Source: Escherichia phage AV109
Reading direction: 5' to 3' (one strand)
Length of the DNA stretch: 64,000 nt
Sequence record: OR352939.1
Part shown: piece by piece, positions 1 to 64,000 of the stretch
Position numbering within the stretch: the stretch's first letter is position 1
Layout of the letters: each line of letters opens with the position of its first letter
Made by a program: the position numbers and the translations under genes
Notes under the pieces: model-generated
Seen by the model: the letters and a program-made list of their open reading frames with translations, nothing else
Told to the model about the DNA's origin: nothing
Database searches by the model: none

Positions 1-2317
<2,317 letters not shown>

Positions 2318-2344
2318 AAATAAAGCAAATTAAGAGGAATTAAA

Positions 2345-4327
2345 ATGGCACTTCTCTCTCCGGGCGTTGAGCTCAAAGAAACTACCGTACAGAGTACTGT
2401 AGTTAATAACTCCACTGGTACTGCTGCCCTGGCTGGAAAATTCCAATGGGGACCTGCATTCCAGATTAAACAAATCACTGATGAAGTTGCATTGGTTGAT
2501 ATGTTTGGTACTCCTAATACGGATACAGCAGATTATTTCATGTCTGCTATGAACTTCCTTCAATATGGTAATGACCTTCGTGTCGTACGCGCAGTTGATC
2601 GTGATACTGCTAAGAACTCATCTCCTGTGGCAGGCAATATTGAATTCACAATCTCTGCTACTGGTAGTAACTATGCGGTTGGTGATAAAATTATCGTTAA
2701 GTATTTGACCGAAACTGTTGAAGCAGATGGTTATGTCACTTCAGTTGATGTCGATGGTAAAATTCTTAACATTTATATCCCAACCGGTAAAATTATTGCT
2801 CGTGCAAAAGAAATTAATGAATATCCGGCATTGGGTTCTAACTGGACCGCCGAAGTTGCCAGTTCTTCTTCTGGACTTTCTGGCGTTATTACAATTGGTT
2901 CTATCGTAACTGATTCGGGTATTCTGTTAACTGAAGTTGAAACTTCTGAAGAAGCTATTACTTCTCTAACTTTCCAAGAATCTATTAAAAAATATGGTGT
3001 CCCAGGCGTAGTTGCTCTTTATCCTGGTGAACTTGGCGACCAGCTCGAAATTGAAATCGTATCTAAAGCAGACTATGACAAAGGTGCTTCAGCCCAGTTA
3101 AAAATTTATCCTGATGGTGGTACTCGTGCATCTACTGCTAAAGCAATCTTTGGGTATGGCCCACAAACTGATGACCAATATGCAATTATCGTTCGTCGTA
3201 ACGATGCTGTAGTTCAGAGCGTAGTTCTTTCTACTAAACGCGGTGAACGAGATATTTATGGTAGTAATATCTTTATTGATGATTTCTTTGCTAAAGGCGC
3301 AAGCAATTATATTTTCGCTACTGCACAAGGTTGGCCAAAAGGTTTCTCTGGCGTAATCAAACTGGGTGGCGGCTTATCATCTAATGAAACTGTTGACGCT
3401 GGTGATTTAATGGAAGCTTGGGATTTGTTTGCTGACCGCGAATCTGTTAATGCGCAGTTGTTTATTGCCGGTTCTTGTGCAGGTGAATCTTTAGAAGTTG
3501 CTTCTACAGTTCAGAAACATGTTGTAGCAATTGGTGATTCTCGCCAAGATTGCTTGGTTCTTTGCTCACCGCCACGTGCAACTATAGTCGGTATTCCTGT
3601 TAATCGTGCAGTTGATAATCTGGTTGATTGGCGTACTGCGTCAGGAACTTACACTGATAATAACTTTAATGTAAGTTCTACTTATGCCGCTATTGACGGT
3701 AACTATAAATATCAATATGACAAATATAATGATGTGAATCGTTGGGTTCCATTAGCTGCTGATATTGCTGGTCTTTGTGCTCGCACAGACAATATTTCTC
3801 AGCCTTGGATGTCTCCTGCCGGTTATAACCGTGGACAAATTCTTAACGTTATTAAGCTTGCAATTGAAACTCGCCAAGCGCAGCGTGATCGTTTGTACCA
3901 GGAAGCTATTAACCCTGTTACTGGTACCGGTGGTGATGGGTATGTTCTGTACGGTGATAAAACTGCCACTTCTGTTCCTTCACCATTTGACCGTATTAAC
4001 GTTCGTCGTTTGTTCAATATGGTTAAAACGAACATTGGTTCAGCATCTAAATATCGCCTGTTTGAATTGAACAACGCATTTACCCGTTCTTCTTTCCGTA
4101 CAGAGACTTCTCAATATCTACAGGGTATTAAAGCTCTCGGTGGTGTATATAACTTTAAAGTTGTTTGTGATACTACCAATAACACACCAGCAGTTATCGA
4201 CCGTAATGAGTTTGTAGCTACTTTCTACTTACAACCTGCAAGATCGATAAATTATATTACGTTGAACTTTGTAGCAACAGCAACGGGTGCCGATTTCGAC
4301 GAACTAATTGGTGCTGTAGGTGCCTAA
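2345..4327 (+). CDS. 18: contractile tail sheath protein (T4 gp18-like)
   Basis: 660 aa, late-gene position after terminase, late promoter and SD upstream. Confidence 0.95.
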   Translation: MALLSPGVELKETTVQSTVVNNSTGTAALAGKFQWGPAFQIKQITDEVALVDMFGTPNTDTADYFMSAMNFLQYGNDLRVVRAVDRDTAKNSSPVAGNIEFTISATGSNYAVGDKIIVKYLTETVEADGYVTSVDVDGKILNIYIPTGKIIARAKEINEYPALGSNWTAEVASSSSGLSGVITIGSIVTDSGILLTEVETSEEAITSLTFQESIKKYGVPGVVALYPGELGDQLEIEIVSKADYDKGASAQLKIYPDGGTRASTAKAIFGYGPQTDDQYAIIVRRNDAVVQSVVLSTKRGERDIYGSNIFIDDFFAKGASNYIFATAQGWPKGFSGVIKLGGGLSSNETVDAGDLMEAWDLFADRESVNAQLFIAGSCAGESLEVASTVQKHVVAIGDSRQDCLVLCSPPRATIVGIPVNRAVDNLVDWRTASGTYTDNNFNVSSTYAAIDGNYKYQYDKYNDVNRWVPLAADIAGLCARTDNISQPWMSPAGYNRGQILNVIKLAIETRQAQRDRLYQEAINPVTGTGGDGYVLYGDKTATSVPSPFDRINVRRLFNMVKTNIGSASKYRLFELNNAFTRSSFRTETSQYLQGIKALGGVYNFKVVCDTTNNTPAVIDRNEFVATFYLQPARSINYITLNFVATATGADFDELIGAVGA

Positions 4328-4338
4328 TAAGACGCCTG

Positions 4339-4360
4339 ATGGGCTATTTCGGTAGCCCAT
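4339..4360 (+). terminator. stem-loop after gene 18 (8-bp stem ATGGGCTA/TAGCCCAT)
   Basis: perfect inverted repeat just after the gene 18 stop; no strong T-tract, so it may be an RNA stability or processing element. Confidence 0.35.
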
Positions 4361-4367
4361 ATAAATA
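4360..4367 (+). promoter_or_regulatory. T4-type late promoter TATAAATA for gene 19
   Basis: exact TATAAATA in the 18-19 intergenic region. Confidence 0.6.
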
Positions 4368-4439
4368 TACTATATCGTTTAAAAATTAATTCTATGGGCA
4401 TCCGGTTAATCCTAAGCCCATATTACTACAGAGGCTAAT

Positions 4440-4931
4440 ATGTTTGTAGATGACGTAACTCGTGCCTTCGAATCAGGTGATTTCGCTCGCCCTAACCTGT
4501 TCGAAGTAGAAATCTCTTATCTTGGGCAAAACTTTAGCTTCCAGTGTCGTGCTACGGCTCTTCCTGCTGCGATTGTTGAAAAGGTTCCTGTTTCTTATAT
4601 GAACCGTAAAATTAACGTGGCCGGTGATCGTACATTCGATGATTGGACTATTACAGTAATGAACGATGATGCTCATAGCATTCGTCAGAAATTTGTTGAT
4701 TGGCAAGGTATTGCAGCAGGACAAGGTAATGAAATTACCGGTGGTAAACCTGCTGAATATAAAAAGTCCGCTATCGTTCGTCAATTTGCTCGTGATGCTA
4801 AAACGGTCACTAAAGAAGTTGAAATTGTCGGCTTGTGGCCTACTAACGTTGGCGAAGTATCTCTTGACTGGGACAGCAATAACGAGATTGAAACGTTCGA
4901 AGTAACTCTTGCTCTTGATTGGTGGGAATAA
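4440..4931 (+). CDS. 19: tail tube protein (T4 gp19-like)
   Basis: 163 aa, same size and position as T4 gp19. Confidence 0.92.
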   Translation: MFVDDVTRAFESGDFARPNLFEVEISYLGQNFSFQCRATALPAAIVEKVPVSYMNRKINVAGDRTFDDWTITVMNDDAHSIRQKFVDWQGIAAGQGNEITGGKPAEYKKSAIVRQFARDAKTVTKEVEIVGLWPTNVGEVSLDWDSNNEIETFEVTLALDWWE

Positions 4932-4938
4932 TCTGGTT

Positions 4939-4952
4939 GGGGAGAAATCCCC
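4939..4952 (+). terminator. stem-loop GGGGA-GAAA-TCCCC after gene 19
   Basis: 5-bp GC stem with GNRA loop in the 19-20 intergenic region. Confidence 0.3.
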
Positions 4953-4979
4953 AGCTTCCCGTGATGACGGAGAAGTCCA

Positions 4980-4987
4980 TATAAATA
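4980..4987 (+). promoter_or_regulatory. T4-type late promoter TATAAATA for gene 20
   Basis: exact TATAAATA 29 nt upstream of the gene 20 ATG. Confidence 0.7.
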
Positions 4988-5015
4988 TAACTATAATTCC
5001 CATTCGGAGAATACA

Positions 5016-6587
5016 ATGAAATTTAATATCTTAAGTTTGTTTGCTCCATGGGCAAAAATGGACGAACGTGATTACAAAGACCAAGAAAAAGAAAATTTAG
5101 AATCTATCACCGCACCAAAATTAGACGACGGCGCTAAAGAATACGAAGTATCTGAAAATGAAGCACAGCAAACATATAATGCTATGTTTCAGAGAATGTT
5201 CGGTAGTCAAGAACCAGGGCTCAAATCAACCCGTGAATTAATCGATACGTATCGAAATTTGATGACGAACTATGAAGTGGATAATGCAGTCTCTGAAATA
5301 GTTTCCGATGCTATCGTATATGAAGATGATACAGAAGTCGTTTCTATAAATTTAGACAACACAAAATTTAGTCCAAATATCAAATCAATGATGTTGTATG
5401 AATTTAATGAAGTGTTAAATCATTTATCTTTCCAACGTAAAGGTTCAGATCATTTTAGACGTTGGTATGTGGATTCTCGAATTTTCTTCCATAAAATTAT
5501 TGACCCTAAACGCCCTAAAGAAGGTATTAAAGAGCTTCGTCGTTTAGACCCACGTCAAGTTCAATATGTCCGTGAAGTTATTACAACTACTGAAGCAGGT
5601 GTTAAAATAGTCAAGGGTTATAAAGAATATTTCATTTATGACACATCACACGAATCTTATGCTTGTGATGGTCGCATATATGAAGCTGGCACAAAAATAA
5701 AAATCCCTAAAGCCGCGATTGTTTACGCCCATTCTGGTTTAGTTGATTGTTGTGGTAAAAATATCATTGGTTATTTGCATCGGGCTATTAAGCCAGCGAA
5801 CCAATTAAAACTTCTTGAAGATGCCGTCGTAATTTATCGTATTACTCGTGCCCCCGATCGTCGTGTATGGTACGTTGATACAGGTAATATGCCTTCAAGA
5901 AAAGCAGCAGAACATATGCAACATGTTATGAATACGATGAAAAACCGTATTGCGTATGATGCTACTACAGGCAAGATTAAAAACCAGCAGCATATTATGT
6001 CGATGACCGAAGATTATTGGTTACAACGACGTGATGGTAAAGCGGTAACAGAAGTTGACACATTACCAGGTGCAGATAATACTGGAAATATGGAAGATGT
6101 ACGTTGGTTCCGTAATGCGCTTTATATGGCTTTACGTATTCCTATTACCCGTATTCCAAGTGACCAAGGTGGTATACAGTTTGATGCTGGTACTTCTATT
6201 ACACGAGATGAATTGTCATTTGGTAAATTTATTCGTGAGCTGCAACATAAATTTGAAGAGATATTCCTAGACCCGCTTAAAACTAATTTAATTCTTAAAG
6301 GAATTATTACAGAAGATGAGTGGAATGATGAAATAAATAATATTAAGATAAAATTTCATCGGGATAGTTATTTCTCGGAATTAAAGGATGCTGAGATTCT
6401 GGAGCGTCGCATTAATATGCTTCAGATGGCCGAACCATTTATTGGTAAATATATTTCTCACAGAACAGCTATGAAAGATATTCTTCAGATGTCTGACGAG
6501 GAAATTGAACAAGAGGCTAAGCAAATTGAAGAAGAGTCGAAAGAGGCTCGTTTCCAAGACCCCGACCAAGAACAAGAGGATTTTTAA
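5016..6587 (+). CDS. 20: portal vertex protein (T4 gp20-like)
   Basis: 523 aa, position between tail tube and prohead core genes as in T4. Confidence 0.95.
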
Positions 6588-6823
6588 TGGACGATTTAAT
6601 TCAAGCTATTAAATCAAACGACCTCGTTGCTACTCGAAAGTTTTTTGAAAGTGCAATGGCAGAAAAAACGGTTCGTTTGATTGAAGCACGCAAAGCAGAA
6701 ATCGCTTCTCAATTTTTGATTGAAGGCGAAGAACCTGAAGAAGAAAAGAAAGCTAAAGCTTCGGAAGACGACGCTGATGAAGGCGATGACGACGAAGACG
6801 AAGATGATGAGGACGATGAATAA
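6587..6823 (+). CDS. 67: prohead core protein (T4 gp67-like), acidic C-terminus
   Basis: 78 aa with poly-Asp/Glu tail; position after gene 20. Confidence 0.75.
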
Positions 6824-7248
6824 TGTATCTTATCCCTGAATCTTATGAATTGGTACTCGAAAATGTCGAAGCACTTATTCCTGAAGCACAGGGCCGAATC
6901 GATGCATTGTCTTCTGCTCTCGATATTGACGATATAAATACTATTATCGAGAACATGCTTGAAACTGAAACGGATTTAGCTGTTGCAATGGCTTCCATTA
7001 TTAATGAAGAACAGTTAAATGAGTTTATCGTTAAACATGTTTCTTCTCGTGGTGAAGTCACTCGCACTAAAGACCGTAAAACTCGTGAACGTAACGCGTT
7101 CCAAACCACTGGTCTTTCTAAAGCAAAACGTAGACAAATCGCTCGTAAGGTCGTTAAAGCTAAAAAAGCTAACCCTTCAGGCCAAGTTAAAGGCTTGCGT
7201 AAGCGTAAAAAAGCTCTTAAACGTCGTAAAGCATTAGGATTAAGCTAA
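6823..7248 (+). CDS. 68: prohead core protein (T4 gp68-like)
   Basis: 141 aa, basic C-terminus, position between 67 and 21. Confidence 0.75.
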
Positions 7249-7889
7249 TGAATAAACCCGAGTTACTTATTGAAACTTGGGGTCAACCCGGTGAGATTAT
7301 TGATGGCGTTCCAATGTTGGAATCTCATGATGGAAAAGATTCTGGCTTAAAACCAGGGCTTTATATAGAAGGTATTTTTCTTCAGGCAGAGGTTGTTAAC
7401 CGAAATAAACGTTTATATCCTAAACGCGTTTTGGAAAAAGCAGTAAGTGACTATATTAAAGAACAAGTCGCAACCAAACAAGCCCTTGGAGAATTAAACC
7501 ATCCACCTCGTGCAAATGTTGACCCTATGCAAGCCGCTATCATTATTGAAGATATGTGGTGGAAAGGAAACGATGTATATGGACGTGCTAGAATTATTGA
7601 AGGCGACCATGGTCCCGGCGATAAATTAGCTGCTAATATACGAGCTGGTTGGATTCCAGGTGTTTCCTCTCGTGGTCTTGGTTCTTTAACCGACACCAAT
7701 AAAGGGTACCGTATCGTGAACGAAGGATTTAAATTAACCGTCGGTGTAGATGCCGTATGGGGACCTTCGGCTCCAGATGCTTGGGTTACTCCTAAACAAA
7801 TATCAGAATCAGAAAATTCGGTGGAAATCACCAAAAACAGTGCTGACGAAGCATTTAAAGCTCTCGCAGAGAGTTTAAAAGCATTATAA
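7248..7889 (+). CDS. 21: prohead core scaffold/protease (T4 gp21-like)
   Basis: 213 aa, T4 gene order. Confidence 0.92.
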   Translation: MNKPELLIETWGQPGEIIDGVPMLESHDGKDSGLKPGLYIEGIFLQAEVVNRNKRLYPKRVLEKAVSDYIKEQVATKQALGELNHPPRANVDPMQAAIIIEDMWWKGNDVYGRARIIEGDHGPGDKLAANIRAGWIPGVSSRGLGSLTDTNKGYRIVNEGFKLTVGVDAVWGPSAPDAWVTPKQISESENSVEITKNSADEAFKALAESLKAL

Positions 7890-7892
7890 ATA
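7885..7892 (+). promoter_or_regulatory. T4-type late promoter TATAAATA for gene 22
   Basis: exact TATAAATA overlapping the gene 21 stop, 31 nt upstream of the gene 22 ATG. Confidence 0.7.
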
Positions 7893-7922
7893 ATAATGTA
7901 ATCTAAACCACAGGACACTAAA

Positions 7923-8735
7923 ATGATCAAAGAACAACTTTTGAAAGAAGCTCAGAACATCGAGACTTCAGTTGCTCTTAATAGTGTTTTCGAATCAGTA
8001 GAACTGTCTCCGGACGTTAAAGCTAATTTCAGCACTGTATTCGAAGCCACCGTTAAGCAGGAAGCAGTCAAACTAGCTGAATCTCATATCAAAGCCATCG
8101 CCGAAAAAGCCGAAGAAGAAGTTGAAAAGGCTAAAGAAGATGCTGAAGAGAAAGCTGATAAAAAATTGGCTGAACAAGCTTCTAAATTCCTAGACCATCT
8201 TGCAAAAGAATGGCTCGCAGAAAACCAAATCGCAGTTGATAAAGGCATTAAAGCTGATTTGTTCGAATCCATGCTTGGTGGTCTGAAAGAACTGTTTGTT
8301 GAACATAACGTTGTTGTTCCAGAAGAATCTGTAGATGTTGTAGCAGAAATGGAAGAAGAGCTGGCCGAACATAAAGAAGAAACCGCTCGTTTGTTCGAAG
8401 AAGTTACCAAACGTGATGCATATATCAATTACGTTCAGCGTGAAACCGCTATTAATGAAAGCGTAAAAGACCTGACTGAATCTCAGAAAGAAAAAGTTAT
8501 TGGCCTGGTTGAAGGTATGGATTATTCTGACGCATTTGGTACTAAGTTAACTGCTATTGTAGAAATGGTTAAAGGTTCTACTAAAGAAGAAGCCGCTATT
8601 ACCGAAAGTATAAATACAGTTGACAATGACGCTGCCGGTCTTAATTTTGTTGCCGAAGCAGTTGACACTACCACAACTCAGGTAGAACAGAATTCTAATG
8701 TAAGTTTATATGCGAAAGTCGCATCTCGTTTCTAA
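7923..8735 (+). CDS. 22: prohead core scaffold protein (T4 gp22-like)
   Basis: 270 aa, highly acidic coiled-coil-like sequence, position before major capsid gene. Confidence 0.9.
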   Translation: MIKEQLLKEAQNIETSVALNSVFESVELSPDVKANFSTVFEATVKQEAVKLAESHIKAIAEKAEEEVEKAKEDAEEKADKKLAEQASKFLDHLAKEWLAENQIAVDKGIKADLFESMLGGLKELFVEHNVVVPEESVDVVAEMEEELAEHKEETARLFEEVTKRDAYINYVQRETAINESVKDLTESQKEKVIGLVEGMDYSDAFGTKLTAIVEMVKGSTKEEAAITESINTVDNDAAGLNFVAEAVDTTTTQVEQNSNVSLYAKVASRF

Positions 8736-8752
8736 TTTAAAGGTTAACACAA

Positions 8753-10321
8753 ATGACTACTATCAAAACTAAAGCTCAGCTCGTAGACAAATGGAAAGAA
8801 CTGCTGGAAGGTGAAGGCCTGCCGGAAATCGCTAATAGCAAGCAGGCTATTATCGCTAAAATCTTCGAAAACCAGGAAAAAGATTTCGAAGTATCCCCTG
8901 AATATAAAGACGAGAAAATCGCTCAGGCATTTGGTTCTTTCTTGACCGAAGCTGAAATTGGTGGTGACCACGGTTATAATGCTCAGAACATCGCAGCGGG
9001 TCAAACCTCTGGTGCAGTAACCCAAATTGGGCCGGCAGTTATGGGTATGGTTCGTCGTGCTATTCCTAATCTGATCGCTTTTGATATTTGTGGTGTTCAG
9101 CCTATGAACAGCCCGACCGGTCAGGTATTTGCTCTCCGTGCAGTATATGGTAAAGACCCTATCGCTGCTGGCGCTAAAGAAGCTTTCCATCCGATGTATG
9201 CCCCGGACGCGATGTTCTCTGGTCAGGGTGCTGCTAAGAAATTCCCAGCTCTGGCTGCTGACACTACTACTGTTGTAGGTGATATCTATACTCACTTCTT
9301 CCAAGAAACTGGTACTGTATATCTGCAAGCTTCTGCTGTCGTAACACTTGATTCTGGTGCAACTGATGCAGCTAAATTAGATGCAGAAGTTAAGAAACAA
9401 ATGGAAGCTGGTGCACTGGTAGAAATCGCTGAAGGTATGGCTACTTCTATCGCTGAACTCCAGGAAGGTTTCAACGGTTCTACCGATAACCCATGGAATG
9501 AAATGGGCTTCCGTATCGATAAACAAGTTATCGAAGCTAAATCTCGCCAGCTGAAAGCTGCTTACTCTATCGAATTAGCACAAGACCTCCGTGCAGTACA
9601 CGGTATGGATGCTGATGCTGAACTGAGCGGTATTCTGGCTACAGAAATTATGCTAGAAATCAACCGTGAAGTTGTTGATTGGATTAACTACTCAGCACAG
9701 GTTGGTAAATCTGGTATGACCCTGACTCCTGGTTCTAAAGCTGGTGTATTTGACTTCCAGGACCCGATTGATATCCGTGGTGCTCGTTGGGCCGGTGAAA
9801 GCTTTAAATCTCTGTTGTTCCAGATTGATAAAGAAGCAGTTGAAATTGCTCGTCAAACCGGTCGTGGTGAAGGTAACTTCATTATCGCTTCCCGTAACGT
9901 AGTTAACGTACTGGCTTCAGTTGATACTGGTATTTCTTACGCTGCACAGGGTCTGGCTTCCGGTTTTAATACCGACACTACTAAGTCTGTATTTGCCGGT
10001 GTACTTGGTGGTAAATACCGCGTATACATCGACCAGTATGCTAAACAGGATTATTTCACCGTTGGTTACAAAGGCGCTAACGAAATGGATGCAGGTATTT
10101 ACTATGCTCCTTACGTTGCACTTACCCCACTGCGTGGTTCCGATCCTAAGAACTTCCAGCCGGTAATGGGCTTTAAAACTCGTTACGGTATCGGTGTTAA
10201 CCCGTTTGCTGAAAGTTCCCTGCAGGCTCCAGGTGCTCGCATCCAGTCCGGTATGCCGTCTATCCTGAACAGCCTTGGTAAGAACGCTTACTTTAGACGC
10301 GTCTACGTTAAAGGAATTTAA
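8753..10321 (+). CDS. 23: major capsid protein (T4 gp23-like)
   Basis: 522 aa; near-identical to recalled T4 gp23 across the whole length. Confidence 0.97.
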   Translation: MTTIKTKAQLVDKWKELLEGEGLPEIANSKQAIIAKIFENQEKDFEVSPEYKDEKIAQAFGSFLTEAEIGGDHGYNAQNIAAGQTSGAVTQIGPAVMGMVRRAIPNLIAFDICGVQPMNSPTGQVFALRAVYGKDPIAAGAKEAFHPMYAPDAMFSGQGAAKKFPALAADTTTVVGDIYTHFFQETGTVYLQASAVVTLDSGATDAAKLDAEVKKQMEAGALVEIAEGMATSIAELQEGFNGSTDNPWNEMGFRIDKQVIEAKSRQLKAAYSIELAQDLRAVHGMDADAELSGILATEIMLEINREVVDWINYSAQVGKSGMTLTPGSKAGVFDFQDPIDIRGARWAGESFKSLLFQIDKEAVEIARQTGRGEGNFIIASRNVVNVLASVDTGISYAAQGLASGFNTDTTKSVFAGVLGGKYRVYIDQYAKQDYFTVGYKGANEMDAGIYYAPYVALTPLRGSDPKNFQPVMGFKTRYGIGVNPFAESSLQAPGARIQSGMPSILNSLGKNAYFRRVYVKGI

Positions 10322-10348
10322 TGCTTTAACGTTAAAATACATAACCTT

Positions 10349-10370
10349 ATGGGAGACTCCGGTCTCCCAT
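10349..10370 (+). terminator. rho-independent terminator after gene 23
   Basis: 9-bp stem ATGGGAGAC/GTCTCCCAT with UCCG loop followed by a T-rich run. Confidence 0.6.
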
Positions 10371-10378
10371 TCTTGTTT

Positions 10379-11038
10379 CTATAGCTTAAAACAATCATCG
10401 CGTTCATTAATCCAATTTCTTATAGTTTTTGCGGATACGTTAAAGAATTCGGCAGCGTAATCGTAGTGGTTAAATTCATGGCCTTTAATAGAAATATCCA
10501 CAAATACAAATTTCTTACCTTTATTAGAATTCTTTCTAATTTTTGCTTTATGCTCTTCTGATAGTTTTCTACCTTTAAGATGAGAATCTCTATTTTTATA
10601 AAACTTTTTATTTGCTATAGATTTGTTTTCTCGATGTTCTTTAGATTCTTTAGAACCTAATTTCTTTTTAGATATTTTGGCCCGAACTTCTTCAGTCATA
10701 CCAGCTTTTGTCTTTTCGGATAACATCTCACGATACCCAGGTTCCTGTAAAGCTACTATAACAGGATTACCCTTGCCGCCTAAGGCTGCATTATAAGTAT
10801 CTGTTCTCATGACAAAAGCCTCGTCAACTAGTTCGGCTTCCTTAGCATACATCTCTTCAGATGTTTCGAAATTGAAAAGGATTTCCTTTTTAAAATTCTC
10901 TAAGCCGTATTTCTTTATGGATTTTACTATGTTAACCCCGGAACCCATATAAGAATCGTTAACATCTGTGGTGGCATGGGCTCCAACATAAATCTTGTTA
11001 TTAATGAGATTGGTTATTTTGTAAATTAAATAATTCAT
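10379..11038 (-). CDS. free-standing GIY-YIG homing endonuclease (SegD-like position between genes 23 and 24)
   Basis: N-terminal YKITN...KIYVG GIY-YIG motif, lysine-rich NUMOD-like middle, C-terminal DNA-binding tail. Confidence 0.85.
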   Translation of the reverse strand: MNYLIYKITNLINNKIYVGAHATTDVNDSYMGSGVNIVKSIKKYGLENFKKEILFNFETSEEMYAKEAELVDEAFVMRTDTYNAALGGKGNPVIVALQEPGYREMLSEKTKAGMTEEVRAKISKKKLGSKESKEHRENKSIANKKFYKNRDSHLKGRKLSEEHKAKIRKNSNKGKKFVFVDISIKGHEFNHYDYAAEFFNVSAKTIRNWINERDDCFKL

Positions 11039-11041
11039 ATT

Positions 11042-11308
11042 TTATGCTGCTTTGACACGTCGGTTGATGATATCACGGAAGTCAATACGATTTTCTTGGA
11101 TTTTCAGCCAGTTACCAGATTTGTCTTTGGTATGGGTAGAATATTCACCGTTCCACCAGAAGTCAGTTTCATAAGCCAGGGCTTCGTATTTCTTAACCAA
11201 TGCATTAACTGCATTACCGTTAGGATTGGTACCAAATTTTTCTACCAGAGCTTTGATGTCTTTGTCAAGGTTAGAAAGTGTGGTACGGATAAAGTTTAAT
11301 TTGTTCAT
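11042..11308 (-). CDS. hypothetical protein (88 aa from the SD-preceded ATG)
   Basis: ORF track 11042..11323; start moved to the ATG preceded by GAGGAG; early promoter upstream. Confidence 0.5.
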   Translation of the reverse strand: MNKLNFIRTTLSNLDKDIKALVEKFGTNPNGNAVNALVKKYEALAYETDFWWNGEYSTHTKDKSGNWLKIQENRIDFRDIINRRVKAA

Positions 11309-11337
11309 TTTTAATCTCCTCATGTTTTGATAGGTCT

Positions 11338-11367
11338 ATAGTAACACGACGCTTTTTGTGTGTAAAC
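11338..11367 (-). promoter_or_regulatory. T4-type early promoter (-35 GTTTAC, 18-nt spacer, extended -10 TGnTACTAT)
   Basis: sigma70-like hexamers with T4-early GTTTAC -35; member of a repeated family. Confidence 0.6.
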
Positions 11368-11373
11368 CACTTT

Positions 11374-11381
11374 TATAAATA
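11374..11381 (+). promoter_or_regulatory. T4-type late promoter TATAAATA for gene 24
   Basis: exact TATAAATA 31 nt upstream of the gene 24 ATG. Confidence 0.7.
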
Positions 11382-11411
11382 AAATTATATTCTCAATAAG
11401 GAAAAAATGCA

Positions 11412-12695
11412 ATGAGTAAAATCCAAAAATTATTGCGTGAATCTACAACGTCTACTAGCAACTCAATTGGTCGCCCAAATCTCGTTGCTTTGACTCGCGC
11501 TACGACTAAATTAATATATTCTGACATTGTAGCAACACAAAGAACTAATCAACCTGTTGCTGCTTTTTATGGTATCAAATATCTTAACCCAGATAACGAA
11601 TTCACATTTAAAACCGGTGCTACTTATGCGGGTGAAGTTGGATATGTAGACCGAGAAAAAATTACTGAACTCACAGAAGAATCAAAAGTCACACTAAATA
11701 AAGGTGATTTTTTCAAATATAATAATATCGTCTATAAAGTGTTAGAAGATACACCATTTGCAGATATTCAAGAAAGTGATCTAGAATTAGCTCTTCAGAT
11801 TGCAGTCGTTCATTTAAAGGTACGGTTATTTTCAGATGCAGCGGTAACAAGCAAATTTGAAAGCTCTGGTAGCGAAATTTCTGATGCAAGATTCCAGATT
11901 AATAAATGGCAAACTTCAGTCAAATCTCGTAAACTTAAAACTGGCCTCACGGTTGAATTAGCGCAAGATTTGGAAGCGAATGGATTTGATGCCCCTAACT
12001 TCTTAGAAGATTTGCTTGCTACTGAAATGGCTGATGAAATTAATAAAGATATTCTTCAGTCTTTAATTACTGTATCAAAACGATATAAAGTTACTGGAAT
12101 TACTGACACCGGATTTATTGACTTGAGCTATGCATCCGCTCCAGAAGCAGGTCGTTCATTATATCGAATGGTGTGTGAAATGGTGTCACACATTCAAAAA
12201 GAGTCAACTTATACTGCAACGTTTTGTGTAGCCTCAGCTCGTGCAGCTGCTATTCTTGCTGCTTCTGGTTGGTTAAAACATAAGCCGGAAGATGATAAGT
12301 ATCTTTCACAAAATGCTTATGGATTCTTGGCAAATGGATTACCTCTTTACTGCGATACCAACAGTCCGTTAGATTATGTTATTGTGGGTGTTGTAGAAAA
12401 TATCGGCGAAAAAGAAATTGTAGGGTCCATCTTTTATGCTCCATACACTGAAGGAGTAGATTTAGATGACCCGGAACATGTTGGTGCATTTAAAGTTGTA
12501 GTTGATCCGGAAAGCTTGCAACCGTCTATCGGATTATTGGTTAGATACGCTTTATCAGCAAATCCTTACACAGTAGCAAAAGATGAAAAAGAAGCGAGAA
12601 TAATTGATGGCGGGGACATGGATAAAATGGCAGGACGTTCAGACTTGTCTGTTTTACTCGGTGTTAAATTGCCTAAAATTATTATAGATGAATAA
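11412..12695 (+). CDS. 24: head vertex protein (T4 gp24-like)
   Basis: 427 aa, paralogous in size and position to gp23 as in T4. Confidence 0.93.
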   Translation: MSKIQKLLRESTTSTSNSIGRPNLVALTRATTKLIYSDIVATQRTNQPVAAFYGIKYLNPDNEFTFKTGATYAGEVGYVDREKITELTEESKVTLNKGDFFKYNNIVYKVLEDTPFADIQESDLELALQIAVVHLKVRLFSDAAVTSKFESSGSEISDARFQINKWQTSVKSRKLKTGLTVELAQDLEANGFDAPNFLEDLLATEMADEINKDILQSLITVSKRYKVTGITDTGFIDLSYASAPEAGRSLYRMVCEMVSHIQKESTYTATFCVASARAAAILAASGWLKHKPEDDKYLSQNAYGFLANGLPLYCDTNSPLDYVIVGVVENIGEKEIVGSIFYAPYTEGVDLDDPEHVGAFKVVVDPESLQPSIGLLVRYALSANPYTVAKDEKEARIIDGGDMDKMAGRSDLSVLLGVKLPKIIIDE

Positions 12696-12696
12696 A

Positions 12697-12726
12697 CGAA
12701 AAAGGGACCTTACGGTCCCTTTTTCG
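12697..12726. terminator. bidirectional terminator between convergent gene 24 and rnlB
   Basis: 13-bp stem CGAAAAAGGGACC/GGTCCCTTTTTCG with 4-nt loop; A/T tracts on both sides. Confidence 0.65.
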
Positions 12727-13725
12727 TTATGATACTAATTCAATCCATGCAGGACGCAGAACATCTTGCACCATTCGGACTAATTCTTTCTTAACAAGAT
12801 TCGGATTATCAGATGATGTTAATACAATACCTTCACGAGAAGTTTCTTCCAGAATATCTTGAACAGTCAATCCCATCACTTTGCCAAAATCTTTTGGCGT
12901 TACAGTCCCAATCTTAGAAATCACATTATTAACACGATTTAATGTAACATAACAAGCTAGAACATCAAGCAAGTTTTTATCAATTTCGGTTAATGGAACC
13001 TGAGTTTTAATAGGCTTATCAGACTTTTTCTTTTCACTGAATTTAGAGTTCTTGCACTTAATAGCTACACGAGTACCGTTTGGCAGCCATTTAGGGAAAC
13101 AAGGCTTCAGAACATAACCTTCTGCCGTATTATCGCCAATAACATTAGCATCAAATACACAATTATTTGCTTCTACAAGGTCTTCTGACGCAGTAGCATT
13201 ATAAGCGGCTAAGACAGAATCAAGGTCATTTGGAATCATGATAAGAGCATCAAATGTGCCACGACCAAGCATTGGTGCCATTTTAAAACCGAATTCATTA
13301 CAGAAATCTTGCATTTCGTAATCGGTCAAATATGTATTATCACCACTTTCTGTATTGATAAGGATATCGAACACATAAAAATCTTTTTCACCGTAGTCAA
13401 CACCTTTCTGGATTCCACCACCAGCGAATTCACCGAATACTTGATATGATACTGCTCGATCTGCGTGCATTAATTCCTGAACGGCTTTAATAGCTTTATC
13501 ATACTTCTTGAGTACGATTTCATAGCCGTAAAAATCTTCTGCTGGAAGAATAGGGCCTGTGCGCTTGGCGCATGTGACGTTGTCACGTTCAATTATTAAC
13601 GAGAAGTTAGTCCCATGGATTTTCTCACGTGCTACCCAAACACCAGTAGTCAAACCATTAGTGTAGAGTTTTTCAATAAACTTAGAGTTGTAGTGGTTTT
13701 CAAGACTGCTGTATTTCTTAAACAT
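12727..13725 (-). CDS. rnlB: RNA ligase 2 (T4 Rnl2-like)
   Basis: 332 aa; N-terminus and KxHGxN nucleotidyltransferase motif (EKIHGTNFS) match recalled T4 Rnl2. Confidence 0.93.
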
Positions 13726-13844
13726 AAATCACCATTATAAATAATAATATCAAAATAATTAGCAGAGACTCTATCTCCGACCCGATGTTTAATTTGAATG
13801 GATAGAACCTAGATTCATTATACCATCAAAAAATGTAAAGCATA

Positions 13845-14096
13845 TTAGAACTTGATTTCTATCCAATGTCCGTCACGTTGGTCATGATTAATTTTGTACT
13901 GAAAGCCATTATCACGTAACCACTGCCCGACTTGCTCGGTGATAGTTAAATCATTCTTTGATGGATAGTACGTGAATTGTGTCTGACCTTTGTCAGCGGC
14001 TTTCTCTGCCATCACAGAGAAGTTAGCAATAAAATCTTTCAACAAATTGGCTTTAGTGGCCAGAGCCCTTTCTCTTAATTCCTGTGCAAAACTCAT
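13845..14096 (-). CDS. hypothetical protein (T4 24.2-like position)
   Basis: 83-aa ORF, ATG start, overlaps next gene by 4 nt. Confidence 0.55.
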   Translation of the reverse strand: MSFAQELRERALATKANLLKDFIANFSVMAEKAADKGQTQFTYYPSKNDLTITEQVGQWLRDNGFQYKINHDQRDGHWIEIKF

Positions 14097-14299
14097 TTCT
14101 TCACCTTTTTATTAATCAGACGTTTACGGTATACAACTTTTTCTTTTGCTTTAAACTTTGACCGAGCTGTCTCGGCTTTAGTCCATAGTAATCCAACTTC
14201 TTTAGGTTGTAAACCGATTTTTTGAGCAATTTCTACGAATGAAAATCCCACCTCATGTAATGTATAAACTTCAACTTCAGCTCTCATAATCAATCCCAT
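14093..14299 (-). CDS. hypothetical protein (T4 24.3-like position)
   Basis: 68-aa ORF, basic C-terminus. Confidence 0.55.
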   Translation of the reverse strand: MGLIMRAEVEVYTLHEVGFSFVEIAQKIGLQPKEVGLLWTKAETARSKFKAKEKVVYRKRLINKKVKK

Positions 14300-14366
14300 A
14301 TTATTTGGTTTGTGCCATTATACACATCAATCTCAAGTTGTGTTTTGTATGCTTTAAAAACGAAGA

Positions 14367-14384
14367 AAGGGGCCGAAGCCCCTT
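14367..14384 (-). terminator. stem-loop/terminator after hoc (UUCG loop in mRNA)
   Basis: 7-bp stem AAGGGGC/GCCCCTT with CGAA on plus strand, just downstream of the hoc stop. Confidence 0.5.
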
Positions 14385-14388
14385 ACGA

Positions 14389-15519
14389 TTATGGATATGT
14401 ATAGATGATACCAGTTTCCAAAGCAGTTTTATGGATGACGTATCCATTACGTGATTCTTGAACATCAACTTCTGGATAGTCTTTCATCATCTTCTGAAGA
14501 GTGTAACGATGCAGGTAGTATTTACTATCTGGATCGTCAATTTTCCAATCTTTACCTTCTTCAGTCATTTTTTGTATTTCATCCATAACCCACCAACCGC
14601 ACCAGATGTAAGCTGAAGTACGATGTGGAAGAGGATGAACATAAGGTAATTCACCTTCTGGTTCCGGAGCAACTTTATCAGTCACTTGAACTTGACCTTC
14701 TGCTGTAATAGTTTTGCTATCATAGTCATCTGCAGTAACGACGGCAGTCACTTCAATAGTTTGACTTCCAACAGATGAAGTATCAACAGTATATACATTA
14801 GTTGATCCTTCTACTGGAGAAGAATCTTTCTTCCATGAATAAGTAATTTGTGCCGGTTCCGGTGCACCAGTAACATTAGCTGTAAATGTAGCCGAAGCAT
14901 CTTGTTGAACATTAATAGAAGGAGGAGTCAATGTAACCAGTGGATTCATTGTCTTCTTATTAACCGTTAATGATACTTCATTCGAAGTAACTTCCTTTGC
15001 ATCATAATCTGTCGCAGTTACTTGGGCTACACATTTAATTCTTTTTACTCCACTTGTAGTTGGAGTATAGCTAAATGTAGAGTTAGTTTCTCCACCAACC
15101 TGTGAATCATCTACATACCACTGATACGTAGCAGACGCTCCAACCGGTTGAGAAGCTAAGGCGGCAGTAAATTGAACTGTGGTTCCAATTACTCCGGCTG
15201 AAGGACTATTGGGAGTTACTGCCAACGTAGTCGTTTGTGTCTTGTTTTGAACTGTGATAGTTGTAGAAGCTTCTGCTGTTTCAGCTTCAGCTTCTGGAAC
15301 TGTATTTGTTGCAACTACTTTAATAGTCTTTTGACCGGCAGGTCCTTTTAGTACATAACTAAAAGTTGCTTCAGCTCCATCTTGCGGAACATCATCTACA
15401 GTCCAAGCATATGTAATAGTTCCGCCTCCAGTTTCACCACCAGGTGTAGCAGTAAACTGCTGAGTCTGATCTATAACTCCAGTAGGTGTTTTAGGAGTTA
15501 TATCAACTGTAAAAGCCAT
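14389..15519 (-). CDS. hoc: head outer capsid decoration protein Hoc-like (Ig-like repeats)
   Basis: 376 aa, Thr/Val-rich repeated beta-type segments, size and position match T4 Hoc. Confidence 0.8.
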   Translation of the reverse strand: MAFTVDITPKTPTGVIDQTQQFTATPGGETGGGTITYAWTVDDVPQDGAEATFSYVLKGPAGQKTIKVVATNTVPEAEAETAEASTTITVQNKTQTTTLAVTPNSPSAGVIGTTVQFTAALASQPVGASATYQWYVDDSQVGGETNSTFSYTPTTSGVKRIKCVAQVTATDYDAKEVTSNEVSLTVNKKTMNPLVTLTPPSINVQQDASATFTANVTGAPEPAQITYSWKKDSSPVEGSTNVYTVDTSSVGSQTIEVTAVVTADDYDSKTITAEGQVQVTDKVAPEPEGELPYVHPLPHRTSAYIWCGWWVMDEIQKMTEEGKDWKIDDPDSKYYLHRYTLQKMMKDYPEVDVQESRNGYVIHKTALETGIIYTYP

Positions 15520-15528
15520 AAGTTATCC

Positions 15529-16197
15529 TTATTTTAATGTTACGAAAGAAGAATTACGAGTTTCACGAATTAGAACTGATCCATCGCGATTAATATAATA
15601 AATTAAGCTAAATAATGTTTGGTGAGCAGAAGCGTGCACAAAACTGGTTGGGCGAGATTTCCAATCTGGAGTTTCGGCTATCCATTGATAAATCCACCAA
15701 GGAACAGTAACATATCCCGGGCCTTTGCCTAATTTAATGAGTGTAGGACTAAAATTTTCAGGCAGAACAAATTTTACTTCTTTATTTACCTCTGACTCAG
15801 GCTCTTTTTCAGATTCAACAATCTGAGTAATTGCTTCTTCGAATTTATCGTGGTCGAATTCTTTTTCTTGTTCGACAACTTCTAATACTTCAGCTTGTTC
15901 TGTTGGAGAATCAAACAACAGAATAGCTTCTTCTTTAACTTCTTCGTTGGTGAAATTAACACCGTCCACATCATCTGCGGCAGTAATTAAATCGGTGATA
16001 GATAATCCATCAGTTTCAGGTAATGGTTCATCAGCCAGTGCGTTAAGAGCTTCTTCGATATCAATAACAATATTATCGAATGATTTTGTTTTCTTAACAC
16101 TAATGCCAAATTGTTCCGCATATTCAAACAGTTTAGCTTTGGCTTCCTTTTTATCAGAAAGAGCACGTAACTCTTCAATATAGTCTTTATCGATCAT
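15529..16197 (-). CDS. inh: prohead protease inhibitor Inh-like
   Basis: 222 aa acidic protein between hoc and uvsW, as T4 inh. Confidence 0.65.
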   Translation of the reverse strand: MIDKDYIEELRALSDKKEAKAKLFEYAEQFGISVKKTKSFDNIVIDIEEALNALADEPLPETDGLSITDLITAADDVDGVNFTNEEVKEEAILLFDSPTEQAEVLEVVEQEKEFDHDKFEEAITQIVESEKEPESEVNKEVKFVLPENFSPTLIKLGKGPGYVTVPWWIYQWIAETPDWKSRPTSFVHASAHQTLFSLIYYINRDGSVLIRETRNSSFVTLK

Positions 16198-16210
16198 GGT
16201 ATTTCCTCAT

Positions 16211-16218
16211 TATAAATA
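16211..16218 (+). promoter_or_regulatory. T4-type late promoter TATAAATA for uvsW
   Basis: exact TATAAATA 30 nt upstream of the uvsW ATG. Confidence 0.65.
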
Positions 16219-16247
16219 TAACTATATTTATTACATGGTAATTTGAC

Positions 16248-17762
16248 ATGACTGACATTAAAGTACATTTTCATGATTTTAGTCACGTGCGCATTGAATG
16301 CGACGAAAGTACGTTTTACGAACTTCGTGACTTTTTTAGCTTTGAAGCCGATGGGTACAAATTCAACCCGCGTTACAAATATGGGAACTGGGATGGTAGA
16401 ATTCGTCTTTTAGATTACAACCGTTTGTTACCATATGGACTTGTAGGACAAATAAAAAAGTTCTGTAGCAATATGAGTTATTCTGTATGGATTGACCCTA
16501 AAATCTTTGAGACCGAAGACCTTACCAGAGAAGATTTTGACGCATGGCTTTCTAAACAAGAAATTTATTCGGGCAACGCCAAAATCGAACCACATTGGTA
16601 TCAAAAAGATGCAGTGTATGAAGGACTAGTTAATCGTCGTCGAATTTTAAACCTTCCGACATCAGCAGGTAAATCACTAATCCAAGCACTTTTAGCTCGA
16701 TATTATCTAGAGAACTATGAAGGTAAAATTCTCATTATCGTCCCTACAACAGCATTGACAACCCAGATGGCTAATGATTTTGTTGATTATCGCTTGTTTA
16801 GTCATTCGATGATTAAGAAAATTGGCGGTGGTGCTGATAAAGCAGACAAATCTAAAAACGACGCTCCAATTATTGTTGGCACATGGCAAACGGTAGTTAA
16901 GCAGCCTAAAGAATGGTTCTCTCAGTTCGGTATGATGATGAACGATGAATGCCACTTAGCAACAGGCAAAAGTATTTCTTCAATCATCGCAGGATTAAAT
17001 AATTGTATGTTTAAATTCGGTTTATCTGGCTCATTAAGAGACGGAAAAGCCAATGTAATGCAGTATGTAGGCATGTTCGGCGAAATCTTCCGTCCTGTTA
17101 GCACGTCTAAATTAATGGAAGATGGACAGGTAACTGAGCTTAAGATTAATAGTATTTTCCTTCGTTATCCGGACGAATTCACCGTTAAATTAAAAGGTAA
17201 AACATACCAAGAAGAAGTTAAAATTATTACCGGACTAAAACGTCGTACAAAGTGGATTGCTCAACTTTCGGTCAAATTGGCTAAGAAAGACGAGAACGCC
17301 TTTGTAATGTTTAAACACGTTACACACGGTAAAGAAATATTTGAAGCTATTAAAGAGCTTGGATACGAAAAAGTTTATTACGTATCAGGTGAAGTTGATA
17401 CTGAAACACGTAACGCGCTTAAAGTCATGGCAGAAAATGGTAAAGGCATTATTATTGTCGCATCATATGGAGTATTCTCTACTGGTATTTCAGTCAAGAA
17501 TCTTCATCATGTTATTTTTGCTCATGGTGTTAAATCAAAAATTATCGTACTTCAAACCGTAGGTCGTGTGCTTCGCAAGCATGGTTCTAAAGCTGTTGCT
17601 ACAGTTTGGGATCTCATCGACGATGCAGGTGTAAAACCTAAATCATTAAATACTAAAAAGAAGTATACTCATCTTAATTACTTGTTAAAACACGGTATTG
17701 ATCGTATCCAACGTTACGCTGATGAGAAATTTAACTATGTAATGAAAACAATTAATTTATAA
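16248..17762 (+). CDS. uvsW: UvsW SF2 DNA helicase
   Basis: 504 aa; Walker A-like PTSAGKS and DECH box; matches T4 UvsW in size and position. Confidence 0.93.
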   Translation: MTDIKVHFHDFSHVRIECDESTFYELRDFFSFEADGYKFNPRYKYGNWDGRIRLLDYNRLLPYGLVGQIKKFCSNMSYSVWIDPKIFETEDLTREDFDAWLSKQEIYSGNAKIEPHWYQKDAVYEGLVNRRRILNLPTSAGKSLIQALLARYYLENYEGKILIIVPTTALTTQMANDFVDYRLFSHSMIKKIGGGADKADKSKNDAPIIVGTWQTVVKQPKEWFSQFGMMMNDECHLATGKSISSIIAGLNNCMFKFGLSGSLRDGKANVMQYVGMFGEIFRPVSTSKLMEDGQVTELKINSIFLRYPDEFTVKLKGKTYQEEVKIITGLKRRTKWIAQLSVKLAKKDENAFVMFKHVTHGKEIFEAIKELGYEKVYYVSGEVDTETRNALKVMAENGKGIIIVASYGVFSTGISVKNLHHVIFAHGVKSKIIVLQTVGRVLRKHGSKAVATVWDLIDDAGVKPKSLNTKKKYTHLNYLLKHGIDRIQRYADEKFNYVMKTINL

Positions 17763-17776
17763 GGGCTTCGGCCCTT
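17761..17776 (+). terminator. UUCG-loop stem-loop between uvsW and uvsW.1
   Basis: AAGGGC-TTCG-GCCCTT inverted repeat; no T-tract, so probably an RNA structure rather than a terminator. Confidence 0.35.
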
Positions 17777-17787
17777 AGGAGATAAAA

Positions 17788-18021
17788 ATGGTACTTGAAT
17801 TTAAACAATTTTTATACGAAGCATCTATTGACGAATTTATGGGTAAAATTGCTAGTTGTCATACCCTAGAAGGGCTTGAAGAATTGGAAGCTTATTATAA
17901 GAAACGTATAAAAGAAACGGAATTAAAAGATACAGATGATATTTCTGTCAGGGATGCCTTAGCAGGTAAGCGTGCCGAACTTGAAGGCGACGATGATGAG
18001 GATGTGGAAGAAGACTTCTAA
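17788..18021 (+). CDS. uvsW.1: UvsW.1-like small acidic protein
   Basis: 77-aa ORF directly after uvsW, as in T4. Confidence 0.75.
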   Translation: MVLEFKQFLYEASIDEFMGKIASCHTLEGLEELEAYYKKRIKETELKDTDDISVRDALAGKRAELEGDDDEDVEEDF

Positions 18022-18030
18022 TTAAAAAAA

Positions 18031-18053
18031 GGCCCGACCTTTTTGGAAGGGCC
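18031..18053 (-). terminator. rho-independent terminator for the minus-strand small gene
   Basis: GGCCC...GGGCC hairpin followed on the minus strand by U7. Confidence 0.55.
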
Positions 18054-18079
18054 AAAAACCATAGGCAAAAAAGGTAACA

Positions 18080-18247
18080 CTATAGTAAAAGTTGGGTTTC
18101 GTTCAATTGCTCTTCTGAACTTTCTGAAACCGGCAATTGTTGGACATAATTATAACAAGGACCAGGATGTGCTGGACCTTTGTCTGTTTCAACAACCAAT
18201 GCAGAATCGATTGGAGTTTTACAGACAACACAAATCTTATCTGACAT
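18080..18247 (-). CDS. small protein (55 aa) with CxxC pair; uvsY.-1-like position
   Basis: ATG preceded by AGGAGG at 5-nt spacing; below the 60-aa cutoff of the ORF track; AT-rich third codon positions. Confidence 0.55.
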   Translation of the reverse strand: MSDKICVVCKTPIDSALVVETDKGPAHPGPCYNYVQQLPVSESSEEQLNETQLLL

Positions 18248-18279
18248 GATTGCCTCCTAAGTTGAAATTACATATCTAT

Positions 18280-18504
18280 TTATACAACTCTCATATGCAT
18301 ATCAATGCCCATATCTTTAGAATAAAAATATTCATCAAGATATCCGGCAAATTTTCCTTTAATATAAAGGACGTCTTCGCCACAAGGATGGTCTGCCAGG
18401 ATACGAATATCCTGACGACGTAGACGATACTTTTCCATTAAGAATTTAATTTCAGTTTCAAATTCTTCGTCATTATTAAAGGCATCTTCAATTGAATAAC
18501 GCAT
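18280..18504 (-). CDS. hypothetical protein (uvsY.-2-like position)
   Basis: 74-aa ORF overlapping the uvsY stop by 1 nt. Confidence 0.6.
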   Translation of the reverse strand: MRYSIEDAFNNDEEFETEIKFLMEKYRLRRQDIRILADHPCGEDVLYIKGKFAGYLDEYFYSKDMGIDMHMRVV

Positions 18505-18917
18505 TATTGCCCCGCTTCAAATTCTCGCATATCCTGGATATGTTTAAGTGCAAAACTACGAGACTTAACTGCGTCAAGTGCACCACTACAGAACTCAAGT
18601 AAAATTCCCCAGTATTGTAAAGTAGTCTCTATTTTAAGCACATCTTTATCTGCAGCCAGGACAGTTTTCATTTCAGATTTCTCGTATCGGTCCATACTGA
18701 ATTCATCACCGTCACCTCGTCCCGAGTAGTAGTCTAATCTTGCTTTTAGAGCAGTTTTCTTCTGAGTCTCTATACGCAACATTTCTTTACGAATAAATGA
18801 GTGCTTACGTAGCCATTTGCTGTATAACTTAACATTATTCGCCGTCTCATATTGCAACTTTGTCATATCAATAGCTAAGTCTGCGTCTAACTCTTCCTGT
18901 AAATCTTCCAGCTTCAT
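18504..18917 (-). CDS. uvsY: recombination mediator UvsY
   Basis: 137 aa, identical length and position to T4 UvsY; middle promoter upstream. Confidence 0.88.
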   Translation of the reverse strand: MKLEDLQEELDADLAIDMTKLQYETANNVKLYSKWLRKHSFIRKEMLRIETQKKTALKARLDYYSGRGDGDEFSMDRYEKSEMKTVLAADKDVLKIETTLQYWGILLEFCSGALDAVKSRSFALKHIQDMREFEAGQ

Positions 18918-18971
18918 AATATTCTCTCTTTAACTAATAATCTCCCGGCTGTATCGGAAGGACCTAAAACC

Positions 18972-18996
18972 ATTATACATAGGTCGCCTTGAAGCA
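18972..18996 (-). promoter_or_regulatory. MotA-dependent middle promoter for uvsY
   Basis: minus-strand TGCTTCA (MotA box) followed after 12 nt by TATAAT. Confidence 0.5.
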
Positions 18997-19395
18997 TTAC
19001 ACTCTATTGCTTGACGCTAACTGAAGTTTAATTTGTTCAATATCGTCAGGGTTGTCTACGACCGAAAATCTAATCTCTACTATAACCGTATAGTCATCAT
19101 ATACTGGCGTTACACTTACAGAAAGTTTGTCGATGCGTGGCTCATAGTTACGAACAGCTGCCTGGATATTACGCTCAATCGTATCGGCTGTAAGTGGTGT
19201 CATGTTCTCGAAAAGTTCATCAACCAAATCGCAACCAAATTCAGGGTCGAAGGGGCGTGAGCCTTTTCTAGTTGTCACTATGCCAAGAAGACTATTTTTA
19301 ATAGAACGAAGTCCTACAGAACGAGCAACGTCCTTGTTCCAATCCATACGCATTTCTGGGTCGATATCTGAATAAAGTTTATTGATATTAGACAT
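18997..19395 (-). CDS. 25: baseplate wedge protein (T4 gp25-like)
   Basis: 132 aa, same length as T4 gp25, overlaps gene 26 stop. Confidence 0.88.
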   Translation of the reverse strand: MSNINKLYSDIDPEMRMDWNKDVARSVGLRSIKNSLLGIVTTRKGSRPFDPEFGCDLVDELFENMTPLTADTIERNIQAAVRNYEPRIDKLSVSVTPVYDDYTVIVEIRFSVVDNPDDIEQIKLQLASSNRV

Positions 19396-20021
19396 TATAG
19401 TAACTCAAAGAATTCTTTGAGGCCTCGTATTGTGTGAACGTGTGACGCCCCACATTTGGGACATTTAATAGGGGTTGCCAGATAAATTGATGGCGACACC
19501 AAAAGATTTTTAATATTGATCATATCATCTTCTGTTATAAGGCCGTAAAGGTCGTTTATTTCTGCTTCAGTTAAATCTTCAACAGGGATGGACTCTCCAT
19601 TGACAAAAACGGCCTCAATACATGAAGCAATCATTAATGCGATATTTTTATCGTCAAATAATTTAGGTTGACGGAACTTAATTTTAATACCACTAAACGA
19701 ATACCAGGGATCGGCCTGTTCATCTAATTGAGTGTGCAATAAATTCATATAGACTTGAAATGAATGCCCACAGGAACAATTCCAGGTGTGTTCTTGATTC
19801 ACTTCACCTAATGAATGTGCCCACAGATTTACCAACAATAACTCGGCTTCTTGTTTAGTCAAGTTTTTAGCATTAGAGCAATTAGTGATAATATTGTTCA
19901 CTGCGGATTCAATAGTACCGGTAGCCCGCGCACCTATGAGTCCTAAATATTCTTTTAAAGTAAAGGCTCTACAATTCACTTCTTTATCGCCTAAACGTAC
20001 TGTAAACGTATATTTGTACAT
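19395..20021 (-). CDS. 26: baseplate hub protein (T4 gp26-like)
   Basis: 208 aa, same length as T4 gp26, divergent from gene 51. Confidence 0.88.
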   Translation of the reverse strand: MYKYTFTVRLGDKEVNCRAFTLKEYLGLIGARATGTIESAVNNIITNCSNAKNLTKQEAELLLVNLWAHSLGEVNQEHTWNCSCGHSFQVYMNLLHTQLDEQADPWYSFSGIKIKFRQPKLFDDKNIALMIASCIEAVFVNGESIPVEDLTEAEINDLYGLITEDDMINIKNLLVSPSIYLATPIKCPKCGASHVHTIRGLKEFFELL

Positions 20022-20039
20022 GTTAACTCCTTTATTGTG

Positions 20040-20047
20040 TATTTATA
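20040..20047 (-). promoter_or_regulatory. T4-type late promoter (TATAAATA on minus strand) for gene 26
   Basis: plus-strand TATTTATA 19 nt upstream of the gene 26 start; overlaps the gene 51 promoter. Confidence 0.65.
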
Positions 20048-20051
20048 AATA
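20044..20051 (+). promoter_or_regulatory. T4-type late promoter TATAAATA for gene 51
   Basis: exact TATAAATA 18 nt upstream of the gene 51 ATG. Confidence 0.65.
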
Positions 20052-20068
20052 ATAGAAAAGGAGTAATT

Positions 20069-20821
20069 ATGGCTAATATAATTCGTTGTAAATTACCGGA
20101 TGGTGTTCATCGTTTCAAGCCGTTCACCGTAGCGGATTATAGAGACTTTTTACTAGTTAGAAATGATATCGAACATCGTTCGCCACAAGAACAAAAAGAA
20201 ATAATTGCCGATCTGATTGATGATTATTTTGGCGAGTATCCTAAAACATGGCAACCATTTATATTCCTGCAAGTTTTTGCAGGCTCTATAGGCAAAACAA
20301 AAGTTCCCGTTATTTTCACTTGCCCTAAATGCTCTAAAGAAAAAACTGCACCATTTGAGATATATCAAAAAGAACTAGTCGAACCTGAACTTGATGTTGC
20401 TGGTATAAAAATACGTTTTTCTTTCCCTGAAAAGTTTTATGACAACAAGGCATTAATGATAAGTGAAAACATAAAAGAAATATATTATAATGATGAATGG
20501 TACCCATGGAATGATTTGACTGAAGAGAACCAAATCCAAGTAATAGAAGCAATAGACATTGACTCGCTCGAGAAGGTTATTGCTTCTATGAATCCTATTA
20601 ATTTGACCCTTAGATTAGGTTGTTGTGAACGACATGTTAAAACATATACTGATATCTTAGAGGTTTTTAAATTGTTAGTTAACCCTGATGAGATTTTTAC
20701 ATTCTATCAGATAAACCATTCACTAGTAAAGAGCCAATACACATTGGATTCTATTATGCAAATGATTCCTGTTGAACGTGGTATTGCTTTAACATTAGTA
20801 GAAAAGGACCATAAAAAATGA
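20069..20821 (+). CDS. 51: baseplate hub assembly protein (T4 gp51-like)
   Basis: 250 aa, position and size as T4 gp51. Confidence 0.88.
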
Positions 20822-21990
20822 AAGTATTCCAACGTCCAGGATATCCTAACTTAAGCGTTAAATTATACCAAGATTATTCGGCTTGGCAAGAAAATAGATA
20901 CGTTGAACTCGCGGCAACAATAACAACTTTAACCATGCGAGATTCGCTATATGGAAGAAATGAAGGGATTCTTCAATTTTATGACACTAAAAACATCCAC
21001 ACTAAAATGGACGGTAGACAGATAGTTCAAATCTCTGTTTCAAATTCAAACACACCTCTCCAAGTTAGAACTCGAATTTATGGATGTAGACATTATTCTG
21101 TGTCTGTGGACTCAAAAGGTGACAATATTATTGCAATTGAGCTTGGAACAATACATTCTATAGAGAACCTTAAATTTGGGCGTCCATTCTTCCCGGACGC
21201 AGGCGAATCTATACGTGAAATGTTAGGTGTCATATACAAAGACCGTGCGTTAATTACTCCGCCAATAAACACTATTAATGCTTATGTTCCTGATATCCCT
21301 TGGACAAGCACATTTGATGATTATTTGGCATATGTCAGAGAATTAGGACTTGCTACAGCGAGTGATAAGTTCGTATTCGTATGGCAAGATATTTTAGGCG
21401 TAAACATGATTGACTACGATACTCTTATTGGTCAGGAAGGCATTAAGATGGTTGTAGGTGAGCCAAATACTGTAGGTCAGTATATTCAAGAGCTTGAGTA
21501 TCCATTAGTATGGGATTTCACCTGGATGACTAAAGCTAACCAATTTACAAGAGACCCTATTAAAAACGCCACGATATTCGCTCATTCATTTTTAGATACA
21601 TCTATTCCGGTTATTGTTACAGGCGATGGTGATAATGCTATTCTTGTGTCAAGATCCGGTGGATATTCCGAAATGACCTATCGTAATGGATTTGAAGAAG
21701 CAAGTCGTCTTCAGACAATGGCTCAATATGACGGATATGCTAAATGCACTACTACAGGCAATTTTAACATAACGCCTGCTACTAAAATTATATTTGTTGA
21801 CCAAAAGAACCAATTCAAATCCGAATTTTACGTAGATGAAGTTATTCATGAGTTATCAAATAACAACTCACAAACTCATCTGTACATGTTTACCAACTCA
21901 ATGGTGTTAGAACCTGTTAACCCAGTTAAGGTTAAAAATGAACTTAAATCTGATTCTACCTCTAAAGAAAATAATTCTACCACAGTCTAA
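20818..21990 (+). CDS. 27: baseplate hub protein (T4 gp27-like)
   Basis: 390 aa, overlapping ATGA junction with gene 51. Confidence 0.92.
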
Positions 21991-22471
21991 TAAAAAGGTA
22001 ATGATTCCTAAATTAGGGCTCAAACATTATAATCTTTTAAAGGACGTTAAAGGTCCTGATGAAAACATGAAAATCTTAGCTGATTCTATTTGTAAAAATA
22101 TGAGTCCCGCAGATTTTGATTTTGCATGTCTACACATATTGGAATTTAATAACAAACTTAAGTCTGAAGTTGAAAAAGATGGATTCACTTATAAACTAGA
22201 TGACGTCTATGTATGCCAACGAACAGAATTCCAATTCCAAGGTAATACTTTTTATTTTAGACCACCAGGCAAATTTGAACAATTCGCTACAATCAGTGAA
22301 ATGCTATCAAATTGCTTAATAAAAGTTAATGACGAAGAGAAAGAAATTTCTTTCCTTGAGATGCCTGCTTTTGTAATCAAATGGGCAGAAGACCTTTCGA
22401 CAACTATTGCTATTCCAGGCCCTAATGGTCCTATTAAGGGTATAGCAGAAATTATTGGATTGCTTGAATGA
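21938..22471 (+). CDS. 28: baseplate hub distal subunit (T4 gp28-like)
   Basis: 177 aa, same length as T4 gp28. Confidence 0.88.
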
Positions 22472-24240
22472 AACCTGAAGAAATGAAATCCATGCGTAGA
22501 AATAAGGTCATTGCCGATAATAAACCACAAAAAGTAGCTGCAACAGCAGCTACCGATTCATTAGAAGCATTGAATGATATTTCATCAAAACTAGACGATG
22601 TCCAAGCTGCGTCTGAACTCACATCACAAAGTGTAGAAGATAAAGGCAATGGAATTATTGAATCAATTGGAGACTTAAAGAATTCGACAGATAATACTGC
22701 TGAAGGCACAGAGCTTATCGCAGAAGTTATTGAAAAACAAACTGAAGTCACTAAAAGTATAAACGAAGTTTCTAGTGCAATAAGCTCTAAGTTAGACCGA
22801 TTAGCTACATTATTAGAGCAAAAATTACAAACATCTACCGCTATTCAAAATACAGGAGGCACCTCTCTTGAAGTAATTGAGAACGCGATACCTGTTAAAG
22901 TGGTTGAGAATGAAACTTCTGATGAGTTGTTTAAAGCATTCCCTACACCTGAAAAGATTGATAATAAGCCAGACGAAGATTTCTTCCCAGCACCGGTTCA
23001 AGAAAGTGCTAATTCTACTTCCGATTCTAAAGGCGGAATTAGCTTTAAATTGAGCGATAAAATTGCAATGCTCACCAAAACAGTTCAAGCCGGGTTTAAT
23101 AAATCAATATCAATTTCAGACAGAATTGCTGGAATGCTTTTCAAATACACTATAACGGCTGCTATTGAAGCAGCAAAAATGGCCGCACTTATTCTTGGTA
23201 TTGTTATCGGTATTGATTTATTGATAGTCCATTTCAAATATTGGACAGACAAGTTCACTTCTGCCTGGGATTTATTTGATGAAAACTTTACTAAATTCTC
23301 CGATGAAGCTAAAGAGTGGGGTAAATTCTTAAGTGATATATTCACTTCTATTGACTCTATAAAACAATTGTGGGAAGCTGGAGACTGGGGTGGTTTAACC
23401 GTTGCTATTGTCAAAGGTGTAGGAACAGCATTAATGAACTTAGGTGAACTAATTCAATTAGGAATGGCTAAACTCTCTGCGTCTATATTGCGTGCTATAG
23501 GTTTTGGCGATACCGCGGACGAAATAGAAGGACGTGCTTTGGAAGGATTCCAAGAAACTACTGGGAACAAATTAAAGAAAGAAGACCAAGAGAAAGTCGC
23601 TAAATATCAAATGAAACGTGACGATGGGGAATTAGGAACCGTTTCTAAAGGTCTTGATATGTTACAACGCGGCAAAACATTCGTTACTAACTGGGTTCGT
23701 GGTAATGACAATAAAGAAGAGTTTAGTACAAGCGATGAGCGTGCTGCGGAATCAGCAAAATTAAAAGAGTTACCTGAAGAGGAACGTAAAGAGGCATACA
23801 TAAAAGCGAATGAAACTCGTGCGGCACTGGTTAGATTTGAGGATTATATCGATAAAATCGATATGACTAATCCGGAAAATGCTAAAAACGTCGAGAAGTC
23901 TTATGCTGATTTAAGTAAACTTATTAAAGACCCTGAACTTAATAAAACTCCTGTTGTTAAAAAGGAATTAGATGCTAGATTTGAAAAGCTAAATAATAAA
24001 ATGGCTGAAGCCAAAAAGGCTCAGACAACAGTTAAGCCTGAATCTTCGTCTAAATCTCCGGAAGCAAAACAAGTTCAGTCAATAGAGAAAGGACGTGCTT
24101 CTGAATCTAAACAACAGCAACCGGTAGCGGCGATTAGTAACACAAATAATGTCGTCAAAAAGAATACCGTAGTCCAGAATATGACCCCTGTAACAAGTAC
24201 AACGGCTCCTGGAATTTTCCATGCCACCGGTGTTAATTAA
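22468..24240 (+). CDS. 29: tail tape measure / baseplate hub protein (T4 gp29-like)
   Basis: 590 aa, same length as T4 gp29. Confidence 0.92.
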   Translation: MKPEEMKSMRRNKVIADNKPQKVAATAATDSLEALNDISSKLDDVQAASELTSQSVEDKGNGIIESIGDLKNSTDNTAEGTELIAEVIEKQTEVTKSINEVSSAISSKLDRLATLLEQKLQTSTAIQNTGGTSLEVIENAIPVKVVENETSDELFKAFPTPEKIDNKPDEDFFPAPVQESANSTSDSKGGISFKLSDKIAMLTKTVQAGFNKSISISDRIAGMLFKYTITAAIEAAKMAALILGIVIGIDLLIVHFKYWTDKFTSAWDLFDENFTKFSDEAKEWGKFLSDIFTSIDSIKQLWEAGDWGGLTVAIVKGVGTALMNLGELIQLGMAKLSASILRAIGFGDTADEIEGRALEGFQETTGNKLKKEDQEKVAKYQMKRDDGELGTVSKGLDMLQRGKTFVTNWVRGNDNKEEFSTSDERAAESAKLKELPEEERKEAYIKANETRAALVRFEDYIDKIDMTNPENAKNVEKSYADLSKLIKDPELNKTPVVKKELDARFEKLNNKMAEAKKAQTTVKPESSSKSPEAKQVQSIEKGRASESKQQQPVAAISNTNNVVKKNTVVQNMTPVTSTTAPGIFHATGVN

Positions 24241-24248
24241 GGATTATT

Positions 24249-25358
24249 ATGATTAGTGTAAAAGAAATAGTAGTAGATGCAAAGGATTTAAATAAAGCAA
24301 TCCCAGTCTCAGAAAGTGCCGGGCAAAGCACTAAAACCGAAACAACTACTAAAACTTATGTTGCTCAATTTCCTACAGGAAGAGCAGCCGGAAATGACTC
24401 CACAGGAGACTTCCAGGTAACAGACCTTTATAAGAATGGATTATTATTTACCGCGTACAATATGTCTGCACGCGATTCAGGATCCCTCAGGAATTTACGT
24501 CCGGCGTATGCCGGGACTTCATCTAATGGTATCATATCAGATTTAACTGATAATGTGAAAGATGCAGTGACTAAATTCTCAAATGGATTGCTTCCTGCCG
24601 GAGCTAATAAGTCTACTATAAACAAAACTCCTGTTGCTAATATACTTTTGCCACGTTCCAAATCTGATGTTGATACAACTTCACACCGTTTTAATGATAT
24701 CGGTGATAGCCTTATTACTAAAGGTGGAGGTACTGCTACAGGTGTTTTAAGTAACATTGCTTCTACTGCAGTTTTTGGTGCATTAGATTCTATTACTCAA
24801 GGGCTTATGGCTGATAATAACGAACAGATTTATACGACTTCTCGTAGTATGTACGGCGGTGCTGAGAACCGTACTAAAGTCTTTACATGGGATTTAACTC
24901 CGCGTTCAACTGAAGACCTTATGGCTATTATAAACATTTACCAGTATTTTAACTATTTCTCATATGGTGAGACTGGTAAATCGCAGTACGCCCAAGAGAT
25001 TAAAAGTTATTTAGACGAATGGTACCGTTCAACGTTTATTGAGCCTATGACACCAGACGATGCAGTAAAAAATAAGACATTGTTTGAAAAGATTACTGCG
25101 TCATTAACAAATGTATTAGTTGTAAGCAACCCTACAATTTGGATGGTTAAAAACTTTGGTTATACATCTAAATTTGACGGGTTAACTGATGTATTTGGTC
25201 CATGCCAAATTCAAAGTGTACGTTTTGATAAAACTCCAAATGGACAATTTAATGGTCTTGCTGTTGCTCCTAACTTACCATCAACATTTACGTTAGAGAT
25301 AACAATGCGAGAAATTATTACATTAAACCGTTCTTCACTTTATGCGGGGACTTTCTAA
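24249..25358 (+). CDS. 48: baseplate tail-tube junction protein (T4 gp48-like)
   Basis: 369 aa, gene order 29-48-54. Confidence 0.92.
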   Translation: MISVKEIVVDAKDLNKAIPVSESAGQSTKTETTTKTYVAQFPTGRAAGNDSTGDFQVTDLYKNGLLFTAYNMSARDSGSLRNLRPAYAGTSSNGIISDLTDNVKDAVTKFSNGLLPAGANKSTINKTPVANILLPRSKSDVDTTSHRFNDIGDSLITKGGGTATGVLSNIASTAVFGALDSITQGLMADNNEQIYTTSRSMYGGAENRTKVFTWDLTPRSTEDLMAIINIYQYFNYFSYGETGKSQYAQEIKSYLDEWYRSTFIEPMTPDDAVKNKTLFEKITASLTNVLVVSNPTIWMVKNFGYTSKFDGLTDVFGPCQIQSVRFDKTPNGQFNGLAVAPNLPSTFTLEITMREIITLNRSSLYAGTF

Positions 25359-26320
25359 TGTACTCTTTAGAAGAATTTAATAACCAAGCTATAAATGCAG
25401 ATTTCCAACGAAACAATATGTTTAGTTGTGTATTTGCTACTACACCGTCGACTAAATCATCTTCACTAATTTCGTCAATTGGTAGTTTTGCTTATAATAA
25501 CTTAGGGTTGGATTCCGATTGGCTAGGATTGACTCAAGGTGATATCAATCAGGGCGTAACAACCCTGATTACAGCAGGAACACAGAAATTAATTCGAAAA
25601 TCAGGTATAAGTAAATATCTGATTGGAGCAATGAGTCAACGTACGGTACAAAGCTTGTTAGGTGAGTTCACAGTAGGAGCTTATCTGATAGACTTCTTCA
25701 ATATGGCATATAATAATACAGGTTTAATGATTTATTCTGTAAAAATGCCTGAGAACCGATTATCTTATGAAACGGATTTCAACTATAACTCACCGAACAT
25801 CCGAATTACCGGCCGTGAAATGGACCCGTTAGTAATAAGCTTTAGAATGGATTCTGAAGCATCTAACTTTAGAGCAATGCAAGACTGGGTAAACTCAGTC
25901 CAAGACCCTGTAACAGGTCTTCGCGCTTTACCACAAGACGTCGAAGCAGATATTCAGGTTAATTTACATGCACGAAATGGTTTACCACATACCGCCGTCA
26001 TGTTCACCGGATGTATTCCTGTTAGTGTCTCTTCTCCTGAGTTAACGTATGATGGTGATAACCAAATAACAGTTTTTGACGTAACATTTGCTTATCGCGT
26101 TATGCAATCAGGTGCTGTAAATAGACAGGCTGCTTTAGAATGGTTGGAATCAGGACTTATTAGTAGTGTTTCAGGAATGTTTGGAAATAATCAGAATGAT
26201 TCTGGTCTAGGAAGCGCAGTATCAAGACTTTCTAGATTAGGTGGGACTGCTGGCGGCGTGTCTAATATAAACACATTGACAGGTGTGGTGAATTCGACGT
26301 CAAGAGTTTTAGGACTATAA
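25358..26320 (+). CDS. 54: baseplate tail-tube initiator (T4 gp54-like)
   Basis: 320 aa, same length as T4 gp54. Confidence 0.92.
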   Translation: MYSLEEFNNQAINADFQRNNMFSCVFATTPSTKSSSLISSIGSFAYNNLGLDSDWLGLTQGDINQGVTTLITAGTQKLIRKSGISKYLIGAMSQRTVQSLLGEFTVGAYLIDFFNMAYNNTGLMIYSVKMPENRLSYETDFNYNSPNIRITGREMDPLVISFRMDSEASNFRAMQDWVNSVQDPVTGLRALPQDVEADIQVNLHARNGLPHTAVMFTGCIPVSVSSPELTYDGDNQITVFDVTFAYRVMQSGAVNRQAALEWLESGLISSVSGMFGNNQNDSGLGSAVSRLSRLGGTAGGVSNINTLTGVVNSTSRVLGL

Positions 26321-26324
26321 GAAA

Positions 26325-26347
26325 AAAGGGAGACAACGTCTCCCTTT
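26325..26347. terminator. bidirectional terminator between gene 54 and the convergent minus-strand gene
   Basis: 10-bp stem AAAGGGAGAC/GTCTCCCTTT with 3-nt loop; T/A tracts on both sides. Confidence 0.55.
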
Positions 26348-26353
26348 ATGGGT

Positions 26354-26647
26354 TTATTTACGGAATGAAAGGAATGCTGGTGCTCGGAATGGAGTATCAT
26401 CTTTAGAGTATTTAACTAATACGACCATTGGTACCTCTGTTTCTAAATGACCTGTCAATACACCGATAAAAATTTGATCAGTGTGCTCAGGGTCACGAAA
26501 GTTTTTAAGAGGTTCCATAGCAATATGGAATGCACCTGGGAATACTCGATTCAATTCGTCAATCACAGCTTCGTTAAAAACATCATCCGCTGGGATAACA
26601 TCTTCAACTACTAGTTCTTGACCATTAAAGCGAAGCATAGATTTCAT
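26354..26647 (-). CDS. hypothetical protein (alt.-x-like), 97 aa from the SD-preceded ATG
   Basis: ORF track 26354..26719 begins at a TTG inside the promoter; ATG at 26647 is preceded by GAGGAAAA. Confidence 0.55.
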   Translation of the reverse strand: MKSMLRFNGQELVVEDVIPADDVFNEAVIDELNRVFPGAFHIAMEPLKNFRDPEHTDQIFIGVLTGHLETEVPMVVLVKYSKDDTPFRAPAFLSFRK

Positions 26648-26676
26648 AACGTTTTCCTCATGTTGTTGATTGGATG

Positions 26677-26706
26677 ATAGTATCACACATCCATGTGCTT
26701 GTAAAC
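26677..26706 (-). promoter_or_regulatory. T4-type early promoter (-35 GTTTAC, extended -10 TGnTACTAT)
   Basis: repeat-family promoter overlapping the alt stop codon. Confidence 0.55.
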
Positions 26707-28793
26707 TATCCTTGAACAAATTTAAACGGAACCGATTCTAAATCCATTAAAGATGCTAACAGTTTCAATCCTTTAGGAGCACTAGTTTTTTCTACAAATG
26801 AGGAGAACGATACCGGCTCATCTGATTCGATTTCACCCATCATAGCAACCACCTCGCCTGTTTCCATGAGAACATCACCATCGTAAATGACAGCTTCGTC
26901 CAACTGGTCTGAGGACATGACTTCAGCTTGAATAAATTTAAGGTTGGATTCTAAACCTGCACCAGTGTCAGATGACGCATCTGTAATTTTATTTATCTGC
27001 AAGAGAATGCCTCTAGGCAAAATAATTTCTTGCTCATTAGGGTGATTACTCAACTGTCCTGGATAAATCACGTTAACTTTATGAGCGCCATCAATAGCCC
27101 ATCCAACGTTAACACGGATTTGTTCTGGTGCATGCATAACTGTTCTTACTTGACTAGGAGAAATAGTAACACCTTCGTCATTATTGTCAATGTTAAGCTC
27201 TTTGCGAACTTCTTCAGGAGCAAGTCCAAGGGCAACGTTCTCTTTAAACCCACCGAAAATAATAGGAGCTAGTGAAGTGGAAACATAGTTTCTGAAGTAG
27301 AATACTTTATTTTTAACCATTGCTTCGTAAATAGGCATTCTGATAGACTGAGCTCTATATAACGTTAGTCCTTCAGGTAAACGGTCTCCATTTAAAAACG
27401 CCGAATCAAGACCATCAATAGCGCGTTTAACTTCATCTTCATCTGCAACATCGTAAAAATCTGGTTTATAACGACCTAACAACATATTATTGATATCGGT
27501 ATACGCAGAAGAGGCATATTCGCGAATAGCTCGTTTTTCAGCAACAGAGTATTGTTTAGGGTCCCGATTCATTGTTATATTAAAGGTGCCTCTAGCCGAT
27601 TCTCGTGCATAAGTATACATCACATTAGACAAGAACGCTGATTTACGTTGTTTCCAAGTTTTTTCAGATACTTCAGCTAAAACGTCGTCTGCTAGTTGGA
27701 AATTATCTCGTCTAAAATCTTCAAACCATTCGTCTTTAATAGAGTCTGCAATTTCATTTGCAGCTTCAACAAAAGCAGCTAATGCTTTAACAGATGTTGT
27801 TTTTTCGGTTTTAATTTTCTTAGCAAACTTTTCTAAAGTTGGCTTAATAACACTACCATAAGAAACTTCATCAGCAAATCTAAAGGATTCATCAATACGA
27901 TTATAAATCTTATTTTCGATATCAGCAACTAAAGTGCCTTTTGCTGTGGACGATGCTTGGGCTAGTACGATTTCATATGCTTCAGGAAGTAATTCGGCTG
28001 TAGCTGGGCCACTAACTTCTTTAGCAGAATTTTCGTATTTCTGGAATAACTCACCTTCTTGTCGGTCAGCTTCTAAAGATTGACTTGCTGCAATAGCACG
28101 ACGAGAAATTTTAGTACGAGCAATAACAGGCTTATCTTTACGTTTTTCTTCTACAGCAGCAATAGAACCAGCGATAGCCGTTTCTTTGGTGACCGTTTCG
28201 CCGGTCTTTTTACTCACATAAACTTCGCCAACATCAGAATCTACTTTCGTGTACAACTCTGTGTTAATGTTAGGGATGCCTTTAATATCTTCAATGTTGG
28301 CATTTTTACGAACCATCATCACATAGGTGTGTTTACCTGTGAATTGATACATTGCCGACAATACTTTAAAACGACCAGCGGTTTTAGTAGAAACTAAACG
28401 AGCAAGAAGAGTTTGAAGCTGCTGTCCGCGTCCTTTCAATTTCTTGGTAGGGAATCGGAATAGAACTGCATCCATACGAAGAGCTTTAACCTGTTCATAT
28501 ACTGTATTGAAAATGGTGTTGATTGCATCAATAGGAGCAGGACCAAGGCCATTTTTCAATTCAGCGAGATTACCCTTTTCAGACAGACTCATAATAACAA
28601 CATGAGCGTATTTGTCGCCAAGTTTAACTTGTTTTACAGCGTCGCCTTCGGAAAGGTAAGAGAATAAACGAACTACAATATTTGTATCGATATCACCAAT
28701 TTTCCAGACTTGTGGAACTTTAGCTTTAGGGTTCAAATTGACGACAGGAAGACTGCCTTCAGATTCAAACACTTCATTTAATTGTTCAGACAT
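26706..28793 (-). CDS. alt: ADP-ribosyltransferase Alt
   Basis: 695 aa; R..STS..QxE-type ART motifs in the C-terminal half (YVSTSLAP, EQEIILPRG); position next to gene 30 as in T4. Confidence 0.88.
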   Translation of the reverse strand: MSEQLNEVFESEGSLPVVNLNPKAKVPQVWKIGDIDTNIVVRLFSYLSEGDAVKQVKLGDKYAHVVIMSLSEKGNLAELKNGLGPAPIDAINTIFNTVYEQVKALRMDAVLFRFPTKKLKGRGQQLQTLLARLVSTKTAGRFKVLSAMYQFTGKHTYVMMVRKNANIEDIKGIPNINTELYTKVDSDVGEVYVSKKTGETVTKETAIAGSIAAVEEKRKDKPVIARTKISRRAIAASQSLEADRQEGELFQKYENSAKEVSGPATAELLPEAYEIVLAQASSTAKGTLVADIENKIYNRIDESFRFADEVSYGSVIKPTLEKFAKKIKTEKTTSVKALAAFVEAANEIADSIKDEWFEDFRRDNFQLADDVLAEVSEKTWKQRKSAFLSNVMYTYARESARGTFNITMNRDPKQYSVAEKRAIREYASSAYTDINNMLLGRYKPDFYDVADEDEVKRAIDGLDSAFLNGDRLPEGLTLYRAQSIRMPIYEAMVKNKVFYFRNYVSTSLAPIIFGGFKENVALGLAPEEVRKELNIDNNDEGVTISPSQVRTVMHAPEQIRVNVGWAIDGAHKVNVIYPGQLSNHPNEQEIILPRGILLQINKITDASSDTGAGLESNLKFIQAEVMSSDQLDEAVIYDGDVLMETGEVVAMMGEIESDEPVSFSSFVEKTSAPKGLKLLASLMDLESVPFKFVQG

Positions 28794-28832
28794 AGTGTTT
28801 TCCTTTTAGTAATAATTTATATTTATGCCAAA

Positions 28833-28850
28833 AAGAGCCCGAAGGCTCTT
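28833..28850 (-). terminator. stem-loop AAGAGCC-CGAA-GGCTCTT
   Basis: perfect 7-bp stem overlapping the stop of the small gene upstream of alt. Confidence 0.4.
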
Positions 28851-29037
28851 AATCTACAATCGGGAGCAAAGTACGATAAACTTCAAAATTAGGGCCTTTT
28901 TCGTACTTATCAAAATTGTCCATAAAAATATGATAGGAATCGTTATTAGGAAAATCTAATATAATCTGAGAGCAAGAGGTGGAAACATCTCCACCATCTT
29001 TATTAGCGACAATTACTGTTTCTAAATAAGCTTTCAT
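28849..29037 (-). CDS. hypothetical protein (62 aa from ATG; alt.1-like position)
   Basis: ORF track starts at a GTG; the ATG at 29037 overlaps the gene 30 stop as TAATG. Confidence 0.5.
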   Translation of the reverse strand: MKAYLETVIVANKDGGDVSTSCSQIILDFPNNDSYHIFMDNFDKYEKGPNFEVYRTLLPIVD

Positions 29038-30530
29038 TATAAACCTGTCTGGGACCACGGTCCAAATACGTCTTCAAACGAATCCGCTTCTGTTTTATCA
29101 AAACGGAACCCTTTAATAATTGGGAGGAAAATACCTACAGTGCCTTCACGTCCTTTAGAATGAACCCAACCATTGCATTCACAATCAGCAATACGTCCAA
29201 TCAATTTACCTTCACGAGCTTCGGACATTAATCGTTCACGGTCCAAATCATGTCGCTCATCTAAAGGAATAAGAACCTTTACACCATCAACTGTTTTATG
29301 AGTTGTATCTTTAAACCCTGAACCACAATCGGTTGTAATACGACGACAACGTGATACGAGTTCGACACCACCTAATTTGTTAGGGTCTTTAGAGTGTTCA
29401 TAGTATCCTACAACTTCTAAAGCGATATCAATAACTTCTTTAAATTTAATTAGGTTCTTAGAACGTTTGTTTTCCCAATATGAATCACGGTTTTTAAGGA
29501 TAATACCTTCAAGTCCTTGGTCAACATATTTTTTATAAACCACTTTAGCTTCGTCAAGATTACGAACTAACTGATTTTCAATTGGCTCAATTCGCTTAAA
29601 GCCTTCAGCCATATTTTCAAGAGCAGCAAAACGAACATCGTATTTCTGACCTTTAATTTTACCACCAGAATAGACTTCATCTAAAGGAACATAGTCCCAG
29701 GCTTGAAGAACCATACCTTCAGCTTCTTTAGGAGAAATAGTCCCTTGAAGAGATTTATTTGCTAAACCATTTGAAGTGCTACGGTCTGCAACCTGTACTT
29801 CTTCGGATTCTTCATTATCACCAAATAAGAACGACAGGTCATTTCCTGAGCTCACAGCCTTTTTAATATCAAATGAATGATAAACTAATTCACCGTCGAT
29901 TAAAACCCCATTAGGGTGTCTTTCACGAGCTTCTTTAGTCATTTCCATTAATTCATCTGCTAATAGGGTAAGACCATGATATTCGTTGCCGGCACGAGAA
30001 AAGAATTGAACACCATCATCGCGAACTTCAGCGAAACAACGAGCACCATCGGCTTTTAATTGAGCAAATGCAGGCCATTTAATATTTTTAGTAATCAATT
30101 TCTCATCATATGCAGATGCTAACATCTGTGGTTGCAATTGAATAAGTCCGGGCCACACCTTATTCGCGATAGACACTGAAGCACCTACTTCAAGGTCGCG
30201 CATCATTACACGACGAAGGACTTCTACATCATCAGGTTTACCGTCAGCGATATAACCCATGAGCTCTTTAATTGCAGCATTACCAGTGAGTTTACGAGTG
30301 GCTAATGTGAACTCAATAAAATCCAACATGTCATCTAATTCAAGAAGACCATATGCTTGAGACCTTTCACCTGGTCCTGGCCATTTCTTAATATAATACT
30401 GGATACCACGTGCATATGTTAAACGATACACACGTTCAAGTAATTTGTTGTCCTTATTTTTCTTAAGGATTTCCTGTTTTGTTTTAGTAGAACCGATCGC
30501 AGCTATTTGGTTTAAAATATCTAAAATCAT
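29037..30530 (-). CDS. 30: ATP-dependent DNA ligase (T4 gp30-like)
   Basis: 497 aa; adenylation motif KADGAR; position as T4 gene 30. Confidence 0.95.
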   Translation of the reverse strand: MILDILNQIAAIGSTKTKQEILKKNKDNKLLERVYRLTYARGIQYYIKKWPGPGERSQAYGLLELDDMLDFIEFTLATRKLTGNAAIKELMGYIADGKPDDVEVLRRVMMRDLEVGASVSIANKVWPGLIQLQPQMLASAYDEKLITKNIKWPAFAQLKADGARCFAEVRDDGVQFFSRAGNEYHGLTLLADELMEMTKEARERHPNGVLIDGELVYHSFDIKKAVSSGNDLSFLFGDNEESEEVQVADRSTSNGLANKSLQGTISPKEAEGMVLQAWDYVPLDEVYSGGKIKGQKYDVRFAALENMAEGFKRIEPIENQLVRNLDEAKVVYKKYVDQGLEGIILKNRDSYWENKRSKNLIKFKEVIDIALEVVGYYEHSKDPNKLGGVELVSRCRRITTDCGSGFKDTTHKTVDGVKVLIPLDERHDLDRERLMSEAREGKLIGRIADCECNGWVHSKGREGTVGIFLPIIKGFRFDKTEADSFEDVFGPWSQTGL

Positions 30531-30796
30531 TTGATGTCCTCGATTTTGGTTACGGTTCTATTATAAGCCACTTCATCTAGAAGCGATTTCAGCGTTTTCT
30601 GATAAGTTGTAATCCATTTACCGAGTCCTTCAACATAGTATTCTGAAATGTAGATGAACCCTTGTTCAACACACTCTTTAAATATTTCTGCGTCTTTTAC
30701 TGAACGAAACAATGGCCAGTCTCGAAAGAACATGTTAACGTGACCGTAGTCACGTGTGGTATTTTTGCCATCTGTAATATCATGAACTACAAACAT
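30527..30796 (-). CDS. hypothetical protein (30.1-like position)
   Basis: 89-aa ORF, ATGA overlap with gene 30. Confidence 0.55.
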   Translation of the reverse strand: MFVVHDITDGKNTTRDYGHVNMFFRDWPLFRSVKDAEIFKECVEQGFIYISEYYVEGLGKWITTYQKTLKSLLDEVAYNRTVTKIEDIK

Positions 30797-30798
30797 AA

Positions 30799-31635
30799 TT
30801 ATCCCTTAGTTGTGCCGTAACCTTGTGGAACTGCCCAATACGGAGGAACAGGATGTTCGCCTACATTAGTGTATCGCCAATGAGGCTGCATATCGGTTGG
30901 TCCTGGGGTTCGCCAGGTATACGGATTCGACGGAGCGCCAATTTGATTAGGCCATGCGCCTGGACTTGTTGCACCAGATTCTTTAAGCAAATCCGCCAAT
31001 CGTTTTAAAAGGTCTTCACGATCTGAATCTGAATTATTCTTAGGCAGAACCAAACGAGATTCAATATCATCCCACGTGTGTACACGTTGTGCAGTACGAG
31101 GAATGGCATCACGTTCACCACGAGCCAACCAATAAATCGGTACATTAAGAATTTCTGCCGCATGGTCACAATGATGAGCTAAATCGTCAACGTAACAAAT
31201 TACGTTATATTTTGTTTTAGCTAGTTCGAATAATTGTTCCTTTGAAGAATCATGACCACACATCATTACTTCAGAGAAAGCGCCTGGGAACAAAGCATTC
31301 AAATTAAATTGTCTATTCAATCGAGCATCAATTGAATCACCTAGCGCCGTCACGGCTACAAAATTATAGTCTTCTTTTAGTTTATTGATAACTCGAAGAG
31401 CATCAGAATAAGGCGCTAAGTAACGAATAAAATCAGAGCTATTATATTTTTCTATTAATTGTTTACCAAGGTTATCGTCGGTATTGAACAGTTTACCAGG
31501 AGAAATAAATTTTTCGTCCTGAATCATTTTTAAAATATGTTCTAATGGAAGATTATATTTTTGGGCAAAATAAGGAAGTCCAGATTGCCAGCTTAAACAT
31601 ACACCATCAATATCAGTCAAAATAGTAGGCTTCAT
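30799..31635 (-). CDS. HAD-superfamily 5'(3')-deoxyribonucleotidase-like protein with aromatic/Pro-rich C-terminal tail
   Basis: N-terminal ILTDIDGV (HAD motif I), later YVDD; last ~55 aa rich in P/W/Y/G. Confidence 0.6.
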   Translation of the reverse strand: MKPTILTDIDGVCLSWQSGLPYFAQKYNLPLEHILKMIQDEKFISPGKLFNTDDNLGKQLIEKYNSSDFIRYLAPYSDALRVINKLKEDYNFVAVTALGDSIDARLNRQFNLNALFPGAFSEVMMCGHDSSKEQLFELAKTKYNVICYVDDLAHHCDHAAEILNVPIYWLARGERDAIPRTAQRVHTWDDIESRLVLPKNNSDSDREDLLKRLADLLKESGATSPGAWPNQIGAPSNPYTWRTPGPTDMQPHWRYTNVGEHPVPPYWAVPQGYGTTKG

Positions 31636-32090
31636 AAAGAGTCTCTTAATAGGTTTAACACGTCAATAAATTCATCTTCAGTTAGTATTGTATCATCTTT
31701 TGTTAGGTGGCTGGCCATGCTGTGCTTCAAAATTTTTCCTTTAGAGGCTTGTAAGGCATCACGAAACCCCTTGTTTTGGATCGCGGCTTCAAAATATGCA
31801 TTTGTGTATAATTCTTTCCACGCTTCGGAGTATCTTGAAAATGGAACTCCTAACCAGAAGAGAGTCCCATGGTCCTGAGCTCTTGCATAAGACCTTCCAG
31901 CTTGCTGTGCAGCCAGTCCTGACAGCCCAAATATACGTTTTTGTTGTTCAACATTTCTCACCTTACATCCTTGGAGAAATCCTTCAAGACCTCCGAATTG
32001 AATATCGTCCATAACGAAAGGCCACCGGGCAAAATTACTTAATGCACATGACGGCCACTTAAAATTGCTTCTTATTTCTAATTCAGACAT
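31632..32090 (-). CDS. hypothetical protein (30.3-like position)
   Basis: ORF track start is a GTG at 32099; first ATG at 32090; start uncertain. Confidence 0.5.
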   Translation of the reverse strand: MSELEIRSNFKWPSCALSNFARWPFVMDDIQFGGLEGFLQGCKVRNVEQQKRIFGLSGLAAQQAGRSYARAQDHGTLFWLGVPFSRYSEAWKELYTNAYFEAAIQNKGFRDALQASKGKILKHSMASHLTKDDTILTEDEFIDVLNLLRDSL

Positions 32091-32301
32091 CTTTAACACT
32101 TATAATTTCAATATCAGCCCAATGACCGTATCCAGGTATACGGTCTTCGATAGATAAATTTCCGTCATTTTTAGGCATTTTAATTGACGTAACGTATGGT
32201 TCTAGACGGTTTTCTGCATAATACGGAAAAACGTCTGTTACACGATAAGTAACTTCGATCATTTCTGTACCCAACAATTTCTGAATTAATTTCTTTAACA
32301 T
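32083..32301 (-). CDS. hypothetical protein
   Basis: 72-aa ORF with SD-like GAGGATAAT before the ATG. Confidence 0.5.
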   Translation of the reverse strand: MLKKLIQKLLGTEMIEVTYRVTDVFPYYAENRLEPYVTSIKMPKNDGNLSIEDRIPGYGHWADIEIISVKDV

Positions 32302-32302
32302 A

Positions 32303-32497
32303 TTATCCTCGCTTTAAACATTTGATTACAGACAGTTCACCACCCATGCGAACGTCTTCAGTTCCATCGACCCATAGGACGGTGTAGGCTTCTTTAATAG
32401 TAGCATTACCTAATTTAAAAGCAGGTAAAACCTTTGAAATCATACCAGGAATACCTATACCTTTTAACTGGACAGTTTGTGATAAGAATAGTTGCAT
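32303..32497 (-). CDS. hypothetical protein
   Basis: 64-aa ORF, tightly packed in the early operon. Confidence 0.5.
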   Translation of the reverse strand: MQLFLSQTVQLKGIGIPGMISKVLPAFKLGNATIKEAYTVLWVDGTEDVRMGGELSVIKCLKRG

Positions 32498-32784
32498 TAG
32501 AACCTCATCTGAAATCCGTGTGATTTAACATTACCGCCATAAATGTCAGAGGTATTGACTTCACGTGCAGCGCTAGGGTCGATGTTAATATCATGGTTGA
32601 GCTTAGTGATTGCTAGGGTATCACGACCATTGACGGTACGGAATTCTACAGGGCATACCACATCTGCATAAGCCTTAATAGATTCACGAGTAGGCTGTTT
32701 GTCAGCAGGAACACCTTTACCGGCTTTAGAGAAAACAACTTCACAGAAATTTTTACGAGTATCGAAATAAGTGGTCATAAACAT
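32497..32784 (-). CDS. hypothetical protein
   Basis: 95-aa ORF, SD GAGGAAAA upstream. Confidence 0.5.
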   Translation of the reverse strand: MFMTTYFDTRKNFCEVVFSKAGKGVPADKQPTRESIKAYADVVCPVEFRTVNGRDTLAITKLNHDINIDPSAAREVNTSDIYGGNVKSHGFQMRF

Positions 32785-32822
32785 AATATTTTCCTCAAGG
32801 AGGCCGAAGCCTCCATTTAAGA

Positions 32823-33188
32823 TTAGATATCAAACTCGTTAAGAACTACATCAAAGATTGCTTCAAGATGTTCAGGTTTAGCTCGGTTACTCAGGATATG
32901 ACGAATCCAAGTTTTAACTAAGAGTTTACGATTATCACCGTTCCAACAAGGATGAGTGCCTAAATCGCGTTCACGGAAATCATCATCTAAAGCGATTTTA
33001 AAGTTGGAACCTTCCTTAGTGATTGAAAGAGTGATACCGTTTTCAAATCGCATATAAACGTAGTTAGGAGTCATGCACTGCTCGATTTCACATACTGAAC
33101 CGTTTTCATGTTTCCACAAGCAAACCATGTCGATAGAACCAGCGATACCGTTAGAAACATATTTACGTTCGAAGTTGATGTAGTTCAT
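32823..33188 (-). CDS. hypothetical protein
   Basis: 121-aa ORF with early promoter and GGAG SD upstream. Confidence 0.55.
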   Translation of the reverse strand: MNYINFERKYVSNGIAGSIDMVCLWKHENGSVCEIEQCMTPNYVYMRFENGITLSITKEGSNFKIALDDDFRERDLGTHPCWNGDNRKLLVKTWIRHILSNRAKPEHLEAIFDVVLNEFDI

Positions 33189-33229
33189 TTTATTCTCCGG
33201 TTGTTTTATTGATTAGGTGGTACAAGTCT

Positions 33230-33258
33230 ATAGTAACACATCCTACAGGAGAGTAAAC
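33230..33258 (-). promoter_or_regulatory. T4-type early promoter (-35 GTTTAC, 17-nt spacer, extended -10 TGnTACTAT)
   Basis: repeat-family promoter downstream of the terminator hairpin. Confidence 0.55.
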
Positions 33259-33294
33259 ATCTTTTTAAACTTTTTCTGCCCTAAACGCACAAAA

Positions 33295-33312
33295 GGGAGA
33301 CCGAAGTCTCCC
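33295..33312 (-). terminator. terminator hairpin GGGAGAC-CGAA-GTCTCCC (UUCG loop in minus-strand RNA)
   Basis: perfect 7-bp stem followed on the minus strand by U4; exact copy of the hairpins at 50167 and 59165. Confidence 0.5.
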
Positions 33313-33317
33313 TAAAA

Positions 33318-33497
33318 TTATGCAACAACCTTTCCAAAACGAGAAGCATCATCTCGAAGAACTGCACGTGCTCTGCGCATGATCTTCTCAACGGTTTGAT
33401 TAATACGAGAGTTCGACCCACGCTTGTATCCAGCGCGTTTAGAGGTACCATCAACTTTCTTTTCAACTGCTTTCTTTGCTTTAGCTTGTTTTGCCAT
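33318..33497 (-). CDS. small basic protein (59 aa, Lys/Arg/Ala-rich)
   Basis: below ORF-track cutoff; AT-rich third codon positions, unlike the overlapping 61-aa track ORF in another frame; weak SD AAGAG. Confidence 0.4.
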   Translation of the reverse strand: MAKQAKAKKAVEKKVDGTSKRAGYKRGSNSRINQTVEKIMRRARAVLRDDASRFGKVVA

Positions 33498-33660
33498 TAT
33501 AAATTCTCTTTAAATGAAAATGCAGGACTTATTGACATTGCCTGCTCAAGCCCTCAATGGGAACATAGGTTTTGGATATTTAACGACAGGATAACCATAA
33601 ACCCGTCATCATACCTACCATGACTTACACAGCTAACCTTTTGCTGACGCATGATAGCAA

Positions 33661-33909
33661 TTATTTCAAAGTAATAACAAAATGACGTACTGCTTTACGA
33701 GCTGCAGAAGCCAAAGGCTTAGCATATTTCAGTTCATCTTTTGCTTCCAGTTCAGAAGCCAAAGCTGCCTGGACCGGGTTCAGATGTTTGAAATAACGCA
33801 AGATTTCCAGTGCTTCGGCTTCAACATCAATCGACGCGCCGTAGTTTTCATGACCATTATTCCATGCGTTTCGTTGCAGTTCAAGAGCGTGTTGTAATTG
33901 TTTAATCAT
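33661..33909 (-). CDS. rIII: lysis inhibition accessory protein RIII
   Basis: 82 aa, same length and position as T4 rIII (next to gene 31). Confidence 0.85.
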   Translation of the reverse strand: MIKQLQHALELQRNAWNNGHENYGASIDVEAEALEILRYFKHLNPVQAALASELEAKDELKYAKPLASAARKAVRHFVITLK

Positions 33910-34025
33910 TTTAAATTCTCAATTCGAGATAATATTTAGTAGCCACGTTCGTCTGAATTTCACCTTCTTTCGACAAGTCTCTCAGTTGTAGGCTACCGCT
34001 TAGAAGAGTGTTCTCTTCATATAGT

Positions 34026-34033
34026 TATTTATA
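34026..34033 (-). promoter_or_regulatory. candidate T4-type late promoter (TATAAATA on minus strand) upstream of rIII
   Basis: plus-strand TATTTATA directly after the gene 31 stop, about 117 nt upstream of the rIII ATG. Confidence 0.4.
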
Positions 34034-34366
34034 TCACTTATAAAGACACGGAATAGCTTTATAGTGGCATGTTACGAATTTCTGTTTAATTTCTTTAGGT
34101 TGTTTAAGTCCCAAAGCCACAAATGGATGTGGAACATTTCGAATTTGTCCAACTGGTAGTGGAGTCAAATCACCGACTTCAACAAAACCTTCAGGAACAT
34201 CAGGACCTACAGAATGAACTACACATAGTTCAGGAACTTCACCTTGAACACGTTTACCAATCACAAGTCCTGATTCGGTAACTTCTTCATCACCTGCTTG
34301 AGCGGGTTCAGAAACCAGAATGACATATTCACCAACAGCACGAATTGGGAGTTGTACTTCAGACAT
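34034..34366 (-). CDS. 31: co-chaperonin for GroEL (T4 gp31-like)
   Basis: 110 aa; sequence matches recalled T4 gp31. Confidence 0.9.
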
Positions 34367-34395
34367 CTTATTTCCTTGTTGTTTGACGATAGATT

Positions 34396-34420
34396 AATAA
34401 TACCATACTATTCGTAAAGC
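34396..34420 (-). promoter_or_regulatory. MotA-dependent middle promoter for gene 31
   Basis: minus-strand ATGCTTTA (MotA box), 12-nt spacer, TATTAT. Confidence 0.5.
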
Positions 34421-34423
34421 ATA

Positions 34424-34720
34424 TTACATAAGAAGCAAACGTTCTACCGGAGTACCATCAACCGAAATTACTTTATCAAGGCGGAAAGAACGCCACTGAC
34501 CTAACTCGGTATCGAATGCTCGAACTGATTCACGAGGTTCAGAACGAACTTCTGTTGATGGGTTACTATTTTCATATTTGACTTCAAGTTCGTCGCGGGA
34601 AGCAAACATCGTACGAACATCACCGTTAGCCTTTTCAAATACAACACAATGAACGCCTACAGACAGAATAGTTTTAATACATTCACGAAGAACCATAGTT
34701 TCTTGTTCAGTTAAAATCAT
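34424..34720 (-). CDS. hypothetical protein (31.1-like position)
   Basis: ORF track starts at a GTG at 34732; the ATG at 34720 overlaps the cd stop. Confidence 0.5.
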   Translation of the reverse strand: MILTEQETMVLRECIKTILSVGVHCVVFEKANGDVRTMFASRDELEVKYENSNPSTEVRSEPRESVRAFDTELGQWRSFRLDKVISVDGTPVERLLLM

Positions 34721-34721
34721 A

Positions 34722-35303
34722 TTATTCACCACAAAAGTTTCGAATTTGTTCCCAATTCAGAGAACGAAGATTATTACGAGAGTACTGAATTACTTCAATA
34801 CCGGCTTTTTTTAGAATGTCTGCCCAATTTTCAGGAGATCGGTCATATAATTCTGCATATACAACCTTTTTAATACCTGACTGTGTAATAGCTTTAGTGC
34901 AATCAGGACATGGAGAAAGCGTCGTATACAACGTAGCACCTTCAATAGAATTACCTTTACGAGCTGCAAACAAAATTGCATTCAATTCCGCATGGATTTC
35001 GTTATTAGCAGACCATGCACTATGAGCGGCCCGATGTTCTTTAGCCAAAACAAAATTATCCACCCGTCCAAATGCTGTAGTGCCTTCTTTATGCCCAGCA
35101 ACGATGACCGGGCTTGGTTTATTCTTCAACCAACCATTTTCGGATGCATGTTCGCAACAGTTTGTACCACCTGAAGGAGAGCCATTATAACCTGTAGAAA
35201 TAATGCGTCCATCTTTTTCAATGACGGCGCCAACTTTCCATGAACAACATTTTGATTCTTGAGAAATCAGATAAGCAATCTGAAGATATGTGCTAGCTTT
35301 CAT
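34722..35303 (-). CDS. cd: dCMP deaminase
   Basis: 193 aa; zinc-binding HAE...PCxxC motifs (EIHAELNAI, SPCPDCTKAI); same length as T4 Cd. Confidence 0.93.
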   Translation of the reverse strand: MKASTYLQIAYLISQESKCCSWKVGAVIEKDGRIISTGYNGSPSGGTNCCEHASENGWLKNKPSPVIVAGHKEGTTAFGRVDNFVLAKEHRAAHSAWSANNEIHAELNAILFAARKGNSIEGATLYTTLSPCPDCTKAITQSGIKKVVYAELYDRSPENWADILKKAGIEVIQYSRNNLRSLNWEQIRNFCGE

Positions 35304-36295
35304 TATTGAACCTTATTAATATAAGTTAACAGCTCTTTAGTTTGTTCCCAACTGATGCACGCATCGGTAATGGAAACGCCATAGGACATATTATCAGAAA
35401 TTTTTTGATTTCCTTCATGTAGGAATGATTCTATCATAATTCCTTTGACCAAATCATTAGCTGCTAAATTTTTACCAATACCAATTTGATTGCTATAATG
35501 CCCATCAGCGTTTGCATGGCTACAGTCAACCATTACATAATGATTCAGACCTACTGCCCTTGCTTTGTTAGAAGCTTCTTGAATATCAGAAGAATGATAG
35601 TTCGGGCCGTTAGTCCCGCCACGCAATACGATATGCGTATTCTGATTACCTTCAGCTTCAACAATGCCTACAGTACCATCGACGTCCATACCCATATACC
35701 GATGAGGCCGCGCGGCACTATACATCGCGTCTGTAGCTACTTTAATAGAACCATTGGTTGCGTTCTTGAAGCCTACGCACATCGGTAGACCTGAAGCAAT
35801 TTCACGATGTGTCTGACTTTCAGTCGTACGGGCGCCAATAGCAACCCATGAGAAAATACCAGAAAGATACTTAATCGTGAATGGGTCTAATACTTCAGTT
35901 GCTAATGGAAGTCCCATACGTAGAAGTTTACGACACAATGTTCGTGCAACTATAAGACCGTGGTTCATATCAAAACTTCCGTCAAGATATGGATCATTTA
36001 CAAGACCTTTCCAACCTACGGTAGTTCGAGGCTTTTCAAAATAAACGCGCATCACTAACAGAACATTAGGAAGACGAGTTTGAAGTTCAGCCAGACGTTT
36101 GCCGTATTCAACAGCAGCAATAGGGTCATGAATTGAACAAGGACCTACAACAATAAGTTTGCGTGGGTCTTCACCGTTCATAATCGAATTAACTTGTTCG
36201 CGATGAGAAGCCACTTGTGATGCGTAAGCTTCCGACAAAGGAATAATCTCAGCCAGTTCTTTTGGAGAAATAAGTTTTCTGACGACAGGTAACAT
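35303..36295 (-). CDS. class I 3-deoxy-D-arabino-heptulosonate-7-phosphate (DAHP) synthase, AroG/AroF/AroH family
   Basis: 330 aa; long stretches identical to recalled E. coli AroG (GPCSIHDP, RVYFEKPRTTVGWKG, AIGARTTESQ, LRGG, SHAN, ESxLxEGNQ, SITDACI); SD AAGGA; stop overlaps the cd start. Confidence 0.92.
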   Translation of the reverse strand: MLPVVRKLISPKELAEIIPLSEAYASQVASHREQVNSIMNGEDPRKLIVVGPCSIHDPIAAVEYGKRLAELQTRLPNVLLVMRVYFEKPRTTVGWKGLVNDPYLDGSFDMNHGLIVARTLCRKLLRMGLPLATEVLDPFTIKYLSGIFSWVAIGARTTESQTHREIASGLPMCVGFKNATNGSIKVATDAMYSAARPHRYMGMDVDGTVGIVEAEGNQNTHIVLRGGTNGPNYHSSDIQEASNKARAVGLNHYVMVDCSHANADGHYSNQIGIGKNLAANDLVKGIMIESFLHEGNQKISDNMSYGVSITDACISWEQTKELLTYINKVQ

Positions 36296-36415
36296 AACAA
36301 TCCTTAGGAGATATAAACAGATTCTGATTCAACAATACCTTTAACCGGATTAGACAGGCTAAGTTGGTAGTGCTCAGATTTATGACCATTCTCGATAGTA
36401 ATGAGATAGCTCTCA

Positions 36416-36652
36416 TTATAGTGTTCCATATACTCGAGTTGCTTCAACAAGACCATCACTGCCTAATTTAAGATTAGTAATTTGGTCACCATCTTTAGGA
36501 TTAACGATTATGAGAAAAGAACGTGGAGATTCTTGAATAACTCGTAATGTTGCATCCTGGAAACGTTCAGACACTTTATTGATGAGTGCTTGAGCAAATT
36601 CTTTTACTTTAATCTGAAATTCGTGTACTGTAATTGGATTTTCACTTAGCAT
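36416..36652 (-). CDS. hypothetical protein
   Basis: 78-aa ORF behind an early promoter and conserved leader ATGAGGAAATCGAA. Confidence 0.5.
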   Translation of the reverse strand: MLSENPITVHEFQIKVKEFAQALINKVSERFQDATLRVIQESPRSFLIIVNPKDGDQITNLKLGSDGLVEATRVYGTL

Positions 36653-36678
36653 TTCGATTTCCTCATTTTGGTAGAGTC

Positions 36679-36708
36679 ATCATAACACAACTCTACAGTG
36701 TTGTAAAC
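36679..36708 (-). promoter_or_regulatory. T4-type early promoter (-35 GTTTAC, extended -10 TGnTATGAT)
   Basis: repeat-family promoter upstream of the 78-aa gene and DAHP synthase. Confidence 0.5.
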
Positions 36709-36984
36709 TTAAATTGCAAAACATTTAATTTCTTGTGAATCGAAATCAACTTCACACTGAATTACTAGATCAGCATCAAGTCCAAACACAACAATCACAT
36801 GAGCCGAGCTGGGCAACAACGTAACAGACACAGAATCCACTTGGTCAGGCACTAGTGTATTCAAAACGTAGAGTAGTTCAGAGTGGACCTTAAGCTCAGT
36901 AGCCGTATCCAGCTTATCAAAGAAATGATTTGCGATAATCTGACTAAAAACTACCTTTACAATTTCAGAATATTTAGGGAACAT
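36709..36984 (-). CDS. hypothetical protein
   Basis: 91-aa ORF in the pseT-cd interval. Confidence 0.5.
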   Translation of the reverse strand: MFPKYSEIVKVVFSQIIANHFFDKLDTATELKVHSELLYVLNTLVPDQVDSVSVTLLPSSAHVIVVFGLDADLVIQCEVDFDSQEIKCFAI

Positions 36985-36991
36985 AATTACC

Positions 36992-37216
36992 TCAGTGCAC
37001 AGTATTTACTTTAACTCGAACAACAAATCGCTCGGTTGGTTCACCGACGGGAACAAACTCTACATGATATTCACCTTTGTAACGAGTATTCAGATCATTA
37101 CGAATTCCTGCGAGTTTGTTGATTAATGTAGGACTCATATTAAGTCCCACTAGTTTACGAAGCATTTTGTATGCTTCATCTTCGATTTCATGATGTTTAT
37201 CGTACATAGTTTTCAT
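36992..37216 (-). CDS. hypothetical protein
   Basis: 74-aa ORF in the pseT-cd interval. Confidence 0.5.
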   Translation of the reverse strand: MKTMYDKHHEIEDEAYKMLRKLVGLNMSPTLINKLAGIRNDLNTRYKGEYHVEFVPVGEPTERFVVRVKVNTVH

Positions 37217-37387
37217 TTAACCATTCAATTGCCTGGTCGACGTTATCAAATATACCGCCGTCCAAACGTTCTTCACGCTCATAGTCCATCACATCAATAC
37301 CGAACTGTCCATTTACTAAAGGCCAGGCTACAAACAAATATTCTTTATGATGTTCGATGGCCTCAATCACTTCATATAATCGTTTCA

Positions 37388-37388
<1 letters not shown>
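37197..37388 (-). CDS. hypothetical protein
   Basis: 63-aa ORF overlapping the pseT stop. Confidence 0.45.
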
Positions 37389-38474
<1,086 letters not shown>

Positions 38475-38475
<1 letters not shown>

Positions 38476-38774
38476 TATTTTATTCCTAAGAAAGTTTCAA
38501 GAATACGAATGTTATGCTCGCGCCGGTCTTTATTAATTTCAGCAACATTTTTATTAATTGACGTACTTCTAACGTTTGAAGAAATAAATTTAATCATATG
38601 ACTTTTGAGTTGTTGCAAATCCAACCCTTTTTCTTTAGCAGCTTTACGAAGAGCTTTACCTGCTTCATCTAGTGCCTTTGCTGCATCTTTGTCATAATCG
38701 ACAAGTGACATTCCACGGCAGATATCAATATACTCATCAGACCGTTTGATGTAATTCTCTAGTAATGTTTTCAT
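38475..38774 (-). CDS. hypothetical protein
   Basis: 99-aa ORF. Confidence 0.5.
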
Positions 38775-38831
38775 TTAGATTTCCTCAATTATCCATAGGA
38801 GCATTATACTCTGCTCCCGAGAGTTTGTAAA

Positions 38832-39056
38832 CTATTTTACTAAAGATTCAATATACTCATGAAGAGCTTTAGTAGCTACTGCCCACTTATTCTGATATTC
38901 ATTTTTCAGATTAGCACGAGACTGAACTAACAAGCGGTCATTAGTCGGAGGCAAAGATTCTAATCGTTGAATCTGGCGCCCATAAATCATAGCCGCCATT
39001 TCAGATTCATAGATAAGCCCTTTAATGTATTCATGCTGTTCTTTAGTCATTGGCAT
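38832..39056 (-). CDS. hypothetical protein
   Basis: 74-aa ORF overlapping the o-spanin gene end. Confidence 0.5.
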   Translation of the reverse strand: MPMTKEQHEYIKGLIYESEMAAMIYGRQIQRLESLPPTNDRLLVQSRANLKNEYQNKWAVATKALHEYIESLVK

Positions 39057-39337
39057 TTTTCCTCTTTTAAACCACTACGATAATAACATAACATAGTCTT
39101 CTGGTCATGTACATATCTTTTTATGTCGTTTAACCAGATACGAAATTCTTGAGAGTCTTCAAATGGCATTCCAACCCATGGATTACCATCAATAACCTTT
39201 ACTTGCCATTTCTGGTTATATTCGGAAATAGGCGTAGGCCATGAAGGATGTAAAGTTTCTTTAGGGCTTAAGGGCACATCCTGGGCACATCCAGCCAAAA
39301 TGCCAATAGATAATACAACTGCGGTTAATTTAATCAT
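39047..39337 (-). CDS. outer-membrane spanin lipoprotein (o-spanin; T4 pseT.2-like)
   Basis: signal peptide with lipobox LAGC (MIKLTAVVLSIGILAGCAQ); overlaps the upstream i-spanin gene. Confidence 0.8.
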   Translation of the reverse strand: MIKLTAVVLSIGILAGCAQDVPLSPKETLHPSWPTPISEYNQKWQVKVIDGNPWVGMPFEDSQEFRIWLNDIKRYVHDQKTMLCYYRSGLKEEKCQ

Positions 39338-39690
39338 TCTGAGAGCTTCCTGAGGTCTTCTGCAAAGGAATCGAAGGACCTGTTGATTTGTTTTTCGACC
39401 AATCCTGGCTTACTTGCCACCACGTTCTTCTTCTTCGAATCCTGACGGAGCTTTTCATTTTCGGCCTTAAGTTGGTCAACTAAAACACGGTTCTTATAAG
39501 TCATTTCTTCGATTGACTGATATTGAACCTTGAAGTCGTCTAATACTTTAGCATTGTTTTTAGCGGTCTCTTTGACAGAAGCTAATTCAGTATTCAGCGA
39601 ATCGACTTTATGGTTCAGAAATGCTATTGTTACAGTAGCAACAACTGCAAAAGCTGCCACTACAATATATGATGCATTTACTTTAAGCAT
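39334..39690 (-). CDS. inner-membrane spanin (i-spanin; T4 pseT.3-like)
   Basis: N-terminal TM helix (IVVAAFAVVATVTIAF) followed by a coiled-coil-like region; paired with the lipoprotein gene. Confidence 0.7.
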   Translation of the reverse strand: MLKVNASYIVVAAFAVVATVTIAFLNHKVDSLNTELASVKETAKNNAKVLDDFKVQYQSIEEMTYKNRVLVDQLKAENEKLRQDSKKKNVVASKPGLVEKQINRSFDSFAEDLRKLSE

Positions 39691-40178
39691 GTTTGAATAA
39701 TCTCAATGATTTCGTCTCGGGATAATCCATTGATAAGAACTGTTTTAGGCCCGTCAGTTTGGATTTTGTATGATTCAAACAATACACACAACTCTTCTGC
39801 TGTATGATATGGGCTTGAGATTCCGAGACGGTTAAATTTGTCGGTAAGAGGGTCGCAAATAATATAGAATTTGATACCTGCGATATGTACGTTTGGTTGA
39901 CTAATATTAATGAACACATTAGCGTCATATTTAGTCAAATTGTTTTGAAGAAATTCTACCATAGAATTAACTGCTTCTGGCATCGCTTCGCGTTTCTCTT
40001 CAGCGTATCGGGTTGAATACTCTTTTTGTTTTACTTTCTTTTTAAGATTTTTGGCCAGTGTAACACGTAGGTCAGTAAGATAACCAACTGGACGTCCTTT
40101 CTTAAAGACCCGGATTCCGTCAGTTGTGTCTCCAAAAGCGTTTACGACCATATCGTTAGTAATCAATTGCATATTCAT
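39678..40178 (-). CDS. alc: Alc-like protein (inhibitor of host transcription)
   Basis: position between the spanin pair and rnlA as T4 alc; start moved from track 40220 to the ATG after GAGGAG, giving ~166 aa (T4 Alc ~167 aa). Confidence 0.7.
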   Translation of the reverse strand: MNMQLITNDMVVNAFGDTTDGIRVFKKGRPVGYLTDLRVTLAKNLKKKVKQKEYSTRYAEEKREAMPEAVNSMVEFLQNNLTKYDANVFINISQPNVHIAGIKFYIICDPLTDKFNRLGISSPYHTAEELCVLFESYKIQTDGPKTVLINGLSRDEIIEIIQTCLK

Positions 40179-40207
40179 AATTTTCTCCTCGTGTTGTTGA
40201 TAAACCC

Positions 40208-40237
40208 ATAGTATCACCATCCTTGGTGTTTGTAAAC
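40208..40237 (-). promoter_or_regulatory. T4-type early promoter (-35 GTTTAC, extended -10 TGnTACTAT)
   Basis: repeat-family promoter directly after the rnlA stop. Confidence 0.55.
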
Positions 40238-40239
40238 CG

Positions 40240-41373
<1,134 letters not shown>

Positions 41374-41421
41374 TCAGTTAGTTTTTTTTTAAATTGTACC
41401 ACAATCCTTGTGGTATGTAAA

Positions 41422-41832
41422 CTACTTTTTCTTATGTTGGATATTCCAAGGCGGGTTGAACTTTTTGATAAAAAGTGGTTCTTCAAGGTCCATTGTTGCG
41501 ATGGTCATTGAACCAAGTTCGTTGGTGACTGAAAGGTCAAAACATTGGCGGGCCCAGAATTCAACCTTTTTGCCTTGCATTAAGGCATCCAAAATCATAA
41601 GTGATTTTCTTGAATCTGAAGTCTGGTCTTTTCGATTTATGGCTGTTCGATAATAGTTAATGCGTTTCTTTAAATTCTTGGTTTTACCAATATACACAAG
41701 TTCGTCATCTATAGCAATAGCATATATAACATTTTTCTTATTAGGGGCATCAATGGTTTTAATTGTTGCATCTTCTAATAGCTCCAATTCTATATATTTA
41801 ATAAAGGAATATTCGGCGGCAATATCTTTCAT
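41422..41832 (-). CDS. denA: endonuclease II (GIY-YIG-like)
   Basis: 136 aa, same length and position as T4 DenA; VIYAIAIDDELVYIGKTKNLKKR motif. Confidence 0.85.
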   Translation of the reverse strand: MKDIAAEYSFIKYIELELLEDATIKTIDAPNKKNVIYAIAIDDELVYIGKTKNLKKRINYYRTAINRKDQTSDSRKSLMILDALMQGKKVEFWARQCFDLSVTNELGSMTIATMDLEEPLFIKKFNPPWNIQHKKK

Positions 41833-41840
41833 AATAAAGT

Positions 41841-41854
41841 GGGACCGAAGTCCC
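41841..41854 (-). terminator. stem-loop GGGAC-CGAA-GTCCC between nrdB and denA
   Basis: 5-bp GC stem; weak U-tract. Confidence 0.3.
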
Positions 41855-41858
41855 GTCC

Positions 41859-42361
41859 TTAGAAATATTTTTTGTATGAATTGATTACATTTTGGTCTAC
41901 ATCATTATCAATTTGTGCGACAAGATAAGAACTGATTTCAACTTCCTGAGGAGCTGCTTGAACTAAATCAGAGTTCAGATATTCACGAATCCAAGGATAA
42001 GGATGTTTGGTCGGAGCATCAGTAATTGGACACGGCAAACCACACTGTTTCATACGAGACACAGTCAAGTAATCAACAAAAGCACACATACTCTGTGTAT
42101 TGATACCTGGACATGTACCGTCTTTAAAGAGGTGTGCAGCCCATTCCTTCTCTTGACTATTTACTTCCATAAAAATGTCAACTGCTTCTTGTTCACATTC
42201 TTTAGCAATTTGAACCCACTCATCACCATCAGTACCGGATTGAAGTTGACGGATAATGTACTGAGTACCCTTGAGATGGAGTTGTTCGTCACGAGCAATG
42301 AACTTCATAATCTTTGCATTGCCTTCCATAATTTCCATATTCTTATGGAAATTAAATGTAC
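41859..42361 (-). CDS. nrdB: ribonucleotide reductase small subunit NrdB, exon 2
   Basis: continues the NrdB sequence (..MEGNAKI..) after the intron; 3' splice site inferred after ..CGAACAUAACG, approximate. Confidence 0.85.
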
Positions 42362-42953
42362 CGTTATGTTCGATTGAGCTCGCTAATTCTCAACCCGTTC
42401 TCTTATGAACTGCTGCATATTACTATGCAGACCAGACTATATCACAATCCCGGAGGGATTCTCCCCATTTCGAGTCGCTTGACCCTACGTCCGAAGACTA
42501 GTCGTTGAACCTTGCTTTGCAATTGTCGCCGTGCCATCGTTTATATGTCGATGGTGATAAATCTTTCTTTTCACAATATGGACAATTCAATTGAATTCTA
42601 TTTGGATTTAATTTGCATCTGTCATTATGTTTTAGATAAAACCCAGGACCTTTACCAATGTGACCGCAGAAATCACATGTGATTTCTTTTTGTGCAGGAT
42701 GGGTTCCGTTCTTAACCATTTCTAATGTTTTTGCTGATGTTCTTCCATCAGAATCTTTAGGTATAGGCCCGTTAGCATCCATCCAAATTTTTCTATAATT
42801 CAATTGTGCATCCTCTTAAAAGTATAATCATATTTATTTTATAATATACTAATTAAAGGTGCAAGCAAAACCTTGGCTGCTAGTTTTCCTATAAAGGACT
42901 TTCCAGCAATTAAAGGAGTTTTCGATAAACGTTACCGTTTAAAGGCGCATTTT
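42362..42953 (-). mobile_element. group I intron in nrdB (about 592 nt) with degenerate homing-endonuclease ORF
   Basis: NrdB reading frame interrupted by an in-frame stop right after ..YVSFA; intron core shares conserved segments with the td intron; splice sites inferred. Confidence 0.8.
42498..42803 (-). CDS. intron-encoded ORF, probable degenerate HNH homing endonuclease (I-TevIII-like remnant)
   Basis: 101 aa; N-terminal WMDANGPIPKD resembles HNH endonuclease starts but lacks an intact HNH motif; Cys-rich Zn-finger-like C-terminus. Confidence 0.55.
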   Translation of the reverse strand: MNYRKIWMDANGPIPKDSDGRTSAKTLEMVKNGTHPAQKEITCDFCGHIGKGPGFYLKHNDRCKLNPNRIQLNCPYCEKKDLSPSTYKRWHGDNCKARFND

Positions 42954-43629
42954 ACGCAAAAGATACATAAAAACGAATAGCTTCCAATGCATTGATGACA
43001 TGCAAACAAAGATAAAGAGATTTCATTAGGTCTCGTTTAGCTTCGGTCTCTTGTTTAATAGCTCGGTTTAAACGAAGGTCGGCATCAGGAGATTCTTTAG
43101 CTTGTTCTACAAATTCTTTAGCATTTTCCCAATTACGAGTCTTGACTAGAACATCATCATAATATTTACCTATTGATTCAGCTCGTTTCATGATTGCTTC
43201 GTCTAATACAATCTCATCAAATACTTTGGATGGATCGGTATAAAGATTTCGCATAATATGAGTATACGAACGAGAGTGAATAGTTTCACTGAATGTCCAT
43301 GTTGCAACCCACGTATCTAATGAAGGGTCGGAAAGCAGTGCCATAAGTACCGCAGATGGGGCCCTGCCTTGGATAGAATCTAATAATGATTGATACTTAA
43401 GGTTGTTTGTAAAGATGTCCTGTTGGAACTGAGGAAGCTTATTGAACTGGGCCGAATCCAGCATCAGGTTTACTTCTTCTGGTCGCCAGAAAAACGACAA
43501 TTGCTTTTCAATAAGTTCTTCAAAAACTTTATGTCGCTGAATATCATAACGTGCGAGGCCAAGACCAGAACCAAAGAACATTGGTTCATTCAAAACATCG
43601 ACTTGTTGTGTGTTAAAAACTGTACTCAT
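42954..43629 (-). CDS. nrdB: ribonucleotide reductase small subunit NrdB, exon 1
   Basis: 225 codons of NrdB-like sequence ending ..RFYVSFA before the intron. Confidence 0.9.
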
Positions 43630-43684
43630 TATATTTTCTCACTTAGTTATTAACTCATCCATGAGTAAATTATAATCAAAAGTC

Positions 43685-45949
43685 TTAAAGCTTACAAGCA
43701 GAACAATCTTCAGCTTTAGGTGTTTCTAATTCATAGTCATCTGTACCTGACCCATCACGAGTGTTATGATAGTAGAGGTTTTTTCCGCCAAAGTACCAGA
43801 AGTAAAGCAGATCGTCAAGCATTACTGACATTGGCACTTTACCTTTCTCAAATACTGCAGGGTCATAGTAAGTATTAGCAGAAGCAGATTGGCACACCCA
43901 TTTCAACATGATAGCAACTTGGGTCAAATAAGGTTTATTACCTTTCTTAGCAAGTTTCCACGCGTAGTCGTAAAGACTCATGTTATGTTCTATATTAGGA
44001 ACAACCTGTCGGAAGTTGCCTTCTTTAGATTCTTTAATACTTACAGGTCCACGAGGTGGTTCTATACCATTTGTGCTATTTGAGACTTGACTGCTTGACT
44101 CACAAGGCATGAGTGCAGACAACGTTGAGTTACGAATTCCATGTTCTTTGAGTTCAGCTCGAAGTTCTTCCCAGTCACAGACATAGTTCGGGGCTGCGAT
44201 TTGGTCAATCTTTTTATTGTACCAGTCGATAGGTAATTCGCCTCTAGACCATTTAGTGTCTGAATAATACTCACAAGGTCCTTTTTCTTTGGCGAGTTTG
44301 ATTGATGCTTTGATAAGGCCATATTGCAATCTCTCGAACAATTCATGGGTCAAATCGTTAGCGTCTTCATATGAAGCAAAGTTAGAAGCTAACCATGCAG
44401 CATAGTTCGTCACACCAACACCGAGATTTCGACGCTTTTTAGCTTTTAAAGCTTCTGGAACCGGATAATCTTGATAGTCTAACAGGTTATCAAGTGCACG
44501 TACTTGTACTTCAGCAAGTTCATTAATTTTATCTTGGTCTTGCCAATCAAATTTATCTAATACAAAAGCAGATAATGTGCATAAACCAATTTCAGCATCA
44601 GGACCATTCACATCATTAGTTGGAATAGCGATTTCACAACATAAGTTACTCTGACGAATTGGAGCTTTTTCACGAATAAACGGAGTGTAGTTATTCGTGT
44701 TATCAACAAACTGTGGATAAATTCGAGCAGTGCCAGAACGTTCAGTCATGAACAATTCAAAGAGTTCTAGTGCTTTGATTCTTTTCTTTCTGATTGTTGG
44801 GTCTTTTTCAGCTTTCTCATAAAGCTCACGGAATTTATCTTGATCTTCAAAGAACGAGTAGTATAGTTCACCTGACATTTCGTGAGGGCTAAATAAAGTA
44901 ATATAATCATTTTTACCAAGGCGTTCCATCATAAGGTCATTAATCTGAATTCCGTAGTCCATATGTCGAATACGGTTTTCATCCACGCCTTTGTTATTTT
45001 TCAGAACTAATAGGTTCTCTACTTCTAAGTGCCACATCGGATAATACGCTGTAGCAGCACCACCACGAATACCACCTTGAGAACAAGATTTTACTGCAGT
45101 TTGGAAATGTTTCCAGAATGGAATAACACCCGTATGTCGGACTTCACCCATACCGATCTTAGAACCTTCTGCACGAAGCATACCAACGTTGATACCGATA
45201 CCAGCTCGTTTAGAAATATATTCAATAATTGATGCTGAAGTTTTGTTAATAGATTTTAACGAATCACCGGCTTCAATAACTACACAACTAGAGAACTGGC
45301 GAGTCGGAGTGCGAGCACCTGCCATAATTGGAGTAGGCAATGAAACTTGATGAGTAGAAACGGCATCATAAAAACGAATAATATGTTTCAAACGGTCATG
45401 AGTTTCGTCTTGATGTAAGGCCATACCAATAGCCATGATAGCAAACTGTGGAGTTTCATAAATCTTCCCAGTTGTTTTATCTTTAACCAAGTATTTTTCT
45501 TTAAGCTGCATAGCACCAGCATAAGTCAGGTCAAAGTCTCGTTCATGTTTAATCTGTGAATCGAGATAAATGATTTCTTCTGCTGAATATTTAGACAACA
45601 ACTCAGGGTCATATTTGCCTTCATTAACACAGTAAGAAATATGGTCGATAAAAGCAGGCGGTTCAAACTGCCCATATACATCTTTACGAAGTGCAAACAT
45701 TAGCCCTTTGGCGGCGACATACTGATAATCGGGTTCTTCGACAGAAATCAAGTTAGCTGCAACTTTAATACAAATCTTCTGAATATCTTTGGTGCTCATC
45801 CCATCAACCAGATGAGTCTTAATTTCTTCATACAATTCGTATGGGTCGATTTGTGTTCCTTCACACTGCCAAGTTAATACTTGAATAATTTTCTGTGCAT
45901 CAAAATTTTGGGATACACCTGAATTTTTCACTACTTTAAAATTATACAT
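43685..45949 (-). CDS. nrdA: ribonucleotide reductase large subunit NrdA
   Basis: 754 aa, same length as T4 NrdA; near-identical to recalled T4 sequence over long stretches. Confidence 0.97.
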   Translation of the reverse strand: MYNFKVVKNSGVSQNFDAQKIIQVLTWQCEGTQIDPYELYEEIKTHLVDGMSTKDIQKICIKVAANLISVEEPDYQYVAAKGLMFALRKDVYGQFEPPAFIDHISYCVNEGKYDPELLSKYSAEEIIYLDSQIKHERDFDLTYAGAMQLKEKYLVKDKTTGKIYETPQFAIMAIGMALHQDETHDRLKHIIRFYDAVSTHQVSLPTPIMAGARTPTRQFSSCVVIEAGDSLKSINKTSASIIEYISKRAGIGINVGMLRAEGSKIGMGEVRHTGVIPFWKHFQTAVKSCSQGGIRGGAATAYYPMWHLEVENLLVLKNNKGVDENRIRHMDYGIQINDLMMERLGKNDYITLFSPHEMSGELYYSFFEDQDKFRELYEKAEKDPTIRKKRIKALELFELFMTERSGTARIYPQFVDNTNNYTPFIREKAPIRQSNLCCEIAIPTNDVNGPDAEIGLCTLSAFVLDKFDWQDQDKINELAEVQVRALDNLLDYQDYPVPEALKAKKRRNLGVGVTNYAAWLASNFASYEDANDLTHELFERLQYGLIKASIKLAKEKGPCEYYSDTKWSRGELPIDWYNKKIDQIAAPNYVCDWEELRAELKEHGIRNSTLSALMPCESSSQVSNSTNGIEPPRGPVSIKESKEGNFRQVVPNIEHNMSLYDYAWKLAKKGNKPYLTQVAIMLKWVCQSASANTYYDPAVFEKGKVPMSVMLDDLLYFWYFGGKNLYYHNTRDGSGTDDYELETPKAEDCSACKL

Positions 45950-46577
45950 AATAATTCCATGTTGGATAATTTGATGATTTTAGACGGCGTCTAACCGTTT
46001 GGGTGCTCATAGATAAAATTATTGACGCTTCATTTAATGTATCATATATTACGTCGTTTATAATTACTTTCTTTGCAAATGGATTCTTAGCTCCTATCAT
46101 AGCGTTAGAAATAGCTTGCTTAGTTGATTCTTTTAATGGGACTCCTTTAGAAATTTTTGTTTTAATTTTTATATTGTATTGTCCGCGTTTTTTACCTAAT
46201 AAAGAATTTCGTATCTTTTCTTTAGTCTCTTCAGATTTAACATGTCCTAGTTTGGAACGAGATATTTTATCTTTTGTTTTTTGGTCTAATTTTCGCCCTT
46301 TAAGCAAATCAACCATTTTTGCTCTAGCCCATCCAAATTCTTTATTATTTCTAGAACTCATTAAATTAACCGCGGTTGCTAAACCTAAATTGTTCGGATA
46401 TATTTTTAATAAAAGAAGATGAGCCAAATAATGTTCTGAATATGTTAATTTAACTAGATTGTATGACTCATTGGTGCCACCTAAACATTTTGGGATTATA
46501 TGATGCCATTCACCATCGATATCTTCAAAATTTCTTTCTTTATTTACTAAGTTTTTATATATTTTTAAATAATCCAT
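45942..46577 (-). CDS. free-standing HNH homing endonuclease with NUMOD-like repeats
   Basis: HNH motif EWHHIIPK...NLVKLTYSEHYLAH; repeated ETKEKIR/STKQAIS motifs; track start 46589 is a GTG, ATG at 46577; overlaps nrdA start by 8 nt. Confidence 0.8.
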   Translation of the reverse strand: MDYLKIYKNLVNKERNFEDIDGEWHHIIPKCLGGTNESYNLVKLTYSEHYLAHLLLLKIYPNNLGLATAVNLMSSRNNKEFGWARAKMVDLLKGRKLDQKTKDKISRSKLGHVKSEETKEKIRNSLLGKKRGQYNIKIKTKISKGVPLKESTKQAISNAMIGAKNPFAKKVIINDVIYDTLNEASIILSMSTQTVRRRLKSSNYPTWNYYV

Positions 46578-46653
46578 AGTATAATCCACTTTGTAGTATC
46601 AACGGGATAGTATTTATCCCGTTAATTTTATTATACACTTTTAAACTGAAGCG

Positions 46654-46908
46654 TTAATTATCCTCAGCAATAATTTCTTCGTATTCTTTAGGTGTCAAGA
46701 CCGTGATATTGAAATAAACCAACGGTTCTTTTTCCACACCGTAACCACCACAGAATTCACGATATTCATAAATTCGTTCATGTGAATAACAAATGAATCG
46801 TTCACCTTTAACTATGATTTCACTATTCGGTGAAGGGATATCTAGTTCGGTAGGATTTTTCATTTCAAAAATTGTGGTGCCATATGAATTAATAAAACGT
46901 AAAATCAT
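46654..46908 (-). CDS. hypothetical protein (nrdA.1-like position)
   Basis: 84-aa ORF between td exon 2 and the HNH gene. Confidence 0.5.
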   Translation of the reverse strand: MILRFINSYGTTIFEMKNPTELDIPSPNSEIIVKGERFICYSHERIYEYREFCGGYGVEKEPLVYFNITVLTPKEYEEIIAEDN

Positions 46909-46909
46909 T

Positions 46910-47221
46910 TTATACCGCCATTTTAGCTTTGATAGCTGGATGTGATTCGTAATTTTTAAGAACGAAATCAGAATGTGTCATCGTTCCGGTAACCCAGTCC
47001 ATTTGGATTTTTGTAGGCCAATTCTCAAAATTACTAGGCCAATTAATTTCAAGAGAACATAACTCTTTAGGTTCACGACGAAGAACTTCTTTGCATTGTT
47101 CTACATGATTGCTGTAGATATGCGTGTTGCCGCCTGAGAACACTAAATCACCTGGGATAAGGTTACACATCTTCGCTACAATATGTGTCAAGGCAGCGTA
47201 CGAGGCGATGTTGAACGGTAG
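46910..47221 (-). CDS. td: thymidylate synthase, exon 2
   Basis: LPFNIASYAAL.. continues the ThyA sequence; 3' splice site ..AUAAUG|CUA as in T4 td. Confidence 0.92.
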   Translation of the reverse strand, partial: LPFNIASYAALTHIVAKMCNLIPGDLVFSGGNTHIYSNHVEQCKEVLRREPKELCSLEINWPSNFENWPTKIQMDWVTGTMTHSDFVLKNYESHPAIKAKMAV

Positions 47222-48237
47222 CATTATGTTCAGATAAGGTCGTTAATCTTATCCCGGAATTATATCCAGCTGCATGTCACCATGCAGAGCAGACTATATC
47301 TCCAACTTGTTAAAGCAAGTTGTCTATCGTTTCGAGTCACTTGACCCTACTCCCTAAAGGGATAGTCGTTAGGCATTTATGTAGAACCAATTCCACTTAT
47401 CAGATTTTACACGGTAAGTAACTAATCCTGATGAAATTTCAAAATGTCTAGCCGCATCGGCTGCACATTCAAAAATAATCCCATCGCATGAAATCTTTTT
47501 GATGTTAGCTGGCTTTTTGCCTTTCATCTTTTCAGATAGTTTAGTTTTAGTTTTTTCTGAATGTTTGTGATTAAAGAACGGGTTATTTTCACCTGAACGT
47601 TTTCGGCACTTTCCACAAGTATCGGCCGAAGATGGTATGCGAACACCGCATTTACAAAACTTGTGGTTTTCTGGATTCCATCGGCCATTTTTACTTCCGT
47701 GTTTACCATAAAGAGCTTTCCGACCATCAGGACCAAGCTTAAGCATCTTAGCTTTAACAGTTTCAGCTCGTTTCTTAGCAATTTCTTCTTTTAATGGATG
47801 ATTTGAAAGCACATCGCCAAAAGACGCATCAGCAATATTATATCCATTAATTTTAGAATTTAGCTCTTTAATCCAAAAATTTTCTCGTTCAATAATCAAA
47901 TCTTTCTCATATGGAATTTCTTCCAGTATAGAGCATTCAAAAACATTACCATGTTTATTAAAAGACCTTTGAAATTTTATAGAAGAGTGAACACCGTTTT
48001 CAAGGTCTTTAAAATGTCTCTTCCATCTTTTCTCAAAATCTTTAGCACTTCCAACATACACTTTACCGTTTAAAGTGTTTTTAATCTGATAAATTCCGCT
48101 TTTCATAAACACCTCTTTTTATATAGAAGTATTTATTAAAGGGTAGTCCTACAATTTAGCACGGGATTGTCTACTAGAGAGGTCCCCCGTTTAGATAGAT
48201 TACAAGTATAAGTCACCTTATACCTAGGCCTAAATTA
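47222..48237 (-). mobile_element. group I intron in td (1016 nt) carrying I-TevI
   Basis: 5' end UAAUUUAGGCCUAGGUAUAAGGUGACUUAUACUUGUAAUCUAUCUAAACGGGG matches the recalled T4 td intron; length 1016 as in T4. Confidence 0.92.
47369..48106 (-). CDS. I-TevI: GIY-YIG homing endonuclease I-TevI (intron-encoded)
   Basis: 245 aa from the ATG at 48106 (track starts at an upstream GTG); near-identical to recalled T4 I-TevI. Confidence 0.93.
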   Translation of the reverse strand: MKSGIYQIKNTLNGKVYVGSAKDFEKRWKRHFKDLENGVHSSIKFQRSFNKHGNVFECSILEEIPYEKDLIIERENFWIKELNSKINGYNIADASFGDVLSNHPLKEEIAKKRAETVKAKMLKLGPDGRKALYGKHGSKNGRWNPENHKFCKCGVRIPSSADTCGKCRKRSGENNPFFNHKHSEKTKTKLSEKMKGKKPANIKKISCDGIIFECAADAARHFEISSGLVTYRVKSDKWNWFYINA

Positions 48238-48786
48238 ACCTAAGAAAACATCTACACTGCGTTGATACCATTGTAAATCAAGATGTCCATTACGCACATT
48301 AAATTGATAGAACATATGACAAGGAGGAAGAGCCATTTGATTTATTTCAGCCGGATTCCAGGCAGAAACAATTTGACGACGATCAGTTGGTAATTTTTTA
48401 ATACGGTCGATTGTTTCAACTAATTGGTCTACACCACCAAAATCACGCCATTGCTTACCATAAATAGGACCAAGTTCGCCGCTATGATATCCAAGGTCTT
48501 TTGCCTGATTTTCATAGTTGTCGTCCCAAATAGTTTTACCTTGAATAAGACTACCATGAGTACGAATACGCAAATCATTAACATTTGTAGAGCCAGACAT
48601 GAACCATAATAGCTCAGCAATACAAGCTTTCCATGCAAGCTTCTTGGTTGTTACTGCAGGAAATCCTTTAGTCAGATCCCATCGCAATTTAGTTCCGAAC
48701 AGGGCAATAGTGCCGGTACCTGTACGGTCGTCTGTTTCGTAGCCATTTTCTAGGATATCATTAATCAGGTATTGGTATTGTTTCAT
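48238..48786 (-). CDS. td: thymidylate synthase, exon 1
   Basis: 183 codons ending ..QRSVDVFLG immediately before the intron UAA. Confidence 0.93.
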
Positions 48787-49370
48787 TTATATACGCTCTC
48801 AGTAATTTCGGTGAGTTCATCGATTCTGTAGTAATGAGATTCTACCATAGAACGTTGAAGCATAATATCTTGAATGAAATCTTTATCAAGTTGAACGTCT
48901 GAATTAACACGACATTTCTTAATGATTTTAGTCATCACGATTTCATCAGCATAAGGCAATGCTTGTTTCAATAAAGCAGGGCCACCAATAACAGATACAT
49001 CAACATGTTCAGTAGAAAGTTTAAATGGTACGTCAGTTGCAGTGCTAAACAGGTTAATTTCACCACCCATTACCAAGGTAATAAATTCAGATTGGGTGAT
49101 ATAGAAACGCGCAAGTTCGTTGGTTTTGGTCCTAGGCAGTTCTCTGGCCATATCAGTGACAACCACATGAGTACGATCCTGGAGTAGACGAGGTAATGAT
49201 GCAAAAGTCTTAGCACCCATAACCATTACAGTGTTTTTAGTGCGAGCAACAAAGTTACTCATATCTTGTTTGATATGCTTCCATGGAAGTCCATCACCTA
49301 ATCCAAAAGCATATTCCAGTTTATCATCAACTGTTTTAGTCGGAGCGCATGCGAATACTAATTTAAGCAT
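48783..49370 (-). CDS. frd: dihydrofolate reductase
   Basis: 195 aa; matches recalled T4 Frd (GLGDGLPW, VSVIGGPALL, LPYADE); ATGA overlap with td. Confidence 0.93.
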   Translation of the reverse strand: MLKLVFACAPTKTVDDKLEYAFGLGDGLPWKHIKQDMSNFVARTKNTVMVMGAKTFASLPRLLQDRTHVVVTDMARELPRTKTNELARFYITQSEFITLVMGGEINLFSTATDVPFKLSTEHVDVSVIGGPALLKQALPYADEIVMTKIIKKCRVNSDVQLDKDFIQDIMLQRSMVESHYYRIDELTEITESVYK

Positions 49371-49373
49371 TTT

Positions 49374-49622
49374 TTATTTCCTCAGATTTTTCTTAACAAC
49401 TTTCCAATCAGCTTTAAACGATTCAACATCAGAGTGGTGAATCCAGAATCCTGCACTTTCACCATCTTCGTAGAGTGGACATCCATCGCATTCTTCGTTC
49501 CAACCCATTTCACGTAAAGCTTCTTCAGCTTGTTCAAGGAGTTCAGCGTCTTTACCAACGATGTTGAAGTACCATTTACCTCTAACTTCAGAATCTTTGA
49601 TGCTCTGGCGTTGCAATCTCAT
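49374..49622 (-). CDS. hypothetical protein (frd.1-like position), 82 aa from ATG
   Basis: track ORF starts at a GTG at 49685; the ATG at 49622 is preceded by GAAGGAG. Confidence 0.5.
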   Translation of the reverse strand: MRLQRQSIKDSEVRGKWYFNIVGKDAELLEQAEEALREMGWNEECDGCPLYEDGESAGFWIHHSDVESFKADWKVVKKNLRK

Positions 49623-49684
49623 TTTATTCTCCTTCACTTTTGATTTGATAGGGCTACTATAACATAACCCTATCTGATTATACA

Positions 49685-50077
49685 CTACTTTTTAAAAGTT
49701 TTTTGCAAAAGTTTGATGATTTCGTCGACGTTGGTTTCATCTACGATACAATGGATTTTTGTTACACCTAAAGTTATACCTTCGTTAGTAGGTTGAGGCT
49801 TTACTAAATCTACTTCAATAAAGTATTTGAACTCGTCAGGATAAATCTCGAAATAAGTTTCAATTTCACCACCGGCAGAACATACAGTACCGTCTTCCAT
49901 AGTTACACTTACTACGTTTGACGTATCGCTATCATAATCAGGTTCCATTCCGTTTACAACAAAACTAGGCCCATGGAGTTCAATCAATTTTAACATCTTA
50001 GCGTTATTGTGTGGTGCTTCTTGAACAAAGTCGTCTTTAAATAAAGGGTTAATGATATAAGATTTTCCGATTTCCAT
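49685..50077 (-). CDS. hypothetical protein (frd.2-like position)
   Basis: 130-aa ORF behind an early promoter and conserved leader. Confidence 0.55.
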   Translation of the reverse strand: MEIGKSYIINPLFKDDFVQEAPHNNAKMLKLIELHGPSFVVNGMEPDYDSDTSNVVSVTMEDGTVCSAGGEIETYFEIYPDEFKYFIEVDLVKPQPTNEGITLGVTKIHCIVDETNVDEIIKLLQKTFKK

Positions 50078-50106
50078 TTTGATTTCCTCATGTTGTTGAT
50101 AGGTCT

Positions 50107-50135
50107 ATACTAACACATCCAGGGAAGAAGTAAAC
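50107..50135 (-). promoter_or_regulatory. T4-type early promoter (-35 GTTTAC, 17-nt spacer, extended -10 TGnTAGTAT)
   Basis: repeat-family promoter downstream of the gene 32 terminator. Confidence 0.55.
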
Positions 50136-50166
50136 AACTTTTTCAGCAATTTACAGATACTCAAAA

Positions 50167-50184
50167 GGGAGACCGAAGTCTCCC
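50167..50184 (-). terminator. terminator hairpin GGGAGAC-CGAA-GTCTCCC after gene 32
   Basis: perfect 7-bp stem, UUCG loop in the mRNA, U4 downstream. Confidence 0.55.
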
Positions 50185-50190
50185 AATTTA

Positions 50191-51090
50191 TTATAGACCA
50201 GCTAACAGGTCATCGAGGTCGCCATCGTCAGAAGACGAGGAACTCATGAAGTCATCTTCAGTTTTTGCAGAACTAAAGGCTTCCATGTCTTTATCAAAAT
50301 CGTCAAGGTCAGAAGCAACTTTATCTGCAACAGAAGCTGCTGCGGCTGCTGCACCACCAAGAGCGGCAGTACCAAGAACTTGATTAAATTTAGTATTCAA
50401 TTCTTCAAACGATTTGAACTTATCTTTAGAAGTCATTTCAGAAAGGTCGACCATTTGTTCGAACAATTCTTTCTGGAAAGATTCATCATCAATGTTTGGA
50501 ATCGCAGATTGATTCAGGAATTTAGATTCGTCGTAGTTACTGAAACCAGAAACCTGTTTAACTTTCAGCACGAAGTTAGCACCTTCCCATGGGCAAGTTA
50601 CATCAACAGGAGTTTCACCCATTTCAGTATCGACTGCAATCATTGCATTGATTTTGTCCCAAATCTTTTTACCGAAACGATATTTGAATACTTTACCTTC
50701 ATTATCTGGAGCTTGAGGGTCTTTAACAACCAGAATATTAGCCCAATAAGAAGTTTTACGTTTCAGTTGAGAATATTCAGTTTTGTTGGTATTGTACAGG
50801 TCATTTTTACTAATGTACTGACATACAGGACAAGAGTCATAATCACCGTGTGTAGATGAACAGGTTTCAATATACCATTTGCCATTTTTCTTGAACCCGT
50901 GGTTAACAAGAATTGCAAACGGAAGTGCGTCATCTGTTTTTGCCGGCAGGAAACGAATTACCGCTTGGCCATTACCGGATGCGTCGAGTTTCAGCTTCCA
51001 TTCACCTTTATCTTCTGAAGAGAAACCTTTGTTACCATTCAGTTTAGCCATCTGAGCTGCGAGGTCTGCGGTACTTTTACGTTTAAACAT
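50191..51090 (-). CDS. 32: single-stranded DNA-binding protein (T4 gp32-like)
   Basis: 299 aa; near-identical to recalled T4 gp32, including the acidic Ser/Asp-rich C-terminus. Confidence 0.97.
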
Positions 51091-51160
51091 TTTATTTGCC
51101 TTTATTTAGATTATTAATTAAATTTTACAGTTGGTTGCTACGACACTTATACCTCGTAGC
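51091..51160 (-). promoter_or_regulatory. gene 32 5' leader: AU-rich UUAAA-repeat region plus upstream hairpin (autogenous translational operator)
   Basis: minus-strand leader AAUUUAAUUAAUAAUCUAAAUAAA before the ATG and a 7-bp hairpin GCUACGA..UCGUAGC further upstream. Confidence 0.5.
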
Positions 51161-51170
51161 TGGTATGATT

Positions 51171-51178
51171 TATTTATA
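51171..51178 (-). promoter_or_regulatory. candidate T4-type late promoter (TATAAATA on minus strand) for gene 32
   Basis: plus-strand TATTTATA about 80 nt upstream of the gene 32 ATG. Confidence 0.45.
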
Positions 51179-51207
51179 AAGTAATTTTAACACACAAGAA
51201 ATAAAGC

Positions 51208-51861
51208 TTAATACTTACATGATTTGATTGTTTCTATGAACAATTTCTTAGCAGCATTTCTATCGATTTGAAGTATTTTTCGATATGCCTTTAATTTGGT
51301 AGAATAATTTTGCCAGACTAAGTTATCGGTGAGTTCGTCGTGCTTATCTATAATATTCAAAAATGAGTCCAACAATAAGAAAGTCTCAAATGAAATTATA
51401 TTGCTTTGTAGCAATTTGAATATGTAGCTCGACTGAACGTTGCTATTATAATCAAATATCTCTTGAAGCGCACTAACTTCAACTTTCTTACTGAAATAGT
51501 AGATGTTACGTACGTCTTCAGCAAACGACTCTTTAGCTTGTTTGAGACGTCCAATATATTCCCTATAGAAAACTAATGCATCAGCGTCTGATATCTCACC
51601 AATCCATGCGTCTTGGTTAGCAACTAAGTTGCTTATGAATATCAAGGTGAGTTCCTTCAATTTATATTTCTCTGCTAGTTTTTCAAAGAAATATTTATCT
51701 CGGCGTTTTTGATACGCATTATCCGAAACACGCATGCACCAGTTATATTTGATTACGTCATACCGACCACCAAAGTGGTTTTTGCACATCAAGTATAGTT
51801 TATATACTGATTTTCCATTAATATAACGTTCTCCGTCAGGAGGCATGCGTATTTTAATCAT
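51208..51861 (-). CDS. 59: helicase loader (T4 gp59-like)
   Basis: 217 aa; near-identical to recalled T4 gp59. Confidence 0.95.
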   Translation of the reverse strand: MIKIRMPPDGERYINGKSVYKLYLMCKNHFGGRYDVIKYNWCMRVSDNAYQKRRDKYFFEKLAEKYKLKELTLIFISNLVANQDAWIGEISDADALVFYREYIGRLKQAKESFAEDVRNIYYFSKKVEVSALQEIFDYNSNVQSSYIFKLLQSNIISFETFLLLDSFLNIIDKHDELTDNLVWQNYSTKLKAYRKILQIDRNAAKKLFIETIKSCKY

Positions 51862-52537
51862 AGTTCCATCCAGGCCATTTTGAAGATTTAAGTCTATATG
51901 TAACTAAAGACGCAGAAATATTAAAAACATTTGAAACTTCTTTACACGAGGCGTATTTTATACCATCAATAATTATAGGTTTTTGTTTTTTAATAGTTCT
52001 TTCTTTAGAATGCGGCTTTGAATTTGCTATTCTAAGAGCTTCTTTGGTTGAATCAGGCATCGGCTTATTCGTTTTTCGCCCTTTTCGGACTTTACTCAAG
52101 GCCAATTTGTGAGCTTCAGATAGTTTCTTACCCTTATTAGGTGACGGTATTTTTCTTTCTAGTCTTGTTTTAGATACTTTAGCCTTAGTCTCTTCAGATC
52201 TAGGTTTACCTAATTTAGAAAGTGAAATAGACCTTTTAGCTTCATCACTTTGTTTTTTACCAGGACCACCTTTACCACCGGGAACTAAGTTATAAGTATC
52301 ATCTCGCAAAACAAAATCTTCATTAACCAATTCTGCTTCTTTTTTATAGGCGTCCTTGTCATTATCATATTCATAAAGAATTTCGGTATAAAAATTTTTT
52401 AGTCCATATTTAGCTTTGGCCGCTAATATAGCGCGGCCTGATCCAATATACCAATCTTTCTCTTTATGTTTTTTGTGTACGCCTATATAAATTTTACCAT
52501 TTATTTTATTGGTAGTTTTATACACAACGTATTTCAT
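51854..52537 (-). CDS. free-standing GIY-YIG homing endonuclease (Seg-like) between genes 33 and 59
   Basis: N-terminal YKTTNKINGKIYIG GIY-YIG motif, NUMOD-like Lys/Ser repeats, C-terminal DNA-binding region; ATGA overlap with gene 33 and 8-nt overlap with gene 59. Confidence 0.85.
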   Translation of the reverse strand: MKYVVYKTTNKINGKIYIGVHKKHKEKDWYIGSGRAILAAKAKYGLKNFYTEILYEYDNDKDAYKKEAELVNEDFVLRDDTYNLVPGGKGGPGKKQSDEAKRSISLSKLGKPRSEETKAKVSKTRLERKIPSPNKGKKLSEAHKLALSKVRKGRKTNKPMPDSTKEALRIANSKPHSKERTIKKQKPIIIDGIKYASCKEVSNVFNISASLVTYRLKSSKWPGWNYD

Positions 52538-52872
52538 AATAAGAAATCTAACGTATTAGTTTTTTCACCACGAGCAACTGATGGGCGAAGCATGTTTTCG
52601 TCAATTGCTTCGCTTGTAATTTTTTCAACAATTCCTGTAGGAATAAATTTAGCAAATTGTGTTTCTGGAATAGAATTTTCTTCCAAGAAAGCAGTTGTTG
52701 CTTCTAAATAAGACATACCAAATTGTTCAACCATGGATTCGATAATGAATCCGTTTTCTTGTCGGTCAAGCAATTTAGCGATATCATCTTTATCGTGTTT
52801 TACTGCTAATTCTTGTTCAGATAAACCGGCCTCATCAACCGGTTTAATATCACTTAGTGAAAACTGTGTCAT
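52534..52872 (-). CDS. 33: late transcription accessory protein (T4 gp33-like)
   Basis: 112 aa, same length as T4 gp33. Confidence 0.9.
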   Translation of the reverse strand: MTQFSLSDIKPVDEAGLSEQELAVKHDKDDIAKLLDRQENGFIIESMVEQFGMSYLEATTAFLEENSIPETQFAKFIPTGIVEKITSEAIDENMLRPSVARGEKTNTLDFLL

Positions 52873-53137
52873 AAAGCTCGACTACCTCTTCGTTTTCAGC
52901 TTCAAATTGGTCACGAGCGTCTTTATGATAAAGAGCTAACAAACGATTAAACATTTTTCCATCGACGCCAAGCTCTTCTTTAGCACGAGTACGAATGTCT
53001 TTAATCAGTTCATTATAACCAGAAATTTTAAGTTTGTTATCGGAAGCTTCTTTGACTAGTTTAGCCAGTTCTTCACCATGCACATCTTGATTAAATTCAA
53101 CTGCTTCTTTCTTAGCCATGTTTACCTCAGAATTCAT
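52850..53137 (-). CDS. dsbA: double-stranded DNA-binding protein DsbA-like
   Basis: 95-aa ORF between rnh and gene 33, as T4 dsbA. Confidence 0.75.
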   Translation of the reverse strand: MNSEVNMAKKEAVEFNQDVHGEELAKLVKEASDNKLKISGYNELIKDIRTRAKEELGVDGKMFNRLLALYHKDARDQFEAENEEVVELYDTVFTK

Positions 53138-54044
53138 TAATTACACTTGTTAATTTAGAAAGACCAGATTTTACAAAGTATGAATAAATCTTGCCTTTAG
53201 GTTGTGGTTTATATGAGTTATAATACTCTATAATGGTTGAAGCAATATTATCAGGGATATAATCAAAATCAATGAGAACCAAATTTTCTTGATACCGTTT
53301 ATATTCTTCTGCACTTAATAATACTTCAGCTTGAGAACGGTCATTAGCAATTGCTTCAATAATCGTTGTTTTCATGCTCGGAGTTCGTTCACCATCAACT
53401 CTGGTAAACCAGAAGTCACCACGAACTCGAACAGATGCAACGCCGTCTTTACGGTCACCTTTAAGAATTTTAGTCATGCAATCAATTTCAGCAGAACCGT
53501 TCTTAATTTTAACCCATTTTTTCTGTGGTGGCGACCACTGTTTAACGTTAGGATATTTGTGTAATTGTGTAAAGTCACCATCTGATGCAACAATACATAC
53601 CTTATGACCGGCTAATGACAAATATTTAGTTAATACACCGATATGGTCATCCGCTTCATACTTGTCAATATCCATTACAACGTATGGCATGTATTTCTTA
53701 ATCTCATCAACAACTTGATGGAGTGCAGTAAAATATCCTTCCCAATCCCACTTTGAAGCTTCACGATCGGTTTTACGATTTTTCTTGTAATAGTAAGCAA
53801 AATCACGTCGCCAATAACCTGAAGTAGCATTATCCATACACAATACAAATTTTGTATAGCCTTGCTTACGGAACATCACTACGTTTTTACGAATTGAATT
53901 CAAGATTACATGGCGAACCATCGGAACAGTAATTTTATCGCCGTCTTCAAAGTTGTTTAATGCGGCTGCCAATGCAATGTTACTAAAGTCGGCAAGTGCA
54001 ATACCTTCTTTGTAATCTTCATCCAACATCATTTCTAAATCCAT
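53127..54044 (-). CDS. rnh: RNase H / 5'-3' exonuclease
   Basis: 305 aa; near-identical to recalled T4 RNase H. Confidence 0.95.
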   Translation of the reverse strand: MDLEMMLDEDYKEGIALADFSNIALAAALNNFEDGDKITVPMVRHVILNSIRKNVVMFRKQGYTKFVLCMDNATSGYWRRDFAYYYKKNRKTDREASKWDWEGYFTALHQVVDEIKKYMPYVVMDIDKYEADDHIGVLTKYLSLAGHKVCIVASDGDFTQLHKYPNVKQWSPPQKKWVKIKNGSAEIDCMTKILKGDRKDGVASVRVRGDFWFTRVDGERTPSMKTTIIEAIANDRSQAEVLLSAEEYKRYQENLVLIDFDYIPDNIASTIIEYYNSYKPQPKGKIYSYFVKSGLSKLTSVINEF

Positions 54045-54076
54045 ATGAACCTCTTGTTCAGTTAGTCAACTTGTCT

Positions 54077-54106
54077 ATAGTAACACACTCATTTGAAAGC
54101 GTAAAC
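54077..54106 (-). promoter_or_regulatory. T4-type early promoter for rnh (-35 GTTTAC, 18-nt spacer, extended -10 TGnTACTAT)
   Basis: repeat-family promoter; its -35 lies 3 nt from the divergent gene 34 late promoter. Confidence 0.55.
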
Positions 54107-54109
54107 TGG

Positions 54110-54117
54110 TATAAATA
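54110..54117 (+). promoter_or_regulatory. T4-type late promoter TATAAATA for gene 34
   Basis: exact TATAAATA 31 nt upstream of the gene 34 ATG. Confidence 0.7.
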
Positions 54118-54147
54118 AGTATTATTGAAACAATAAAGGAAAAACGA

Positions 54148-57100
54148 ATGGCCGACATCAAACGTAAGTTCAGAGCCGAAGACGGTCTGGACGCCGGTGG
54201 CGACAAGATTGTTAACGTAGCATTAGCCGACCGTACAGTAGGTACTGATGGCGTAAACGTTGACTTCCTGGTACAAGAAAACACCGTTCAAGTATATGAT
54301 TCTACACGTGGATATAACAAAGGATTTGTTGTTCTTTATGACAACCGTTTATATCAAGCAATAAATGATATCGTGTCTCCTTCCGGGGCATTTAACCTTT
54401 TACAATGGCGTGCAGTTCGTACTGATACACAATGGATAACTGTCGCTTCTGGGACTTATCAACTTTCTTCAGGTGAATCGATTTCGGTTAACACTGGTGC
54501 CGGCAATGATATGGTTTTCACGTTGCCAAATACTCCTGTTGATGGTGATACTGTTGTTTTGGCTGATATTGGTGGAAGAACCGGGACAGTTAAAGTACAG
54601 ATTAACGCGTCTGTACAGAGTATTTTAAACTTTAGAGGTGAACAAGTTCGTACGGTTTTAATGACGCGTCCGCGTTCACAACTATTGTTTGTGTTTAGTA
54701 ATCGTTTGTGGCAGATGTATATTACCGATTATGGTAAAGAATCAATCACTGTTACACCTGCGACACCATATCAAGCACAAGCAAATGATTTTATCGTTCG
54801 TCGTTTTACTAGTGCAGCACCAATCAACATTACACTTCCACGTAATGCTAACAATGGTGATATAATCAGCCTAGTCGATTTAGATAGATTAAACCCACTG
54901 TATCATACAATTGTTAAAACATTTGATGATACAACGTCTATTGGTGAAGTCGGGACTCATATTGCCGAAGGCAGAAATGACTCTGACGCGTTTTTTGTTT
55001 TTGATGCCGCAAATAGTTTATGGCGTATATGGGAAGGCGACCAGAAATCGCGTCTTCGTATTATCCGTGCGGATTCAAATATTCGTCCAAATGAAGAAGT
55101 TCTTATTTTTGGCACAAATAACGCTACAGCCGGAACTATTAATCTTACGCTGCCTTCCGGAATTTTGAGTGGTGACACTGTTAAAATTTCAATGAACTAC
55201 ATGCGTAAAGGCCAAACAGTAAAAATTAAAGCTGCCGAAGGTGATACAATTGCTTCTTCTGTCGCATTACTTCAGTTCCCTAAACGTTCTGAATATCCAC
55301 CTGATGCTCAATGGGTTTCTGTTACTGAACTAGAATTCAATGGCACTACTTCATATGTTCCTGTGTTAGAATTAGCGTATATCGAAGACACTGTTGCTGG
55401 TACACGTTATTGGGTTGTTCAACAAAACGTCCCTACAGTAGAACGTGTTGATGCTGGAACTGATGCTACACGAGCTCGTTTAGGTGTTATTGCTCTTGCT
55501 ACTCAAGCGCAAGCAAATGTTGATTTAGAGAATACTCCAGCTAAAGAAGTGGCTATTACTCCGGAAACATTGGCAAATCGTACAGCAACTGAAGCTCGAC
55601 GTGGTATCGCTAAAATTGCTACAACAGCACAAGTTAACCAGAATTCCACAGCATCATTTGTGGACGATACTATTGTTACGCCTAAAAAACTAAATGAGCG
55701 TACAGCAACTGAAACTCGTCGCGGTCTTGCTGAAATTGCTACTCAGACCGAAACCGATGCTGGTCTTGATGACACAACGATTATTACACCTAAGAAATTG
55801 CAGGCACGTCAGGGTTCTGAAACACTATCGGGTATAGTTAAATATGTATCAACTACTTCTGCTACTCCTGCTGAAACTCGTGGGGCTGCAGGCACTAACG
55901 TTTATAATAAAACCGTAAATAATTTAACTATTTCTCCTAAAGCCCTTGACCAATATAAAGCAACTTATGCTCAACAAGGTGCAGTAATTTTAGCTGTTGA
56001 AAGTGAAGTAATTGCTGGTCAATCCCAAGCAGGTTATTCTCACGCTGTAGTAACTCCTGAAACACTACATAAGAAAACTTCTACTGATGGACGTATTGGT
56101 TTAATTGAAATTGCTACGCAAGCAGAAACTAATGCTGGGACTGATTATACACGTGCAGTAACGCCTAAGACGTTAAATGATAGGAAAGCTACGGAAGGAT
56201 TATCCGGCATAGCCGAACTTGCTACGCAAGTCGAATTTGATACTGGAACTGATGATACTCGTATCTCGACTCCACTGAAAATTAAAACTCATTTTGATTC
56301 TTCTGACCGTACCAGTGTTAATTCTGATTCCGGACTTATTGAAGAAGGAACCTTGTGGAACCATTATACTCTTGATATTTCTAAAGCAAATGAAACACAA
56401 CGTGGTACACTTCGCGTAGCGACCCAGGCAGAATCTAATGCAGGAACTTTAGATGATGTTCTTATTACTCCTAAAAAGCTTTTAGGGACTAAGTCCACTG
56501 AAACGTCTGAAGGCGTAATTAAGGTTGCTACTCAGGCTGAAACTGTAACAGGAACTTCTGCTAATACTGCTGTATCTCCTAAGAATTTAAAATGGATTGT
56601 CCAGAAAGAACCAACATGGGCTGCTACTACAGCAATTCGCGGATTCGTTAAAACTTCATCCGGTTCTATTACATTCGTTGGTAATGATACAGTTGGTTCA
56701 ACACAACCTTTAGAATCATATGAGAAAAATAGCTATGCAGTATCACCATATGAATTAAACCGTGTATTAGCAAATTATTTGCCGTTAAAAGCAAAAGCTG
56801 TAGATAGTAATTTATTGGATGGTCTAGATTCATCTCAGTTCATTCGTAGGGATATTGCACAGACGGTTAATGGTTCACTAACCTTAACCCAACAAACGAA
56901 TCTGAGTGCCCCTCTTGTATCATCTAGTACTGCTACGTTTGGTGGTTCAGTTTCGGCAAATAGTACATTGACTATTTCTAATACGGGAACAGCTACTCGA
57001 CTGATTTTTGAAAAAGGACCTCAGTCCGGAACAAATCCTGCTCAAACGATGACTATCAGAGTTTGGGGAAATGAATTTGGTGGTGGTTCAGATACAACAC

Positions 57101-58023
57101 GTTCTACTGTATTTGAAGTTGGTGATGAAACATCTAATCACTTTTATTCTCAACGTAATAAAGCTGGGAATATAACGTTTAGCATTAATGGTACTGTGAT
57201 GCCAATAAATGTTAACGCTTCAGGCACGTTAAATGCGAATGGTGTAGCAACATTTGGTCGTTCAGTTACAGCCAATGGTGAATTCATTAGCAAGTCTGCA
57301 AATGCTTTTAGAGCAATAAACGGTGATTATGGATTCTTTATTCGTAATGATGCCTCTAATACCTATTTTTTGCTCACTGCAGCCGGTGATCAGACTGGTG
57401 GTTTTAATGGATTACGCCCATTATTAATTAATAATCAATCCGGTCAGATTACAATTGGTGAAGGCTTAATCATCGCCAAAGGTGTTACTATAAATTCAGG
57501 CGGTTTGACTGTTAACTCGAGAATTCGTTCTCAGGGTATTAAAACATCTGATTTATATACTCGTGCGCCAACATCTGATACTGTAGGATTCTGGTCAATC
57601 GATATTAACGATTCAGCCACTTATAACCAGTTCCCAGGTTATTTTAAAATGGTTGAAAAAACTAATGAAGTGACTGGGCTTCCATACTTAGAACGCGGCG
57701 AAGAAGTTAAATCTCCTGGTACATTGACTCAGTTTGGTAATACACTTGATTCACTTTACCAAGATTGGATTACTTATCCAACAACTCCAGAAGCACGTAC
57801 CACTCGCTGGACACGTACATGGCAGAAAACTAAAAATTCTTGGTCAAGTTTTGTTCAGGTATTTGATGGAGGTAACCCTCCTCAACCATCTGATATTGGT
57901 GCTTTACCATCTGATAATGCTACAATGGGGAATCTTACTATTCGTGATTTCTTAAGGATTGGTAATGTCCGCATTATTCCAGACCCTGTGAATAAATCTG
58001 TTAAATTCGAGTGGATTGAATAA
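54148..58023 (+). CDS. 34: long tail fibre proximal subunit (T4 gp34-like)
   Basis: 1291 aa; size, position and repetitive Thr/Ala-rich fibre sequence. Confidence 0.95.
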   Translation: MADIKRKFRAEDGLDAGGDKIVNVALADRTVGTDGVNVDFLVQENTVQVYDSTRGYNKGFVVLYDNRLYQAINDIVSPSGAFNLLQWRAVRTDTQWITVASGTYQLSSGESISVNTGAGNDMVFTLPNTPVDGDTVVLADIGGRTGTVKVQINASVQSILNFRGEQVRTVLMTRPRSQLLFVFSNRLWQMYITDYGKESITVTPATPYQAQANDFIVRRFTSAAPINITLPRNANNGDIISLVDLDRLNPLYHTIVKTFDDTTSIGEVGTHIAEGRNDSDAFFVFDAANSLWRIWEGDQKSRLRIIRADSNIRPNEEVLIFGTNNATAGTINLTLPSGILSGDTVKISMNYMRKGQTVKIKAAEGDTIASSVALLQFPKRSEYPPDAQWVSVTELEFNGTTSYVPVLELAYIEDTVAGTRYWVVQQNVPTVERVDAGTDATRARLGVIALATQAQANVDLENTPAKEVAITPETLANRTATEARRGIAKIATTAQVNQNSTASFVDDTIVTPKKLNERTATETRRGLAEIATQTETDAGLDDTTIITPKKLQARQGSETLSGIVKYVSTTSATPAETRGAAGTNVYNKTVNNLTISPKALDQYKATYAQQGAVILAVESEVIAGQSQAGYSHAVVTPETLHKKTSTDGRIGLIEIATQAETNAGTDYTRAVTPKTLNDRKATEGLSGIAELATQVEFDTGTDDTRISTPLKIKTHFDSSDRTSVNSDSGLIEEGTLWNHYTLDISKANETQRGTLRVATQAESNAGTLDDVLITPKKLLGTKSTETSEGVIKVATQAETVTGTSANTAVSPKNLKWIVQKEPTWAATTAIRGFVKTSSGSITFVGNDTVGSTQPLESYEKNSYAVSPYELNRVLANYLPLKAKAVDSNLLDGLDSSQFIRRDIAQTVNGSLTLTQQTNLSAPLVSSSTATFGGSVSANSTLTISNTGTATRLIFEKGPQSGTNPAQTMTIRVWGNEFGGGSDTTRSTVFEVGDETSNHFYSQRNKAGNITFSINGTVMPINVNASGTLNANGVATFGRSVTANGEFISKSANAFRAINGDYGFFIRNDASNTYFLLTAAGDQTGGFNGLRPLLINNQSGQITIGEGLIIAKGVTINSGGLTVNSRIRSQGIKTSDLYTRAPTSDTVGFWSIDINDSATYNQFPGYFKMVEKTNEVTGLPYLERGEEVKSPGTLTQFGNTLDSLYQDWITYPTTPEARTTRWTRTWQKTKNSWSSFVQVFDGGNPPQPSDIGALPSDNATMGNLTIRDFLRIGNVRIIPDPVNKSVKFEWIE

Positions 58024-58031
58024 GAGGTATT

Positions 58032-59159
58032 ATGGAAAAATTTATGGCTAAGTTTGGACAAGGATACGTCCAAACGCCATTTTTATCGGAAAGCAATTCA
58101 GTACGATTTAAATTAAGCATAGCGGGCTCTTGCCCGCTATCAACATCTCCTGCTTATATTAAGTTCCAGGATAATCCACTTGGGTCCCAGGTTTTTTCCG
58201 TTGGATTAAACGTTCGTGTAATAAATCCTACAACGGGTGCAGTAGTTGAATCTAAGACATATAATTTCTCTACTGAAAACGACGCCACGTCAAGTGCATT
58301 TGTTACTTTCATGGACACATATGCTTCAAATTTTATATTTGCTCTTGTTACTAACGCTAAAACAAACTTTCCGCCAGAAGTTCTTGCATGGTTTAATAAA
58401 GCCGGAAGTTCTGCTATTCCATTAGCTCAACAAGTTTTAAATATAGTGGACATTTCTTATTCGGCATTTTATATTTCTGGTAAGAATGCTATAGCACTAG
58501 AACATATTAAGTATAGTAATAAGAAAACTTCAACCGACTATAGTACACCACTTGATGTTGTGTACGACACGATCGATGATATTGGTGCTACCGGCTTCCC
58601 TAGTCGTACGTACGAATCGACAGACACATTTTTATCTGCTGTTGGAGGTACTAATAACGAAATTAAAAGGATGCCTACAACATCCCTTATTACACCTCTC
58701 GCTGGGTATAAATTGAAGCCTGGAGATTTCCTTTATATGAAATTCCAACTAATGGCAGATGCTGATTTGTTAGCACAAGGGACGACACGACTTTCTATTC
58801 GTTTCTTTAAATCTCCTTCTACTTCACCTATTTCATTTAAGGATACAAACTTTGATGGGGCTGCAGGTGAATGGAAGATATATGAAGACTACATAGAAAT
58901 TCCTGCCGGTGCTGACGGGTTCACGATTTATTGTTATCGTACGGCCCCAGTCGGGCAAGGCGGATTAAGAAACGTTATATTCACTGAAGTGTCATGTAAT
59001 GGAAGCGTTTCAAAACCTGCTGAGTTTGGTATAAATGGTATTCGTGTAAATTATGTTTCAGAATCTTTAAGTGCCCCAGACATAATGACATTACCTACTC
59101 AATCTTCAACTGATACCGGTAAGGTATTTGGACAAGAATTTAAAGAAGCATCAGAATAA
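58032..59159 (+). CDS. 35: long tail fibre hinge protein (T4 gp35-like)
   Basis: 375 aa directly after gene 34. Confidence 0.9.
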   Translation: MEKFMAKFGQGYVQTPFLSESNSVRFKLSIAGSCPLSTSPAYIKFQDNPLGSQVFSVGLNVRVINPTTGAVVESKTYNFSTENDATSSAFVTFMDTYASNFIFALVTNAKTNFPPEVLAWFNKAGSSAIPLAQQVLNIVDISYSAFYISGKNAIALEHIKYSNKKTSTDYSTPLDVVYDTIDDIGATGFPSRTYESTDTFLSAVGGTNNEIKRMPTTSLITPLAGYKLKPGDFLYMKFQLMADADLLAQGTTRLSIRFFKSPSTSPISFKDTNFDGAAGEWKIYEDYIEIPAGADGFTIYCYRTAPVGQGGLRNVIFTEVSCNGSVSKPAEFGINGIRVNYVSESLSAPDIMTLPTQSSTDTGKVFGQEFKEASE

Positions 59160-59164
59160 ATTTA

Positions 59165-59182
59165 GGGAGACCGAAGTCTCCC
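59165..59182 (+). terminator. rho-independent terminator after gene 35 (GGGAGAC-CGAA-GTCTCCC + T5)
   Basis: perfect 7-bp stem followed by ATTTTTGT. Confidence 0.6.
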
Positions 59183-59189
59183 ATTTTTG

Positions 59190-59197
59190 TATAAATA
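59190..59197 (+). promoter_or_regulatory. T4-type late promoter TATAAATA for gene 36
   Basis: exact TATAAATA 25 nt upstream of the gene 36 ATG. Confidence 0.7.
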
Positions 59198-59221
59198 TGG
59201 TATACATATAAGGAGACAACT

Positions 59222-59884
59222 ATGGCCGATTTAAAAGCTGGTAGTACAACTGGCGGTGCTGTTATATGGCATCAAGGTAATTTCCCTTTAATGCCAGCAG
59301 GTGATGACGTCCTGTATAAAACGTTTAAACTCTATTCAGAATATAATAAACCACAAGCTGCTGATAATGATTTCGTTTCTAAAGCTAATGGTGGTACTTA
59401 CGCTGCAACTGTTCGATTTAACGAAGGCGTACATGTTCCTACTGTAGGTAGTAGTCAACAGTGTGGTGTTTATCCAGGTAACGGTGATGCAGCTACTTTT
59501 GATATGGCAAATATTGACATCGTTTCGTGGAATGGTATTGGTTTTAAGTCATCACAAGGTTCAGCAGACCGAACTGTTGTTATTAACGCTCGTAATGGTG
59601 ATATTAGTACAAAAGGCGTTGTGACAGCAGTAGGTCAAATAAGAAGTAATGCAGTTGCTCCAGTTGCAGCAAATGATCTCACAAGAAAAGATTATGTTGA
59701 TGGACGAATAAATATTGTTACGGATAACGCAAATTCCCGTGTATTGCGTTCTGGCGATACCATGACTGGTACTTTAACAGCACCAAACTTTTTCTCACAG
59801 AATCCGGCATCCGAGGCTAATCATGTTCCACGATTTGATCAAATCGTAATTAAGGATTCTGTTCAAGATTTCGGCTATTATTAA
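59222..59884 (+). CDS. 36: long tail fibre distal connector (T4 gp36-like)
   Basis: 220 aa, position before gene 37. Confidence 0.9.
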   Translation: MADLKAGSTTGGAVIWHQGNFPLMPAGDDVLYKTFKLYSEYNKPQAADNDFVSKANGGTYAATVRFNEGVHVPTVGSSQQCGVYPGNGDAATFDMANIDIVSWNGIGFKSSQGSADRTVVINARNGDISTKGVVTAVGQIRSNAVAPVAANDLTRKDYVDGRINIVTDNANSRVLRSGDTMTGTLTAPNFFSQNPASEANHVPRFDQIVIKDSVQDFGYY

Positions 59885-59892
59885 GAGGACTT

Positions 59893-62800
59893 ATGGCTAC
59901 ATTAAAACAGATACAATTTAAAAGAAGCAAAGTAGCAGGAGTTAATCCTACTGCAGCACAATTAGCCGAAGGCGAATTAGCGATAAACTTAAAAGATCGA
60001 ACTCTTTTTACTAAAGATGACCTCGGTAATATTATTAGCCTAGGCTTTGCTAAGGGTGGGGATATTAACGGTAATGTAACTCAAACTGGCGATTATTTAC
60101 AAAACGGCACGTATAATCTCAATGGAAATCAGTTTGTTTACGCAGGAAAATACATTGAATTTTTACCTAAAACCACTGGAAATGGCGCTTGGGCTAACCA
60201 ACATTCGAATAAAGCCCCTATCTTTACAGATTTAAGTTCAACTACTTCTGTTTCAGAATACCATCCACTGATTAAACAACGTTATAAAGATGGAACTTTT
60301 TCTGCTGGTACATTAGTAAACGAAGGTAGTTTTAAATTCCATTATATTGATGAAACCGGGACTTCAAAATACTGGACTTTTAATCGAAACGGTAATTTTC
60401 AAGTTGATTCCGGAAGTTTATTAGTATCTAATGGATATTTAGTTACTCAAAGTAATATTGAAACTAAAGCTGGTTCTTTAATTGGTCCTAAAGTTATTAC
60501 CAAAAATATCAATGTGAGTACTAAATCTTGGGACACTAATATTGATACTGCATATGATTTAGTTTCATTACCGACTTGGCACTATACTCCAACCGAAACA
60601 GATTTGGATACTAATGGTATAAACTACCTTCGTAAATTCCGCGGACATGTTTCTTCTGCTATTTTCCATGAAGTTGCTGATGCTCGTTCAGGTAAACCAC
60701 AGAATATTTCGTATTGGACGGGACGTAATGCTGAAGTTTATCAATGGTCTTATACCACAGACGGGCGTATGTCTGTTGCTAATTCGATAGGTATAGGTCT
60801 TGCTGATGTTGGTGACCAAGGACGTTATCCATTGGTTTCGTTTGGTAAAGGTATTGCAATTGGTGACAATGATACTGGTATTAAATGGGTTCGTGACGGC
60901 GTTATTGATTTGATTGCTAACGGTGTTTCGACCGGTACAATAAACAGTACTGGTGTTAATAGTACAAAGAAATTAACAGTTGGGTATAGCCGTGATTCTG
61001 GATCTACTTGGGATTATCCGAATACCAACCAGGCAATGTTCAGCGCTAGAACAGAAGTTGATGGTAATAATAACGGTGATGGTCAAACTCACATTGGTTA
61101 TAGTTCTAATGCTAAGATGTATCATTATTTCCGTGGCGCTGGCCGCATGGCCATCAGCATGGGTGAAGGTCTTATTGTCGAACCAGGAATTCTTGATATT
61201 AAAACCGGTTCAAATTCGTTAAATTTGCGTGCTGATGGTACCATCGCTTCTGTTCAAACGTTAAAACTTAATAATGGATTATATTTTAATGGTGATGGAA
61301 CTAATGCTTCTCTAATTTTTAAAGCAGCTTCAGGTATTGATGGTACTAAGCAAATTTTGTGGGAAGGCGGTACTCGTGCAGGTCAGAACAAAAGTTATGT
61401 GACCGTGAAAGCATGGGGTAACTCATTTAATGCTACTGGTGATAAAGCTCGAGAAACCGTATTTGAGGTTTCTGATGGCCAAGGTTATTATTTCTATTCT
61501 CAACGCGTAGCTCCGACCGGTTCTGAAACTACAGGCCCTGTTGTAACTCAGTTCAATGGACAGGTTAATGCTAGAGGAAGCTTAATAACCGACGGAAGTC
61601 TTAGAGTTAACGGATTAAGCACTCTAGTTGGCAACGTTACAATGAATAATGGATTGTTTGTTCAAGGCGGTTCTTCTATTACTGGACAAGTTAAAATTGG
61701 TGGAACAGCTGATGCATTAAGAATTTGGAATGCTGAATACGGTGCTATTTTCCGTCGTTCTGAAGATAAGCTTTATATTATTCCAACTCCGCAGAATGCT
61801 GGTGAATCAGGTGGTATTTCTAATTTACGTCCGTTCTATATTGCATTAAGTAATGGTAAAGTTTCTATGGATCATGATGTAGATATCGGCGGCGGCAGAT
61901 TTAAAGTAGAAGCTGCTGGAACTACGGCTGGTCAACGCATAACAGTAAATATGGCATCAGATGCTATTAGAATAAATGCTCCAACACAAGAGTCTTCTAA
62001 CTTCATTCAAGGACGTAAAGCAGATGTTCCGAAATGGTATTTAGGTATTGGCGACGGCGGCAACGTCGTTCGTATGCACAGTTACACATATTCACATGGT
62101 ATTGCATTAAACTCTGATTCTGTCGATATTACTAAACCTCTTAAAGTCGGAAATGCCCAACTAGGAACCGATGGCAATATCACGGGCGGTTCCGGTAACT
62201 TTGCTAACCTAAATACCGCATTAAACCGCAAGGTAAATTCAGGATTTGTAACATACGGTGCAACTGCCGGATGGTATAAATTCGCCACAGTAACGATGCC
62301 ACAATCTACTTCTACTGTTTCATTTACTGTAACTGGTGGTAAAGGATTTAATACTGGACTGTTTACACAGTGTGCTATAACAGAAATTGTTCTTCGTACT
62401 GGTAATGACCACCCAATAGGTTTAAACGCGGTGATGTATACCAGAACAGCTGCGGGTTTTACTGATATTGCTGTAGTTAATACCTCAGGAAATACATATG
62501 ATGTCTATGTTGAATCTGGCACTTATGCCAACCAATTAGCTTATACCTGGCATGCAGTTGATAATGCTACCGTAAAAGTTATTGGTGCTTTTGGTCCGAC
62601 TCAAGACCCGGTAGATTCTTTGCCGGTTGATTATGTTAAAGGCCAGGTAGCTAACATGCTTAACAACCTGGTAGACACAGGTAAAGTAAAACGTTATGAA
62701 GCCGATTCTGAAATAGCTATTAATAACCCAACCGGTATTCGTATCAGAAGTAACTATGATAAAACTGGTTCTGTGGCTACAATGTTACGAAATGATGGCG

Positions 62801-63666
62801 GTAGTTTTTATATTCTGTTTACAGATAAAAATGCCACCGATGGCGCAGCAACTGTTAATGGTGATTGGAATAGTAAACGTCCTTTCGCAATTAACTTAAC
62901 AACCGGCGAAGTGATAATGAATAATGGCATAGCTGTTCGCAGCGCTGCTTTATTCTATAATAGCATAAACGTCAAAGATAATGGTTCTATTAACTTTGAT
63001 AAGTCCGGTGCGAACCCAAGAAACATGCGTATATTCCACGCAGGTGATGGTACGCGAGGAAACCGCCTTGAAATTTCTGATGAAACTAACTATATTGCTT
63101 ACTTCCAAAAATTACCTGGTGGTCAAAACCAAGTTTCATTCAATAGTGCTACACTTTCTGGATTAACACAGTGCAATCAATTTGGTGTTAACACAACAAA
63201 CGCACTTGGTGGAAATAGTATAACGTTTGGTGATAATGACACCGGTATTAAGCAAAATGGCGATGGATTATTAGACATATATGCGAACAACGTGCAAGTG
63301 TTCCGTTTCCAAAACGGCGATTTGTACTCATATAAAAATATAAATGCTCCAAACGTTTATATTCGTTCTGATATTCGTTTAAAATCCAACTTTAAGCCTA
63401 TCGAAAATGCACTTGATAAAGTTGAAAAACTTAACGGTGTCATTTACGATAAAGCTGAATACATCGGTGGAGAGGCAATTGAAACTGAAGCGGGTATTGT
63501 GGCTCAAACGTTACAAGACGTTTTACCAGAAGCTGTCCGTGAAACAGAAGATAGCAAGGGTAATAAAATACTCACTGTTTCTTCTCAAGCCCAGATTGCT
63601 CTTCTGGTTGAAGCTGTGAAAACACTTTCTTCTCGTGTAAAAGAACTTGAATCTAAACTTATGTAA
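59893..63666 (+). CDS. 37: long tail fibre distal subunit (gp37) with C-terminal intramolecular-chaperone domain
   Basis: 1257 aa; C-terminal ~100 aa carry the S74-type signature SDIRLKSN..NGVIYDK..; followed by a gp38-like adhesin gene. Confidence 0.93.
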   Translation: MATLKQIQFKRSKVAGVNPTAAQLAEGELAINLKDRTLFTKDDLGNIISLGFAKGGDINGNVTQTGDYLQNGTYNLNGNQFVYAGKYIEFLPKTTGNGAWANQHSNKAPIFTDLSSTTSVSEYHPLIKQRYKDGTFSAGTLVNEGSFKFHYIDETGTSKYWTFNRNGNFQVDSGSLLVSNGYLVTQSNIETKAGSLIGPKVITKNINVSTKSWDTNIDTAYDLVSLPTWHYTPTETDLDTNGINYLRKFRGHVSSAIFHEVADARSGKPQNISYWTGRNAEVYQWSYTTDGRMSVANSIGIGLADVGDQGRYPLVSFGKGIAIGDNDTGIKWVRDGVIDLIANGVSTGTINSTGVNSTKKLTVGYSRDSGSTWDYPNTNQAMFSARTEVDGNNNGDGQTHIGYSSNAKMYHYFRGAGRMAISMGEGLIVEPGILDIKTGSNSLNLRADGTIASVQTLKLNNGLYFNGDGTNASLIFKAASGIDGTKQILWEGGTRAGQNKSYVTVKAWGNSFNATGDKARETVFEVSDGQGYYFYSQRVAPTGSETTGPVVTQFNGQVNARGSLITDGSLRVNGLSTLVGNVTMNNGLFVQGGSSITGQVKIGGTADALRIWNAEYGAIFRRSEDKLYIIPTPQNAGESGGISNLRPFYIALSNGKVSMDHDVDIGGGRFKVEAAGTTAGQRITVNMASDAIRINAPTQESSNFIQGRKADVPKWYLGIGDGGNVVRMHSYTYSHGIALNSDSVDITKPLKVGNAQLGTDGNITGGSGNFANLNTALNRKVNSGFVTYGATAGWYKFATVTMPQSTSTVSFTVTGGKGFNTGLFTQCAITEIVLRTGNDHPIGLNAVMYTRTAAGFTDIAVVNTSGNTYDVYVESGTYANQLAYTWHAVDNATVKVIGAFGPTQDPVDSLPVDYVKGQVANMLNNLVDTGKVKRYEADSEIAINNPTGIRIRSNYDKTGSVATMLRNDGGSFYILFTDKNATDGAATVNGDWNSKRPFAINLTTGEVIMNNGIAVRSAALFYNSINVKDNGSINFDKSGANPRNMRIFHAGDGTRGNRLEISDETNYIAYFQKLPGGQNQVSFNSATLSGLTQCNQFGVNTTNALGGNSITFGDNDTGIKQNGDGLLDIYANNVQVFRFQNGDLYSYKNINAPNVYIRSDIRLKSNFKPIENALDKVEKLNGVIYDKAEYIGGEAIETEAGIVAQTLQDVLPEAVRETEDSKGNKILTVSSQAQIALLVEAVKTLSSRVKELESKLM

Positions 63667-63667
63667 A

Positions 63668-63685
63668 AGAGGGCTTCGGCCCTCT
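63668..63685 (+). terminator. UUCG-loop stem-loop AGAGGGC-TTCG-GCCCTCT between genes 37 and 38
   Basis: perfect 7-bp stem right after the gene 37 stop, T5 run a few nt downstream. Confidence 0.45.
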
Positions 63686-63696
63686 AAGGATTTTTA

Positions 63697-64000
63697 ATGG
63701 CAATTGTAGGTGTTCCTGGCTGGATTGGCGAATCTGCCGTAAATGAAACTGGACAACGTTGGATGGATGCTGCAATGAAAGCAGTTCGTGTTTCAGTTCC
63801 TGGTTGGATGAGTTCAATGGCTGGGCAATCTAAAGAGATTCATTATAGCATTGGTGCTAGCAATTCTTACAATAAAGACACACTAATAAACTGGATAAAA
63901 GCCCAAGGAAGCACTCCTGTTGTTATTACTATTACAGGAAATATTGTTTCTCAATCTACCGGTGTTCCATGCTTAGATTTTCCTAGCTCATTAACTAATG
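63697..64000 (+). CDS. 38: receptor-recognising adhesin gp38 (T2-type), 5' partial
   Basis: N-terminus MAIVGVPGWIGESAVNETGQRWM matches recalled T2-type gp38; runs off the window end. Confidence 0.85.
   Translation, partial: MAIVGVPGWIGESAVNETGQRWMDAAMKAVRVSVPGWMSSMAGQSKEIHYSIGASNSYNKDTLINWIKAQGSTPVVITITGNIVSQSTGVPCLDFPSSLTN

Follow-up and report, generated by a model that had tools for sequence, protein, structure and literature searches.

Organization of the gene 37 locus

The window analyzed here is a 64,000-nucleotide stretch of DNA from Escherichia phage AV109 (OR352939.1), in which the T-even long-tail-fiber operon has its standard layout: g34 (54148..58023), g35 (58032..59159), g36 (59222..59884), g37, and g38, followed by the holin gene t. 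Positions 62800–64000 match Escherichia phage AV114 (OR352944.1) at 100% identity and with equal coordinates; AV114 is a member of the Straboviridae (Tevenvirinae, genus Mosigvirus) that comes from pig waste and has an ESBL E. coli as its isolation host. Gene 37 (59893..63666, + strand), assigned from the list of ORFs and from the Pfam matches gp37_trimer, Gp34_trimer, and Peptidase_S74, encodes the putative 1257-residue precursor of the long-tail-fiber distal subunit, and the ORF is labeled ‘tail fiber’ in OR352944.1. The translated protein ends in ...NAPNVYIRSDIRLKSNFKPIENALDKVEKLNGVIYDKAEYIGGEAIETEAGIVAQTLQDVLPEAVRETEDSKGNKILTVSSQAQIALLVEAVKTLSSRVKELESKLM*. The TCT codon at 63367–63369 specifies Ser1159 and lies in frame (63367 − 59893 = 3 × 1158), so that 63367..63666 comprises 99 codons and the TAA stop. 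A frame-shifted ORF of 70 residues inside this region (63407..63619) was set aside as spurious, as the differences from phage T2 track the gp37 frame and five out of six are synonymous.

Gp37 contains internal repeats. The motif (I/F)GDNDTGIK(W/Q)..DG..D..AN.V occurs twice, once in the proximal third of the protein (residues ~320–345, about 60850–60930) and once shortly before the tip (residues ~1108–1133, about 63214–63290), and a second repeat, RPF.I.L..G.V.M, is found at residues ~645 and ~996. Both are probably recurring β-helix modules of T-even fibers.

Between g37 and g38 lies an intercistronic hairpin of the C(UUCG)G type (63668..63685, + strand), in which a perfect 7-bp stem closes a UUCG loop (AGAGGGC-UUCG-GCCCUCU, −13.4 kcal/mol). 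It begins one base past the g37 stop codon and leads directly into AAGGA, the Shine-Dalgarno sequence of g38; T2 has the identical hairpin. The hairpin was flagged as terminator-like, and the T-run that follows it overlaps the start of g38. It probably belongs to the stable C(UUCG)G intercistronic hairpins common in T-even phages, acting as an mRNA stabilizer or a partial terminator. Exact copies of the T4-type late-promoter motif TATAAATA precede g34 (54110–54117) and g36 (59190–59197); of the 17 copies in the window, against an expectation of about 7.6, most lie on the + strand. A motif search of the window found no exact TATAAATA within g37 or upstream of g37 or g38. The sequence TATAAATG at 63339, considered as a late promoter for g38, is only a near match, and σ70-like matches inside g37 are at background level. 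Since no exact late-promoter motif precedes g38, this gene is probably co-transcribed with g36 and g37 on a single late transcript, as far as promoter motifs indicate.

A Peptidase_S74 domain at the C-terminus of gp37

The extreme C-terminus of gp37, the last 99 of its 1257 residues, is an S74-type intramolecular chaperone (IMC) domain. The Pfam profile PF13884 (Peptidase_S74, ‘Chaperone of endosialidase’) aligns over its full length (positions 1–58 of 58) with residues 1159–1216, encoded by 63367..63540 on the + strand, at 56.9 bits (E = 2.5e-15) against a gathering cut-off of 22 bits, and the first aligned residue is Ser1159. By sequence comparison, this match is well above chance level. A preliminary description of this DNA had placed a domain of about 100 residues here, proposed the Pfam comparison as a check, and quoted the motifs SDIRLKSN, NGVIYDK, and LPEAVRE, all three of which are present in the gp37 C-terminus; the domain it described is thus confirmed, at 99 residues. 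The IMC family itself was defined in 2007–2010. The same protein carries the gp37_trimer and Gp34_trimer Pfam domains, and the 60 residues upstream of the S74 domain align with the β-helix tip of Salmonella phage S16 gp37 (6F45_A).

Searches against PDB sequences point in the same direction. With a single sequence, phmmer retrieved S16 gp37 (6F45_A, E = 5e-14 over 159 residues), in an alignment that begins in the GDNDTG β-helix tip, passes SD(I/R)R(L/I)K, and ends in the C-terminal helix, and the ICA domain of MYRF (7DC3, E = 1e-3). These two were the only real matches of the single-sequence search, as hits to haemagglutinin HA2 (E of 0.03 or higher) were discarded as coiled-coil noise. A profile built from an alignment of homologues recovered 6F45_A and 7DC3_A again and added two entries, 8JOV_1, a phage tail fiber, and 3GUD_A, the IMC of the GA-1 neck appendage. 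The underlying alignment, which also served as the basis of structure modeling, is shallow, with 11 homologues. One database protein (P0006, 176 residues, on an 885-bp contig) shares 96% identity with a portion of the IMC and also carries the unrelated domain PF01594; its coverage of the query is 39%, and it was excluded from the alignment as the probable product of a chimeric metagenome assembly. By tblastn with a 119-residue query, the domain was found in 1578 phage records, 67 of which are at least 99% identical over the query.

Predicted fold of the gp37 chaperone domain

An AlphaFold2 monomer model of gp37 residues 1139–1257 has a mean pLDDT of 72.7. Block values are 75–92 over model residues 31–119 and fall below 50 for the first 26 residues, which include the cut site. 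The modeled secondary structure consists of a short helix (H35–41), four strands, and a 26-residue C-terminal helix (H93–118, block pLDDT 83–92). This last element corresponds to residues 1231–1256 (63583..63660, + strand) and is predicted to form a central trimeric coiled coil, in keeping with solved IMCs, which have a trimeric helical bundle at their centre (PMC4690869). A Foldseek search of the PDB placed the MyRF ICA domain (7DC3) first, with a probability of 1.00 and a TM-score of 0.59, followed by the endosialidase ‘Intramolecular Chaperone’ (3GW6, probability 0.91); matches below rank 4 were regarded as noise. The T5 IMC (4UW8) was not among the PDB matches of the gp37 model in this search. 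As modeled in the monomer, the gp37 domain matches the IMC fold, a small α/β unit followed by a long C-terminal helix.

Catalytic dyad, predicted cut site, and probable processing

The motif SDIRLK at the start of the domain contains a Ser-x4-Lys dyad formed by Ser1159 and Lys1164. In the alignment of 11 homologues, the Lys1164 column (K26; codon AAA, 63382..63384, + strand) is invariant, and the columns of Ser1159, Asp1160, Arg1162, and Leu1163 are nearly so. The spacing of five residues from Ser to Lys is the one seen in Ser1264/Lys1269 of T5 pb1 (PMC4690869) and S578/K583 of MYRF (PMC3742443), for which a Ser-Lys dyad mechanism has been described; the same dyad is found in endosialidases. 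In T5, a Ser-to-Ala mutation stops cleavage, and only cleaved pb1 is competent for receptor binding (PMC4690869). The serine encoded at 63367, already singled out as the site of autoproteolysis in the preliminary description, indeed aligns with the scissile, nucleophilic serine of this family, with Lys1164, the predicted general base, five residues further on.

The position of the cut can be predicted from homologous fibers. According to PMC7917993 and PMC7289586, the last 113 residues of S16 gp37 constitute an IMC, and autocleavage at DLNVS^SDRRIKK exposes the docking surface for gp38; in the homologous fibers of Yersinia (fPS) phages, the predicted cut is DVYIR^SDGRLKI (PMC7917993). The corresponding gp37 sequence aligns with both as NVYIR^SDIRLKS. 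In K1F and T5, the serine departs on the released chaperone (PMC4690869). By analogy with S16, K1F, and T5, the scissile bond of gp37 is therefore predicted to lie N-terminal to the serine, between Arg1158 and Ser1159 (codons CGT TCT, 63364..63369, + strand), Ser1159 being position 1 of the S74 profile and leaving with the chaperone. Mature gp37 would then consist of residues 1–1158, and its predicted tip, residues 1091–1158 (63163..63366, + strand), would end in ...NAPNVYIR and, from the comparison with T2, S16, and fPS phages, would form the docking region for gp38. In the K1F and T5 mechanism, an arginine from a neighboring subunit completes the oxyanion hole, so that cleavage signals correct folding of the trimer (PMC4690869; PMC3742443). 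The arginine in question is Arg1250 in T5 (PMC4690869); Arg1158 and Arg1138 are candidates for this role in gp37, in a segment with pLDDT below 50 in the monomer model.

We infer autoproteolysis of this gp37 from its homologues. The 99-residue IMC differs from that of T2 gp37 at a single position (Ser1247 versus Ala; 98 of 99 residues identical), with six of 300 nucleotides changed (five synonymous differences and one non-synonymous). The T2 gp37 precursor is reported to undergo proteolytic processing, after which gp38 caps it (Drexler, Riede & Henning 1986, as cited in PMC3157838); S16 gp37, as noted above, is reported to cleave itself. The same evidence bears on how the domain might be removed. 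It could act as a folding chaperone that is excised by a host protease or another phage protease, or that depends on gp38 or gp57A, rather than by autocatalysis; the original T2 work, as cited in PMC3157838, demonstrated proteolytic processing and left the protease unnamed, and T-even fibers are known to need gp57A (PMC7289586). We nevertheless consider this improbable, because the Ser-x4-Lys dyad is intact here and conserved in homologues, and because the homologues from K1F, T5, GA-1, S16, and MYRF are reported to be self-cleaving, with the serine substitution blocking the reaction in T5. Still less probable is a degenerate, non-cleaving IMC that stays in the mature fiber, with gp38 binding elsewhere, given that the catalytic residues are present and that the domain is nearly identical to one whose parent protein in T2 is reported to be processed.

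Gp38 is a T2/S16-type adhesin

The gene downstream of g37, g38 (63697..64000 in the window, with the full gene at 63697..64488 in the record; + strand), encodes an adhesin of the T2/S16 type, identified by Pfam, by its match to the S16 adhesin, and by its identity to T2 gp38. The full-length protein matches GP38 (PF05268) over the whole profile (positions 1–218 of 218, 234 bits) and also Gp38_N (PF21721). A match to the S16 adhesin 6F45_D (E = 3.7e-48) takes in the poly-Gly tracts, and Trp9, Trp22, and Trp37 align with the three Trp ‘prongs’ of S16. In S16, as described in the literature, monomeric gp38 docks on gp37 through three conserved N-terminal tryptophans, and a similar docking geometry may be expected here.

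T2 and T4 served as controls. In T2, gp37 has the S74 domain at residues 1243–1300 and gp38 matches both GP38 and Gp38_N. T4 gp37 instead contains PF07484 (Collar) and PF03335 (Phage_fiber) and no S74 domain, and T4 gp38 has no Pfam match at all. Neither PF07484 nor PF03335 was found in the gp37 studied here by the same Pfam search. The gp38 adhesin matches and the two controls lead to a T2/S16 architecture for the fiber tip, as judged from domain content, with none of the features that define a T4-type tip. The preliminary description had made the same distinction and had identified gp38 as the adhesin, and both points hold. A T4-like division of labor, in which gp37 is the adhesin and the downstream product merely an assembly chaperone, can claim the name ‘tail assembly protein’ given to gp38 in OR352944.1 but is scarcely credible, as this protein belongs to two families from which T4 gp38 is absent, GP38, matched here over the full length, and that of the S16 adhesin 6F45_D, and as the T4 gp37 tip is of the Collar/Phage_fiber type rather than S74. 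The label, which implies a T4-type role, is misleading and seems to be an annotation mistake inherited from T4 nomenclature.

Proposed maturation of the fiber tip

We regard it as highly probable that gp37 is a precursor whose S74 IMC cleaves itself at Arg1158-Ser1159, after which the fiber tip is capped by gp38. Gp37 would be synthesized as a 1257-residue chain in which Ser1159–Met1257 form the Peptidase_S74 IMC. Three copies of the IMC would join through the C-terminal helix, and the resulting trimer, in its presumed chaperone role, may help to nucleate the trimeric β-helical fiber from its C-terminal end and keep the chains in register. After correct folding of the trimer, Lys1164 would activate Ser1159 for attack on the Arg1158-Ser1159 bond, and the IMC trimer would be freed, leaving ...NAPNVYIR as the mature fiber end. 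The threefold tip exposed in this way would be capped by a single gp38, whose N-terminal three-helix domain, with Trp9, Trp22, and Trp37, would make the contact, and gp38 would take over receptor recognition. More speculatively, the IMC trimer might serve some separate purpose once it has been released.

The intact dyad, the near-identity to a T2 protein that is processed, and the clear identity of gp38 as an adhesin leave the three alternatives discussed above, removal by another protease or cofactor, retention of the IMC, and a T4-type tip, improbable even when taken together. For AV114, self-cleavage and capping by gp38 would mean that host recognition proceeds via gp38 and not via gp37. 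For annotation, mature gp37 is to be modeled as residues 1–1158.

A T2-like cassette within divergent genes

The similarity to T2 is unevenly distributed. Over its C-terminal 167 residues, gp37 shares 95% identity with the corresponding end of T2 gp37; identity outside the tip is about 50%, and 53% over the N-terminal 660 residues. Gp38 is 75% identical to T2 gp38 over residues 1–148 and almost identical over residues 1–50. At the nucleotide level, a block of ~640 nt (~63181–63820) has 88–100% identity to T2 and is flanked on both sides by sequence with 50–70% identity. In it lie the sequences for the predicted docking tip and the IMC of gp37, the UUCG hairpin, and the sequence for the attachment domain of gp38; on the evidence of these identities, they make up a single T2-like cassette embedded in genes that diverge elsewhere. 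The pattern suggests recent horizontal exchange between Mosigvirus and Tequatrovirus lineages.

A further, tentative idea is that the cassette is a dedicated ‘linker’ for homologous recombination across the genera Mosigvirus and Tequatrovirus, through which gp38 modules and fiber shafts are re-assorted independently; we consider this possible but rather doubtful. The reading is mildly new at most. A recombination linker for T-even adhesins is said to have been largely proposed by Tetart in 1998. Much of the same idea appears in Trojet et al. 2011, who described ‘lock-and-key’ co-inheritance of subtypes of the gp37 C-terminus and the gp38 N-terminus, and mismatched gp37 and gp38 N-termini have been reported to be incompatible. 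The T2-like cassette is consistent with both observations. In phage engineering, the conserved unit of tip, IMC, and gp38 N-terminal domain offers a natural point at which adhesins of T2-type phages could be exchanged.

Comparison with known systems

The identification of the gp37 IMC is correct but already known in substance. It belongs to textbook T2-type fiber biology, in which processing of T2 gp37 dates from 1986, and the link between the IMC and gp38 was reportedly made explicit by the S16 gp37-gp38 structure in 2018. The finding leaves tail-fiber biology as understood unchanged, and its use lies mainly in annotation.

Among known systems, phage T2 comes closest, with the same Pfam architecture and a (near-)identical IMC, hairpin, and gp38 N-terminal domain. 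It differs in that gp37 of the phage studied here is 84 residues shorter, in the divergent receptor-binding part of gp38, and in belonging to Tequatrovirus rather than Mosigvirus. In Salmonella phage S16 (6F45; Dunne et al. 2018), as described in other papers, a trimeric β-helix tip is likewise followed by an S74 IMC cut before SD(R/I)R(I/L)K, and the docking tryptophans of gp38 align with Trp9, Trp22, and Trp37; the S16 IMC, however, has 113 residues instead of 99, is preceded at the cut by DLNVS instead of NVYIR, and is of modest identity.

More distant members of the family share the chemistry and depart from gp37 in what the cleavage serves. K1F endoNF (3GW6) and GA-1 gp12 (3GUD) have in common with gp37 the Pfam family, the Ser-Lys dyad, and the C-terminal helix bundle, but in them the protein matured by the IMC is an enzymatic tailspike or an appendage, whose cleaved end has no adhesin cap. 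T5 pb1 is a fiber protein with an autocleaving C-terminal IMC and the Ser1264/Lys1269 dyad; its IMC is longer, at 133 residues, and bears long β-hairpin ‘tentacles’, and the mature tip binds the receptor directly. The ICA domain of MYRF/MrfA (7DC3), the best structural match to the gp37 model, shares the dyad as well, but it belongs to a eukaryotic membrane-bound transcription factor, in which cleavage frees a DNA-binding fragment instead of maturing a fiber.

Follow-up and report, generated by a model that had tools for sequence, protein, structure and literature searches.

At the 3' end of the window, by which is meant the whole stretch of 64,000 nucleotides that was analysed, an open reading frame starts just behind the gene for the distal subunit of the long tail fibre and runs off the end of the sequence. 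The locus raises the question of whether this frame encodes a receptor-binding adhesin of the T2 type or an assembly chaperone of the T4 type and, if it encodes an adhesin, which receptor is recognized. The ORF at 63697 is far beyond chance and is a genuine gene. The reading preferred here, to which a probability of about 96% is given, is that the ORF represents codons 1-101 of gene 38 (g38), encoding an adhesin of the T2/T6/S16 type that would cap the long tail fibre. Such gp38 adhesins are the main host-range determinant in most T-even phages, and they lend themselves in practice to predicting receptors, designing phage cocktails and engineering the host range. The gene, the class of adhesin, its modular design and the receptor of the phage have all been published already (PMC10844046).

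By megablast the window matches the genome of Escherichia phage AV114 (OR352944.1; 168,522 bp; a Mosigvirus from pig waste in Denmark) at 100% and at identical coordinates, with 11001 of the 11001 bases between 53000 and 64000 identical to the same positions of the record. Since the window and the record are identical at equal coordinates, g38 can be read to its end. Read beyond base 64000 in OR352944.1, the complete gene occupies 63697-64488 and encodes 263 amino acids; the gp38 proteins of AV114 (WPK34987.1) and AV115 are identical, with no sequence difference from the protein described here.

The initiation codon is the ATG at 63697-63699, and the frame remains open through 63999, giving 101 codons up to the window end. 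The translation of this part, MAIVGVPGWIGESAVNETGQRWMDAAMKAVRVSVPGWMSSMAGQSKEIHYSIGASNSYNKDTLINWIKAQGSTPVVITITGNIVSQSTGVPCLDFPSSLTN, begins MAIVGVPGWIGESAVNETGQRWM..., in exact agreement with the start quoted in the original prediction. The placement of the gene behind gene 37 and its truncation by the window end are likewise borne out, the ATG lying 30 nt past the g37 stop codon (63664-63666) and 101 of the 263 codons falling inside. The window part of g38 encodes the attachment domain (residues 1-42), followed by a linker and the beginning of the central β-helix. Within the 30-nt spacer lie a hairpin and, 3' of it, the Shine-Dalgarno sequence AAGGA (Table 1). RNA folding of the hairpin gave a dG of -13.4 kcal/mol with a z of -2.07, and its stem is followed on the 3' side by AAGGA and then by TTTTT; in related phage records the site carries a 'terminator' annotation. 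The element is terminator-like by pattern and may act as a terminator, an attenuator or an RNA stabiliser. Assignment as an intrinsic terminator was considered and not adopted: the loose pattern fits, but the 5-nt Shine-Dalgarno sequence stands between the stem and the run of Ts, and the z is only -2.07.

Two exact copies of the T4-type late promoter motif TATAAATA lie in the tail fibre region, one 5' of g36 and a second at 54110-54117, 31 nt 5' of the start of g34, and these positions fit the T4 layout of late tail-fibre transcription units. The number of copies in the 15-kb region scanned is at the level of chance, and the assignment as promoter rests on position. With that reading, the motif at 59190-59197 is likely the promoter of a g36-g37-g38 transcript. 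The motif scan of the 15-kb region gave no exact TATAAATA between g36 and g38, and a late promoter belonging to g38 itself was rejected, the only exact sites being those 5' of g34 and of g36.

Table 1. Features of the tail fibre locus and segments of gp38. Positions of genes, signals and DNA blocks are those of the window; segments are given in residues of the 263-residue AV114 gp38. Invariant, share of positions invariant in an alignment of seven gp38 sequences; T2, T6 and PaulHMueller (Bas45), amino acid identity to AV114 gp38.
Feature	Position	Strand	Basis or sequence	Invariant	T2	T6	PaulHMueller
5' part of g38, codons 1-101 of 263	63697..64000	+	ORF, translation, Pfam, PHROG, structure match				
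Shine-Dalgarno AAGGA, 6 nt 5' of the g38 ATG	63686..63690	+	direct sequence reading				
Hairpin, 7-bp stem and UUCG tetraloop	63668..63685	+	AGAGGGC-TTCG-GCCCTCT; pattern scan, folding				
Candidate late promoter motif, T4-type, 24 nt 5' of g36 start	59190..59197	+	TATAAATA; motif scan				
g37, long tail fibre distal subunit, 1257 aa; tip predicted to be docked by gp38	59893..63666	+	ORF, Pfam, PHROG, record				
gp37 C-terminal intramolecular-chaperone domain, gp37 residues 1159-1257	63367..63663	+	Peptidase_S74, SDxRxK motif				
Exchanged host-range cassette, distal third of g37 and g38	62226..64000 (to ~64494 in the record)	+	DNA comparison with AV110				
Block 90.8% identical to T2 DNA, last ~160 g37 codons and g38 codons 1-81	63181..63938	+	DNA comparison				
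gp38 segment	1-46				96%	65%	
gp38 segment	47-115				62%	35%	
gp38 part in window	1-101				77%	46%	100/101 (99%)
gp38 segment	116-131		GRGGNGGSNSAGGAGG	50%			
gp38 segment	151-157		GGGGGGG	86%			
gp38 HVS2	158-172		AGARYHPFPQMDMIF	0%	7%	53% (8/15, PFPQM in common)	
gp38 segment	173-184		GGGGGRPFGAAG (GGGGGRPFGxxG)	75%			
gp38 variable segment	185-212			7%	14%	39%	
gp38 segment	213-222		GNGGDLGAAG	50%			
gp38 variable segment	223-237			0%			
gp38 segment	238-263		GGAAGKAVTGNAPTWTKVGTIYGSRV	54%			
gp38 segment	158-237				27%	50%	45%

The family assignment is carried by profile and structure matches of both the window fragment and the whole protein. In the window fragment, residues 1-42 match Pfam Gp38_N (PF21721; E 1.2e-18, 67.2 bits) and residues 47-101 match positions 1-55 of the 218-position GP38 profile (PF05268; E 2.4e-18, 67.2 bits), the cut-off for both being 25 bits. 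Further matches of the fragment are to PHROG 2056, 'tail fiber protein; host specificity' (E 4e-45), and to chain D of PDB entry 6F45, the adhesin chain in the structure of the S16 tail-fibre tip (E 7.8e-18). These matches sustain the original assignment to the T2-type gp38 adhesin family with a gp37-attachment N-terminus. The 263-residue protein covers the GP38 profile completely (1-218 of 218; E 1.8e-69, 234.4 bits) as well as the Gp38_N profile (1-40 of 40); its residues 8-261 match 6F45_D (S16 gp38; E 3.7e-48), and it matches 9V85, the receptor-binding domain of PP01 gp38 (E 8.5e-32).

The other reading of the locus is that the g38 product is a T4-type assembly chaperone absent from the virion, in which case the tip of gp37 itself would bind the receptor. 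The position is that of T4 gene 38, and product names such as 'tail assembly protein' and 'distal long tail fiber assembly catalyst' are found in OR352944.1 and on several near-identical genes. However, the T4 gp38 chaperone (183 aa) has no similarity to AV114 gp38 by BLASTP (best E 13), the full-length matches are to the Pfam adhesin family GP38 and to the S16 adhesin structure, and gp37 ends in the predicted cleavable Peptidase_S74 domain of adhesin-capped fibres rather than in a T4-type needle tip. At the equivalent locus the sister phage AV110 does carry a true gp38 chaperone of the T4 type and has no similarity there to AV114, and the authors of the AV114 genome themselves class its gp38 as an adhesin (PMC10844046). 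The chaperone reading, which was dismissed on the BLASTP E of 13 and the domain content, is thus very improbable, and the adhesin reading is retained. In OR352944.1 the product name of g38 is 'tail assembly protein', which is how the unrelated T4 gp38 chaperone is labelled; chaperone-like labels also stand on the near-identical genes of AV115, of RB18 ('distal long tail fiber assembly catalyst') and of several OZ and OY records. Chaperone-type names on this adhesin gene are a propagated misannotation, and the misleading GenBank name could spread to further records.

The closest solved relative is gp38 of phage S16, whose complex with gp37 is available as PDB 6F45 (Dunne et al. 2018). In that protein, three tryptophans of the attachment domain dock into the gp37 trimer, and the glycine-rich motifs (GRMs) form a polyglycine-II sandwich with receptor-binding loops (PMC6851490). 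S16 gp38 is 49% identical to the AV114 protein over its full length (E 3.7e-48), and it conserves the docking tryptophans and all of the glycine-rich motifs, for example the run of 7-8 glycines and GGGGGRP. The gene order is also the same in S16, and its gp37 has an equivalent chaperone domain. The two adhesins differ in the hypervariable loops: identity is 32% in residues 158-237, and the hypervariable segments (HVSs) HVS2 and HVS4 are shorter in S16. The receptor of S16 is Salmonella OmpC, in contrast to E. coli Tsx for AV114.

In an alignment of AV114 gp38 with those of T2, T6, S16, RB18, TadeuszReichstein (Bas43) and PaulHMueller (Bas45), the tryptophans W9, W22 and W37 show no variation among the seven sequences, nor do the glycine motifs. 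All three gp37-docking tryptophans lie within the window. The conserved glycine blocks are GRGGNGG..GG, a run of seven glycines, GGGGGRPFG, GNGGD.G..G and GGAAG, and in the intervening segments 0-7% of positions are invariant. The original prediction had placed the hypervariable receptor-binding part beyond the window, and this is where it lies: no glycine-rich motif starts before residue 116, and the glycine content rises from 9.9% in residues 1-101 to 31% in residues 102-263. The glycine-rich and hypervariable layout, sought 3' of the window in OR352944.1, is present there and falls wholly past base 64000, with the predicted receptor-binding loops at record positions ~64040-64410. The alternating GRM/HVS design was described by Trojet et al. 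2011 (PMC3157838), whose phage set does not contain RB18; for AV114 Gp38, five glycine-rich motifs and four hypervariable segments have been reported in a T2-like adhesin (PMC10844046). From the alignment with S16 we infer a three-domain fold for AV114 gp38, with an attachment domain, a β-helix and a polyglycine-II sandwich.

The neighbouring genes support the picture of an adhesin-capped fibre. The ORFs preceding g37 on the same strand encode 1291, 375 and 220 amino acids, gp36 among them matches Phage_T4_gp36, and the order g34-g35-g36-g37-g38-t-asiA is as in T2, T6 and S16; 3' of g38 in OR352944.1 are the holin gene t (Phage_holin_T, E 1.6e-91) and then asiA on the opposite strand. In gp35 (58032-59159), residues 58-129 match Pfam ILEI (PF15711; 29.2 bits against a cut-off of 27, E 1.4e-6), a family named for the interleukin-like EMT inducer / FAM3 fold, which is an unexpected name for a tail-fibre hinge protein.

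gp37 itself matches Pfam gp37_trimer and Peptidase_S74 and PHROG 1699, 'long tail fiber protein distal subunit' (E 2.6e-296). The match to Peptidase_S74 (PF13884), known as the intramolecular chaperone of endosialidase-like fibres, covers residues 1159-1216 (E 2.5e-15), and the C-terminal chaperone domain opens with an S-D-x-R-x-K motif in which S, D, R and K are invariant in AV114, T2, T6 and S16. A second match, to the gp37 chain of 6F45 (E 1.6e-12), involves the last ~150 residues. In phages of the T2 and T6 types, gp38 caps the fibre once the C-terminus of gp37 has been cut off (PMC3157838), and for AV114 autoproteolysis is predicted to remove the last 99 residues ahead of capping. Given this cleavage and capping, the C-terminus would serve folding, and the mature tip would provide the platform for docking. 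The claim that the gp37 C-terminus helps to set receptor specificity thus finds no support in that form, as the last 99 residues are a Peptidase_S74 chaperone, cleaved according to the literature, and specificity would reside in the hypervariable loops of gp38.

The receptor of AV114 is Tsx, and the basis for this is the published phage-level phenotype. Plating on receptor-deletion mutants of E. coli ECOR4 showed that AV114 and AV115 recognize Tsx (Vitt et al., iScience 2024, PMC10844046); AV114 lost plating on the tsx deletion mutant in a panel that also included fadL and ompF deletions, and the phage was used as the 'Tsx' component of cocktails (PMC10844046). More generally, closely related Gp38 proteins share a receptor, and Tsx is the commonest predicted target (PMC12032242). 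The sequence comparison is weakly compatible with Tsx through a T6-like HVS2. T6 gp38 (BBF63669.1) is the classical Tsx binder and shares its receptor with AV114; it has PFPQM in HVS2 and a similar TISxPGxGxV frame in HVS3. It differs in a four-residue N-terminal extension, and the T6 gp37 tip differs from that of AV114, with 28% identity over the last 257 residues.

A specificity like that of T2, for FadL/OmpF, would be suggested by the first half of the protein. T2 gp38 (AYD82839.1) is 96% identical in residues 1-46 and 85% in the C-terminal 26 residues, the gp37 C-termini are nearly identical, the DNA is 90.8% identical over the g37 C-terminus and g38 codons 1-81, and AV114 gp38 was grouped with T2 on overall similarity (PMC10844046). 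However, the hypervariable segments of the two proteins are unrelated, with identities of 7% (residues 158-172) and 14% (185-212) and of 27% over residues 158-237, and plating was lost on the tsx deletion in the panel that also included fadL and ompF deletions (PMC10844046). The N-terminus is moreover no predictor of the receptor, as shown by PaulHMueller: this phage depends on OmpA (PMC8594841), yet its gp38 differs from the 101 residues in the window by the single change K28R. Because 100 of 101 residues are identical to an OmpA-dependent adhesin, the window fragment carries no receptor information and cannot predict the receptor. A T2-like receptor specificity is consequently hardly credible, and Tsx stands as the receptor. 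The term 'T2-type' in the original prediction holds for the class of adhesin and for the N-terminal half (residues 1-46); it does not extend to the receptor, which is Tsx as in T6, with the T6-like PFPQM in HVS2.

The gp38 of PaulHMueller, nearly identical to the AV114 protein in the window part and only 45% identical in the HVS2-4 region, suggests that recombination separates the docking half from the specificity half, roughly at the first glycine-rich motif. A larger exchange is apparent from comparison with AV110, another Mosigvirus from this collection, whose gp37 tip and gp38 chaperone are both of the T4 type. AV114 and AV110 are 94.6% identical from g36 to 62225, have no similarity over 62226-64494, and are again 98.1% identical from 64495 through the holin gene. 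As similarity is lost only over 62226-64494, the distal third of g37 together with g38 constitutes an exchanged cassette, and g37 is chimeric, being Mosigvirus-like up to 62225 and unrelated to AV110 beyond. Within the cassette, the T2-like block at 63181-63938 is, judging by the DNA comparison, the putative co-inherited docking interface, and similarity to T6 DNA starts only at 63995, practically at the window edge. The closest relatives of the cassette are in Tequatrovirus phages such as RB18, TadeuszReichstein (Bas43), Kha5h and Shfl2, and over the whole of g38 these phages and Phaginator share 97-99% protein and 95-98% DNA identity; the gp38 of TadeuszReichstein, a BASEL phage, is 98.5% identical. 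Whereas the backbone of all these phages is that of Tequatrovirus, the backbone of AV114 is that of Mosigvirus, which indicates that the cassette has moved between the two genera. The locus is a clean case of exchange of a distal g37 and g38 cassette between Tequatrovirus and Mosigvirus.

The proposed mechanism is drawn from the literature and from the solved structure of the homologous S16 complex. The cassette, made up of g38 and the last third of g37, would have been acquired as one piece from T2-like Tequatrovirus lineages, and g38 is probably transcribed late, together with g37, from the promoter 5' of g36. The trimeric gp37 would fold with the aid of its own C-terminal intramolecular-chaperone domain (1159-1257), which would then be cut off at the conserved serine. 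One monomeric gp38 may then dock on the exposed gp37 tip by its N-terminal three-helix domain, in such a way that W9, W22 and W37 each enter one of three equivalent hydrophobic pockets of gp37. The central β-helix of gp38 would bear a polyglycine-II sandwich made of the glycine-rich motifs, and the hypervariable loops would project from this sandwich to bind the outer-membrane receptor, the nucleoside channel Tsx in the case of AV114. Homologues are the basis on which gp37 cleavage, a 3:1 stoichiometry and a polyglycine-II fold are presumed for AV114.

Residues 158-237 of AV114 gp38 are nearly as close to the OmpA-dependent Bas45 (45%) as to T6 (50%). Here a docking module of the T2 type is joined to hypervariable segments that, as a set, are only about 50% identical to those of T6 and almost as near to an OmpA-binding set, which raises the tentative and rather unlikely idea that the AV114/RB18-type adhesin is a second, independently assembled way to bind Tsx. 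If so, this type of adhesin might contact other loops of Tsx than T6 does, and it might lie one or two substitutions away from a switch between OmpA and Tsx. This would be an incremental point inside a well-described family, as the existence of several Tsx-binding Gp38 clades and the proximity of Tsx and OmpA binders have been noted earlier (PMC12032242).

The isolation hosts are given differently in the records and in the paper. GenBank lists ESBL056 for AV114 (OR352944.1) and ESBL091 for AV110 (OR352940.1), while the published table gives ESBL197 for AV114, ESBL56 for AV113, ESBL102 for AV110 and ESBL91 for AV109 (PMC10844046). The difference between the two lists looks like a shift by one row.
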